Assembly (NCBI GenBank): GCA_009103225.1
Contig: RHPI01002048.1
Span: 361,702 to 425,701 of the forward strand
Direction: 5' to 3'
Length of the DNA: 64,000 bases
From: Chlorokybus atmophyticus
Taxonomy: Eukaryota; Plantae; Mesostigma and Chlorokybus algae
The notes beneath the pieces were generated by a model. The model saw nothing but the letters and a program-made list of their open reading frames with translations, was not told the DNA's origin and did no database searches. Both the position numbers and the translations under genes were made by a program. Below, in pieces: positions 1-64,000 of the stretch (positions are counted from its first letter, which is position 1; each line of letters opens with the position of its first letter).

Positions 1-673
1 ACTCAGTCTGCAGCTGGCACACCAACGCCTTGGTAATTGCATCCAAGCGCTCTAACTCAATCACCCTTGCAGCAGCAGGTTGGCACGCGTGGTGGCCTCA
101 TCGCCAACACTCCTGCAAGGTGTGAAGATTCTATGTTGAGCGGTGCTTGACGTGCAGCCGGAGACGAGTGCAATACCCACCATGCTTTTGCTTACTTGCA
201 CAGAGATTGCAAGCTTACCTGCTTAGTTTGTTGCGCAGTTGAGTCTGCTAATGACGCACGGTGCTCTTGCTCAGCCAATTGCGCAGCCAAGTTGTTGGCG
301 AGCTTGGTGGCATAACCCTCTGCCACCTTCAACCACTGGCAGGCAGGTAACATCAGTCATGCTATTGCAAGCATTGCAACACCAATGTGTCATTCTTCAG
401 TGTATTAACCTCTTGCTGACCTGACAGGCATGAAGCTCCCGCAGCATGTCCTCCAGCGCGCCCCCACGCTCGGCCAACAAACCCAGCAAAACCACTAACC
501 TCCACAGCGGTATTCTCCCTTGCCAACACAGTTTAAGTGCACAGCTCCTCGACACTTGGAGACTTTGCGCGCAACACCCGCAGCTCTTGCTCCAAGAACA
601 ATCCATACTCTTGCCAGCGCTCACACTCACGCGCAGCCTCATCAGCATCCCTGGCCCGGTCTAACTACTCTTG

Positions 674-2378
674 CTATATCCTCTGCTGCAATGCTGCTAG
701 GCTCTGAGACAGATCACTACTAGGAAGTTTAGAGTCTTCACTCATTTGAGACAGGATTGAAGCTGTCTGGCTGCCACCTTCTGATGCCTGAGTCATTCCA
801 CAGCCTTCGTTCTGATGAAGGCTTAACGCATGAGACATTCTTGCATTAGCTAGCTCCGCAGCAGCCAATGCAGTGGACACACCCTCCAGTTGTTGCATTA
901 GTCCACACCTATCTGTTCCCCACGCAGCCACCACATCCTGCACCAATTGATGAGCACTCTCTTTAGAATTGAACACCATCATTGTGCACCGGTAGTACAG
1001 CTCAGCTTGTGCCAATATAGCAGCCCACCACAGCACACAGCAGCGTTGTTGATACTTACAACTTGATCAACTTGACCAACCTGATACTTACAACTCGAGA
1101 CTGCAGCACTTGCAAGTCTTGCCTCACCCCATAAGACACCATTGCAGCGTTGCATGTGGAACACACGCACACACTGTGGCATCCATGCATCCAGCACTCA
1201 CAAGCACACACACACACACGGTGGCATCCATGCATCTAGCACTCACAAGCACACACACACATACACACACACACACACACATGCTGACCTGCAGTGAGGA
1301 CATGTTCTCCGCACTCAAGGTCTTGTTGAATACCGGCACACTCCCATCTAGCGCATTGCCAACCTCAAAACCTAAGGCATAACATAGTTTGCGTCAAGTA
1401 TCTATACAAATTAAGGATATGTATACGGGCGAACATAAGGACGATGCGGACCTCCGCCATAAGTGCTGCTGCGCGCCTGGTTACCTGCTCTTGTATGCCG
1501 AGAGCCATGCAGCACACTGTTGTCACAACTTTAGCTAACATATAGGTGGGCTGCGCAGGCTCGGAGGGCTGAACATTGCTGTCATATGCTTCCGGAGGCA
1601 GACTGCCATGCAGCCCACCACCTAGTTGTGCAAAGCGTCCTCCACCCTCTCCCGCACGGTCTACATTCTTCTGATTTTCAGTCCGCCCACTCTGCAACCA
1701 CCAAGATGGTCATGACCAATGCAATGTCACCCTTAGTATGCATCCTCATACCCCCTTATCCACAGCATCACTCACCACATAAACACTGCCAAGAGGAGGG
1801 CTGATGTACGGGGTTGATACTCTCCTCACCACCTCCTCCTGCAGCCCAACAGATCCTGGTGGACGCCACTCAGGGTGTATACCCTGCACATTACACAGCA
1901 CACATTGCCATACACCACACACACGCAGCACATAATACACGGTTATTGGGGACACACTCACCTGCAGCATATGCAGAGTACGCCTATCAGAACCTAACCT
2001 TCAACACCGTTCGGAGGTTGCCACAGCAGTAAGCACTTCGCTATCATTGAGCCCGTCAGATAAGTTGAGGTCAACACGCAGGGCCTCGATCACATTCTTG
2101 TGCTTGGCGCGGTACTTCTTTGCAGATGCAGACTGAGCAGGTCGACGTTTCTTGTTGGCAGCCTCATCTCCAGGTGCGGACCCTGTACCCTCAGCATTGC
2201 GCTGTCTTATACCTCGTGGCGCATTCGCATGAGAGGCCTTTCCCCACAGCTCCCCCTGCTCTCCCTGCTCCCCCTGCTCCCTATCCCCCTCACCGTCACA
2301 ATCAGTGTGCTCCTCATGCTGGCCGCTCAGGTTCTCACCATTAAAATCCCCCCCAACACTCTGACCCTGACTGCCCAT
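674..2378 (-). pseudogene. Degenerate multi-exon ORF of unknown function (possibly a TE-borne or decaying gene)
   Basis: Several minus-strand open segments (2001-2411, 1746-1970, 1365-1697, 674-1036) are separated by CA/GT-rich intron-like tracts with GT donors. There is a basic helix-like stretch (SASAKKYRAKHKNVIEALR). The frames do not splice cleanly (stop at 2001), and no family was recognised. Confidence 0.3.
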
Positions 2379-2790
2379 AACCCACCCACACGGACACCAA
2401 CGCCGCCACAACCACTACAACAAGGCTTACGTCGTCCCGAATGCCACTGCATAGCACTTTAACAGCCACAACACCACATTTAAAACTTTGCAAACCTCGC
2501 GCTCAATCTCACGTGCCTACTGCGCATAGCGTCAACATCCGCCGACAAACCACGCCATTCGATTGTCCACGACCACTCCCCATGACGCCGACACATTACG
2601 ACCCAGACCGGCATTTCACCACCTATGACAACCCGCAATGACGCTGACAGCTAACGACGACTGTCAACGCCAACGGCGCTGCATCACTCAAAATGATGCA
2701 GTGAAAACCCCTCGGGCCTCACCACTGCCCTGGTCCGGTCAATCGGACCATGCCGAACCACTGGTACGCTCAAGCGTATTAAACCTGGTC

Positions 2791-3293
2791 TGTCACGAAT
2801 TTGGATAAATTGTGACAAACCTCACTCATGGTAGTGTCTTTTACTACCGTAGCGTAGTGGTCGGGCCCCAATTGTTACAATGGTATCGGAGCTTGACGTC
2901 TCAGGGTCAATTCCCGTAGGGGACTGAGGCAGATCCAAGGCAAAAACAAAACATTTGGAGCGGCTTGCCCTAGGGCGGGGGATCACGACCTGCGCGTCGA
3001 GCCAATTCAACCTAAGGCCGAGTGAGCGGTCGCGGTGCGATGGCAGGTCGCGTGGTGAGGATGGCCGTTCGGTCAGTTGAAACCGTTCGTAGGCCAGATC
3101 CAACAGGCCGCGGGCAGACCAATCGTGGTACGGTTGCGAACACGGCGACGTGGGCTAGTGCCTCATTGGATTATGAGGAACTCATGGGTCAAATTGGGGA
3201 GGAATGTTACGAATTGGGATGGATTGTGCCAAACCTCACTCATGGTAATGTCTTTTACTACCATAGCCTAGTGGTCGGGCCCCAATTGTTACA
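2791..3293 (+). mobile_element. TRIM (terminal-repeat retrotransposon in miniature), structurally complete, non-autonomous
   Basis: Two 89-bp direct repeats (2791-2879, 3205-3293) start TGT and end ACA, with 8 mismatches by hand alignment. A PBS-like TGGTATCGGAGC lies at 2881-2892 and a polypurine tract GGGGAGGAA at 3196-3204. A perfect 5-bp target-site duplication TGGTC flanks it (2786-2790, 3294-3298). No coding capacity. Confidence 0.92.
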
Positions 3294-4106
3294 TGGTCTG
3301 CCCTGTGAAAAGCTTGCTCGAATCTTGCTGATGGTAGCGTGCATGCTCGTACTGGCGTAACATGCATTTCACGTAAATTGCGTGACGCATCCAACACATA
3401 TACCATAGCACGCGTGAGCTTTCAAGCGTCAAAGGATTAATGCAGGCAATTTCACTGAAGCATCATGTTGCATTGAATTCAAAGCCTTCACTGCAGAGCT
3501 GAATAATTTGACTCTATAAGCCTTTCACTGCATCATGCAATATGATTCACTTGCATGTGATGTTATAATCAAATATACAGCATGTATAGCATGTATAGCT
3601 TTAGAGCATGAGCCTATGCTATAATATGCGGCAGTATCTTACACATCTGCAATCTTAATTCAAAAGATTTTGTTGCATGCATATTTAAGGTATATTATTT
3701 AAATACACAAGGCAAAGCGCAGCATGGCCAATAACTCAAGTAACCAAAGCGACACTATTTTAACCACAAGCGCCGGCCATAATGAGAACACCCGAAATCG
3801 GCTGATCGTTGTTGTTTGGTTAAAGTTCAACACTGAGTGCATACGGCAAGTGCTCCATGTTATGGGCACATAACAGGCACCCGTTACTTACCCCAACTTG
3901 CAAGCTGCAGTGGATGCAATTGAATGGAACAAGTGTAAATATGTATAAGCAAAATGATAGCTTGTCATAAAGATAGTTCTAAGCTGTATGCATTCTATGG
4001 ATGATGAACTATTGAACTAATGGGTTGATTGATGTTGATAAATATAACGTTACTACCTATGTGTTTAAGTCTAAGCGTGCAAGAATCGCTTAAGTCCGTA
4101 GTCAGG

Positions 4107-4633
4107 TGTAACGGGAGCAATCATAATAAGGGTATTATTGCTACCTTAATAACACATTTTGTATGAATAAGTATCTAAATATGCTTATGTATACCTCTTT
4201 TCTACGGTTCCTCGCTTATTAAAGGCTATGATGCTTTATTATAGCTTAAATAAGTCCCAATGGGCGTAGAGTCGCTTATTCAAGCCTATTTAGTGTCAAA
4301 TTTGATAAAATGTGGTCACCATCTTGTTAAGTACCTTACGATAGGTATCTTTCGATAGGTACCTTATCGATAGGTACTATATCTGAGCTGTGATTGGCTC
4401 ACGCTAGATTTCCTAATTACCATATCTGTAGGGTCGATGTCTAATTGCTCGTTAATTATCTAGAGGTATATATTTGATATACTCTTAATATAAAGGGTTA
4501 CATCAAACTGATGTGGGGGACTTTCAGTTCTCTGCTCAGTGGCAGCCACGCCGCTGAAAGGCTTGTCATAGGCGGTGTGGGTGTTGGGGTAGAGGATTGA
4601 AGGGGCATCACCGGCGACGGTGGTGCTGTTACA
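4107..4633 (+). repeat. 5' LTR of the adjacent Ty3/gypsy element
   Basis: Bounded by inverted termini TGTAAC (4107) and GTTACA (4633) and followed immediately by PBS-like TGGTATCCAGGAGC (4635). It contains short internal repeats (CGATAGGTA, ~4339-4378). The 5' boundary is inferred from the inverted terminus only, since no matching 3' LTR was seen. Confidence 0.7.
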
Positions 4634-4634
4634 T

Positions 4635-6955
4635 TGGTATCCAGGAGCGGGGGGGTGACGTGGGTACTTATAGGGGGCGGCGACCTGCTTTCGGCCAATC
4701 AGAAGGCGTCGGCGGTGGCCTCCTATTCGTCCACGCAGCCCAAGCTTCAAGTTAGCTTCCCTGCGCTACCTCCACGTTGAAGCCACCCATCAAAGAGGCG
4801 GCCTTTCCACGTGTGAGCTCGCAACCAGCTGCACAATCTGCGTCAGAACGGGCGTCCGGTTCAGCAGTATATCCAGGACTTCCAGTCTTTTGTCAGCAAG
4901 ATCAATGCTGGCAAACTACCCATCAGTGATGCTGATCAGCTGGATATGTTCAGGCGTGGCTTGGACACAGATCTCGTGCAGCATGTGGCCGTTCACCCCG
5001 CGAGTTTGCAAGAGTGGGCCTCGACAGATTTACGATGTTTGGTTCTACCTATTCTACCGATGTTTGGTTCTACCTAAGTTAGGCGATCACAAATTCTATG
5101 CCAACCTGGCCAAATGCAACTTTGTAAAGGATGAACTGCCCTTTTAGGGCATGTGATTGGCAAAGAAGAATTGAAACCAGATCCTCAAAAGGTGTGTGCG
5201 GTGAAGGATTGGCCACCACCCAAGGATGTACATCAGTTACGTGCTTTCTTGGGGCTAGCCAATTATTTCCGTAAGTTCATGCGAGCATATTTTAGCATGG
5301 CAAATCCTTTAACATCTTTACCAAGAAAGGATGTTAAATTTGTGTGGACGGAGGCACATGAGGTTTCTTTTACACGCATTAAAGATGCATCAACACAAGC
5401 CCCTGTGTTAGCCTTCCCCGACCACACCAAGCCTTTTGTGGTGATCAGTAATGCTTCCACCATTGGGTGTGGGGCAGTCCTTCTACAGGATGACAGACCA
5501 TGTGCATATGAAAGCAGAAAGTTCATTCCTGCTGAATGTATTTACACAACCACTGAGCAGGAATTGCTTAGAGTGGTGCACGCGCTGCGCACATGGCGTT
5601 GCTACTTGGAAGGTGTGGGATTTCAGTGATTACATATCACAACCCGCTCACATTCTTTCATACGCAACAAAATCTGTCGAGGCGGCAAGCTAGGTGGAAT
5701 AACTTCAATTCTCGTTTCACTTTCACTTGGCAATCCCGTCCGGGTCGCACCAATGTGGCAATTCCACTAAGTCGTAGCCCTACTCTTTTTGCACTTACGC
5801 GCTCTCAAAGTACGCGCAATGTACAACAGCCTGAAGATCCTTTCCTAAACGAAATGTCCACAGGTGATAACTTAGATGGTTAGTTTAGCAGTCAAACCAA
5901 CTTGCAATAGCTTACTGCTGTTAGCAATCTGTGGTATGAAGGGGAGCAGTTGGCAATTCCCAACTCGGGCGACTTGCGTAAGCAATGCTTACATTCAGTG
6001 CATGACCCGCCGTATGCTTGGCATTTGGGGAAACACAAAACACTCAAAGCTGCGCAACAGATATAGTGGTGGCCGTTAATGTCAGCTGATGTGGATCAAT
6101 ATGTTCACATGTGACGTGTGTCAACGTAATAAGCCACTACGACAAAAACAAGCGGGATTGCTTAAACCATTGGTAATTCGAGAACAAAAGTGGGATCGTG
6201 TCAGTATGGGTTTGATTACTGACCTACCTACAACAGCAGCCTAATACACTGCTATTGTGGTTTTTGTCGACCGTTTGACCAATATGGTGCATTTTGCCCC
6301 GTGTTGCACAACTGTGAGTGCACGGGACTTAGCACATTTATTTGTGTCCACGGTCTTTCAAGTTTACAGAGTACCGCGTGAGCGTATCACAGATCGTGAT
6401 CCTTGGTTTGTCTCCAAGTTTTGGAGAGAAGTCTGTGAATTGTTCGGGTTAAAACAAAGCATGTCGACTGCTTTCCACCCGCAAACGGACAAAGTGAGCG
6501 AGCAAATCAAATACTGGAAGAATTGCTTCGCCACTATGTGGCGCCTAACCATGCTGATTGGGACGGGTACTTGTCAATGGCAGAGTTCGCTGTGAACAAC
6601 GTGTGGCAGGAATGTGTAAAGGAAACCCCAATATTCTTGAATTATGGGATTCGCCTGAACACACCAGCGTCATTGCGTGTACCTCGCAATGCCTTGACTG
6701 TACCAGCGGGAAAGGAATTTGCTACTGATATGCCAGAAAATTTGGCTCGAGCCAAGCTATGTCTGTCAGAAGCACAGCACAGGCAAAAAGCGTATGCCGA
6801 TACACGTCGAAGAATGACCATTTTTGATGTCGGCGATAAAGTTTTGCTTAACGCAAAGAACATAACCATCAAAGGTACGGGTGCTCGAAAGTTGCCCGAT
6901 GGTTAGGTCCTTTCTCTATCACTCATAAAGTTGGTACGCACGCTTATGTGGACCT
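4635..6955 (+). mobile_element. Degenerate, internally deleted Ty3/gypsy LTR retrotransposon (gag fragment, RT C-terminus/RNase H, integrase)
   Basis: Gag-like LHNLRQNGRPVQQYIQDF...MFRRGLD (~4820-4980). RT-thumb/RNase H KCNF...PDPQKV.AVKDWPPP...LRAFLGLANYFRKF...YESRKF...TEQELL (~5090-5630). Integrase VFVDRLT.MVHF...TDRDP.FVS.FW...STAFHPQTD and WLGPF (~6200-6950). Many stops and frameshifts; protease and most of RT are missing; truncated at the 3' end. Confidence 0.9.
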
Positions 6956-8241
6956 TATGTGGACCTAATGCGGATGCAATTAATGTAATTATACTCTCCC
7001 TGTGTGAAGCTAGGGCACGCAATTGCGTCATTGATTTGGTCACTGGAGACATTGAAGGTCTTTTCTAAGGCCTCAATCTAGGTAGCTCATATGTGCAAGC
7101 CAACCAGCACAACTCAAGGGCACAATTTTATAGCAACATATGTTGTTTCAAAGTGAATTAAGCATTGATCATTATTTTGAGGCCCAGTATTTAGAGTTAC
7201 AAAATCCCCTTGCAGTCCAAGGAGTCCGCTGCAATAAGAGAGAGCGTGCGAGTAAGGCTAGTTTCGCAAAGTCGTGAAAATTCTTAAGTCCTTGACTCCC
7301 ACTTGGCACGCATGTAAGAAGCAATCAGTTACGACGTTGTAAGAATTCATGAGTGAGTGACTAGTTAATTGCTACTTGCACGTAGGACAAGGCAGCCGCC
7401 AACTCCTACGGCCGCAAATAATATTACGTAAATTGAAAGGCATGCGGGTTTAGCGCCTAGCTTAAAATACGCCACCTCGCTTAACTAGGTCGAATGAATT
7501 AAGTTCTTCGAGAGGTTGGGGGAATTAAAGCCGAGTTGGCTGGTAGTTCTCTTTTTCTCTCCCACTACTGGAGCCTCACCGCGACGACTTTAGCCGGAGT
7601 GAATAGTATACCGAGGCGAGGGATAGTTCTCGGCGAAGTCGCTAAGTGAACTAACGGGTTGGGGAGATTGAAGCCGAGATAGGTCTCGGCGGGGAAATAT
7701 GCGAAGTCGCAAATTGGTTTGGAAGTGGCGGAGCCGCTCAAGTTTAAACTTAGCGTTTGCCGGATGAAATCATTTGGGGTATGAACAAAGTAGCTGTTAA
7801 GTGTCTTAGTGAACTGATGGACCCCTTGCCGTCCGAGTGAATCACTAGGAGGTAGGAAAAAGGGCCCTCGTTATATAATCTAGCAGTTTCCACACAAAAA
7901 GCTCGCAGCTTGAAGATTACGTCATATTTGTTATGGTGCATGTTAATATGATGTACGTGTGTCAATAACTTGTGCATCTCCTACAAGAAGTGATCTTGAT
8001 ATGTCTTTGTATGACAAGCGCGTGAAACAAATATGTGCATTGTAATATATGATGATAATGATGATGAATGCAAACGTTAATCTGGCATTCAAGTGCATAA
8101 TGGGTGCGGAGAGAGCCTCGTAGGATTTGATTCACATGATAAAGGGTCTTTGTACATGGATCATAAATAGCGAGGCCATAGCAAAAATCATTTCAGCCCA
8201 GCATTTTGTTCATGAATGATAGTTTGTGATAACCTTGTTAA

Positions 8242-8244
<3 letters not shown>

Positions 8245-8317
<73 letters not shown>
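8245..8317. repeat. Poly-C homopolymer ending in an N
   Basis: Uninterrupted C run followed by N; the length is unreliable and may be an assembly or gap artefact. Confidence 0.6.
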
Positions 8318-9020
8318 NCACAAGCCGCCAACTTTATCACAGTAAAATAGCAAATTTCACGTTTTATCGTATTTAGTCACATTTTTAATGAACACTGGCC
8401 ATGGACCCTTAAGTAAGCCTTAACAGTAGACTACATATCAATCGTCCGACATGTCACACCTAGTGGAGTGATTGGTTGATGGGGCTCCATTTGCTGCCTT
8501 GCGACCAACGGTGCAGAAAAACTTGGACGATATCAGCGACGATGTCGAGGCACAACCAACACGTAAACTTGTACATGTAGCTTTATCAGCAAATTATATT
8601 TGCGGAATTACTGTTTCATGTGCATATTGCATACCGTGTACAATGTGTGAAGTTATATTGCTTACAATACCAACGAATTGCATGTTTGCCACACGTATAT
8701 ATTATTATGGTAGACAAGTTTATTGATGATATTAACCATTTACAAGGGGACTTAAAAAGATAGGGCAATTTCGTTGAATGAATGCAAACCATGTCGTGTA
8801 TTGGCAGCGCGGAGTAAATATGCGTGCGAGGGTGGCATGGGGGTGGGGGGTGGTTCGTCAACGGAGCTTTGACGGGGTAAGCATACTTATCACGTGATTA
8901 CGTGATTATAAGTTGCGGGTTACAACACGAATATGAAAGTCATATATGCATAGTGCATTAATAATGCAATGTGGGATTATGTAACAAAATATCATACATT
9001 ATGCACCCGGTGGTATAATT

Positions 9021-9706
<686 letters not shown>

Positions 9707-12490
9707 NATAGGCATGGCATATTTGATAGAGACTAAAATGAGTGTTTGACTTTGTTACATGCAATCTTCATTTTAATGCTATCGGTAAAGGAATGGGGGG
9801 AGGGGGCATGGTAAGGGCTTCAGCCACAAAGAACTACTTGTTGTGTGAAGGGGAGGTGTGGGTTCGGTCTTTATCCTATGCTCGACAAAGTGTCCTCATG
9901 ACGGCCTTGCAATGTGAATAAGAGTACGATTTAAGTTTCAACCCGCACCGTAAAAAGCGAACAACGAACGCTGGCTTGTTTTTTTTATCACAGTCCTTTC
10001 CTGGGGTTGCATATAACTTAAGAAAATACGACTTGCCACAGTTTTGTAGAGTTACTCAATCCCATCCACAAGCCTCACCACCCGCACCTTTAAAGACCCT
10101 TGCTGCCGCCACTGTCGGCGACAGCTTGACAGCGGCGTGATATTAGCAAAATGCACTGTAAGTGCATTTTGCTAATATTAAGTATCACGCCATCAAATTC
10201 TGCAAACTCGTCAATATATGCAGCTCTCGCTCCGCGCACACCGCCCTCCCTCCCCACACGTACGCCAATGTTCTTGTTCACCCATTGAACATGGGTTATT
10301 GTTTGGTTAAAAGACTATATTTGATAGCAGGATTAATAGTATAGTTCCATTGATAACCATAGAACATATAAGCGCTGATCAACGTGCGTATCACCATCAT
10401 CATACACGAAGTTGATTGCTACCATGTGGGTATGATAATGAAGCTCTGGTAAAATACCCCTTTATGTTGGAGAGGGGGCCTTGGTAAGGAGGGGGGGGGG
10501 GGACAAAGCAGCACATTGCTGCTTGGGTCAGCGCGTAGAAAGATGATCTGCACTGCAGACCATTCCGTGCGTATATCCACGTCAGACTAGGCCTGCATAC
10601 GACACAGCACATTGTGCACCAGCAGAAGACTCGTAACTATGAGTCATAACTGACTCATGTGGCAGGACCTGCCGTACGTGTTTGCTCTGCCGTACGCCGG
10701 CTGCCCGCAAGCAGTTGCCAGCAATGCTTGGTAGTAGTCGTGACTCACAACCTGCGAAACGAACCTCCACTCAATGATAGGTGTAGGCCTATGGAAGCCC
10801 GGCTGATAATCAACAGTCTGACAAATCAGGAGTAAAGGCGTATTGGCGCGCAATAATTGCACGCCGAAGGAACAACATCGTCATACCCGAGGCACTGCCC
10901 GCCGCGTGTGTCTTTGTTTCTAGTTTACATGCACAGTTCAACGCACACACCACACACACCACAGCGCCTGTCATGAATCTTGCAGCCCTTCTTGCCTTGT
11001 GTAAAACATAACATGTTACAGGCTTCAGCTGCCGTTTCAGCAATGGCGGCGCGCGCTGTTTGGCGCGGCAAGCCGCTGCAGCACTGCTCTGGGTCGCCCG
11101 AAACACTTCGAAACTCTCAGCAACCGCCAACAAGATGCTGTCTACAGGGTGCAAACCATTGGCATCTGGCGAGTGGTGCACTGAGCCAGGTGCAACTGGC
11201 AAAAGGTGGCTAAGCATTGCTATGACCACGTCCTTAAAGACACATGTTTTGGCAGTTTTAAAAGATTTCGGGAGTCTTGCTTCATTGTAATCTTTATGTT
11301 TATAACTATTGTTGCTGAAACTTGAGTCGTAGGATCTTTGATCTCATAATCGTAATTACATCATCAATATAATGCATGCCCATAATGCAAAATGTATCGG
11401 CACATAGCTATGTGTTATATACTAAATTATATTCCATGTGGTTTATCAGACAAACCCTGCATTTATGCAATCCGCAACATTAGCCACCAACTTCATCACG
11501 GTCTTTTATGCATTAATGCTCCACTATCAACAGGGATTTTAAAAGTAGCCGAAGAGGTTGTGCTGTACATAGTCTTAATCTCGTAATCATAATTAGCGTT
11601 TCAAAGCATATTAAAACTTTAAAATTGCGTACGGCAGTTTGTACATCACGCGTAACGTGTTTTTGATCCATTAAATTTCATGCTCACGTATGCAATCTAT
11701 TTAACATAAATACAAATGCACAAGCATGCGCATAATATATGTGTATGTATGCTTGGGTATACAATCCCATGCGCTAAAATATATACTTTATGCATATCAT
11801 ATTATTATAACATTATTTTAAATAACACATAAAATAGCAATCGCAATTGCCTTTTATTTAAGTTAACCAAAATAAATTTATCGTACAAGTTAACTTTTGT
11901 TCTCAGCGCAATTTGTCTAATACCGGTATCCATAGAGCGGCATGCTTGTGTGACATAATGACTTTGGTAACGAACAACGCACGCATGTACCGCATGACAA
12001 GCAAGTCTGCACCATGAACAACAGTCCGTTATGTTGCATTGTTGATTCGTCTGGAGGTTTCACCAAGCACCATGATAAGTGAACCCGACTTGCACCGCCA
12101 CTGGAGATGCCCCACAGCGACCTGCGCGTACGGCCCAAACAGCCAGCACGTACGGCAAAAACTGCTGCCCGCCATTGGTGTCGACATCCAAACTTCTGGC
12201 GCGCTCTGCATGCAGCTCGGCGCGTGGCGATACCGGGCGTTCGATTTCGCCGCTGTGTCGTCCCCGCTGCCGCCCGCGGAGCAGACTGCTGCTGGTGCCG
12301 CTGTGCAGTACAGCGTGTGCTGCACGCTCTCAAAACTACGCCTTTAGCCACGGCCACCGTCACGAGCGTCGTCGCCGCCGGAGGCCAAAGGGCTGAAGGC
12401 GGCGGCGGCGGCAGCAGTTCACTGAGGCTTCTGGCTGTTTAGGAGGAGTGTGTAAGGGTGTTTGGCTGTGAGGCTTCTGTTGAGACGGGC

Positions 12491-14179
12491 ATGGCGGAGG
12501 ATGGGGTGAGTGCTGGCGACGAGCCGGCGGTGGCGGTGGTGGCGGCTAGCAACAAGGCGCCGTCTCCTGGTGCTGCAGGTGCAGCTGGCTCAGCGCTCGC
12601 GCCTGCGCCCGCCCCAGTCTCCCTGCCGTCAACGCCTAGCTCAACAGGTGGCAGCGCTGGTAGTGGAGAAGCAGCAGCTGCCCCCAGGCCTGCTACTCCG
12701 CAGACGGCGACGGACAGCCCGCGCCCTGTTGCAGCCGCGCCGCCTGCTCCTCCCTCGCTTGCAGTCCAACCCATGTCAACAGCTGTCGTCGCGGCTGCCA
12801 CCGCCGCAGCAGCAGCCACCGCGGCCGCTGCAGCCGGCCCCCGCCCAGTCGCCCCTCCCCCAGCGCCTCCTACTCCGGAGCAGCACGCCGACGAGGAGGC
12901 TCAGGTGGGCAGGCACTTCACTTCTTTGCATGCGCGCACTGTCGACTGTGAGATGCAGCAACAAGCTTGCATTTGGCAAAGCCTTGCTTAGTCACACGTC
13001 GTGTAGGTTTTTCTACTCAGTCACATAGCTACAAACAGATTTGCTTGGCAGCTATGCAATGTTTCTGCGAGCACGCGCAACAGTAGTGTTGCATTTCTGA
13101 TGCTGCGTTCCTTACAGGCAGTCAAGTTTGTGAGAGAGCTGAGGCTGCATCCCGAGTTGGACGTGCAGCGCATGATTGTTGACCTGTTCACGTCGATACG
13201 CATAATGAGGGCGGCGGGAAGGGAACACACGCCGCAGTACCGGATATCGCAGCGTGCCCTCATGCACCTGCTTGCCGCCCCGCAGCAAGCTGCAGTGGCA
13301 GCACCACCAGCTAACAACAACAACCACAGCAATGTACATGCCATCCACGTCCCTGCACCTCAACAAGCAGCCCCTGCAAGCAACAACGCCATTGGCGTGC
13401 CTCTTGCGCAAGCCAACAACAACACCAGCAACCACACAAACAGCTACGTGGCGCAGGTGCCTAACCTGAACCTCAGCCTTAACCTGAACCAGCCTCCCAG
13501 CTCGGGACAGACTGCAAGCCCTCGGGCTCAGGAGGTCACGACATCGAGCGGCCGTGCCAGCTCGCAGCAGGGCCAACCTGCCACCTCACCAACCGCGCCC
13601 AACAAGAGCAGGACCAACAACAACACCAGTAACGCACATGCCTCATCGAAGCCGCGCAGGAGGGCTCCCGCCAGCTCCGAGCGGAAACGCGTCAAGTGAG
13701 CTGCCATGTCTGTGTGGTTTGAGGCCGGCTGGCATGGCGCCTGTTGTCCTGGCAACTCATTGCTGTCCTGTTTTTGTTCCCCAGGATGGAGCACACTTCT
13801 GCACCTTCCACAGCTCCTGCCGTGTCACACGTGATCGTTGAGATGTTTGGCTGGAAACATCTGGTTGCAGTTCCAAGCAACTGGTGGGTAAATGTGCGGT
13901 AGGTATGTGGGTCCTATTATAAGTGCGCTATTTAACTCGTCCATCTGGTCCTGCAACAGGCCACTGAGGTTACTGCTCTCCAAAGTTGACCGGCAAGCGA
14001 TGCGCGCTGGCATGCGTGTTGCAAGTCTTGGCTTGCGCTTGCCAGGAGATAGGATTGTGGAGCTTGACGAGGATGAACAGATAGAGAATTTTGGCGTCAG
14101 CCAAGATCAGCCCCTTGTTGCCATCCTCAAACCCAACCAACATGTAGATATCAAGCGGGAACAGACCGGAAGGCCTTAA
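12491..14179 (+). CDS. 4-exon gene: Ala/Pro-rich N-terminus, SPLAYED-N-like helical domain, Asn/Ser linker, C-terminal ubiquitin-like domain
   Basis: Introns 12905-13117 (phase 0), 13696-13784 (phase 2) and 13884-13959 (phase 2) are all GT-AG and keep one open frame to TAA at 14177-14179. The C-terminal HVIVEMFGWKHLVAVPSNWPLRLLLSKV...LGLRLPGDRIVELDEDEQIENFGVSQDQPLVAIL has a beta-grasp hydrophobic pattern. The start codon is uncertain and domain identities are from recalled alignments. Confidence 0.6.
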
Positions 14180-17169
14180 GGTGCAAGATTCTCCGTGTAC
14201 TGCTACTTCCTTGGCAGGAGTTTGCAGACGAATAACTGTCTCTGTGCTTTACAGGTGTCCACCTGAGGCCAGCTGAGCCTACGTGATTTGCACTGCAGCT
14301 CGGTGGAGTTGCCTACATAGTATTGCACCTTACGCTTAATAACACGCAGCAACATGCTGCTGTGCTATATCTAGCACACCGCGACAATGGCCAAGCCAAA
14401 CGCAAGCCATGTTGCAGGCATGTTCTTCTCATACGGCTGTTCCCCGAGTTGAGGTTGGACGATCTCACGCTTGTGTCAGCAGACATGCTGGAAGCGCTGT
14501 CGTTGAAGGACTGCTGCGTATGTTGGGGTGGTTTGGATTACTAGGTATAGGTAGGCACTGCGTAAGACAGTGTGTATGTAACTTGAACAGCCACACAGGT
14601 GGCGGCAATGTGAAGTCATTGCCATTTGGTGTGCAATGTTTGTCAGAAGCTTTGAGACGCACCTCAAGTGCGGACCATGAGCCCGTTAGCCTGCTGTCAT
14701 GCGGCCGTTGCTATAAAACTTGATTGTGCTTATGCACTCCACAATGCCCCGTTGAAACTTCCTGTAACACATCGGACCAAGGTAGTGCATAAGTCCCACC
14801 TCTATTAACTTGAATACGTGTGTGTCGGGTGGTGGGCTGTACCGTGCCCAGCCACACATCACACAATCACATGTCACTGCATTACCCCGCTACGCGGGCG
14901 ACGCATCCCCCAATTGTTAAAGAGAGGGCCTTGGGCTAGTGCATATGTGTCTCGCTTTTTGCGGGATGCGTGTCATGAGAGTGCTAAAGCATTAGGGTGA
15001 GCCCAAGCTGTTGTTACGTTTGTGCTATTTCACATCCCCATACCATGACTTACCCACGTCCATATTGCAGCCGCGTGCTCCACACAGGTAGTGGAAGTAG
15101 AGAAGCTCGGTGGTAGACATGATAATGTTGACCTGCATGCTGTGTACTGATCACACTCATTGCTTAAAACTTGTATGTGCCATTGCACGCCACATTGTAT
15201 GTACATCCACATCCACATCCACATCCACACCCATAGAGCCAACAACCCCACCCTTTACCCCATCATCAACTGCAATGGAGACATGTGGGCTCTGTTTGAG
15301 GCAGTCATTGAGTGGCTTCATCAGACCGTTAGCACTTGTGGCTTCTGTTGGTGCGGTCGCAATATGTATGTAGGATGTGCCCATGACAGATAGGAGTGTT
15401 GCCAACAGTGTCATCATGATCAGTTCTGTTACATGTTCGAATGTACATGGGCCAATCCATCACCTCCTGCTTGCTGTCCGCTTGTGACTTAGGCAACACA
15501 TGCAGCTGCTCAGTGTGCTATTGTACGTGCTTGTGGGACCGGTGAGCATTAGGTAGGTCTGAGCGTGCCTGTCTTGGGCATGCGCGGTGAGGCTGCGTGT
15601 GTGTGACCGACCCTGGTGTCTCATTGAACCTGTAGTGTGTGCATGTGCATGCTTGGGTGTGCTCGCATGTGCTTGTGCACGTGTGCTTGCATGCATTGGT
15701 TGTATTAGTGTGCAACACATCTGGCCCCTTGTCGCTTGAGCGCGCTTTCTAGCAACTCTATTGTAAGTTATAGGTGCGGTACATCTGTCACTTGCTAGCA
15801 CACAGTGTCACGTTGCCACACAGCTCGTAGCACCGCACAATGCCTGCACACTGGCACTGCAGTTTTATGCGCCACAAACCCAGGCTTAGCAATGCTGCCA
15901 TTAGTGCTTGCTTGAGTGCGTGCCTACTCACTAAATGCTATGCGCTAATGTTGCGTAGAAAATGCGGTATGTAGCATTGAGTAAGCAATGCATGTGCAAT
16001 ATCAACCACATTATCAACTCTAGTATCATTGACGTGCAAGCGTTGGCTATCCGTGCTGCCATCAGGTTTAATCATACACATTATACACATCATACATTAC
16101 CCGAGACACACAGCAAATCACACGCCATGCGAGCGCTGCGTCCGCCTCTGTTATTATACGAAAGTGCCCTGGGCCACGTGACCCCATCCTGTGCATTTCT
16201 CACTCTCTCTATGTCATAATGGACTGGCACACGTTGTTAGCTAAAGGCCATAACACTGCACACATGGCAACTCAACAAAAGCCAGCTACATCACCACTAC
16301 CATCATGCGTAACCACCACACAAGTAGCCTGCTAGCATGCAAGCCTCATCATATCACCGCCACGTTCAATAGGGTAGTCATATTGGCATGGCGTGATAGC
16401 GGATAGCGTCAAACTGTGGAACACGGGGTCCGAGTCAGCTGTTGTTGGAGTTTTAATCATCATAATTGTCGTTATCGTGTGTTGCTGATCGCACTCCTGT
16501 AGTGCAAAGGACCTGACGCCCACGCCTCTGCTGCGCAGGTGGTACATTGAGTTCTTCACTGCCTACCCCGCTCTGCATGTTGCCATGCTTGTGTGTTGCT
16601 TGTGCGTTGGTCTAGGTAGTTGAGTTTAGGCCCCCTTGACTTATCTTTTTGTTGTGCTAATGTGATTGACTTGGCTTGTGTGGACTGCTTGGTTGGTACA
16701 CGGACGCGTCTTGCACTTTTTGAGCTTTAAACACACGATTGTAATCGCTCTCTTTAACACCACCACATTGTGAGCCCGCTGCAACGCATGAGCCACTTTA
16801 ATAATCTTGGAGCATTAATTCGCTGCTCGTATATGCATTTAGCAAACTACATGCAGATTGACATAAAACCCTACATGCAGCTCGCATGCAAGCACCTCCG
16901 CTGGATCATGCATAGCTCGCAATAAGTGATAAGCTCATAGATTGAGGCCCAAGTCTCTTGGGCCTCCCTCCATTAGCCACGTGCTTAACGTCTCTACCGC
17001 TAACGGGATAAATGTAAGCTTGGCTATAGGCGCGTGGACACTATACTTACAACACTTGGCCAAACTGAGCTGCACATACTGCTCTACCTGATTGCCCCGA
17101 TCTTTATTACCATGGACACGTGCGTGTTGGCTGTCACTACTGCACCATGCCTATCCACACACATCACGT

Positions 17170-18790
17170 ACATTACATACACCCCCCTACCCACACCCAC
17201 ACGTGCACGTCACCACCAGGTATTAGCTCTCGCGGTGAGCGCCGCGCCCGGCAACGCTTGGGGCCCGCCTCAGTCGTTGGAGGCTCTTGGGCCATTGGTC
17301 CCCATCCTGGCATCGCTGCTACAGCCGCCGCTCCGCGCTCCAAGACTGCCACCGCGTGTGCTCGTTGCAAGGCGCATGCCACGCGCTGTCGGCAGCTGCA
17401 CGTGAAGCCCTCAAAGCGCCGTGGCTCCCCATAACGCATCGATGTGGCGCACACAAAAGCGCAGCAAGTGCTGAAGTTCCTCACCTAAAGTGCCATATGT
17501 CTGCATCGCCAGCGGGTAAAGCGTGTTTCTCGGCGCGAGGTCATCATACTTACAACGCTTCACCGCCTCCGCCCCTCGCACTGCTGCACCGGGTCGATCT
17601 CCACATGCCGTAACGGTGACGTCCGGAAGCAGCTTTCTGTCGCGGCTTGGCTCGGACGCCACCAAGTCTAATCGTCTGCCGTTCACCTCCCCCAGCAAAT
17701 GGGCATGAAACCCGCTTGCTCGCGGCCGACGACAAAGCCAGTCTCCGTCAGTAGAGCAAAGACCGCGTTACGCAGCGCGTCGTGTGTGGCCGTGCGCACT
17801 CATCTTACACCGCAGTGGAGCAGATGGGTGCCCTCTGACTGCAGCGACGCTCCGCACACACAGTGCGCCACGCAAACCAGGAGCGGGTGTGGTAACCCCA
17901 GGTGCACGCGCAATGCCGTCCTCAAAATGTTGCTGGACAGCCTCGTCGCCAATGTCACGGTAGTCCCATTAGCCACGCGCGAGCACCCAACCTCGCGGCC
18001 GTCACTCGACATGATATGTCCTCAACCGGTGCGCCATTGTCGTGGATGGCAATCATCGCGGCATGCTTTGTCTCCCCGAGGTCCAAGTGCAAGGATTGTG
18101 CCATGGTGCGCGCCAATGCCGAGACGGCGGTAGTTGGCGACGCGACGCCGGCGGCAACGAAGCAACTGCTGCGCACAGTCCTACTGAAACGCGAGTGCGC
18201 CACTGTTGACGCCCTTGATGGCCTCAACCATCTCACTATCCGCCTGCAAAAAACGACGTCGCAGCTCCGCGGCCGCTGCACCCGAACCGCCCACAAAAGC
18301 TGCGAGCGCATGAGCTGTTGCAAATCGCAGCTCAACGCCTCCGGCCGCCACACGCAACGACGCCTGCACCGTGTTGCGGGTTCCCTTGCTCTCTGTACCC
18401 GGCAACACGAGCTGCCGCAACGGCCATAACGTCTGCTGCAGCGAGCCATTAGAAACCTTAAGCGCGTCGCTGATCTCCGGCGAGGGCCCTCCTACGTGTA
18501 CGTGTGAGATATGAGGGGCGCTCTCCCACACAACGCGTCAGCAGCAGCACCGCCACTTGTGTATCACTCATCTTCGTAAATGCCGGCAACACCGTCATGT
18601 AGTCGCAAAGGGTAGTGAAACAGTGGTGGCGCATCAAAGCTGGTGACCCCAACGGCACGCCCAACGCCACCACACCATCAGCAGTGCGTCACACCTCCTC
18701 AAGCACGGTCGTCTGCTGCACGACAGCGTCACGACCAAACACCAACAACTCGTGCAGCGCCACGCGCAGGCCCACCATTGCGTATTGCAT
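17170..18790 (-). mobile_element. 5'-truncated, degenerate non-LTR retrotransposon with restriction-like endonuclease (CRE/R2-superfamily type)
   Basis: RT-thumb GVVALGVPLGS...DTQVAVLLLTRC...RPSYLTR; ARAWL..LP...LRTALRVHLGLPHP; zinc knuckle CVCG...GTHLLHC then THDALRNAV; RLE core RRLDLV...LLPDVTVT...KRCKY...PLAMQTYG; terminal QRVACALQRAHA. Frameshifts and stops are present. Confidence 0.8.
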
Positions 18791-19516
18791 GTGGTGATGG
18801 TGGAATCAGTTTAGCGGCGCATCTTATGTCTGTACCCTGCAATTTGCATAATTACGCAATCCAAAGTGCTATTGGGCACGCTTGTACAAAAGACGGTCAA
18901 GCAAACTGAGCACATGCACAATGTTAACATACATGCAACACCACACATCGTACAAACGCTCTCCTCCACAGTACATACCCGGCCATTGTGCAGGTGAACG
19001 CATATGCATGTGCATGCTTACACGGCTAACGGGGTAGTAGGTGTAGTGTGTTAGGTAGTGAATGCATCCGGTGGTCAGCCTGACAATGGTGTTGTTGGTA
19101 TGTGCTATGTTACTCCGCATGCTGCTGACTGTGCATGCCACTATGCATGTGCATTTCCATTTCGCAATGTTTGCACGTACATGGACAATGCACTAGGCCA
19201 CGCACTTACATAATAACTATCCTCCACCCCTACTCCTACCGCCCTCCTGTTAGTCATACATGCACTGCCTTGCCTGCACGCGTGTAGGACAGCACGCACT
19301 TGACTTGATTCTCTTACATCCACATACTATACTATATGCAATTACCACCCTCCAATCAAAGCTTATGATAACATGAGGCTTTGTTGGAGAAGGCCTCGTG
19401 TCATCATAACCTTGGGCATGTGTGACAACATCATTGCCCTAACAAAGGCAGCCAATATGATAACACAACGCTTGTATGCGAGTGCAATCAGAGTTGCATG
19501 TGCTAGCTTTCAGGTA

Positions 19517-22214
19517 TCAACTATACGCATGCACACCATTGCTGGCTGATGACAGCTGTGGAGATGCACTCTTGGAGGTGGCGCTCGCAACGCCCCAGAT
19601 GCGCACGGTCTTGTCATCACTTGCAGAAGCAAACATGTGGGGATCGACCGGATTCCAGGTAACTGCGTTGACAGTGCCTGCATGCCCTCCCAGCACTGCG
19701 AGCAAATCGCCATTGTTGCGATGCCATATGTAAACCTGCACAATATGGTGGCCACTGAATGGTTGACACAACCATTTAGAACTAAGCACTGTACCTACTA
19801 GTACCTGCGAGTCTTCACTGCCACTGACTACAAATGCTTCGTCTGTGCCTCCAAAGCATGAGCGGATGACATATCGACCCTGCTACAAAGCCCGCAGGTC
19901 AAGCTGTGAAGTTCACAACAACTGTACGAGTGCACTAACTTAATCAAGGACGCGGTACCTGCCGTTGGCCTGAGTACACAAGGACAGGTGTCTGGGATAT
20001 GCCTTTGTCCGTGAGCTCCCTCAGGTGAATCTCCTGCTTGGATAGGTTAACCAACAGCGATTTCCCATCCTTGCTCAGACACAAGGACGTGATGTTGGCG
20101 CTTGCATCCTCCACAGAGTCTGTAGACTTGTCTACAAGACGCACAACTCTAATCTCCTTCTCATGGTTTACGCTGACTAAGCGCTCACCATCCGCGGTGA
20201 TAGCCAAATCGTTTATGCGTGAACCTGCTGGCAAGACAACACAGTCAAGCAATCCGATTATCCAATTATCAACCACTGCAGCATAGCAACATGCTGATAG
20301 AATAAACATTGACCCCTATACTTGACGCCAACATCTGACAGATGGTTGCGTCGACGCATTCATGGCTTTACTGCTGAATCAGCGCCACGCCAGATTGACC
20401 TTGTGCAAGTCTTACCGGACCAGTGGTCAAGCTCCTTGCCATCAATGTCCCAGAAAAACAGCGACTTGTCGAGCCCGCCAGAAACAAAGCGCTGTCCATC
20501 AGGGAACCAAGCGCAGGCAGTGACGGACTCCTTATGGCGGTCATATGTTCGCTTGCACGTGCCAATCGCAGTGTCCCAGAGCTTGACAAGCTTGTCAGAG
20601 CCGCACGTAAGAAGGTGGGAATCATCTGGACTCCACGCCACAAAAGACAGTGGTTGGGTGTGGCCTCGCAAGATGTGCTTGACGGAGACATCCACTGCAC
20701 TGTTCACCTCCCACAATATCACTGTGCTGCAAACGAGCACCGTCAGCTAAGCGACAGGCAGGGTGACCAGGTTCTGGCCCAGTGCAAGGTGCTGCGTACT
20801 GCCAACCACATCTACGCACACAGGCAGCACTGCTGTGAATTGTTGCAACGCATCATTCAGATCCACCATGTGACCGTGATGATCAGCACAGCACTGAACA
20901 GGCTACCTATCGCGCGAAGCAGACGCCAGCCATTTCCCATTGTGAGAGAACTGTACATGCCAAACCTCATCTGAATGGGCCTCTAGTACCTGCATGTCCA
21001 CCACATCTTGTTTACCATTGCAACACAGAAAGCCGTCACGAAAAGCTATTAACAGCATCTCACAACCGAATCGTACTCTGGTTGTATGCGAGGGTACTTG
21101 GTCACGGCCACAGCAGTGGTCGACTAATAAGCTGAAGGCGGATTCTGTGGTGTTATGAAACTGGCAGGACTTCCGCTGCACACTTAGCGCCTGTTCGACC
21201 AAAACTTCGAGGCGATGTTCTGGTATGAGCAGTGAGGGTGGAAGCAACTCTTGCAACTGTGCCAGCAGTTGACGTCTGCAACCACAGTTGTTCGTGCAAC
21301 CAGCAGGAAATGTTGATGCAACAACTATGTGCAACAAGGCTAATAACAACCACCAAACACCGCACCAGGCATAACAGCTGTGCCATGGGCAACAATCAAT
21401 GGACTGACCGTGAGTTGCTGCCTCCGCCCAGCCATGCTGATTTCTTGTGCAGCTCATCAGCACTCCTGCACATTATTAGGCCTGCTAGCAAATGCAATTT
21501 GGGTGTACTTGTCCTGAGTGGTGCAAGCTCTAATCTTAGGCATTGCAGGGCAGCTGCGTAGTCTCGCCTTTCCATCAACTCTAGATATTTCTGTTGCAGT
21601 ATCAGAAATTTGGCGCGCTTGTGTGCGGCTTCATCGAGGAAGCGAATTGTGTCGAGCAAGGCAACAGCAGTTTTCCAGTCGCCTCCAAGTAAAGCGTCAC
21701 GAAAACTTGCAATGGTTTCGCTCTGCAACAGTATGCCACTGTCCACTTCAAGACGCTTTGCCGCAGCCCCATACCCCAACCCATACAGTGACTGCGTCAA
21801 CAGCCTGATAAACTCCGTGCGCCGGATCAGTCCACTAGGACCAACAGTATCTACATCTGCAGGCTCTGCAGGCTCTGTAGCGAAACATACCTCATCAATT
21901 TCACATATGCCGTTGAGCATGCATTGGCATTATATACATGCTGTCCAACACCATGTGCGCTTCCAAGTGGAGTCATTGACATGGCTCAGCGCACCTTCTG
22001 CAGTTATGTGACCATTAGAGGTCATGCTGGTGGAGGCGCGCTGCCGGGTATCCTCTTGGCTGGCAGGAACGTCTGGTTCCCCGTGGAAACTGGCAGAAGT
22101 GCCGCCTGCTGCTGCAGTGAAGGCTGTGAAGGCACTGCCCTGCCACGAGTCTAGCCTTAGACGCTTGCGTGGAGGGCTACCTCCGCTGCCTGCCTCTGTC
22201 TCCCCGACCACCAT
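19517..22214 (-). CDS. WDR26: WD40-repeat protein 26 / GID7-like CTLH-complex subunit (LisH-CTLH + WD40), multi-exon
   Basis: [25 protein letters not shown] (LisH), [23 protein letters not shown] (CTLH), [46 protein letters not shown], and IWHR...[36 protein letters not shown]. The first intron (phase 1) joins AEG to DVDTVG. Confidence 0.93.
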
Positions 22215-22556
22215 AAAACCGGGCTCTCCGGGCCAGGCGCCGACTGTTCCAAACTGCACTTAACATCCAGCTGGCTCGTGCACGCCTCCAAGGGTGACTA
22301 ATGGCAATGTGCACTGCATGTCGACGAGAATCGCGTGAGCCAAGCGCCACGTCGCAAGGTGCGGACACGTGGTGTAAGCACTGAAGTCACTCACGCTACC
22401 GTGATCACAGCGACAGGCGTAGAACACATGCAAAGCATACATGCAACAGCCTGGCTTGCGACGCCCGCATTCAACGTGTATGCACTTCGTCTTGGCGACG
22501 TTACCAAAAACAGCTGCAAGGGCTTCCATGCAAACGGACACAATCCCAGCGTCCCC

Positions 22557-22931
22557 ATGGTAAGGAATGCACCAGCAGCAACAACCCTAAGCACCCACGT
22601 ACCCTACACGCCGCGTGCGCCGGGGCAGCACCAAGACAATGACCGTGAGTGCCGACGAGGCTTGGTCCACCCAGCAGAAAGCACCAACCCGGAGGCCTTC
22701 TCAAGGCCCACCGCGACGACGACAAAGACATTCACCCCGTCCGTGGGGCAATCGCCGCCCTTCACCACAAACCCTAATTTTGGCGATCCTGTACCCGGTA
22801 CGGAACAGACTCGCGGAACAAGCAGGAAATTGCAAAACATTGCATTGACTTCAAGGTACTGAGTTCCATGAAAAGCGTCGTTTCAGCGCGGCTCAGCGCT
22901 TGATTGATCGAGTCGGATTCCCTGATGTTAT
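22557..22931 (+). CDS. Unresolved short spliced ORF (separate small gene or far 5' exons of the ORP gene)
   Basis: ATG|GTAAGG donor at 22560, exon 22629-22797, exon 22856-22931 and donor GTGAGT splice in frame to give M-HQDND...FGDPVPG-TEFHEKRRFSAAQRLIDRVGFPDV. The continuation is unclear and no family was recognised. Confidence 0.3.
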
Positions 22932-23349
22932 GTGAGTAAGCTTCACCCCAATCCTCGACGTTGCTTTGACACATACCGGTAGGCGGCAAGAGGTGCAGGT
23001 CGTTGTAGTCCGGGGCGGCGGCGGCATCGTGGGTGTGCGCCGGGGACCAAGCCGTGAGGTGGGAGGTGATCATGGTGACACGGTGTCGTTGGGGTTGAGG
23101 CTGGCCGCGGTGCTCTTCGCTGGCGGCACCTGCTGCATTTGTTGGGTGTTGAGAGGTGGTTTCGCAGCTGAAGAGTGAGCGCTGTCTGATGAGACAGGGA
23201 CGCTGTCTTGGTAATTGGTGAACTAGGTGAGGCGATCTTCTTGAAAAGCTGTCAAGCAGGCAAGAAGGCGGTACACTGCCACGGCTGCCGGGGTCGGTGG
23301 CCACCAGCACGGCGCCACGTGGCGCTGCCTTCCGCATTGGCTGTGCGGG

Positions 23350-26300
23350 ATGGCGCTTTCGCCGCCGCCTTCTGATAAGGACTCTCCTTTGGCACTCAAG
23401 CAGATAGCCCCAGTCAAGTCCTTTACTTCGAGCGCAGGCGTTCCCACTCGCCTTGTGCTTCCAACCACTGCGGTATAAGCGATGCCTGTGTGTGCTTTCA
23501 CTTGCTTGACAACAAACCCTTATCTCAAGTTAAATTCTGCCGTAGGCATGCAAACCCTGCATGCCTACGGCAGCTGCCACATGGTGTACCGCCTGCACCT
23601 TCCATGCAACAAGCACAGTGCATTAATTGCAGCACTGTCTGCGCCGTCAGCTGAGTACAAAGGTGATGAGTTTGTTGGTCAGATGGTTGATGCGGCGCAG
23701 TTAGCGAACGTGACGACCCTCTGGTCTCATCGAGAATGCCATGCAATCACAGTACAAGCTTAGAAGCCTTTGCTAAATTGATTGTGATCTGGGCTGTTGA
23801 CAGCAGTTGCGACCATTGGAGCTGTTTCAATCAGTACATTGCTGGATCCACTACGCAGTTGTGACCTCAGGAGCTGTTTGGCATGTGTCCCGGTCTGGCA
23901 GTCATCGCTGTGGGCGTAGTCACTAAGTACTTTCAAGCAAAAATAATGTACTAAAACAACTAACTTGCAATCATGACTACAGCAACAACTCTTCAAAAAC
24001 ATTACTAGTACCCACGAACTATGCATGTGACATGCATAGTTCGTAGCATCGCTGTTGCTGTAAGTATGACAGCAGTGAAGTGTATACTCATCGCCAATGC
24101 AGGCACGCACAGCCTTGCAGGTTGTCTACAGTCTACTGTTGAATTTGAAAGGGTAAACACATTGTGCAGGTGCAGAACATTAGTTCGGATCTTGTCAAGG
24201 ACAATGTTCTCGCAATGGGAGGCCGTACTGTAATGGGCGTCCTGGAAAAATGGGTGAACTTTGGTGCAGGATGGCAGCCTCGCTTCTTTGTGTTACAGGG
24301 TGGGGTGTTATCCTACTATAAAGTGCATGGTCATCATAAGGCCACCATAACAGAACAGCGTGCACGGCATCCCGATGGCACTGAGGTTATTCTCATTGGT
24401 GAGGACACCCTCAAGATGGAACGCAAAGAGCACAGCAAGGCTGACGGTGGTGGCAAAGATGCGCAAGCTCTTGGTGTCACTTCACTGCAGGTATTCATGC
24501 AGCTGTCGCTCAAGACATACAAGCTGCTTGCAGTTTCTAAAGGCAGCGGTTGACCACACAGGTTGCCACAATTCGCGAGAGTCATGCTGACGACAAGAAA
24601 TTCTATGTCCACTCTGGCACGAAAACTCTTCATTTGCGGGCCGGCTCACGTGAAGAACGGGAACAGTGGCTGCAGGAGTTGGATTTAGCCAAAGCCACAA
24701 CCACAGCTGTTAGCCCAATCACAGTGTCCACAAATGCAATTGTCCGGGAAGCAGCCATGTCAGATAGCAACAGCCAACCAGCTGCGTCACCAGTTGGTAG
24801 CAATTGCATTTCATCCATTCGCAACAGATTGCAAAGCTCAGCTGTAGCACCAGCTGTGGTCGACTATTGTGTTTCTCAAGTGGAGCTGTATCAGGAGAAG
24901 GTGAAAGCTCTATTCCAGGTAAACTTGCCTGAGGGTCAAGCTTTGTATTCTATGATTACCGCATACACTGCGTGCGTGTGCAAACGTGACACGTGCATGC
25001 AAATGTGACACACCATCGCTCACTTTCACAAGTGCAGGCTGAAAAGCACAAAAGATACCTGCTACTGGATTACATAAGCACACTTGAGGAGGAGAAACGT
25101 GAGCTGGAGAGCAGGGTGGTAAAGGCCTCAACACACCAGGGCGACAAAGGGCGGCTTGAAGAAGTGTCAACACCCAAGAGCATGCATGAGGATGCTGACA
25201 GCTCAAGTGCAGAAGAAGAAGACTTCGAGGTAACTTGTTGTGTCTTGCTGCCACCATGCGTCCTGTATATGCCCACAAAACCAAGGCATTCGCATATTCT
25301 TATGAGCGTTCCATACCAAGCGTGGCAACACCCTGTGGCAACACCCTGTGCTATTCCACATGTTGGTGTAGTCATCACACAAGCCTACGCTGTACCCACA
25401 CGATGCAAATGACAGCATTATAGGATTGATGCCAGATTGATGCGCAGGGTGAGTTCTTTGATGCTGAAGACGCACTATCGCCCTCGTCAGCTCGAGCCGG
25501 TCACAGGCGGCGGGTGTCGTATAACGAGCTGACACCACGGGAGGTGTTTAAGAACAGATTTGCAAGCACACCTCGCGGTGCACTGACGCCATCAGCCAGT
25601 GCAGAGCAACTGCCTCTGACATCTCCTGTTGCCAAACAAAGGCGACTGCATCTGCCCACGCCTGCACAGAAAGAAAAAGCAGTCTCGCTCTGGACAATCC
25701 TCAAGGAAAACATTGGCAAGGATCTGACCCGTGTTTGCCTACCTGTGTTTTTCAACGAGCCTCTTTCTGCTCTTCAAAAGGCTTGCGAAGATGCAGAGTA
25801 TAGTCATCTCCTGGACAAGGCTCGTACATGTCAGGTACCCCAATGTTGCATGTCGCGTTGTTAGGTTTGCCGCGGATATTGTGCTTGAGCGTGTAGCCCT
25901 TCTAGGTGGGGTCAGTGGAGCGATTGCTACATGTAGCAGCGTTTGCTGTTTCTGGGTATGCTTCGACGGATGGGCGAACTAACAAGCCCTTCAACCCGCT
26001 GCTTGGAGAAACATACGAATGCATCAGGGAGGAGCAAGGCATTCGAATTGTCACAGAAAAGGTGCATTTGGCTACCGGTTGCAAGTACACCACTTGAGCC
26101 TGAGTTGTGATGCTGTCTGCAATGCAAATGGGTGTGGACTCTTTGTGCATGGTTGCGTTGCGCCATCCGACAAGCAATTTGCTTTCGCATGTGTATGACA
26201 CGGGGTTTGATTTGCGTGTGCGCAGACAAGCCACCACCCAACTATTATGACTGTCTTTTGTGAAGGCCGTGGTTGGTCCATGGCGGCTGAAGTGAACGTC

Positions 26301-27454
26301 AAAAACAAGTTCTGGGGACGTTCGATTGACGTGTATCCAGTGGGTGAGATCAAGGTCATATTTGATGATGGTGAAGAGATGGTTTGGAGCAAGGTGAGGC
26401 TTGACCAGTGAGCGTTGGTCCCCTAGGCACAGTTAACATAGGAACTGGCATTGCTTGTGTGGGCAATGCCGGTTTGTCGTCCCTTTGCTGCTTATGCACT
26501 TCAGTGCTTTGCTGATTCGCTCATATCAGGAGTCACATGCCATGTGCTGGCAGGTCACCACGTCAATTCACAATCTCATCATTGGGCGCTTGTATGTGGA
26601 TCATCGTGGGACGATGACTATTGTGAGCAGTAAGACGAAAAGCATAGCTCGGCTCAAGTTCAAAGAGCAAGGCATGATGGACAGAAACCCTCACCAGGTG
26701 GGCAATGCAAATGCAAGTATTATCTGCGCAGTAGTAGTGTAGTACCCAGCTGTACAAATGACGAAGATCAGAAGTTGCGATGCTCATGACAGGTGAAAGG
26801 CAACATTGTAGATGGGGCGGGCCACAAGGTGGCGTCCGTATATGGTAGATGGAGTGAAAACCTGATGTACAACATGGGTGACAAAGATGACCCCAAGCAT
26901 GGTACACTGCTGTGGGAGCGCAACCCTGACCCCCCAGATCCGACCCGTTATAACCTTACGGCGTTCGCCATCACCCTGAATGAACTGGATGATGACCTTA
27001 GGGTACTTTCCCTGACGCCTGGTTTTTGCAGTGAGGCAGCACAGTTTCTGCTACTAACATGCATCCCTTTTGCAGAAAGAAATTGCTCCCACGGATTCCC
27101 GTCTGCGCCCTGATCAACGGCTTCTGGAAGAGGGCCGGTATGATGAGGCCAATGCTGAAAAGCAGCGGCTGGAGAACAAACAAAGAAAGGTGAGCGCTGT
27201 AGTGATGGTCTTCATGACTGACTGGTGTCCTGGTGCATTGCCATGAATGTATTGCCATGCAGAGCGGGGCTGAGTTTCTTTGGCTGTCGCTTGCACAGGC
27301 CCGTGCTCAGGCGGATGCAGGTGAGGTTTGGAATCCGCGGTGGTTCAAGCGAACAAAAGAGGGTAATGGCAATCAGTTCGAATATGCTGGTGGCTATTGG
27401 GAAGCACGTACAGCCCACAAGTGGGACGGTATTCGAGATATTTTTGGAGAGTAG
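23350..27454 (+). CDS. ORP1: Oxysterol-binding protein-related protein, ORP1 type (PH domain + OSBP domain), multi-exon
   Basis: PH: [29 protein letters not shown]...[30 protein letters not shown]: [89 protein letters not shown]. The 5' exon (ATG 23350) is tentative; the PH exon starts at 24170. Confidence 0.93.
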
Positions 27455-29421
27455 TGCATATGATGAGTTCAATGCATCAGCATCTTCAATAGCTGGTACT
27501 TTAACTGGCATTGCCAACCTTCATATTCGCTTTGTGATGTGTTGCAGTTTGATGTATGTTTGTTGCGACCCCATGACAAATGTGGACTCTTGAGTATCAG
27601 GAGCAGCTCGAGCTAGACGGTCATCAAAGTCACATCTTTACATTAATGGAATTGCAATCGCGTGAGCATCCATGCAAATGAGTTGCAGCCCTTGCAACTG
27701 CATAACATTACAAGACAAAGGTAGCCCGTGCATGCGGAGAGACCCGCCTTGCATCTTTTGTACACTGCTAATTGAGTCAACTTGCGACAATGTTAAACAC
27801 ATGGGCTGGCCAAAGCCTCATGCATCCCATTTCTAGTACATCGACATGCATGTTGGTTGTTTGTACCCAGTGTGACATGCAGTGCTCAATACAATGTGCA
27901 CACGCACATTTCTTTCCTTGAATGCTCCGCCTTCATGGTCAAAGGCTTTGAATGTCAAAAACATGATGACATATCATCGTAACTAGCGTTGCAATAAGGG
28001 GAGGTATGCCCGGGCCGCACTCGTGTACCATGATTGACCAATCCAGTTCACTGGTGATCTTATTGACTTTAGTAAAGTAACTCTAAACCACTACTTGTCA
28101 TTACACAACCGCATTTATTATAACGTCGTGGCCTTCAACACATCGAGTTGATCTGATGAGATATCACCATTTTATTACACAAAATCCTTCAACCATTGCT
28201 ACATCACACATTGCCTATGTATGTTGCAATTCATGTTGTATGGCCTTAACTTGGAATCAACAACATCTAGTGATACTTGCAAGTATATATACTTGCATAT
28301 ATAGATATATGACTATGTTAATTTCAAGTAATGCAGGCTATCAATGCGGCAATCTTATGAATAATTTATCGTGACATAAATTGTGCACATGCATAAACAG
28401 CAATGCGTTGTGTAATGCATTCCATGCTCACCCCCTCCCCCCCCCCCCCTTTTCGGGTCTTTCGGATTCATGCATGCTTAGCTCTTACAAAATTAGCAAA
28501 AGCAAGGGCTACTTCAACTGTCATGCCATAAACAACCTTCATACATCTTCAACGCACCTTACGCGTACTCACTTTTGCACCGCCGCACCCCAAAATATGC
28601 ATACTATTCATGCGCTGATGGACCAAAATCAACTTATATGCCTTATTGGACATGCACATAAGATCATAAATGTCATAAGTGTCTAACGAGGCGGGGCAGG
28701 TACATGTGCAGTAGCTGCATGAGCAACAAGTGCTAGCCCTGTGATTGCACTTGCCAGTGTGATGCCATTGAATACAAGTCACATGATGTGGCTTGTATCA
28801 AATTTATGCGTTATTAACTCCTAAGTTGTTAACATGCCGTGCGGAATTGCTTGCAAATTGTGGCACGACGATTGCAGTTTCAAATCTCAGCAAGTTAATT
28901 GACAATTAAGAGAGCCATTTCTCATAGACATGAAACATATTACACTCATTTATTGAAAAGTTGAACGTCTGCGTGTTGCCAATTCTCGGCAGATTTTATA
29001 GTGCGTTTTCAATCTGCTATTATAGCTTACACGTGCTTAGAGCTCACATAAGATTCGTACCGAGCCTCGCAATTGCTTTTATGCATATGTCGTTTTATTT
29101 TTTGATGGTGCTGTTGATGTTATTGTACCGTCACCTGCCGTATTCCGTTGAGTACAACCCCCCTCAAAACCAAAGCCCGTCGCAAAATCATTGGGGTGTT
29201 GTATCAGAGGATCAAATGAGTAAAAAGGGGGTGTCAGATAAAGCCCCCCTTGTAAAAAAGAGTGGGGGGCTTATGCAAATGTCTGTAGGGCCTCTGATCG
29301 TTTATAAGCCCCGGCAATCCTCATCACCATTTCGCCCTATTAGTTACACTTAGCAGGCGCGAGTTACGCTATTAATCATCGTAATTCTTTCAAATACAAG
29401 CTCACTGGCCTATAAAAGCCC

Positions 29422-29422
<1 letters not shown>

Positions 29423-29459
<37 letters not shown>

Positions 29460-29473
29460 NCCCCCCCCCCCCC
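29423..29473. repeat. Poly-C run containing an N
   Basis: Directly visible; likely a gap-associated homopolymer. Confidence 0.55.
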
Positions 29474-31778
29474 TCTCAATTGGAAGCCCCCTTCATGAAA
29501 GTGGGTGCGGGACTCATGTGAAAAGGGGGGCTAATGTTAGGGTAAATGCGGTAGTCGACAGCACAAAATGAACTCAATAGCAAAATTGAAAAAGTAGAAC
29601 GACACATGCATACAAAACAACTGCAATCGTGAGGCTTATAACGAGCCTCAGGCGGGCTGTGAGCACGGGTTTGTGATAAGTTTTAGGCCAGAACCGCGCG
29701 ATAGTATCTGCCCAGAATAGCAGCTTCCTCTGTCACCTGCCCAGAATCGGCAGTACGCAGATGTTAAATAGCTCTGCTGATAACCGGACATCTGACAGCC
29801 AATGAGAACTTCGCCAGAAAGTTTCACAAGTTCCAACCAGCATGGCGTTGCCTTAAAGCATGCCGTGCACAGGAATTGGCAGAAGTCGAGCAGGCAAATA
29901 CTGGACCGATACGCGTGCCGGAAAAGCTGACAGTTGTCGGTCAAGCCACGCGGCAAATGATGGTGAGGCAAGCGTGCGCTTGATTGAGCTAAGCGAGGGG
30001 CTCGTCGAGGCCGCGAGAGAAAAAGATGCGAGGCACACCAGCAGTTGCGGCACACAGGACGCGGCCGTCAATTTGCAGCCAGGCCTTTTGTGATTGGGCT
30101 TTTGGCAGAGCGACTTGCAACTTGGATGCCTAGCGGTAGATCTTCCGCGATTCACAGTGTGGAGGATTTTTCCCGAGTTGCTTGTAGTGACACACTGTTA
30201 CACGCGCTTTGTAAACGAACCGGCGGTCTGCAATAACCCAATGCAAGCTGCCACCGTTTGGTGACATAGAGCCCCCCCCGCCCCGTTATTGAGCGTTGTT
30301 CTGATAGGATTAAACGTCAATCGTGTGGTGTTAGTACCAGTACGGCAAGCGACCCACGCCACGTTGACTTGGGCGTTGGCCGAAATGCCCCTCTGCGGCC
30401 TTCGCTCGGTGTCAGTAGCGTGCGTACCGGCTGGCGTGGACCGCGCAACGCGCAATCTATTGCAGGAAGCAGAGGGCCTGGAACCTCGATGATTAGCTCT
30501 GCCCTCAGGCTTTTAACAGTAAAGCGGACTGTCGGCCGTTATGACGATAAGGGAATTGGCAGCGTTGGGGGACCACACAATCTAGGGCCACCCAATCAGT
30601 GAGGCACGTTCGCATGGTTGACGCCGGACAATCCGCCCGGCTTCTTGGCAGTCTACCGGCTGGGGCGTTTCTCTGCCACAATTCAGCCCCTGGAATTGAG
30701 AACGTGACGCCTGTGTGTGACCGATAACTGCCGGTCGTTCAGCAGCCGAAGCCTGCAATGGCACGCACTGAAGTGTGGCGGTCCGAGGCGGTGGTGCGCC
30801 CCTCGCTGCACTGCACGCCAAGAAAGAAGTACGATTCAAGCAAATCTTTTCGACGGCACAGGGCAGTCCCTGGCCGCACGTAACCGCCCGCCCCGCCTGC
30901 AACTCGCAGGCGTGCCTCCCAATCGCTTTTTCGAGTAGAACCATCCGCCGCCGCTTTCGCCCGCTGGCCGCTAATAACCCCGCGCCGCATCATCATCACT
31001 GTGGGCAAAGCCCTCTCCCTTTCTGTCAATGGAACCAATGACGGACGGACGGACCTTTTTACCCGCAAACCGTTTTCCGCGGTCCGGTCTTCCTTCCTCT
31101 GCTGCTGTCTTTTGTCAGCGGGCCTCTCTCGCTTCGCTCCTGCTCTTGTGGGGCGAATCGATCCCCGCGACCTATTGCCCGCCGCCCCTCCGCGTAATCC
31201 CGCAGCCTTTACACGCCGCGCTTTCCACGCCCGGGTGCCCCTCCCTTCCGCCCGCCATAGCTCAGCCTCAAAGCTTTCGCCGCGAGGGGGGCTTTGTGGG
31301 CTTGCCTGCGAGCTCTCCCAGCCTCAAGCTTTGCGGCCGGCAGCAGAGCTCTCACATTCTCACTCTCTCTCTCTTTCTCTCTCGCAACAAGCGGCAAAGA
31401 GGAGGCGTAAGGCTAGGAATCGACGGCGGCGGCGGGGGCGGCGGTCTGGGCTTGAGCGAGGGTTGGGGCAGGGGCGTGGGTGTGGGTGTGGGCGTGCGCG
31501 TCGGTGTTAGCCGTACGGAAGTGACCGGGGGTGACGGGGGACGAGAGCGGGCGACTCTGGTGATGGAGGTGTGCGTGGGCTGGGGGAGGAGTGCTAGGGC
31601 GGTGGTGACGGCTGCGGACCAGGCGCCGGCGTAGTTGAGCTCCGTGTTGTTTGAGACCAGGGGGGAGGGGGAGCTACTTGTGTGTGTCATGGGATAGGAA
31701 GCAGCGGTCCCGGCGTTATCGCTGAGCTTGTTGGGGGTGTCGTTAGCGCTGGCGTTTTGGTCATTGCTGGGTGGGTGT

Positions 31779-34495
31779 ATGGAGGAGGAGGCAGAGCAGC
31801 TCGCCGGTGGTAGCGGCGAGGGCATCAAGCTTTTTGGTAGGGTGATTCCGGTGAGACACTCCAGCTCCAAGGCCGAGGGCGGCCAGGAGCTGTCCACCGA
31901 GGGAGTTGCGGATGCCGCAGCAGCTGCAGAGGCACACGAGGTGGCGCAGCTGCAACAGGAACAGGAGGAGGATGAGAGGCAAGCTGGAGTCTCCCAGGAG
32001 GACGACAGTGCTGCTGGACCCCGCCCCAATCCACAGCTGGAGGGGCAACAACAGCAACAAGGGTTCCAGCCCCCTCCGCAGCCCTCTTCAAGCCCTGCTT
32101 GCGGCTTGGTACGTGTATGTGCCCAGAAGGCCCCGTTGCTGCTGAACGTTGAGTGAGTTTGTTCAAGCGGTGCACACATTCACGCGCTCGCGCCTCTGAA
32201 GTTGCCGTCGCTGGTGCAAACCGTCACCTTGCGTACTTGTTTGCTAGCTGTGAGCAGTACTACACGGATAGGCATACACGTGCGACTACTCGCTTCTGGC
32301 TGCTTCTGCTTTGCTGGTAGCGTGTTGCTGAAACTTGAGCTCGGATCAGTAGCCCGTTTAGCACAAGCTTGGTTGGTTGTGCAGCCAAATGGTAGTGATG
32401 CTGCAGTACCGCTGGTTGTCAGTGTTGTACTGTTGAATAATTATATGCGTATGTCTGCGGTGTAGGCAGGAACACCCCCTCACAGCATCAACAGCAGGCC
32501 CTAACGCTTTGTGTTGATTTGCAGGATGCTATTGTGGCCGTTGCATTGACAAACGGCGACAGCAAGGCCGAGGAGAAGAGACGGGCCGCGGATGAGTTTG
32601 GCAGCTCTTCCGGTAGCAACTCCAGTTCTGAAGATCAGCCGCAGAATGATCAGGCGAATGGGTCGGGTGGGAGCAATAAGTCGGCAACCGGGTCAGATTC
32701 GAAGTCGGGTTCGGGCTCAGGTTCGGGCTCAGGCTCAGGCTCGGGCGCGGGTTCCAACACAGGCAAGAACAAGCCCTCTGCTCAAGATGGTAATGTGGAA
32801 AAGGCTCCGGCTGTCACACCCACAGCAGCTGCTTCCACGGGTGTAACAGGAGGAACAGCCAAGACAGGCTACTCGGAGAGCACCAAAGACCGCTTTCATG
32901 AGTCCACGAAAGACTCCGTTGCTGCGGACAAGGCGAAGCGTGCGGAGGCGGTTGTGCCGTGCCCGCGGTGCGACAGCCTGGACACCAAGTTTTGCTATTA
33001 CAATAACTACAACCTCAGTCAGCCTCGACACTTCTGCAAGAGGTGTCAGCGCTACTGGACAGCTGGCGGCACTCTGCGCAACGTTCCCGTGGGCGCTGGT
33101 AGGCGCAAGAACAAGCACGGCGGCGCACGCAACGAGCCCGGCACAGCTCAAGCCCAGCCTGGACAGCTGCAGTTTGCTGACAATGGTGGAGCTGCTGCTG
33201 CTTGCGCCAATCCTGATGCAAGCAAGGTGTATACTGGCAACCACGCTGATGTCGTGCGCACAGTTGCCAATGCCACGGCCAACTCGCAGGACACCTATGC
33301 GCCCATGGCCATGCGGCCGGACACGTGGGGGCAGTATGCGGTGCCCATGCAGCCCGCGCAGCCGCTGAGCCCGCACGCACGTGCTGCCGGCAGCTGCGCT
33401 TCTCTGGACGGTGCCACACTTACGCAGTGCAATGACGACAGCGTCAACATTGACGGCGTGCGACGGAAAGCGAGAACTCGCAAACGCGGGCGCTCCACTC
33501 TGGGCGAAGACAGCGTGGCGGCGCCTCTCACGCCTCAGCACGGGATGCACCAACAGCAGCAAGGAGCAGCAGAGCAACACCAACAGCAGCAGCAGCAGCA
33601 GCAGCTTCTGCTTCAGCAGCAACACCAAAGGCAGCAGCACGCCATGCAGCAGTTGGGCGTATCCTCAGCGCCGATGCAGTACGAGATGGAGGTGAAGCGG
33701 CAAGTGCGGTTAGCGACGCCCTCATCAACGTCGGATACATCCAGACTCACAAATGGCACGCAGGCAAATTGGCCGCAGCAGGCATTGCCAGCACCTCAGA
33801 GTATGCACGCCTTCGACACAGGGCAGGTGGACATGCAGGCAGGAGCGTCGAGTCAAGCTCAGCTCATGGCCGCATCTGACCCTGCATCATGGCCGAGGCC
33901 TCAGGCAAGCTGGAACCCCAACCAGATGCATCAGCCACCGTCGTGGTATGGCGCCTATGGCTACAGCCGCTACCCTGCTGCGGCGTACGGGCCGTACGGG
34001 GCAGCACCGCCGCCCAACGTGCAGTCGTCGCCGTGGGGCTCGGCACCTGGCCCCATGTGGAACTCAAACCCGTCGTGGAGCCAAGCACCGCCCATGCACT
34101 GGAGCCATAGTCATCCCAGCGCGTGGATGGGCCCAATGGCAGCTGGCAACTGGAGCGGCGCCTCGGGCAGCCCTTGGGCTAACGGGTCATCCTACTCAAA
34201 GCATCCGAGGGACTTGGCCGCCGCTGTTGCTGCTCAGGAGTCGGGTATGTGGAGTGCGGCGGGAGCAGCGCCATCGAAGCATCCCAGAGCGATGGATGCG
34301 CAGGATGCTGCAGCTGCGGTGGGCGGGATGGGAGGATATCCATCCGCACAACAGATGCAGGCGGCTGCGGGCTCAAACGGCATGATGGACCTGTTATGGG
34401 CTCCCGATCAACCAACAAGGCAGGACGCTGCGGTGTGGCGGACCATGGCTGGCATGCACTATCCGCGAGGGTCATTGCCTGAAACACCACCTTGA
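31779..34495 (+). CDS. Dof zinc-finger transcription factor, CYCLING DOF FACTOR (CDF)-like; 2 exons
   Basis: Canonical Dof domain [52 protein letters not shown]. Exon 1 has the N-terminal IKLFGRVIP motif. A single phase-0 intron (32109-32524) lies upstream of the Dof domain. C-terminal KHPRD and LWAP...AAVWRTM motifs. Confidence 0.93.
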
Positions 34496-35313
34496 AGAAC
34501 CCTCACGAGCCCCCGCACACACCCGACACCCTTTGCACCCATCCACTATTTTGCGTGTTGATGCCTTGCACCCGAGCAGCTGCCTGTCTCCTGGTTCTGC
34601 TTCACCGTGTACAATACAATTTTGTGCACTTATTTCCGGCTCTGCCGAAGTTCTCCTCTGCCCACCCCGCCATTTGTATCGAGATGTAAATGACACCCCA
34701 TTCCCCTGCTCCCCTTGCTAGTGTTTGTCTTTATATTAGATCAGATTGGCTCAGCTACTAGCGAGTTTGTGTGATGATTATTAGACAGTGTATGTGCTAT
34801 AAGCCTGGCAATGAAATAATTGCTGTTACCTGCAAGCTTTTGATGGTTTGTTGTCAGTTGACCATTGGCGCTTGTGAATCGACGTGTTCTTCAATGTCTT
34901 CGTGTCCAACCTCGATTGTACAAATATCTGATCCCTTGCAAGCAGGCGTTTGTGATACGAAGAAGTCTGCATGAAGTCTGCATGGAGTCGCAGTAATTTG
35001 GCATCACTCCAACCACAATTGTTGGTAGTGGCGGCACTTGTCATTGGCATCTGTAGCTGTACATACGAATTAGTGGACTGTTGCGTATTGCAGCACAATG
35101 TACATGCCTGAACATGCTTGTGACATGAGGTTAGCCAGAAGTGCAGGGAAAGTTCATTTTTTTGGAGAAAGTCATAATACCTGTTCGCAACATGCCATTA
35201 CGAGCTGCATTGAAACAAATTTGGAGGCCGTTCAGGACTACATAGACAAGCATCTGGGCACATTACACGATGCTACTGACTACCTACCCTAGAATCAAGC
35301 TGCAGGGAGACCA

Positions 35314-37194
35314 CTAGGTCTTGGCATAATCGCGCGCGCCAAAGATTGTTGATCCTACCCTCACGTTAGTGCTTCCCATCTCAATCTGCACACAAGTACA
35401 CAGAAGTACAAAGTGAGAGCTGCAGCAAACGAGACATCATGTTTGAACGCATGCAGTCAAAGGCTGTGCGATATCTGCTGGAACAGTTGTATATGCTGGC
35501 CGCCTAGTGCACAGACAGAGTTGTATACAGATTTGCAGCTTTCATCGCTTACCGCTTGCTCGTAATCCCCAGACATGCCCATGCTGAGTTCGCAGGCTTC
35601 AATGGGTATCCCAAGTGCAGTGCACACCTGTTCTCTACAGCGAGCTAGAGTCTGCTGGATAATCAGTGTCAAGAGCACCGCTAGATCTGAACTGGATTAC
35701 TATGCATTGCAAGTGAGCTGGTGCGAAAAAACCCGCCTGGAAGTTCTCTGGTCGAGAGGAATAGTCTGGCATGCCAATGGTCATGAGACCTGCAAAACGC
35801 AACCGATCGCACTCCTTCACCATATGTTGCACCAGCTCTACACAACCGGCGGGCTCTACGCCGTACTTGGCTGCATCACAAGACAAGCTCAGGATGATCA
35901 GTCTCATTGCTGAGATACGAACAGACAAACGCCGCACAAAGATGATCACTCACTCTCTTCGCCGCTAGTATTGACTTGCACCATGACATCGAGGCACGGC
36001 CGCCCTGCTGCCGTGCATGCAGAGTTCAAACTGTTTGCAATCTGCTTGCAAGGAAAGCAAGGAGAAGGCAACTCAGATGCTTTTACCAACGGTTCCGTCA
36101 ACTCTAACAAGGGACATGTGTGTACCTTCATGCGGTCGACGGTCTCCACCATTGCCAGATTGGGAACAGATGCTGTGTGTGGCAAAACTCGTGAGGGCTA
36201 CGATCATCCGACTGAGAAAACTATCAACCGTGTAATGCACATGAAACATACAGCGACAAATCGGGCACGCTTACTTAATAGCTGTTTGGCTTTATTGGAT
36301 TGCAAGTGCCCAATGAAGTGCCATCGCACATCTCGCGGCATCTGCAAGTTGGAATGGCAGGTAGTCTTTTAGACTAGCACAGAACGACAAAATGTCGCTG
36401 TGCTCCACCCAACAATATGCTGTCGTTGGGCTACACCCAACATAGCCAAGACATGAGCCACGCGTTGCATATTGCGCAAGGCGCTAGCGCTGCTGGCTCC
36501 AGTGCGCTACTTGCAGTTCCCTGTGCGAATGCAAGTTGCATCAGTGTGTGTTGGCTGTGTTCACCTGAGGCGCCTTCTCCATGAGCTCTTGGACGTAGTT
36601 CTCGCCAAACACGCGGTGTCCCGCATCGTACGCTTCTCGCACAACAGCCACAGGCTTTGTCTTTGACACTGCCACCACTCTGGGCTGCAAAGCATGCGCA
36701 ACACAGCTGAAGTAAGCACGCACGGCGCAGTTCCCAATGGAGAAGCACACGTAACTTGCCAAAACGACTGACGGACCGCTTCAGACAGGGTTTGCTAATG
36801 CCGATTGATAGCCGTGTGCAGACTGTGCCGTGGCATGGAGCATGAGTTCAAAGCGTTGAGCTTGGCGAATTGGCTGGGTTAATGTGCAACAACGCCTGCT
36901 GTAACATGCCGCGGCACATGACAATGCTCATACAACGTTGACGGTTCCAGCTGTGGGCTATCACGAGAGCAGACATACATTGAATATCTGAACAGTATTA
37001 TGCCACTTGAAGCAATGCTGTGTCTGGCACATAGCCGCTTGACTGTTCTGCCAACAAGTGTCAAGAGTTGCAAAAACAGCATTCACCGTAGGTCTCCCTC
37101 CCGCGCGCTGCGCCGCCGAAGCAGCTCGCGCCAAGACATCCGCCAACGCCTTCGCCACGGCGGACTCCGCCGCCGCCGCCGCCGCCGCCGCCAT
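35314..37194 (-). CDS. PLPBP: Pyridoxal phosphate homeostasis protein (YggS/PROSC family), multi-exon
   Basis: VVAVSKTKP (PLP lysine), [75 protein letters not shown]. Confidence 0.95.
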
Positions 37195-37727
37195 GCACAC
37201 GTTTGCTACCAATCACTAACCCAAGTCCCAATGCAAACGGCAACTAGACGGCGAACACGGTACCCATCAAACCGCGAACGGTGCGTGCGTCGTGATTCAC
37301 GACTCGTGAACCGCGAAACAGCCGCGGTGTTACCCAATGTCAGTTATGTTTACGCCTGGGTTGAACCAGGCGAGACGTTGGGAGCGATTTGGCCCGCTTC
37401 GTGGTTAGCAAGACGCGCTGCCAGCTGGCAGCTGGCGACGTGACGCGGACTGGCCAGGGAGGCGGCGACGGCGGCGGCCGAGTGTTGCCGAGGGGAGGTG
37501 TGTCGTGCTCCCCGGTCGCAATGCCGCCTGGTAGCAGGATGTTTTCAGGGGAAGTGTGAGGTTTGGTGGACAGATTGTTGAGTGCTGCAGCTGCCGTAGA
37601 CAGCAGCGGCGTGGGCAGACAGCTGTCTCAGTTTATGCGGCTGCTTGGCTTGACACCTATCTGGCATGCAAGCCAGTCGTGGTTGACCATTTGAATCACA
37701 GTAGCAGCTGAGACAAAGGCCGTCAGC

Positions 37728-40700
37728 ATGTCCGGCAGCTTCGTGACAAATCCTTGTACGGGAAGTAACGCCTCCTGCGCCTGCGCTCTGCCTGTTGTCG
37801 CCAGCAGCGTTAATGGCAGCTTCTTCCCGGCGTTCTGCGAGCCAGGCACTTACACCAACTATTCGAATGGCGGGCTCTGCTGCCCACTCCCGCAGGTTGG
37901 GCCCCCCTGTGCATGCATGTCGATGTGAACAGTGCATGCCATTGCATGTGGCATGCGCCAACCATACTGCAAGTGGTGACATCGCCAGTCAGGATCTTGG
38001 CTCGCATATGGCAGCTGCAAATGTTACCGCTTAGTTGAGACAGTCAGGCGACATTTGAACTATGGTGCAATCTGCTGCCATTGCAGAAGTCATGTTATCG
38101 GCAGGATGTTGCCAAAGCAGATTAAGGTGTCAGGCCTTACTGCACTGAGTACTGTAGTGTGCGCAAAAGCAATGCACTCGCAAGTAGCTGCTACGAACCA
38201 CGCTGTGTGCTGCGCTGATGTTACAGGTCGATTTGTAACAATTGTGCGCTACAGTGTGATGCGAATACCACTCCGTATGATACGCAATGAAGCGATTTTG
38301 TTACTATCTATCATAGGAAAAGGCATTTGTCCATGCCAGCGCACACAATAAAATGTGTTGCGCTGCTGCACATCGCTTCCTAACTTGTTCTGTAGGTCAT
38401 GTGTGTGTGTACGCGGTCATAGGTTGGGACGAATGCTAGTGTTGCTGTGACAAAGAGGGTGACCGGACATGTCTTGATGCATGTGTTGGAGTGTACAGAC
38501 GCACCTCTTGACATTTGGTGCACTGTACTTGCAGTTGGCATACACAACAGCAGGCGGACACTACGAGTATCATCTTGACGTGCTTAATCCACAGCCACCA
38601 CCATTGAATAGCAACATCGCCAGCTCAATCCAGGTAATGCCCAGCAAGTCCCGAGCTTCGCACTCCGTTGTGGCCTCCTTTTGTGCTAGTCGCTGTTTGC
38701 TGTTATGGTGCACAGTGACGGATGGACCTGATCTAACTCGATGAGTGCATTTGGCAGAATGCAGCTTTTTTAGTAACTGTGTTGCTGATTATCATATGGA
38801 TGATTGGGTGTTGTTCCCTGAGATTCACTCCATTGGAAGGGCGTTGGTTCCGGATCAGGTTTGCCAAGGCAGCTCTCATTGTCTGTTCAAGCCATAGAGA
38901 CCTCCATTGCATACACACGTGCGCATAGTTCCCCCCCCCTGAATGTATGCATTTCACAGGTACATGCTTTCACGCTTGGATCGCCGTTTCTCAAAGCGGC
39001 ATTGGATTGATGAGCAACGCGTGCAGGTAAACCGTGCGTCTGATCAGGAGGCCATATGCATCGGCTGCCATGCATGCTTCTGACGAGGTGCTGCTGAACA
39101 ACTTGGTTAGGTCAAGCGGAGAACTGAGCTTGGCGGAACCTACTCCATGGCTTCGTACATATTCATTGTTGGCATTATTGGAGGCCTCGTTTTGGACCAG
39201 ATTGTACAAACCAAGATTGTCACTGACCAGATCGAAGCTGCAGACCGAGATACGTTACAACAGTTTGTTGTAGATTATTCCCTTAACATAACAGTCTATG
39301 GAGATATTATCCCGGAACAAGTGCAGCTGCTGGCCACCTTTGGAGATGGCCGAAATGACACAGCCGAGTTCTTGAGCGCTGGCGTTCAATTCAGTGAGTA
39401 GTACTGACAGCCAACCAATGGTGAAGTTGAGGTAAGGCAAGGTACATACTAACAGCTCCTCACTGGCAGGCAGCGGTTTGTACAGTGGGCTGCTTGCGCT
39501 GAACTTCTCGTGCATAGGCTGCACCATTTTCTCTGATGTAAGCTACCTGTCCAGACGCGCTTCAGTTGAGGCATCAATGCTTTTAACAGTCTTGCATGCA
39601 TGAGCTGACGCTGCTGGTGTGCAGTTGATTTTATTGGAGTACAACTTTACGGATGCTGCAGGGCGGCCCCCTGCTATGGTTGCAGGATACGATTACTCAT
39701 ATTGCACATCATCCACAACCTCTTCAAAGCAGACGTCTTGCTCAAGAGGCACGGTGTGTGGTTAGCTGATGGAAGCATGTACCTTGACTTTGTTTTACCT
39801 GCATTTGCAAGTGGTGCTATTTAGACCTGTGCTCTGGTCCAGTCATCTTCATGTGATGATGTTGCAGATTCTTGCATCCTCAAATGGCACAAACCCGTCA
39901 AACTCGTCGCAGCTGCTGACCACTCTGAGTTCGTTCAGAGGTTTAGAACCCACGACCATGAATCTCCGACAGGTGTGGCAAGTGTCACTAGCCGTCATTG
40001 CTGCTAGTTGGCCGTTTGTTGCTACCTCAGTCCTCACAAGCATGGCTCCCACTATGTGCAGGTCCCAGTCAAGTACAAGCTGGTTGGAGGCGAAGCAAAG
40101 CTCTTTCAAGTGCGCTACTCCACAACTGATTACGGGAATACTGTGGAGACGGTGCGTGCTGCATGCTGCTGTGATTGATTATCTTCACAATGCACCACAC
40201 TGTGCAACAATGGCATGTGCCAGAAAAAACCGGGCGTTGTAATTGTCTGTTGCGTGCTTCTATGCACAACTGAATTGTCCGTCAACGTTATGGTCATGTG
40301 GTCCTTGTGTCACATGTTTGCATGACAACGCTGAAGCCATGCAGCACTGACTCATTGCATGTTTCATTGCAGCCGGCAGAGGTTCTAAGTGCAAGTGGTG
40401 TCTCACGCTTGATTGTCAACATTTTACCCTCTACAGACTGGGTGTTGACGCGGAAGATTGTCTCCAAGTTTGGTAAGCGCGTTGAATTCAGCCCCCCCCA
40501 CTGGCAATGAAATAATTGCTGTNNNNNNNNNNNNNNNNNNNNNNNNNNNNNNNNNNNNNNNNNNNNNNNNNNNNNNNNNNNNNNNNNNNNNNNNNNNNNN
40601 NNNNNNNNNNNNNCCCCCCCCCCCCCCCCCCCCCCCCCCTCTTCAGAAGTCACATTATGTGCAAAAACAGCAAAAACAAGTTGCATCTTGTCTATGGCAT

Positions 40701-41925
40701 CAGCTCAAGCGCTTTGCCATGGATAGAGCGACTCTCATTGAATTGTGTGCAGCGCCGCTGACATTCTTAGCTGCGGTGGGAGGCGTTTACAGTGTGAGCA
40801 TGTCCCTCTTCAACTTTCTTCTCAAGCAGACAGAGCTGAGAGTGCGGTACTTCCGCTACGATGACAAGCTGCTGAACAAACTCGAGAAGGGACGCCTTGC
40901 CTTGGAGAATTGGAAGAAAGTGTGTTATTCTGTACTTTGGTCAAACAATCAATCTGCACAGCCTACCATGAGATGCCTGACCCTCTTGTGTGGCACAGCT
41001 TATCATTAAGCTCAATGAAGCCCAGGCGCTAAAGATGTCGCGCAACTTCCGAATAGATGGGTCTCAAGTGCCAGATGCTTTACGGGCGATGATGAAACAG
41101 CGCCATCATCAGCGAGAGCTTGAGCGAGCGGAAGCGCTTCGGCACGGCCGACTGCACATCACAGGCGCTGTGGCTGTGAAGCCTGACTTCCTTAGTGCAG
41201 ATCGCGCAACAGTGCACGCTGGTGAGCATCATAGCAGTCGTATTGTCTGCAAATCTTGTTCTGTGTACAATTGAAGCTCAGCTGTTCATGGCTAACTGAC
41301 CTGCTTCTCTACAGGCGGGTTCCATGCACCCCATTTGCTGCATGCGCCTTTTGGAGCTGCTCATCACCACCCTCACCATGCGGAGGCGGCATCCTCGCAA
41401 GCAAAACTATCAAGAAAAATAACGGAAGGCGCCGAAGAAGGTCACGACGTGGAGATGGGCGTTGAAGTTACCAGCCAGGCAGCTCCACAGCTTGCTGGCA
41501 AGGCTGATTTAGAGGTGTCCAAACCGCGAAGTGCATTCCAGCGTATGCTGGAGTTTCTCCATGTACGAAGACGCCCACCCCCTGTTGATCAAGTAGCTGA
41601 GAATGGTACGGAGGTCACGCTAGTGGAGACCGCAGCACCAGCAGGCATCCCGCCACTGGAGCTCACACTTTCTGAAGACATGACTTCGGGCAGCGTGAGC
41701 AACATGATGTTTGAGATGCAGAGGATACTGGCAGGCACGCCGCCAGCTGTCACTGCCCAAGATGATGATGAGGATGAAGACGGTGAACTGTTCCAGCCCA
41801 TCCAAGCTCCACAGACACGTGAGGACATGGTGGGTGTGCTGATGAACTTGCGCACGGAGCTGCAACAGACGCAGATTGTGCTGTCTGATGTTGTCTCGCG
41901 CTTCCGGCCACACTCAAACATGTAG
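37728..41925 (+). CDS. Uncharacterised plant-type multi-pass membrane protein (AT5G16520-like), multi-exon, spans an assembly gap
   Basis: Spliced LLIIIWMIGCCSLRF...WFRIR-YMLSRLDRRFSKRHWIDEQRVQ-VKRRTELGGTYSMASYIFIVG and PLTFLAAVGGVYSVSMSLFNFLLKQTELRVRYFRYDD...ALENWKK match my recollection of Arabidopsis AT5G16520. The true start is upstream and uncertain. Confidence 0.75.
40523..40613. other. Assembly gap (N run) followed by poly-C
   Basis: N run directly visible. Confidence 0.99.
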
Positions 41926-43305
41926 TTCAAGGTGTTGGCGATTGTTGAAATCTACTGGTTTCTGCCCGAAAAGCTAACAGCCAGTAGTTGTAGATTGTGG
42001 TTCTTAGCGGCAACAAGATGTCACTGTTGTATGCAACGTTTGCATCATTGCTTTAGTAATGTATGACGTAGCCCGGCTAAAGCTGTTTGTGGAGGCAGCT
42101 TGATGTTGTACATGCAGCAGAACTACGCCAACAATTGCTGCTTGTTAGCTGATGCGTGTGGAATGATGAGTACTGAGGGGTGTCCACATGAATCAACCAG
42201 AAACAGAGTGATACGGAGTGTTACAAAGTCATGGCTATGAGATGTTCAATCCTTCTGGGGTAGTCAGAGGCGGGAGTGGTCTCAGTGGACCAGCACTACA
42301 TGTGAGCCCCTACTGTATGTACACATGTACATGGCATGTGCAGTCCATAGTGTGCAGTTCATAGTGTCAGTTTGGCTGAGCCGTCAGTGTAGGTCAGCCC
42401 GTGAGTTTTGGCAAGCACTGCATCACACTTGTAACAACCATGCAATAACACATCTGTTTGCCTTAAGTTATGATTCAAAGATAACAAAGGATGCACAAAT
42501 AGTATATAGACTCCCTACGCTCTGCAGGTGGTACCCCTCTGACTGCTGTTGCCTCCCCCACCCATGCCTGCCTGCTGGTGTTTGAGGGTCGTAGTTGCTT
42601 ATGTCCTAGCTACCATAGCAGCTTTGCAACAGCTCGAGCTTGGCGCCCATGCAATATATGTGCATTGTGCGGTGTGTTGATGTGATTTTCATTGGGCCCC
42701 TGGACGAGTGAGTTGCTACTTTGCAACTCCTATGTATGCTCTATAGGCTTGTCTATACCCCATGATGCAAGTGCCAGGCAGTAGCAAACACAGCAAGCAA
42801 GCGCACACACCGCAAGACCTTGTCAATAAGTCAGGTGAGGGGCAATGCAAGGCTATGTGCTCTATCTATGCATATGTATTAATATGTGTGAGGGCAATGG
42901 TGGCAGCAGCTCCCTTTGATGACGCGTGCTTGGTAGGTGACGTCTCAATCTGCATTGCTGCATGCTGTGCACGGTGAGTACAAAGCATGCAATGCGGTGA
43001 TGATTGCATTCATCTTCTTGACTGTGCCATTTATGCACGGCGTGAATGCGATGCTTTTACACACCTGCAAGGGTGTGCCACAGCTAACGACTTCCAAACA
43101 GCAGCAGCCATGCGCAAGCTGTCGTGGTCGCCTTCGCGTATACTCTTGCACAATCGCCTCTCAAGCACTGAGGCCTAGGCCTCTAACTGCATGCGTGCAT
43201 AGATGTTGTTGTGCAAAGGACGTGCTGAACATGTACACTGTATGCTGTCTTGACAGGGAACTGCACTGCGACCATATCAACTGTTTTTCGGCGGCGGCGG
43301 GGAGT

Positions 43306-46300
43306 ATGGCCAGCGAGCAGACGCCCTTGCTCGCCGCCGCCGTCCCCGCCGTCGTGTACAGGACGTATGGTAGCCACGGGGACGTCCACCGCATTGAAGT
43401 GGCTGAGTGTGACAGCAACCACGACAAGGACGAGGACGAGGAGGAGGAGGTGAACGAGGAGGAGGCGGCGGTGGTGGTAAAGGACCAACAGGAACCCGTG
43501 GAGCAACGCCACGATGAAGCAACTTCCCGCAGCTTGTTTTGCGCGGCGCCGCTACTGTGGCGCCACGCCAGCTGTCGCTTTGTAGCCCTGCTGCTCGCCG
43601 TCGCCGTAGCTCAGGCAAGGAGCATGCTTGCACATGAGCAATGCATGCGCTGCGTCCATCGGCTAGGAACTGGAGATGCACCTGATTGTCCTTTTCTCAA
43701 CTGAATCCCGTTTTGACTCGTCAGGTGTTGATTATATCTTACGTGGGCACAATCGCCGGCTCCTTCTACAAGGCGCTTGTTGACCAAGACAAGCAGGTCA
43801 GTGTGAGCATTGTGATTACCAATATTGATTGCTATGACTGAGCTTAACACAATGGTGCATGTAACTACCATTGAAAACACGTCCATGTATGCAATGCCAG
43901 TGGTGCGAGTCCTGCTGTGCTGATAGCAAACACAGTGTTCGTGACCAACAAGCAACTTCCGCAGTTGTTTTTATGGACACTGGCTAGCTGCGCTTTGTGG
44001 TATCCGCTTGTGGCAGTAACAGCAGCAGCCCAGGTGAGCAGCACGCAATGCCTGCATGGGTTACACTTCATGCAAAAGCACAACAGTCCTCCCATTGCTC
44101 GAGCCAGCTAGCTGTGGGCAATTGCCATAGAGACACATAGCTGATCTATCACCATGTACAGGTGTATGTCAAGGGAAACCTTGCATTGCACTGGCGCATA
44201 GCTCTCACGCAGCTCGCCCATGAGCTGATCATGCATGACCGCATGTTCTTTACACTTGCACACGATGATGTTCTCGACAACCCTGATCAGCGCATTGCTG
44301 ATGACATCAACAAGTTGTGCCTCACGTCAGCTGGTAAGCAGTCCTTTACCCATTGCTGTCCCACCGCGGTGATGTTGTTGCATGGGCTAACGCACGTGCA
44401 CTTACTGCAGATGTGCTGGCGATAGCTGCACCACTGCCATTGATGATTGTTTACTACACAATCTTGGTACATAGGATTGTTGGTTTGGGCGGCACAGCCG
44501 CCGTGTATTGTTTCTTTGCGCTCAGCTGCGTCGTCAACCGCCTGTTGGTGGCACCAGTTGCAGCTTTGGTGTTTCAGCAAGAACAGTGTGAAGGAGACTT
44601 TCGCACAAAGCACATGAGGTTTGATGCCAGACTTGTATGCTTTCATGCTAGGGCAGCATTATTGTTCAGCAACTCATTCCATTGCTTGTGCTACGCCATC
44701 CGTTATGAAACGCCAAGCTGAGTTTGAATTGGATGTTGATATACGCCTTGTCTTGGTAAGCTCTAACCATCCCTCATCTACCTCAGGTTACGGGCGCATG
44801 CTGATGAGATAGCTCTGGCGAAGGGCTCGCACACAGAGCAGTGCGCTTTGCAGCAGGGGTTTTCGTTGCTGGCGCAGTGTCAGAAGCGTGTGGTGACATC
44901 ACACGCAGCTCTTGCGTTAGCCATGAAGTTCTTTGACTACTCAGGTATGGCATGCGTCATCAACCGTTAACTGCGCAACTGGCAAGTGAGTCGTACAGGA
45001 CTCGCAAGTTGAATGTATGCAGGAGCTGCGCTTAATTACATCGTCATGGCTGTTCCTGTTTTTGGAGGTGCCTTTGCTGCAGATGTTGGCAAGGGCGAGT
45101 TGGCGCGTCTCATCAGCATCTCCTCCTTTGCCGTTTTGCAGCTGGTATACAGGTATGCTGTTTGAGTGTCGTGCATGTTTACATGGCATCAGACTCTGTT
45201 GCAACGCACAGTTTCTCAGTGTACACATGTGCGTAATACAAGTCCGTTACTCAGCTCAAGGCAGTACAGGACTTGCAGTGTGTCTCCTGTTGCGAGAGAA
45301 TTTGCCCAAGTATAGAAAACCTCATCGTTACAAATAGAAAGAAGGCCTTGTTGCCTGCATTCTGCTGCTTCAGTGTGTGGGTGGGGTTTGAGAGCGTCAG
45401 GGAAATGTTACGCCAAAACCACCATGACACTATCACCAACAACAATGAGACCACAGACACTTGGTGATAGTGTCGTCGCGCTATGTGCAGCTTTACTAGG
45501 TTCAATGACTTGTCAGCAAAAGTAGCCGATGCTGCGGCGTATGGTGCGCGCGTGACGCAGCTCTTTGCCAACATCACGCCTGGCCTAAAGCAGCAAATGA
45601 CGCCGCAACAGCGCACCACGCACCAAACTGTCACCAGCAGCCCAGGCGCAACGCTCATGCCGCCAACCCAACTGTTGTGCTTCTTTGATAATGCGGAACC
45701 CAGGGTTGTGGAGTTTTCCATCCATCGCCCGCCTCCACTTTTGCTCGATGGCATCACAGCCTTGTGCACTGGTGTCGATGTTAGCAATATTCTTGCGGTG
45801 CCAACCTTCCAACCCGCTGCACTGGACTTGTGTTCTGGTAAGCATGCCGATAGCAAACTATCATAGGTATGGTTTGAAGTTGCATACGTCTTCATGGTCT
45901 TGTTTGTTTGTTTGAACGAGGACCTGAGGTTGTTTGCTGCAGATGCCATGGAGGTGAAGGCAGAGATGAATCGCTTGTTGTCGCAGTTCATAGTATGGCA
46001 GGAACCTATCTGCAAAGCACTTGCAGAGAAAGGCTTCTGGGCATCAGGCGTCAACCCTGAGACGGGTGGCTTGTTGGGTGCCGATCATGCTGACGTGCGT
46101 GCCGCTCATTACAGCGAAGTGCGTGCAGGCCAGTTCATGCTCGGTTATGCCGCCAAGATGTGTGGCCGATGTCCCGTTCTGATCCACCCAAAATATGGCA
46201 CAGCCGTGTATCCAGCAACGCTGCTGACCGACGCGCCGCTCAACACCCTTCTTGATGTCATATGCACATCCAGTGTAGCTCATCTCAGCAGCAAAGGCTG

Positions 46301-47260
46301 CATGCCTGGCATGCAGCGCATACAACCGCAAGTGATGCTGGCGAACGTTTCATTATCAACTCCGGCCGGAGTGCTGCTTATCGAGATGTTGAGTCTCAGA
46401 CTGTGCGGCGGTGACAGGTTGCTTATCACCGGGCCTAGCGGGTGCGGAAAGTCCTCACTTATCAAGGCTATTGCAGGGTTGTGGCAACTGCAAGCAGGTG
46501 CACTTTGTGTGGCCTATTGGTTCGCACCACTCGGCAATTTGCTGTGGTTATGCACGAACTCGCAGAGTACAATAACATGGCAACGTCATTGTGATGTCCT
46601 CATGACAGGTTATATATCAGTGTTCCCGAGCCAAGATGCATTCATGGCGCTTTCGCAGAGGCCTCTGATGGCGCCAGCAGGCGGCCTTGCTGCGCAGCTT
46701 ACTTATCCGTCCATGCCAAACCTCAACAGCTGCAAGGTCCTGAGGCTGCAAGAGCTGCTTCACCTCGTTGACCTGGATCATCTCCTCCTACGCTGTCGAG
46801 GGGACTGGGAGGTAAGTTGCAAGTACTTGCATGCCACAACATGTGCATGAAGAGGGTGGGTACATGACTGGGACACTGATGGATTTGCCTGCATTGGCAG
46901 GCGGAAATGGATTGGCAAAGTGACTTGTCGGAAGGGGAGAAGCAGCGCATTGCTATTGCCAGGGTGTTGTGTCATAGACCGCCGATTGTCATGCTTGATG
47001 AGGCAACATCTGCACTCCCACCAGACTGTGAGGTATGTGAGGCATGCCATGAAGCTGTTGTTGCTGCATTGCAGTACGCGTCATCAATTGGTTGTGCGCA
47101 GGACCGCATGTACACACTGATCACCAGTTGCTGTCAACTGGTGATATCCGCGTCTCATCACATGACGCTGGCAAAGTTCCACACAGCGCAGCTGTTGCTG
47201 GGCGTGCAGCCTGGCGGAGGTTGGCGATTGCAACACTTGAATACATTGGCTGGTCAATAA
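43306..47260 (+). CDS. ABCD4: ABCD4-like ABC half-transporter with an in-frame MMADHC/CblD-like domain between TMD and NBD
   Basis: Hand-spliced exons keep one frame. TMD: SYVGTIAGSFY, LHWR..LT, LDNPDQRIADD, EGDFRTKHMRLR, FFDYSGAALNYIVMAVPVFGG, FTRFNDLSAKVADAAAYGARV (ABCD4-type). CblD-like segment at 45702-46262. NBD: Walker A GPSGCGKSS, signature LSEGEKQR, Walker B MLDEATSAL, H-loop SASH. The first intron uses a GC donor (43615). Confidence 0.9.
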
Positions 47261-49199
47261 GGCGGACACAAGGTTGCAAGGGTGCACAGTCAGTCTCCGC
47301 TTTCAGTCACGTGGCCATGCAGCGGTGTATGCAAAGCCTGGTGACGCGTGGCAAGGTAACATTTGTCTGCATGAAGTACACACCAGTCGGTTTTGATAAT
47401 CGCCAGAGTTGGCCCAGTCAGCAGACTTGGTGCGAGGCTTTCTGGACTGTATGCAGGGAGCATCTACCGTCTTGCGTTCTAAATGCAGCAAGGGATGCCA
47501 CAAGCAAGCAAGGAAGCAAGGCGCAAAGCTGCGCAAGAGCAGCGTGGCTGTGTGCATTGAGGAGCGAGACAACTGGCGTCATGCAATGTGGCACGGTGCT
47601 ATGTCATTGCGAGACATGCTGATTGCCACCGACCGTGCCGGTTTGCAATCCGCCTGTTTGCCAGAATAAAGTCGCAGACGGGTATTCTATTGGCTAATTG
47701 AAGGGTTGCAAGTTCGTTTTGGCATTTGCTGCAATCGCAGCTTCCGGCTTCAACTGATAGGGTTGCATGGTCAATCCGCTTTGATGATGCTTGCGCATGT
47801 AAACAACATCAAGCCTCTTGATGTAAAACAGGGGAAGGCTGTGTGTTGAAGTGTCCAGTATTTTTTTACTTGACATTGACACTTCGAAGCAAAATTGTGA
47901 TAATGCCCCCCCGCCCTCTCGGCTTAATCTGGTAGGGTTACATAAACAACCAATCCACTTGATATCATGCTTGCGCAGGTAATTAGTTAATACAAAGCCC
48001 TTGGATGTATAAGAGGTGAGGGTAGTGAATAAAATTGCCTATTGGTTTTTCCAAAAAATCACACAATCATTATGTAGCATACATGATATGATATTGCCCC
48101 CACCCTCCCCTAAACGCATGTATAGCATATAAGTCACATTTCATACATGCTCACACGCCGTGCACATACATGTATGCATAAAGTGAGGTGACTATGGTTA
48201 TTGGTAGCAAAACTCATCAACGCAAGCTTTTTTTTCATAAGATCAAAAAGCGGCATCAATAGAACAAATACAATAAACCCCTTTGGGATGGCATGCGTAA
48301 CTTTGATTGAGATGATAAAGGGCAATTCTTTTTCATATTCCATTTATAGATTTTCTCATTACAAGCGTGTTATCATGCTTAATTAGTTGGCAGGGCTTTT
48401 ATATATAGACATTACATTACAAAGTAAAAAACCGCATACAAGTAGAATACAACAACCCTAAATGCAATCGTCAGATTGACTTAAGTATATGTTGAAGTAA
48501 AATTGTAATACTTGCAAGCACAGCTTGCCTATCAGCTAAAGTATGCTTGATCTCTATTCAGCACCGATTGCAAGAGCTCTTATTGCAGAGCCATCATAAA
48601 GCCAATGTAACGTAATGCACTGAGCGGCTTAATGGTTGTGGACTAGATTGGGGGCTTTACAAGAGTCAGGTAGGGGGGTTGCTAGGCCTGGTCTAGCCCC
48701 TCTCCACCCAAGCGCTCCACCCAAGCGTGAACATGCGACGCACATGAGTCACGTCGCACGATGGCTTTATTGGAGATCACCGATTGGTCAAAAACACCAG
48801 GAGACATCGACAAACGGATATCCGTCCCCTTTCTTCCCAACCGTAACAGCGGTCCGCGGCGAATACCCAACCGCCCGATACGGTCGTATCTCGCGCAAGT
48901 AGGCTACAGGCTGTAGCCCTAGACATTTACCAGGTCTAGGCCATGCCGGCGGTTCGCACCCTGCTTGGCTGTACCTTGCCGCGAAGGGGCAGCACTGAGA
49001 GCCTGATTCGTTGGGTCTGGACCAGGACATGCGTAACAAGATTCTGCCGCGGGCGAAAGGCGTAATCGGAGCCGCCAGCTGGCACTCTCCTCCAACACAA
49101 GAGTCAAACGCGATATCTCAGCATTACTTTACACTTGGCCAAATTGGGCAAGAAAAATCAAGCGCATCCTGCTCCTGCTCCTGCTCCTGCTCCTTGACC

Positions 49200-50631
49200 A
49201 TGGCGGCGGCGGCGGCAGCAGCGGCAGGGGTCGTGTCATTGCCAGTCACCGGGCCGGCGTCTTTGTCGCCGTTGCCGTGCGGTAAGGGCAGGTTGGGCGG
49301 CAGCGCTCAGAGAGGCGGAGCAGCCCTCCTCCTCCCTGCCAGCATCCGTGCTGGGGAGAGGGTTGTCCTGAGGCACCGCCGCAGCCGCAGTACACAGGTG
49401 AGTTGTTACTGTGTTGCATTCAAGGAGCCGACAGGGTTGGAGGCCAACGTTTGTAACCCAGCGCTTCAGACTGAGAGTTGGTTCACCTTCTCATTGTGCT
49501 CTGCAGGGCGCTGTGGCGACGCTGGCGACCGAGCTGGGCAGGTCAGAAGAGGGCGGCGACAGCAGCAGTAGAGCAGCGTCTTCAAGCCGACGTGGCAGCA
49601 GCACCGCCTCTTCCTCCTCCTCCTCCTCCTCCTCGTCGTCATCTACTGGTTGGGACCTCACGTACTTGTACGACGGCAGCTGCTCCCTCTGCACAGGCCT
49701 GGTAAGCACAGCCGTGGTAGCGCTGCAGTCAGCCACACCAACTCCAACCAAATGGTTGCCACGTGTGCATTTGGCCCACATGTGTGTGTGTTCTCGCAGG
49801 TGTCTATGCTGCGTGGGCGACGGGGCAGTAACAGGATACGTTTCGTGGATGTGGCGTCCAGCACGTACGATGTGGAAGGCGCGGGCTGCGGCATCTCTCG
49901 CGGCGAGGCCATGACCACCATACACGCTGTTAGCTCCCATGGAGAGGTCTTCACCGGCGTGGAGGTGAGACAATGCCTGCTTGTTGATCTCCGCTATTGA
50001 TCGATCTTAGACAAGCAGTTAGCACCCAGCAGCTGACAGTCCCAAATGCAGTGTCTCTTTTTGCTACTTGTGTGTGTGTGTGTGTCTTGTCGTGGGATGT
50101 GTCATCCAGCATGAAGCTCACCTCCGTCGCTGTCCTGGCAGGCCCTGGAAGCCCTGTACTCAACGGTCGGCTTGGGTTGGGTGTTTCGGCTGGCGCATGT
50201 CCCAATCTTCTCACACGCAGCCAAAGCTGCCTATACTTTTGTAGCTGCGCACCGCATCCAGGCTGGGAGGGCCTTTGATGCCGTCCACGCTATCGCACGT
50301 GTTGCAAAGGTGGGTGTACATGTGTGCGTGCGCCTGAGAGTGCACATGGGCGCGTGTGATGTCATATGTATGCGCACGTCAGTGACTGCATGTGCATGTG
50401 CGTGCGCACGCATCCGAGAATATATACACGCACGAACGTATGCCATTGCATGCGATACATTGCATTAGACACAGTACTGCGCCGCTTTAACACACATTGA
50501 CTCTCATCTGATGAGCATGGCATGCCATTACACAGGAGCATGAAGATGATGGTCCTGTATGCACACTGGCACCCGATTCGCCATGCCGGCTGTCGTACAT
50601 TGAAGACAAGGATGCGCCATATGCTAGCTAA
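49200..50631 (+). CDS. DCC-family (DUF393) thiol-disulfide oxidoreductase-like protein with organellar transit peptide, multi-exon
   Basis: LYDGSCSLC (DxxCxxC), IRFVDVASSTY, EAMTTIHAV...GEVFTGVE-ALEALYSTVGLGWVF...AYTFVAAHR. The N-terminus is Ala/Ser/Arg-rich. The last exon ends KDAPYAS-TAA at 50631. Confidence 0.88.
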
Positions 50632-51722
50632 TGCCGAATACATCACCGCAGCATTGCAAGCTGACTGCAGGTCGCCATGCTGCTGCACTGTTTGTAAATA
50701 GGGTTGAATTGATTTTGAGCCAGCCCATGCATAGGAGTTAGTAAGCAACTGTACGGGCTTGTACAATAGTAGTATTACTTTGATTTGGGCAAATGTCCTG
50801 GCCCTTTGGGTTAGCATTGATATGGACAACACTGCACTGCGGTTGCAGATGTTGGTATGCACTCGGAGGCCATTAACTGACGTGTGCATGATGCTTGCAT
50901 CATGGGCTCAACCCCCAACCCACCAACACCTGTGAAGTGGTTGTCGCTCATGCCATGCACGATCATGTTATGGTAGGCGTGCACATGCAACAGATCATGC
51001 TTGCATCGTTTGTAAAACCAATGGTGCCCACATCGTTGGATGCCTTCGCCTGCCATGTTTGACAATGTCGTGCAGGGGAAGGTAGAATGCTATCATTGTT
51101 GTCAGCGCCACAATGCTGTTATGGTAGGAGTGGACATGTAGGCCAGGTCTGTATCTCTTTTCCTCGTAGTGCGGCCCGTATTGCTTCTCTCTAATCCTTC
51201 TCCACGCCCTTGCTCAGCTGGTAGGTCTTCTGTAGTTGATATTACAATCAATGCCAGATGCGTGCATTCGCTCATCCGGTTGTAGAGTGGCAGCATATGC
51301 CAGACGCATGAAACACGGACAAAAAAACGCAGGACTGATCATGACTATGTGCTACAGCGTCCCACATCCGTGTCTACTGTTGCGGTCGGAGGCATGGATG
51401 AAATTGCCTTGTGTTGTTTGATGATTGCGTTCCTTCGCACAAAGGTGTGTGTGCATTACGCGGGTGTGCATGTGCGCATGGATAAGTAGACGCGTGACGC
51501 AGGCACTGCTATGACTCTCATGACTCCTAAGCCACGTGCACTTGCAACAGATACATCATGAGTGACGGACTGATACAATCCCTACTCACACGTCCACATC
51601 CATGCACGCACACGCTCCTCGCAATCGTATATGTACATCGACTGTACAGTGGCAGCGTCCTGCAAATGTGCCAACCAAGGCAACTCAAGAAACACTCGTC
51701 TGTGTGTGCTGCCTTTTCTCCA

Positions 51723-52904
51723 TTACACCGCCGCAGGCTGCTTCTTGCTGAGCAGATCCGTCACGTCCAGAGCATCCAGCTTTGCAGCCATGATGAAGTC
51801 GTTCTCGGTCAAACCACCTGTCGCGACGACGACACATGAAGATGGCAGCGAAAGAGAGAGACATTCACTCAGCGCGTGTGGGCTGAAAGGAGTAGCCTTG
51901 TGTCGCTTGACCACACCACAGCATAATGCACGTGCGTGCGTGTGTTCGTGTGTGCATGTGTGTCTCTCACCTGCTGAGTGCGTGCAAAGCTCGATGCGCA
52001 CTTGGTTGTACGACTGCAGATGCAAGTCTGGGTGGTGTCCTGAGACACCAAAACACTGTACATCAGCCACGTACCATTGCCAAAATCATACTCCATACAT
52101 AACCTCCCCCAATGCCTACCTTCCGCCTCAGCGACCTCTCCGACACGCTCGAATAGCTGCAACCCCTTGGCGAAGTTCTTCGTGCGGACGTGTCGTAACA
52201 GGTGGGCCCGGCCCTCCGCATCGCGAGTGACCCGCCAGTTGGGCACCTGACACACACAGGCGTGCGTGTGCGGGTACTCACAAGTCAACATGCTCGAGCC
52301 ACACGGCGGTACAGCAAATTTGCACGACACACCCAGCCAGAGCAGAGACATGCTTGGAAGACATGCGAGGATATCCCAATTGCCAGCGTACCTGCTCCTT
52401 GAGTCTGTCTATCTCTTCCTGGCTGAGGGGAGGGATGCCCCCCTCACACGGCACGCAGTTCTTGTTGGCGAGGGAACACGCGCCCGCAGCGCTATCTAAG
52501 ACAGACAACAGCCCCGTGGGCTTGAGTTGAATGCGTGTGGGTGTGTATACACGCACACGAATGTGATGTGCGCACCTGAACTGGCCGCAGCCGCCATGCG
52601 CAGGGACCCGTTGTAGTGAGTGTCAAGGCGCGTGGCCAACCTCAGAGTCCTACCCGCGAACTACCATGCGCAAAGTTTATGCGTCAGACATAGCGCACAC
52701 GCACACGCACACATGTAGACACTACTCTGCTTGCATAACACACAGCCACGTGTGCGTGGCCGTTGGTGGCATTCATCTGCATGCCGTTGCGTGACAACCG
52801 TCACCAGCCCCAAGTCCCCATCCCACTCACTGTAGTGATAGCTCGGCGGGGTGTGCAGAGCTGTCGCCGTAGCAGCAGCGCCGGCCTGCAGGACGAGACG
52901 ACCA

Positions 52905-52935
<31 letters not shown>

Positions 52936-52944
52936 GGTGGCCAT
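51723..52944 (-). CDS. PCD: Pterin-4-alpha-carbinolamine dehydratase family protein (PCD; plastid-type long form), multi-exon
   Basis: LANKNCVPCEGGIPPLSQEEI, KNFAKGLQLFERVGEVAEAEG-HHPDLHLQSYNQVRIEL.THS-GGLTENDFIMAAKLD, with a transit-peptide-like first exon. Confidence 0.92.
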
Positions 52945-53865
52945 GTCAGCACCGCCGATGCCACTCTCACCCACAGCCAAGTCAGCAACGGAGTCAAGGA
53001 AGAAACATAGAGATATGCTGTATGGCGCTGCTGGGAACTTGTCGATATCGGTGCGTATCCTCATTGAATATGTTGGATATCCGCTTCTGGTTGGGAGTGG
53101 CGACTGCGGCGGCGGCGGCGGCGGCGGCGGCGGTGGTCGCGGTAGCGGTGTGGGTGAAGGCGTTTGTTGGTGCACATTGCGATGGTGGGCTAAACAAGTA
53201 GCTAAGTCAGTCAATTCATTCGATTCTCCGTTCTCTGAGCTTGTCGAGGTGAGTGATGGTAGATCTGCCAAGTTGGCGTGCTTGTGCATGCTCCCCCAAG
53301 CAGGACGAAAACAATCACAATCACCATCATCGTCACCGTTAGTAATCGCCATCACTAGTGTCATTACCGTGCTGATCTGCTGCTTGCATGATCTTGAGCG
53401 CTCAACAACGAGCAGCGCACAACTGTACTCTTGCATGTGTTGTCCGCATGCATTGCTGAGGTGTTGCACATGCAAGCAGCTGTGGTTGTCCAAGTTCAAA
53501 GTTGCAGCCACCTGCGTGCATGGCACGGCCGTGTTAGTGTTCCGCATTTCTGTAGCATCAAGTCATCTCTGTACCAAAAGGTTTTTTTGCCTTCGTCGTA
53601 ATCCCCGCAGCGCCATCATCTACGTGTTGCGGGGTCAAGTAGTGTTGGCAATGCTGGTGCGCTAGATATGTTGCCTCGTTGTGTTCGTGCGTATGTGTGA
53701 TGTCATGCTGTCCTGTCCTCCTGTTGAGACAGCTTCCAAGGGAGCAATGTGTTGCGCGCGTACCTACGTGTGTGCATGCATGGCACATGCAAGCACAGCG
53801 TAATCAAGAAAGAGTGTATCATTAGTCACTTCTGCTCTCACGTTGACCACGTACATGTGTGTCAG

Positions 53866-56076
53866 ATGGATGCGATGAATGCGGGTGGAGGTGGGGAGAA
53901 CGGGTCGGACAGGCAGGTGCGCGTGCGGTTCACGACGAAGCTGCCGCCGCAGCTGCGCGTCACCTCGGCGCCGTTCGCCGTCCCCGCCAAACTCGCTCGC
54001 TACGGCCTCAGCGAAGTCATCAATACCCTACTAGGCTTGGGTACGCACACGCACACGCACACGCACGCACGCACGCACGCACGCACGCACAAGCATACGC
54101 ACCTGCATTGCAGAGAAGCCGCAGCCCTTTGATTTCTTGGTGGACGGGGAGCTCGTCCGCACCTCTCTGGAGAAGCTTCTCATCAACAAGCAGCTCTCGG
54201 CGGTGCGTACCTGCCACAGTCACGTGGACACACACACGCATCACAACTCACCCATCAATCCAACGCAGGAGAGCATCTTGACGTTGGAGTACGTGCCTGC
54301 CGTGGCCCCCCCGCACAAGGATGCCGCGGCCAAGCATGATGACTGGGTGAGCGCTGTTCACGGACGACACAACAAGTGAGTGCTGTCATGCAGCATGTGT
54401 GTATGTGACCCAGTCATGTGGTTTAAGGTTCGCCGTCGACTCACGATGTGTATGTGTGTTACCCACCTTTGTTGTGGCAGGCTCATAATCACAGGCTCGT
54501 ACAATGCAAACGCAAGGTAATGTAGCCTGACATAAATACAGCATAAACATCCATGCTGCGAGAACAACAAACATTCTGCATTTGTTGTTGTGTTGCAAGA
54601 CTGTGGGACAGGCAAGGCACGTGCGTGTGCGTGCTGCAAGGCCACACGGACGCGGTCAACGACGTGGTTGCGGTGCCCACAACATCCGCAAACACCCTCA
54701 GAGGCAAGTCGCGCTGTAGTTGTAGCAAGGTTTGAATATCATGCAAGTTGATACCAAAAGCAGTCTTGATTGATACTACTCCTCGCAGTTGTTGCTGCAT
54801 CAAAGGACCAAACCCTGCGAATGTGGGAGGCGAGTGATACATACCAACTGCTGCTTCACTTGATGATCAAACTGGTGCCAAGATGGTTGGTAAGAGTGTG
54901 GGCTCGTTGTAGGTGCCGGATGATGTTGCCACCAACGCGAGCAAGACGGCAACAAAACACACTCCTGTGCGAGTTTTCAAGGGCCACAATGCTGCCGTGG
55001 AGGCCGTGGCTTCCAGTCCAGACGGCCGGCTGGTAAATGTGCCTTGTTCGTCTTGTAGTTGTGTGTTGGTGGGTCACAGGACAACGCGTGACATCGCGTG
55101 GCTTTTCCATCTTGCAGCTGTGTTCTGGCGGGTGGGACATGGAGCTGAAGTTCTGGCAGGCCAACGGTGCCGGAAGCGCCGAGGAAGGGAAGGCAGTGAA
55201 GCGGCAGAAAGTGGGATCCAATACCAATGGCGTGGCCCTCGAAGAGGTGTGCTTCTGTAATGCTCACTGTGTGTGTGCGCGTGCGCGTGCGCGTGCGTGT
55301 CCGCGCAGGTGCATGCACGTGAGAGCGTGTGCACGTGTGAGTGAGCGTGTGTGAGAGAGTGTGTGAACATTGGAGTGTGGTTTTGCGCATGTTTGTGGTT
55401 ATGTGGATGTAAACGTGCGTTCTCGCGTGCGTGCCTGCGCGCGCAGGGAAATCGCGTGTGTGTTCTCTATCTCATCATGTGGTATGATGCTTCTTCATGC
55501 TGATTGTCTCATCTCCTCTACTAGGTGTCCGTGGATCGCTCGCTCGCTGGCCACACCCAATGCGTCTCTGCTCTCTCCTGGCCCTCCGCCTCCCGCGACA
55601 CGTTGTACTCCTCCTCATGGGACCACTCCCTCCGCGCCTGGGACGTCGAGACCGGCAGCAACACGCAGACACTCACCTCCTCCAAGGCCGTGTACACGCT
55701 GTCCGTCGATCAACACGCACGTCTCGTCGCGACGGGGGGAGCCGACACAACTGTACGCGTGTGGGACACACGCGCAAGAAACTCCACAACACCAGGGATT
55801 AGATTGTCATCAAATGGCAGTGAGTGGGTTTCGGCTGTGAGGTTCTCGCCATCGAATGCGCATCAGCTCATTGCGGCTTCGTATGACGGGTCGATAAGGT
55901 TGTGGGATGTGAGAGGTAAGGTGCCGTTGCACACCGTGTCTCAAGCGCACGAGGGCAAGGCGCTTGCGGTGGATTGGTTGGGTGACGGAGAGACCGCGTT
56001 TGCGTCTGGGGGAGAAGATGGAAGGATGGTGGTGTATACGATGAGTGGGGTGCAACAGGACAGAACAGATGCGTGA
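53866..56076 (+). CDS. WDR12: Ribosome biogenesis protein WDR12/YTM1 (NLE/UBL + WD40), multi-exon
   Basis: QVRVRFTTKL...PFAVPAKLARYGLSEVINTLL, PFDFLVDGELVRTSLE, ESILTLEY, HDDWVSAV, LAGHTQCVSAL.W, SSSWDHSLRAWDVE, ASYDGSIRLWDVRGKVPL. Confidence 0.95.
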
Positions 56077-56762
56077 TACAAGAGCGTGTGTTTGTTGGAT
56101 TGAATGTTCCTCATATGGTGCTTGAGTTGGAGTTGCCTGAGTTATTGGAAGTTGCAAATGTATTACAAGCGAAGTACACCACATTGCACTGCGTCTCAGC
56201 AGCAAGCTGCGCAAGGCGTTGCTGTTTGATTATATCTGTAGCTGTAGCTTCAAGCCACTTTTGGTGGGATTGCTCACTTGGCAATTGCTCTGCAACCGAA
56301 CACGACAGCTGATGCATTTCAAGAGGCAGCCGTTGACCCTGCCAGCATCAACTGCACTGTTGCAGTCCACTGTCAATTCAAATTGCCATTGTGACTGCCG
56401 CCCAATGCTCAACACCTGATTACCACAACGTCATCTTTCTCCACACAATGGTGGCGAAGACATAGATATAGCCTGAGTAACACAACCACACACAGGCGCA
56501 CACAAATACACAAAGCCACAAATGCATGACAGGCCTCATAAACAAGCAGGCCCCCCAGGATTTCTCAACGCACACCAGGTTACCCTAAGACTCTCCTCCC
56601 TAATTGCAGTGTAGAGCGTCACACAAGCAAAAGAGAGAGACGCTCTACACTAGCAGCTGACTAGCAAAACAAGGCAATTCCTACCAACAAAAGTGACTTT
56701 GAGCGACAACAACAGCAACAACGTGTAAGTGTTTACCCCAACAATCAGCCCCCCCCCCCCCC

Positions 56763-56891
56763 NNNNNNNNNNNNNNNNNNNNNNNNNNNNNNNNNNNNNN
56801 NNNNNNNNNNNNNNNNNNNNNNNNNNNNNNNNNNNNNNNNNNNNNNNNNNNNNNNNNNNNNNNNNNNNNNNNNNNNNNNNNNNNNNNNNNN
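56763..56891. other. Assembly gap (N run) flanked by C-rich sequence
   Basis: N run directly visible. Confidence 0.99.
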
Positions 56892-56926
56892 GGTTATGAA
56901 GCCCCCCCGCCCAACGTGCGAGACCA

Positions 56927-58390
56927 TCACGTCCCCAACACGTTCGTGGGCACGAGCTCAAACCTCCCGCCGAGGTCGGCGTGCTGGACTCGACTCCTGT
57001 ACAGCCTTCGGACCTGATCGATCCGGTAAAAGTCTGCAACGCACTCCAAAGCCTGCAAAAGGATGAAGTACGTGCTGGGTATAGCATGACTTGTAAACGG
57101 TGCAACACAACATGTCATTGAGGATGCACTTGCCTGATAGTTGGACTCGCAGGCCACGACCACGCCGTCCAGCTTTCCCCCGCGCGAGTCCACGGTGTCC
57201 ATCTCAACGCAATTGCTGAAGAACTCCAACAATCCACCAAAGAACGAATCTGCGCACGCACACATTAAGACTCGCATATACACATACACACAACACCACA
57301 ACAACTCTCATACACGTGTATGCGTACCGTAGTTCATGAGGATGACTGGCACTTGTAGGTGTGGCGACTGCTGTTCGAGGCGCTGCGCGAGAACGATGAC
57401 TTCGAACAACTCGTACATGGTGCCGAGGCCGCCAGGAAGCACGATGAACGCCGTGTGGTCAGTCTCTTTCAACCTAATGCCCGCATTCACGAGCATGCCC
57501 TGCGCATGGGTCAAAAACACACAAGTCCACATTGGCACGCATAATGCAGCAACATCAAGGGCGAGCGGGTGGGCGATGTGGTGTGTGTGTGTGTGTGCGC
57601 GCGCGCGTGCATGTGTGCGTTTGTGAGATGTGTGCACGCACCTTTTGCTTAGCAGGAGAGCCGGCTACAAAGTAGTGGTTCATTGCGAGGTACGGATGGT
57701 CTCGGACCTCGCCGCTATCGCTGCCAGGCTGCCTTATGTACACGCCCGCTGTGACCACCCCCGCCTCTTCAGCCCCCTAGTTGAGTGTGTTCATACATGT
57801 GCATATTCACGCACACGCGCATGCGCGCGGGTATGCCTGCATGCATTTAAGTGCGCATATGTGAATAGAGTGACTTCCTAATTGCGCTAGTACTGCATCT
57901 GCACATTCATGCGTAGCATGCAGGGTGATATGGTAAGCCAATAGCAAAAACGAAAGAACAGGTAAAACACCGGCTTGTTGGCTGACCTGGCTGACTGCTT
58001 GCATCATCCCTGGCCCGCCTCCCGTCCACACGGGCGACTCCAACAAGTACGCCAACTGTCCAACAGAACACCGACTTGCATACCGGTAACTCCAAGTGCA
58101 CAGAGCACTCGCGCACAAACGTACACACGCGCATGCACACACCCGCACGCGCGCATACATACCTCTCGTCCGCAAGTACACGCGCGCAACAGCCCACAAG
58201 CCCACATGCACATACACATACACATACATATACATACCTCTCGTCCTAGCTCTGTGGCGTTCTGCAGTATGCGTTCTGTGCTCTTTAGCCCCGGCCTCAG
58301 CCGCGACGAACCGAAGAACACGATGCCGGGGCCGATCCGATCCAGCAGCTCCGCGAATTGTGGGTCCGCCGACGGGGACGACAGCGGCAT
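56927..58390 (-). CDS. LOG / lysine-decarboxylase-like family protein (At1g50575-type), multi-exon
   Basis: GIVFFGSSRL, VWTGGGPGMMQAV, HPYL, AFIVLPGGLGTMYELFE (PGGxGTxxE), VPVILMNY-DSFFGGLLEF. The start is the in-exon ATG; an upstream exon near 59515 is possible. Confidence 0.85.
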
Positions 58391-59616
58391 TGTGGGGAGG
58401 CACACGCGCAAACCTGACCACACAAAAGGCACAAACACGTCATGTGCTTATCAAACATTGTGGTTCGTGCACACTCAGCACTGCGTACCAACACCTCCTG
58501 AAAAGCTATAATAGCGCGAGACTCAACTGGAAAAAGGATTGCATTTGAGTTGAGTTGCTACCAAGAAGTGCCAATGAAAGCGAGATTTAGAACTTGAACC
58601 TATGACTTCCACAAATGACAACACACGACACCTCATCTACTTATTCAATAACTCTTGGAACAAATAATCCATGCACAACTCACCCACTACAACAAGTGTT
58701 CCTACAGTAACATTCAGTCATCTCTCATGCATGCATCTAGTCATTCACTCATGAATCCACCCCAGTCGTTAAATCCCTAACTCATCCGCTCACTCTCTCA
58801 AAGTGACACAGTCATTCAAACAAATGTCTTTCAGCTGGAGACACTATGCATGATAATCAACCATACACAGAACAGAAAAAACAGAAAAAACAAGACTAAC
58901 ACGCCGAACAAACACACAATGCTCTGCAGGCGCATGCAACAAAGAGCCGCACGACACAGAAAGATAATTGCTTTTGTTCATATTATTGTTTTTGTTCATT
59001 GCTTCATTCAACAGCAACGGTTATGACAGCTTGCCTTCTTAAAACAGAGGTTAAGCTCATGTGCGCACTGAAAGCCCCAACTTCACACACTCGAGTATTA
59101 GATGTAGGGAGTAAGTAAGTACGCTACCATGCCAAGTATATTGAGCAACCGGAAGAGAGAGTTCGAGCATGCTCAATTCGGGAAAACAGACAAGACAGCA
59201 TGATAACGGAATGACTCTGCTCGTGTGTATGTGATTGCTGTGCATGCGCTTGCTCCGGCATGTTGAAACCTGGCTTGCAGCTGCTGTGTACATTCAATCA
59301 TCCAATTCATCACAGCCTTGACTTGCCACTTGTTCATGCTTCTTCTTTTCTGCCATTTACTTACTGTCGAATGACTCAAGCTCACGCCGCCTCCACTGAC
59401 CAAAGCAACTCGCTGAAACAGCAATACGCTCGCTCGCTGGCTCACTTGCCGCTCCGCTCAACAACGCTACCGCCTCACTCCTCCACTACACCGTCGCCGC
59501 CGCCTTCTTTACCTGTACGGCCGTGGCCGACGAGCAACTGTACGGCGGCACGTATGGCATTGTACGACACATAGGCGGCCTAGCAGCGGCGGCGGCGGTG
59601 GGGGTGGACGACCACG

Positions 59617-59648
<32 letters not shown>

Positions 59649-59679
59649 TGGGCAAGCGTGAGGTGGTTGGTCCCCAGCC

Positions 59680-62600
59680 ATGGCAGCAGCAGGGTTGTGC
59701 CATGGCGGTTGCTTGCAAATGGCCGCATTGGGCGCTCCGGCTCCTGCAGGGGCCAGCAGCAGCACCAGGCGACAGAGGAAGGGTAGGGGGAGGGGTGTGG
59801 TGTGCCAGGCCAAGAAGCAGCAGCAGCAGCAGCGTTCGACTGGTGGCGGGGCTAGCAGAAGAGGTGGCAGCAATCAGGTAGACATGTTGGTCAAATCGCG
59901 GGCGTACATACATGCACGCACGCAGGCGAGCACGCTGCACTCTAGTATAACTACATATGTATATACGCATGATGTTTCTTTCACATTACCAAGGATGCTT
60001 CGTAATCACTCTGCACTCCATTTGCGAGCTGCATGGAAGAAACAATCCTGATTTACAGTGTGTCTCCGCGCCGCCATCCACTTCGTTTCCATGCTGTTGT
60101 CGCAGCAGCCTTCATCTCATCTCCAATATAGCGAAACAAACAAGCATGCCCTACTGTGAATCAAGTTTTATTTTCTCTTCTTGGTTCTTCTTCTTTCTTA
60201 GGGTCGTACTTGTGTTTACTGTTGCAAGGCACCAGCAGACGAGCACTCTTCATGTGTCAACTGCCCGCTTGCGATGATACGGACTGTGTTGTCCTCAATG
60301 GGATGTACGTTTGTGTTGCGTGACGGGTCGTGTTCAGCGCTTTAACAAGGTTGCAAGCATGATGTTGTGTACAAACCGCAGCCACACACCTATACATGCA
60401 CACCCACACGCCAGCACACGCCCAGCCGCGCATGCACCAGAGTTGCACACACATACATGCTCAGTACAGTTCATCACACCGCTGCTCGCTCCAATGACAG
60501 GTGACTCAGCTGCAAAGAAGATCGCAACAGCCACTGCCGCTGGTTCAGGACGCACCAGACCTCACTTCCAAAGAAACACCATCACCATCACCCTCCTCCT
60601 CCTCCTCCTCGTCCTCCTTCTCCTCCTCCTCCTCATCATCATCATCAATTGGAAGAGAGCGCCACAATGACCATCAACAACAACACAATCAGCATTCATC
60701 AGAGCAGCCGACAGTTTCAAGTTCAAACAGCATCCAAGAGCCCGAGGGCGACGAGAACATGTTAGAGCTCCCCCGCGAGAAAGGCATGTTGGCCGGGTTG
60801 TTGCGTCCCGCGTGGGTTCGCCTCCTTCGCGTGTCAGCCTCACTGCCCCTCGCAATAAGTGAACTTGCCGTCATCGCGGGTATGTCCGCGGTTGGGACTG
60901 TCATAGAACAGAACCGTAGCACGCAGTTCTACTTTGAGACTTACCCCGACAACCCCGCGTTGTTCGGCTTCCTCACGGGTGGGTTTATACTCCAACTTGG
61001 GCTGGACCACGTGTACACGACGTGGTACTTCCTCGCCCTACTCGCCGGCCTCGCCTTTTCACTCTCCGCATGCACGTGGACACGCCAACGCCCGCTCGTC
61101 AAATCCGCCAACCGATGGCGCTTTGCACGCAATGCTAACAGCTTGACAAAGCTAGAAGTGAACGAAGCTCTACCCAATGCACGCCTAGGCGACGTGGCCC
61201 TCGCCCTTATGACACGCGGCTACCAGGTGAGAGAGATAACAATTCACACATACCCACATAACAGCGAGTCTTGTTGGATATAGTGTGTGATTTGTTGCCC
61301 TGGCAGGTGTTTGCGAGTGGTCCCGCATTGTACGCGTTCAAAGGCGTGGCGGGCAGGTTGGCGCCGATTGGCGTGCACGCGAGTTTGATTCTCATTATGG
61401 GAGGAGGCGCAGCCGGCGCGCTCACGGGCTTCCATGGCAGCGCCATGATTCCAGAGGGTCAGGTGTGGGGAGTACACACACTTCTCCCATATTGGTTTGT
61501 GGTTCTCTCGTCGTTTCTGATGATCTGAGGAGTTCATGTGCGCGCAGGATTTTATTGTGGGTGAAGCTATGGAAGCGCAGAGCCCGCTTGCGGGTCATCC
61601 AGATGCGTTGGATGCGCAAGTGTACGTGAACGACTTCCACATAGACTACCTACCGACCGGAGAGGTGACGTTTGTGTACAAAGTGACGAATGCTCGAGGC
61701 AGCATTCTGGCTCCAACATTGTCACGCCGCTCATGCTCATGCATGTTGTCTCGCTGCCCCACCGCAGGTTTCACAGTTTTACTCGGACCTGTCACTCTAC
61801 GACCCGCGAACCAACCAAGTCACACGCAAGATGATATCGGTACGGCACCCCCAACTAGCATTCTGTTCACTGTGTCCCAGTAATAACAACAACAACAACA
61901 ACAACAACAACAGGTGAACGATCCTTTGAGGTACGGCGGTGTCACGATGTATCAGACAGATTGGAGCATAGCCGCCATTCAGTTGCGGGTTGGCAATGGT
62001 GAACCAATCAGGCTGGCCATGGGTCAGTTGCAAAAGGAGGGAGGAAAGGTGCTTACAGCCGGCAGTGGACCTCATACAACAATGTGGTTGACGCAACATT
62101 GGGCTCACGCTCTTGTGTTGTTGTGTTGTTGCAGTCGGACGACAAGCTGTACGCTGCTTACCTCCCGACCAACGCTGAAGACCCTCGGCAAGGAGTGTGA
62201 GTGGACCGCACAGTCAAATTGGCTGTCCTTACGTGTCTGTCTACATGTGTATGTATGAGTGCACGTGCATGCGTGCGAGTATTTGTGAAGTGGAAGTTAC
62301 GAATCACAGCTGAAAAAGCAGTGTAGCATTCATCTCATGCCGCAGGTCCATGCTCGCTCGCACGCTTGAAGAGGTTGTTCTGTACGACAAGACAGGCAAG
62401 TTTGTTGGCGTGCGAAGGCCCGGCTCCAACAAGCCGATTGAGGTCAACGGCGTGAGCCTGGTCATTGAGCAGCTCACCGGAAGCACAGGACTGGAGCTGA
62501 AGGTCAGCACGCATGCAACACACTGCTATGCAGTCTTACCACTACCACTCTTGGTTGTCTCCTAACACAACTACTGTTATGTTGGCGCAGATGGATCCCG

Positions 62601-62944
62601 GTGTGCCGTGGGTATATGCAGGGTTCGGAGGCCTCATGCTCACCACATTCTTGAGCTACCTGTCTCATTCGCAGGTGAAGGGAGCTGTCTTTTACCCACC
62701 TGTGTGTTGTGTTGTGTCAAGCATGTTATTCATCATCATTGTGTGCGTGTGGCAATCGCAGGTGTGGGCTCTTCAGCAAGGGTCCAGCGTGCACGTGGGC
62801 GGCAAGACCAACCGTGCAACGCTGGCGTTCCGCAACGAGATGTCGGACATGTTCGACGAGGTACCCGAGTATGAAGGCCCGGATGGCGGCCTCGGCGCGG
62901 CCGTAGCGCAGGTTGCGCCTTCCGAGCAAACGGCTGTTGCGTAG
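59680..62944 (+). CDS. CCS1: Cytochrome c biogenesis protein CCS1 (ResB family), chloroplast, multi-exon
   Basis: ASLPLAISEL..IA.MSAVGTVIEQN, LGLDHVYTTWYF, SLSACTWTRQ.P, RLAPIGVHASLILIM.G, SQFYSDLS, VNDPLRYGGVTMYQTDWS, DPGVPWVYAGFG.LMLTTFLSYLSHSQVWALQ...VHVGGKTNRA. Transit-peptide first exon with a phase-0 join at 60501. Confidence 0.96.
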
Positions 62945-63622
62945 ATGCTTGCATAGGAGTTCGAAGTCAGATGCTGTTGCTGCCGTTGCAGACAACTGCA
63001 GCACGTTGCCTCGCTGTGTAGTGTACTTTCTTGCGGGGTCGTATGCTGCTGGGGTCCATGCTGATAGCGCGCTTGCTGTTAGTTCTAGTTGCGTGTAGTG
63101 TTGCTAGTGATGGTTACCAGATACGGCACAGGTTTCGCTCCCTCGCCATGACTTAATGCCCCAGTGAGCTAGCTTGCCAATAACGCTGCAGTCATCAGCC
63201 TAAATTCCACTGACAAAGCTAGTGAATGCAGCATGTGTCGGCCTGATGGACACTGCCAGTATAGTATCGGTTATGTAGTAATGTAGACAGCCATATTGTG
63301 TGAGTGGGCATGCGTGTGCATGAAATGCCTGCCTGCCTGCCTGCCCCGATGCCCATGCGACCAGTTGCAGATGGACTGTGCACTACGGTTATGGTGTCAT
63401 AAGTGATCGTCTGGCTTTGACGTCCAACAGAACACTGCTCTCAGCAGATAGCGTCATTGAGGCAGCAAGTGGCCAATGTATAGTGCAATATGTTCCGTAC
63501 ATATACAAAAACGTTAGGGGCTTATCAAGAGGCAATTGTCCCTCCCGCATCGCAATGGATCCACAACATGGTGTGTGCAATCGTGCAGCATATCTTGAGA
63601 ATAATTCAACCAAGCGTATTTA

Positions 63623-64000
63623 CTACACTGCAGGTGGCGCTGCATTTTGCTTTTTCCGCAGCTCCATAGCGTCCACACCCAACTCCAACTCGCTCTCTCT
63701 CTCGTGCTGCAACAGCGCCCCCTTGGATCCGCCACTCTCAAAAGCCTGCACGCGTGTGCATGTGTGTTTGTACATGTGCGTGCGTGCGCGAGCAGCAGAC
63801 ACCACTATGAGCATAGCTACAAGACTGCAAATGCGGGCCAAGAACAATAAGAAAAGGCAAAGAACAACAAGCATCTGCATAAGGTTGACATGGCGTTTGT
63901 TGAGCGGCGCGTCCCCTTGATCCTCCTTCTCGACGAGTTGCCGCTCGCGAATCCGCCGTTGCTGCAAACAGAGCCCCAACATCAGGGCAATGGATCCACA
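63623..64000 (-). CDS. 3' end of a gene running off the window (TM segment followed by a short cytosolic tail)
   Basis: An open frame CGSIALMLGLCLQQRRIRE... enters from the window edge, with an intron-like GT/CA tract and a terminal exon ending ...KKQNAAPPAV*. No family was recognised. Confidence 0.4.
   Translation of the reverse strand, partial: CGSIALMLGLCLQQRRIRERQLVEKEDQGDAPLNKRHVNLMQMLVVLCLFLLFLARICSLVAMLIVVSAARARTHMYKHTCTRVQAFESGGSKGALLQHERESELELGVDAMELRKKQNAAPPAV

What the first reader, a model, noticed from the sequence alone, without database searches (positions are those of the whole stretch)
43306..47260. ABCD4-type B12 exporter with a CblD/MMADHC domain inserted in frame between TMD and NBD
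Seen: after the last TMD helix the frame runs into RVVEFSIHRPPPLLLDGITALCTGVDVSNILAVPTFQPAALDLCS-DAMEVKAEMNRLLSQFIVWQEPICKALAEKGFWASGVNPETG...LGYAAKMCGRCPVLIHPKYGTAVYPATLLTDAP, then into the NBD. The TMD end and domain start share one exon, and the domain end and Walker A share the next (starting 45943; intron 45838-45942), so this is not two genes merged by annotation. Knowledge (recalled): the human MMADHC core reads RVECAIQTCPELL...LMILTVTQ...DM...E.E.LL..F...IC..L...GYWADFIDP.SG...LG...LGCCKVIRH..WGT......TNA, which aligns motif by motif. In mammals ABCD4 (with LMBD1) exports cobalamin from lysosomes and separate CblC/CblD proteins receive it. Inference: a Rosetta-stone fusion that tethers the B12 trafficking scaffold to the exporter, implying a compact vacuolar/endosomal B12 import route in a green alga. 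I do not know of a description of this architecture but cannot search to confirm novelty.
Basis: partly seen in the sequence, partly recalled or inferred. Interest (0 to 1): 0.93.

Follow-up and report, generated by a model that had tools for sequence, protein, structure and literature searches.

The report
B12 exporter with built-in CblD chaperone
A green alga (Chlorokybus) makes a single protein in which the vitamin B12 chaperone CblD sits inside an ABCD4-type B12 transporter; many green algae share this fusion, which suggests that the exporter and the chaperone work in direct contact.

Summary
Window 43306-47260 (+) is a 12-exon gene of Chlorokybus atmophyticus (JGI Chlat1 model 8407). Transcript contigs from two studies carry all 11 splice joints, so TMD, insert and NBD lie on one mRNA. 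Pfam scores on the protein are ABC_membrane_2 177 bits, MMADHC 52 bits (cut-off 27) and ABC_tran 65 bits. The insert matches only CblD/MMADHC in the PDB (E 1e-9). Its AlphaFold model (pLDDT 93.6) hits only human CblD structures (TM 0.7-0.8, E 1e-11). The TMD is clearly ABCD4-like: 166 bits against 57 for ABCD1, and 491 against 305 with the family profile. The NBD alone does not discriminate.

The fusion is not a Chlorokybus oddity. The same order occurs in more than 20 sequence clusters, including Micractinium, Chlorella, Nannochloris, Myrmecia, Pedinophyceae, Chloropicon, Tetraselmis, Chara and Spirogloea, and in an intronless single ORF. The insert is as conserved as the TMD and NBD. Only the C-terminal CblD core is present. 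The family-wide cysteine corresponds to human Cys-262; the Cys-261 position is never cysteine.

Most likely function (inferred): an endolysosomal or vacuolar cobalamin exporter that passes B12 to its own tethered chaperone. I found no paper describing the fusion; the main survey treats CblD and CblJ as separate proteins. It is a new variant of a known kind, of solid interest.

The parts
43306..47260 (+). Whole coding region of the fused gene (12 exons, 837 aa). It equals JGI Chlat1 protein 8407 (834 aa, P0001) except for 3 aa at intron 1.
   Evidence: Gene model; all joints seen in RNA contigs; identity to P0001.
43315..43332 (+). N-terminal EQTPLL, which fits the acidic dileucine pattern [DE]xxxL[LI]. 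It lies in a disordered acidic tail (aa 1-76, pLDDT below 50).
   Evidence: An xPLL motif recurs near the N-terminus of about ten orthologues. Its sorting function is inferred.
43576..45578 (+). Transmembrane domain (ABC_membrane_2, six long helices, model aa about 91-402), spread over exons 1-8. It contains NPDQRIADD (44279-44305) and EGDFR (44590-44604).
   Evidence: Pfam 177 bits. The TMD alone scores 165.6 bits against human ABCD4 and 57 against ABCD1. Helices in the AlphaFold model.
45579..45647 (+). Flexible linker 1 between TM6 and the insert.
   Evidence: pLDDT below 50 for P0001 residues 401-422. Only 20% mean pairwise identity among orthologues.
45648..45837 (+). First part of the CblD/MMADHC-like domain, in the same exon (8) as the end of TM6. 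RVVEFSIH lies at 45702-45725.
   Evidence: (aligns to human CblD from residue 144).
45838..45942 (+). Intron 8 (GT-AG, 105 nt) inside the CblD-like domain.
   Evidence: The joint from 45836/7 to 45942/3 is present in both RNA contigs.
45943..46286 (+). Second part of the CblD/MMADHC-like domain, in the same exon (9) as Walker A. The beta-hairpin CGRCPVLIHP lies at 46161-46190. The conserved Cys codon is 46170-46172 (C565 in the model, C562 in P0001). YPATLLTDAP lies at 46209-46238.
   Evidence: Pfam MMADHC, profile positions 170-265 of 272; PDB alignment; column counts; coordinates.
46287..46319 (+). Flexible linker 2 between the insert and the NBD.
   Evidence: pLDDT below 50 for P0001 residues 598-611; 15% identity among orthologues.
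46320..47257 (+). Nucleotide-binding domain (ABC_tran). Motifs: Walker A GPSGCGKSS 46431-46457, Q-loop SQRP 46653-46664, signature LSEGEKQR 46925-46948, Walker B with catalytic Glu IVMLDEATSAL 46985-47017, H-loop SASHH 47147-47161.
   Evidence: Pfam 65.5 bits; motif coordinates; PDB scores.
47354..47454 (+). Further GT-AG joint downstream of the stop codon, probably a 3'-UTR intron.
   Evidence: The joint from 47353 to 47455 is present in both RNA contigs; not studied further.

Best explanation
The locus is one real, expressed gene of Chlorokybus atmophyticus. It encodes an ABCD4-type ABC half-transporter into which the C-terminal core of the B12 chaperone CblD/MMADHC is inserted. The insert sits between TM6 and the nucleotide-binding domain, on two flexible linkers. 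The fusion looks ancient: it is shared by chlorophyte and streptophyte algae and is consistent with a single origin.

Proposed mechanism (inferred). The protein dimerises like other ABCD transporters in an endolysosomal or vacuolar membrane, with NBDs and CblD domains in the cytosol. ATP-driven cycling moves cobalamin from the lumen to the cytosolic mouth of the transporter. There the tethered CblD domain takes part in the hand-off, using the cysteine at the tip of its beta-hairpin (C562 in P0001) as a thiolate ligand to cobalt. This probably happens together with a separate CblC. The cofactor is then passed on to cobalamin-dependent methionine synthase.

The N-terminal part of human CblD is absent, which fits a cytosolic, methylcobalamin-only route.

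Shown here: gene structure, transcription as one mRNA, domain identities, fold, conservation and taxonomic spread. Inferred: substrate, membrane, direction of transport, Co-S chemistry and partners.
For: One mRNA: RNA contigs from two studies carry the joints that link TMD, insert and NBD. Domains: ABC_membrane_2 177 bits, MMADHC 52 bits, ABC_tran 65.5 bits on P0001. Insert: only CblD chains are hit in the PDB. AlphaFold pLDDT is 93.6. The Foldseek top 8 are all human CblD, at E about 1e-11 and TM 0.62-0.82, and the next hit is at E 5e-3. ABCD4 type: TMD 165.6 bits against 57 (ABCD1) and 52 (ABCD3). The family profile gives 491 against about 305 bits. The AFDB Swiss-Prot top hits are human and mouse ABCD4. 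Family: the same domain order occurs in Micractinium, Chlorella A99, Myrmecia, Pedinophyceae, Tetraselmis (a partial protein, MMADHC + ABC_tran), Chara, Spirogloea and many unnamed proteins. Chloropicon is counted through the direct phmmer hit to its insert, because Pfam MMADHC did not report there. Nannochloris is counted only by its length and profile score; its insert is not shown to be CblD-like. P0121 is an intronless 838-aa ORF whose insert is likewise detected only by the direct phmmer hit. In the domain tree all fused copies lie on one side of a branch with 93% SH-aLRT support. Constraint: the insert has 39% mean pairwise identity, against 38% for the TMD, 37% for the NBD and 15-20% for the linkers. 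H567, P568, Y575 and P576 are invariant, and the hairpin Cys is kept in 14 of 19. The ATPase motifs are intact. An N-terminal xPLL motif recurs in orthologues. Human biology: ABCD4 exports B12 from lysosomes (PMC11311337), and the CblD hairpin cysteines bind cobalt (PMC12501144). An unchecked scan note reports a cobalamin-dependent methionine synthase elsewhere in this genome.
Against: No functional data exist for any member. The NBD alone scores higher against ABCD1 (139 bits) than against ABCD4 (105 bits). No tree with animal ABCD1-4 references could be built. The residue aligned to the human cobalt ligand Cys-261 is Arg here and is never Cys in the fused family; only the Cys-262 position is conserved. 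The chemistry may therefore differ. Five of 19 fused proteins lack Cys at that position (three of these have one three residues earlier). The position of the insert relative to the transport pathway is not reliable in the full-length model (pTM 0.52). Localisation rests on a short motif. I could not check whether Chlorokybus also has CblC, LMBD1 or a free CblD.
Confidence: 0.7

Rival explanations
1. Regulatory-domain reading. The embedded CblD domain is not a hand-off chaperone. It acts as a cytosolic B12 sensor or plug that couples the cofactor status of the cytosol to ATPase and transport activity, as the regulatory C-terminal domains of some bacterial ABC importers do.
For: The domain is inserted exactly in the TMD-NBD connection, where movement is transmitted. 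The vicinal resolving cysteine of human CblD is missing, so release chemistry like the human one is not evident.
Against: The insert hangs on two poorly conserved, low-confidence linkers. That suits a tethered module better than a rigid allosteric coupler. The conserved surface motifs are those of the whole CblD family.
Confidence: 0.13
2. Same fusion, different place or substrate. The transporter works at another membrane (plasma membrane, ER, plastid or peroxisome) or carries another corrinoid-like or hydrophilic cargo, so the lysosome-like export model does not apply.
For: The NBD is closer to peroxisomal ABCD1. Bacterial relatives of this fold import varied hydrophilic compounds (BacA/Rv1819c appears among the hits). 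Dorrell et al. found few credible endomembrane targeting predictions for algal B12 proteins.
Against: The TMD, which sets the substrate, is strongly ABCD4-like. A covalently attached B12 chaperone makes a substrate other than cobalamin unlikely. An acidic dileucine-type motif recurs at the N-terminus.
Confidence: 0.12
3. Vestigial insert. The CblD-like domain is an evolutionary relic that now serves only as a spacer.
For: The Cys-261 position is lost. Some members (P0051, P0121, P0122, P0206) no longer reach the Pfam MMADHC threshold.
Against: The insert is as conserved as the TMD and NBD across lineages that diverged very long ago, with invariant HP and YP motifs. The predicted fold is intact at pLDDT 93.6.
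Confidence: 0.04
4. Artefact. Two neighbouring genes were merged by assembly, annotation or read-through.
For: None was found. The only discrepancy is a 3-aa difference at intron 1 between the JGI model and the RNA contigs.
Against: Domain boundaries lie inside exons. Two independent transcript contigs carry the joints. An intronless orthologue is one ORF. More than 20 clusters share the domain order.
Confidence: 0.01

Closest known systems
Human/mouse ABCD4 (CblJ), the lysosomal cobalamin exporter (PDB 6JBJ; UniProt O14678)
   Same: It is a half-transporter with ABC_membrane_2 and ABC_tran. It is the best hit for the TMD (165.6 bits), for the whole-family profile (491 bits) and in AFDB Swiss-Prot. 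The ATPase motifs are intact.
   Different: The algal protein carries about 200 extra residues (a CblD domain plus two linkers) between TM6 and the NBD, and a long acidic N-terminal tail with an EQTPLL motif. Its NBD is no closer to ABCD4 than to ABCD1. Human ABCD4 relies on a separate escort protein, LMBD1 (PMC11311337); whether the alga does is unknown.
Human CblD/MMADHC, C-terminal core (PDB 5CV0, 6X8Z, 9MRS)
   Same: Pfam PF10229 match and the same fold (TM 0.7-0.8). The alignment runs from human residue 144 to 284. The beta-hairpin has a conserved Cys and the HP...G..YPA motif.
   Different: It is not a free protein. It lacks the N-terminal roughly 140 residues of human CblD, including the mitochondrial leader (the match starts at residue 144). 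It has one conserved hairpin Cys, at the Cys-262 position, and not the vicinal Cys-261/262 pair. Cys-261 is the cobalt ligand in the human complex (PMC12501144). Chlorokybus itself has CGRC.
Peroxisomal ABCD1-3 / plant ABCD1 (Comatose) / yeast PXA1-2
   Same: Same superfamily fold. The NBD scores 139 bits against ABCD1.
   Different: The TMD scores only 52-57 bits per half-transporter against 166 for ABCD4. None of these carries a CblD insert.
Bacterial SbmA/BacA-type ABC transporters (for example Rv1819c, which imports B12 and other hydrophilic compounds)
   Same: ABC_membrane_2 fold; a distant sequence match (125 bits).
   Different: Much more distant. No chaperone domain. They carry the additional Pfam SbmA_BacA signature, which is absent here.

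Membership tests
ABCD4 (lysosomal cobalamin transporter, CblJ) | Half-transporter built from ABC_membrane_2 (type IV exporter TMD) followed by ABC_tran | tested here: met
   Pfam 177 and 65.5 bits on P0001; six long TM helices in the model.
ABCD4 (lysosomal cobalamin transporter, CblJ) | Closer to ABCD4 than to ABCD1-3 (best-hit criterion) | tested here: met
   TMD: 165.6 bits against 57 and 52. Family profile: 491 against about 305 bits. AFDB Swiss-Prot top two hits are ABCD4. Caveat: the NBD alone ranks ABCD1 139 > ABCD3 110 > ABCD4 105 bits.
ABCD4 (lysosomal cobalamin transporter, CblJ) | Monophyly with animal ABCD4 in a sampled ABCD phylogeny | not tested
   The capped searches did not return animal ABCD1-4 sequences as usable records, and sequences may not be typed in.
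ABCD4 (lysosomal cobalamin transporter, CblJ) | Catalytically competent NBD motifs | tested here: met
   Walker A GPSGCGKS, Q-loop SQRP, signature LSEGEKQR, Walker B LDE and the H-loop His are all present.
ABCD4 (lysosomal cobalamin transporter, CblJ) | Lysosomal or vacuolar location and cobalamin export | not testable with these tools
   There is only an N-terminal [DE]xxxL[LI]-like motif, recurring in orthologues.
MMADHC / CblD | Match to Pfam PF10229 above the gathering score | tested here: met
   52 bits (cut-off 27), E 1.1e-13, profile positions 118-265 of 272; 39.8 bits on exon 9 alone.
MMADHC / CblD | Fold of the CblD C-terminal core | tested here: met
   Insert model pLDDT 93.6. The Foldseek top 8 are all human CblD, TM 0.62-0.82.
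MMADHC / CblD | Cobalt-ligating cysteine in the beta-hairpin (human Cys-261, with vicinal Cys-262) | tested here: inconclusive
   A Cys is present at the hairpin tip, but it aligns to Cys-262. The Cys-261 position is Arg here and is never Cys in the fused proteins. PMC12501144 says B12 can coordinate to either cysteine in wild-type human CblD.
MMADHC / CblD | N-terminal region of the full-length protein (mitochondrial leader and the segment preceding the core) | tested here: not met
   The alignment to full-length human CblD starts at residue 144. TM6 and a short linker precede it.
MMADHC / CblD | Cofactor-dependent complex with CblC/MMACHC | not testable with these tools
   No CblC from this genome was available to me.

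The most novel reading that the evidence does not exclude
The fusion is a true Rosetta stone. Across eukaryotes, humans included, CblD (with CblC) would dock directly on ABCD4 at the cytosolic mouth and take cobalamin by cysteine-cobalt ligation as it leaves the lysosome. Green algae have simply made this contact covalent. If so, what surveys of plants and algae score as separate 'CblD' and 'CblJ' genes would in the green lineage, perhaps including hornworts, be one gene.
Probability: 0.35. Interest if true: 0.82.

Novelty: new variant of a known kind. Interest (0 to 1): 0.7.

Why it matters
How cobalamin passes from the lysosomal exporter to the cytosolic chaperones is an open step in the otherwise well-mapped human B12 pathway. 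B12 uptake in algae is barely understood beyond CBA1 (PMC10828217). A conserved natural fusion of the exporter with CblD gives a direct, testable prediction that the two proteins act in contact. It also offers a single-polypeptide system for structural and biochemical work on the hand-off. It bears on comparative surveys that count CblD and CblJ as independent markers of B12 metabolism in the green lineage (PMC11439496). Finally, it shows that the cysteine conserved across the whole CblD family is the Cys-262 position and not the Cys-261 ligand seen in the human complex.

Tried and rejected
1. The word-indexed homologue searches gave little. With the insert as region, only 2 hits came back. 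With the TMD as region, 13 mostly bacterial hits. With the family alignment, mostly bacterial ABC proteins and no animal ABCD1-4. A reference-anchored ABCD tree was therefore not possible, and I used PDB and AFDB best-hit scores.
2. Exon 8 alone (115 aa) gave no Pfam or PDB hit. The N-terminal third of the domain becomes detectable only in the spliced protein.
3. Foldseek with the full-length model does not separate ABCD4 from ABCD1/3 in the PDB.
4. The ESM Atlas search returned only generic ABCD and bacterial clusters, and no large cluster with the triple architecture.
5. Long ORFs in the flanks (36-55 kb) gave no Pfam hits, so I read no gene context.
6. The supplementary tables of Dorrell et al. 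are not held, so I could not check whether the same accession appears in both their CblD and CblJ lists.
7. Gene merging by annotation was considered and rejected.
8. The first call for sequencing runs failed as busy and was repeated.
Full report
**What is at the locus.** Reading 43000-47600 and translating all frames shows a split eukaryotic gene on the + strand. I assembled a 12-exon model spanning 43306-47260 (837 aa). It has ten GT-AG introns and one GC-AG intron, the first one, at 43615-43724. Exon 8 (45491-45837) contains the end of TM6, a linker and the first third of the insert. Exon 9 (45943-46497) contains the rest of the insert, a second linker and Walker A.

**Transcription.** Two public RNA data sets from different studies hold about 70% of the sampled words of 45400-46700. 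Their assembled contigs were laid on 43100-47500. One (3215 nt) spans all 11 coding introns; the other (2015 nt) covers the gene from exon 7 onward. Both run continuously through 45488-45836 and 45942-46494. Neither contig skips the insert. The first joint has a skip of 110 nt. This fits my GC-AG intron and not the JGI model, which is 3 aa shorter. A further joint, 47353 to 47455, lies after the stop codon. Contigs drop rare variants, so minor isoforms are not excluded.

**Organism and annotation.** The representative-library search returned a 100% identical 834-aa protein (P0001). The word-indexed collection names it jgi/Chlat1/8407, so the organism is Chlorokybus atmophyticus, an early-branching streptophyte alga. 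It carries precomputed Pfam hits PF10229, PF06472 and PF00005.

**Domain identities.**
- On P0001, Pfam gives ABC_membrane_2 177 bits (residues 93-340), MMADHC 52 bits (434-587; E 1.1e-13; cut-off 27) and ABC_tran 65.5 bits (635-775).
- Exon 9 alone already reaches 39.8 bits for MMADHC. Exon 8 alone gives nothing.
- Against all PDB sequences, the spliced insert (P0001 425-600) hits only CblD/MMADHC chains (5A4R at E 1.2e-9; also 5CUZ/5CV0, 6X8Z and 9MRS). It aligns to residues 144-284 of full-length human CblD.
- An AlphaFold model of the insert, built with 66 family sequences, has pLDDT 93.6 and pTM 0.89.
- In Foldseek against the PDB, its eight best hits are all human CblD structures (E 3.5e-11 to 1.8e-9, TM 0.62-0.82). 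The next hit is at E 5e-3.
- In the full-length model (pLDDT 74.9) the insert is a folded module flanked by two low-confidence linkers, 401-422 and 598-611.

**Which ABCD subfamily.**
- The whole protein scores 266 bits against human ABCD4, 190 against ABCD1 and 157 against ABCD3. The two-halved Arabidopsis ABCD1 reaches 322 bits only as the sum of four stretches.
- The TMD alone scores 165.6 bits against ABCD4, 57 against ABCD1 and 52 against ABCD3.
- A profile of 19 fused proteins scores 491 bits against ABCD4 and about 305 against ABCD1 or ABCD3.
- In AFDB Swiss-Prot, the two best structural matches are human and mouse ABCD4.
- The NBD alone goes the other way: ABCD1 139, ABCD3 110, ABCD4 105 bits.
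- I could not obtain animal reference sequences as records, so no anchored tree was built. The assignment to the ABCD4 type rests on best hits and on the substrate-facing TMD.
- The ATPase motifs are all present.

**The fusion is a conserved family.** A search of 1.84 billion representatives with the 106-aa exon-9 part of the insert gave 464 hits at E ≤ 1e-3. About twenty of the best 150 are proteins of 650-1400 aa with the domain in the middle. Pfam confirms the order ABC_membrane_2, MMADHC, ABC_tran in most of them.

Where sources give names, they are all green algae from both branches of the lineage:
- Micractinium conductrix (annotated as ABCD4)
- Chlorella sp. A99
- Nannochloris (annotated as a putative lysosomal cobalamin transporter ABCD4; 998 aa, insert not shown to be CblD-like)
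- Myrmecia bisecta
- Pedinophyceae sp. YPF-701
- Chloropicon primus
- Tetraselmis (partial)
- Chara braunii
- Spirogloea muscicola

One member (P0121) is an intronless 838-aa ORF on a 774-kb metagenomic contig with tightly packed neighbours. Its TMD and NBD score in Pfam, and its insert matches the Chlorokybus insert directly (E 5.8e-9), although Pfam MMADHC does not report it. So the long TMD-insert-NBD reading frame does not depend on any splice prediction. A genomic contig carrying P0010, the closest relative of the Chlorokybus insert, shows ABC_membrane_2 exons upstream of MMADHC + ABC_tran.

In a maximum-likelihood tree of 66 CblD domains, the 46 unfused copies lie on one side of a branch with 93% SH-aLRT support. 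All fused copies lie on the other side, including two partial ones that Pfam shows to be fused. A single origin is therefore not rejected. The tree is a quick search on a short domain and is unrooted.

**Constraint on the insert.** Among 19 fused proteins, mean pairwise identity is 39% in the insert, 38% in the TMD and 37% in the NBD. It is 15-21% in the linkers and the N-terminal tail. Invariant insert residues include H567, P568, G571, Y575 and P576.

**The hairpin cysteine.**
- Human CblD has vicinal Cys-261 and Cys-262 at the tip of a beta-hairpin.
- Cys-261 ligates cobalt in the CblC-B12-CblD complex, and Cys-262 is proposed to resolve that bond. B12 can coordinate to either cysteine in the wild type (PMC12501144).
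- In Chlorokybus the gap-free alignment puts Arg at 261 and Cys at 262, with another Cys three residues earlier, giving CGRC.
- Across about 150 family members, the nearly universal cysteine is the 262 position. The 261 position is Cys in roughly half of the unfused proteins and in none of the fused ones.
- Fused proteins typically read G-x-C-P-V-x-x-H-P.
- A thiolate is therefore available at the right place, but disulfide-driven release of the human kind is not evident.

**What is missing.** Only the C-terminal core of CblD is present, because the match starts at human residue 144. From my own knowledge, the N-terminal part of human CblD carries the mitochondrial leader and serves the adenosylcobalamin branch. 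Dorrell et al. report that streptophytes lack methylmalonyl-CoA mutase. A core-only, cytosol-facing CblD fits a route dedicated to methionine synthase.

**Localisation hints.** The first 76 residues are predicted to be disordered. They contain EQTPLL followed by an acidic tract. An xPLL or xPLI motif, often preceded by an acidic residue, recurs near the N-terminus of about ten orthologues. A short motif is weak evidence.

[quoted passage not shown] In the algal protein the NBD and hence the insert must be cytosolic. A dimer would place two tethered CblD domains next to the cytosolic opening. I propose that they capture or stabilise the emerging cofactor through the hairpin thiolate, probably with a separate CblC, and then deliver it to methionine synthase. 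An unchecked scan note reports a cobalamin-dependent methionine synthase elsewhere in this genome. Everything in this paragraph beyond topology is inference.

**Literature.** I ran full-text searches for:
- MMADHC and ABCD4 with fusion or algae
- MMADHC with ABC transporter and Chlamydomonas
- PF10229
- CblD and CblJ with fused or fusion
- MMADHC- or CblD-domain and -like terms

None found a description of this architecture. [quoted passage not shown] Its only use of 'fusion' concerns an unrelated methionine synthase. The Chlamydomonas CBA1 paper mentions only BLAST homologues of ABCD4 and LMBD1. A Chlamydomonas ABC inventory assumes its three ABCDs are peroxisomal. The library does not cover all journals. 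Databases already display the three Pfam domains on these proteins, so the feature can be found but appears not to have been described.

**Verdict.** The finding is better than a single-genome curiosity, because it is a conserved and apparently ancient fusion of two components of one pathway. It is less than categorically new, because both parts are known families and the inferred function extends the known pathway. Interest 0.7.

Noticed in passing
window 43600-43730: The public JGI model (P0001, 834 aa) differs from the RNA-supported model by 3 aa at intron 1. The RNA joint skips 110 nt, which fits a GC-AG intron at 43615-43724 and not the annotated splice.
   Followed up: yes
window 47354-47454: Both RNA contigs show another GT-AG joint about 95 nt after the stop codon. 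It is either a 3'-UTR intron or the start of a transcript continuing into the next gene.
   Followed up: no
P0037 (749 aa) and P0041 (822 aa): Two other CblD fusions exist in unnamed sequences: Gpi16 (a GPI transamidase subunit) + MMADHC, and MMADHC + MmgE/PrpD (the 2-methylcitrate dehydratase family, involved in propionate metabolism). The second links CblD to propionate metabolism in another way.
   Followed up: partly
Alignment of about 150 MMADHC domains: The cysteine conserved across the whole CblD family is the human Cys-262 position. The Cys-261 position, which is the cobalt ligand in the human CblC-CblD structure, is Cys in only about half of the unfused members.
   Followed up: partly
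P0006 (Chara braunii, 1924 aa): A second Chara protein holds a CblD-like stretch and is named as containing a reverse transcriptase domain. It is probably a copy disrupted by, or merged with, a retroelement.
   Followed up: no
P0214 (1624 aa, ENA metagenome): The precomputed Pfam hits combine P-type ATPase domains with ABC_membrane_2, ABC_tran and SbmA_BacA in one protein. It may be a gene-call merger or an odd fusion.
   Followed up: no
window 43315-43460 and orthologue N-termini: An xPLL motif near the N-terminus, often with an acidic residue upstream, recurs in about ten fused orthologues. This supports the earlier scan note that it is a sorting signal.
   Followed up: partly
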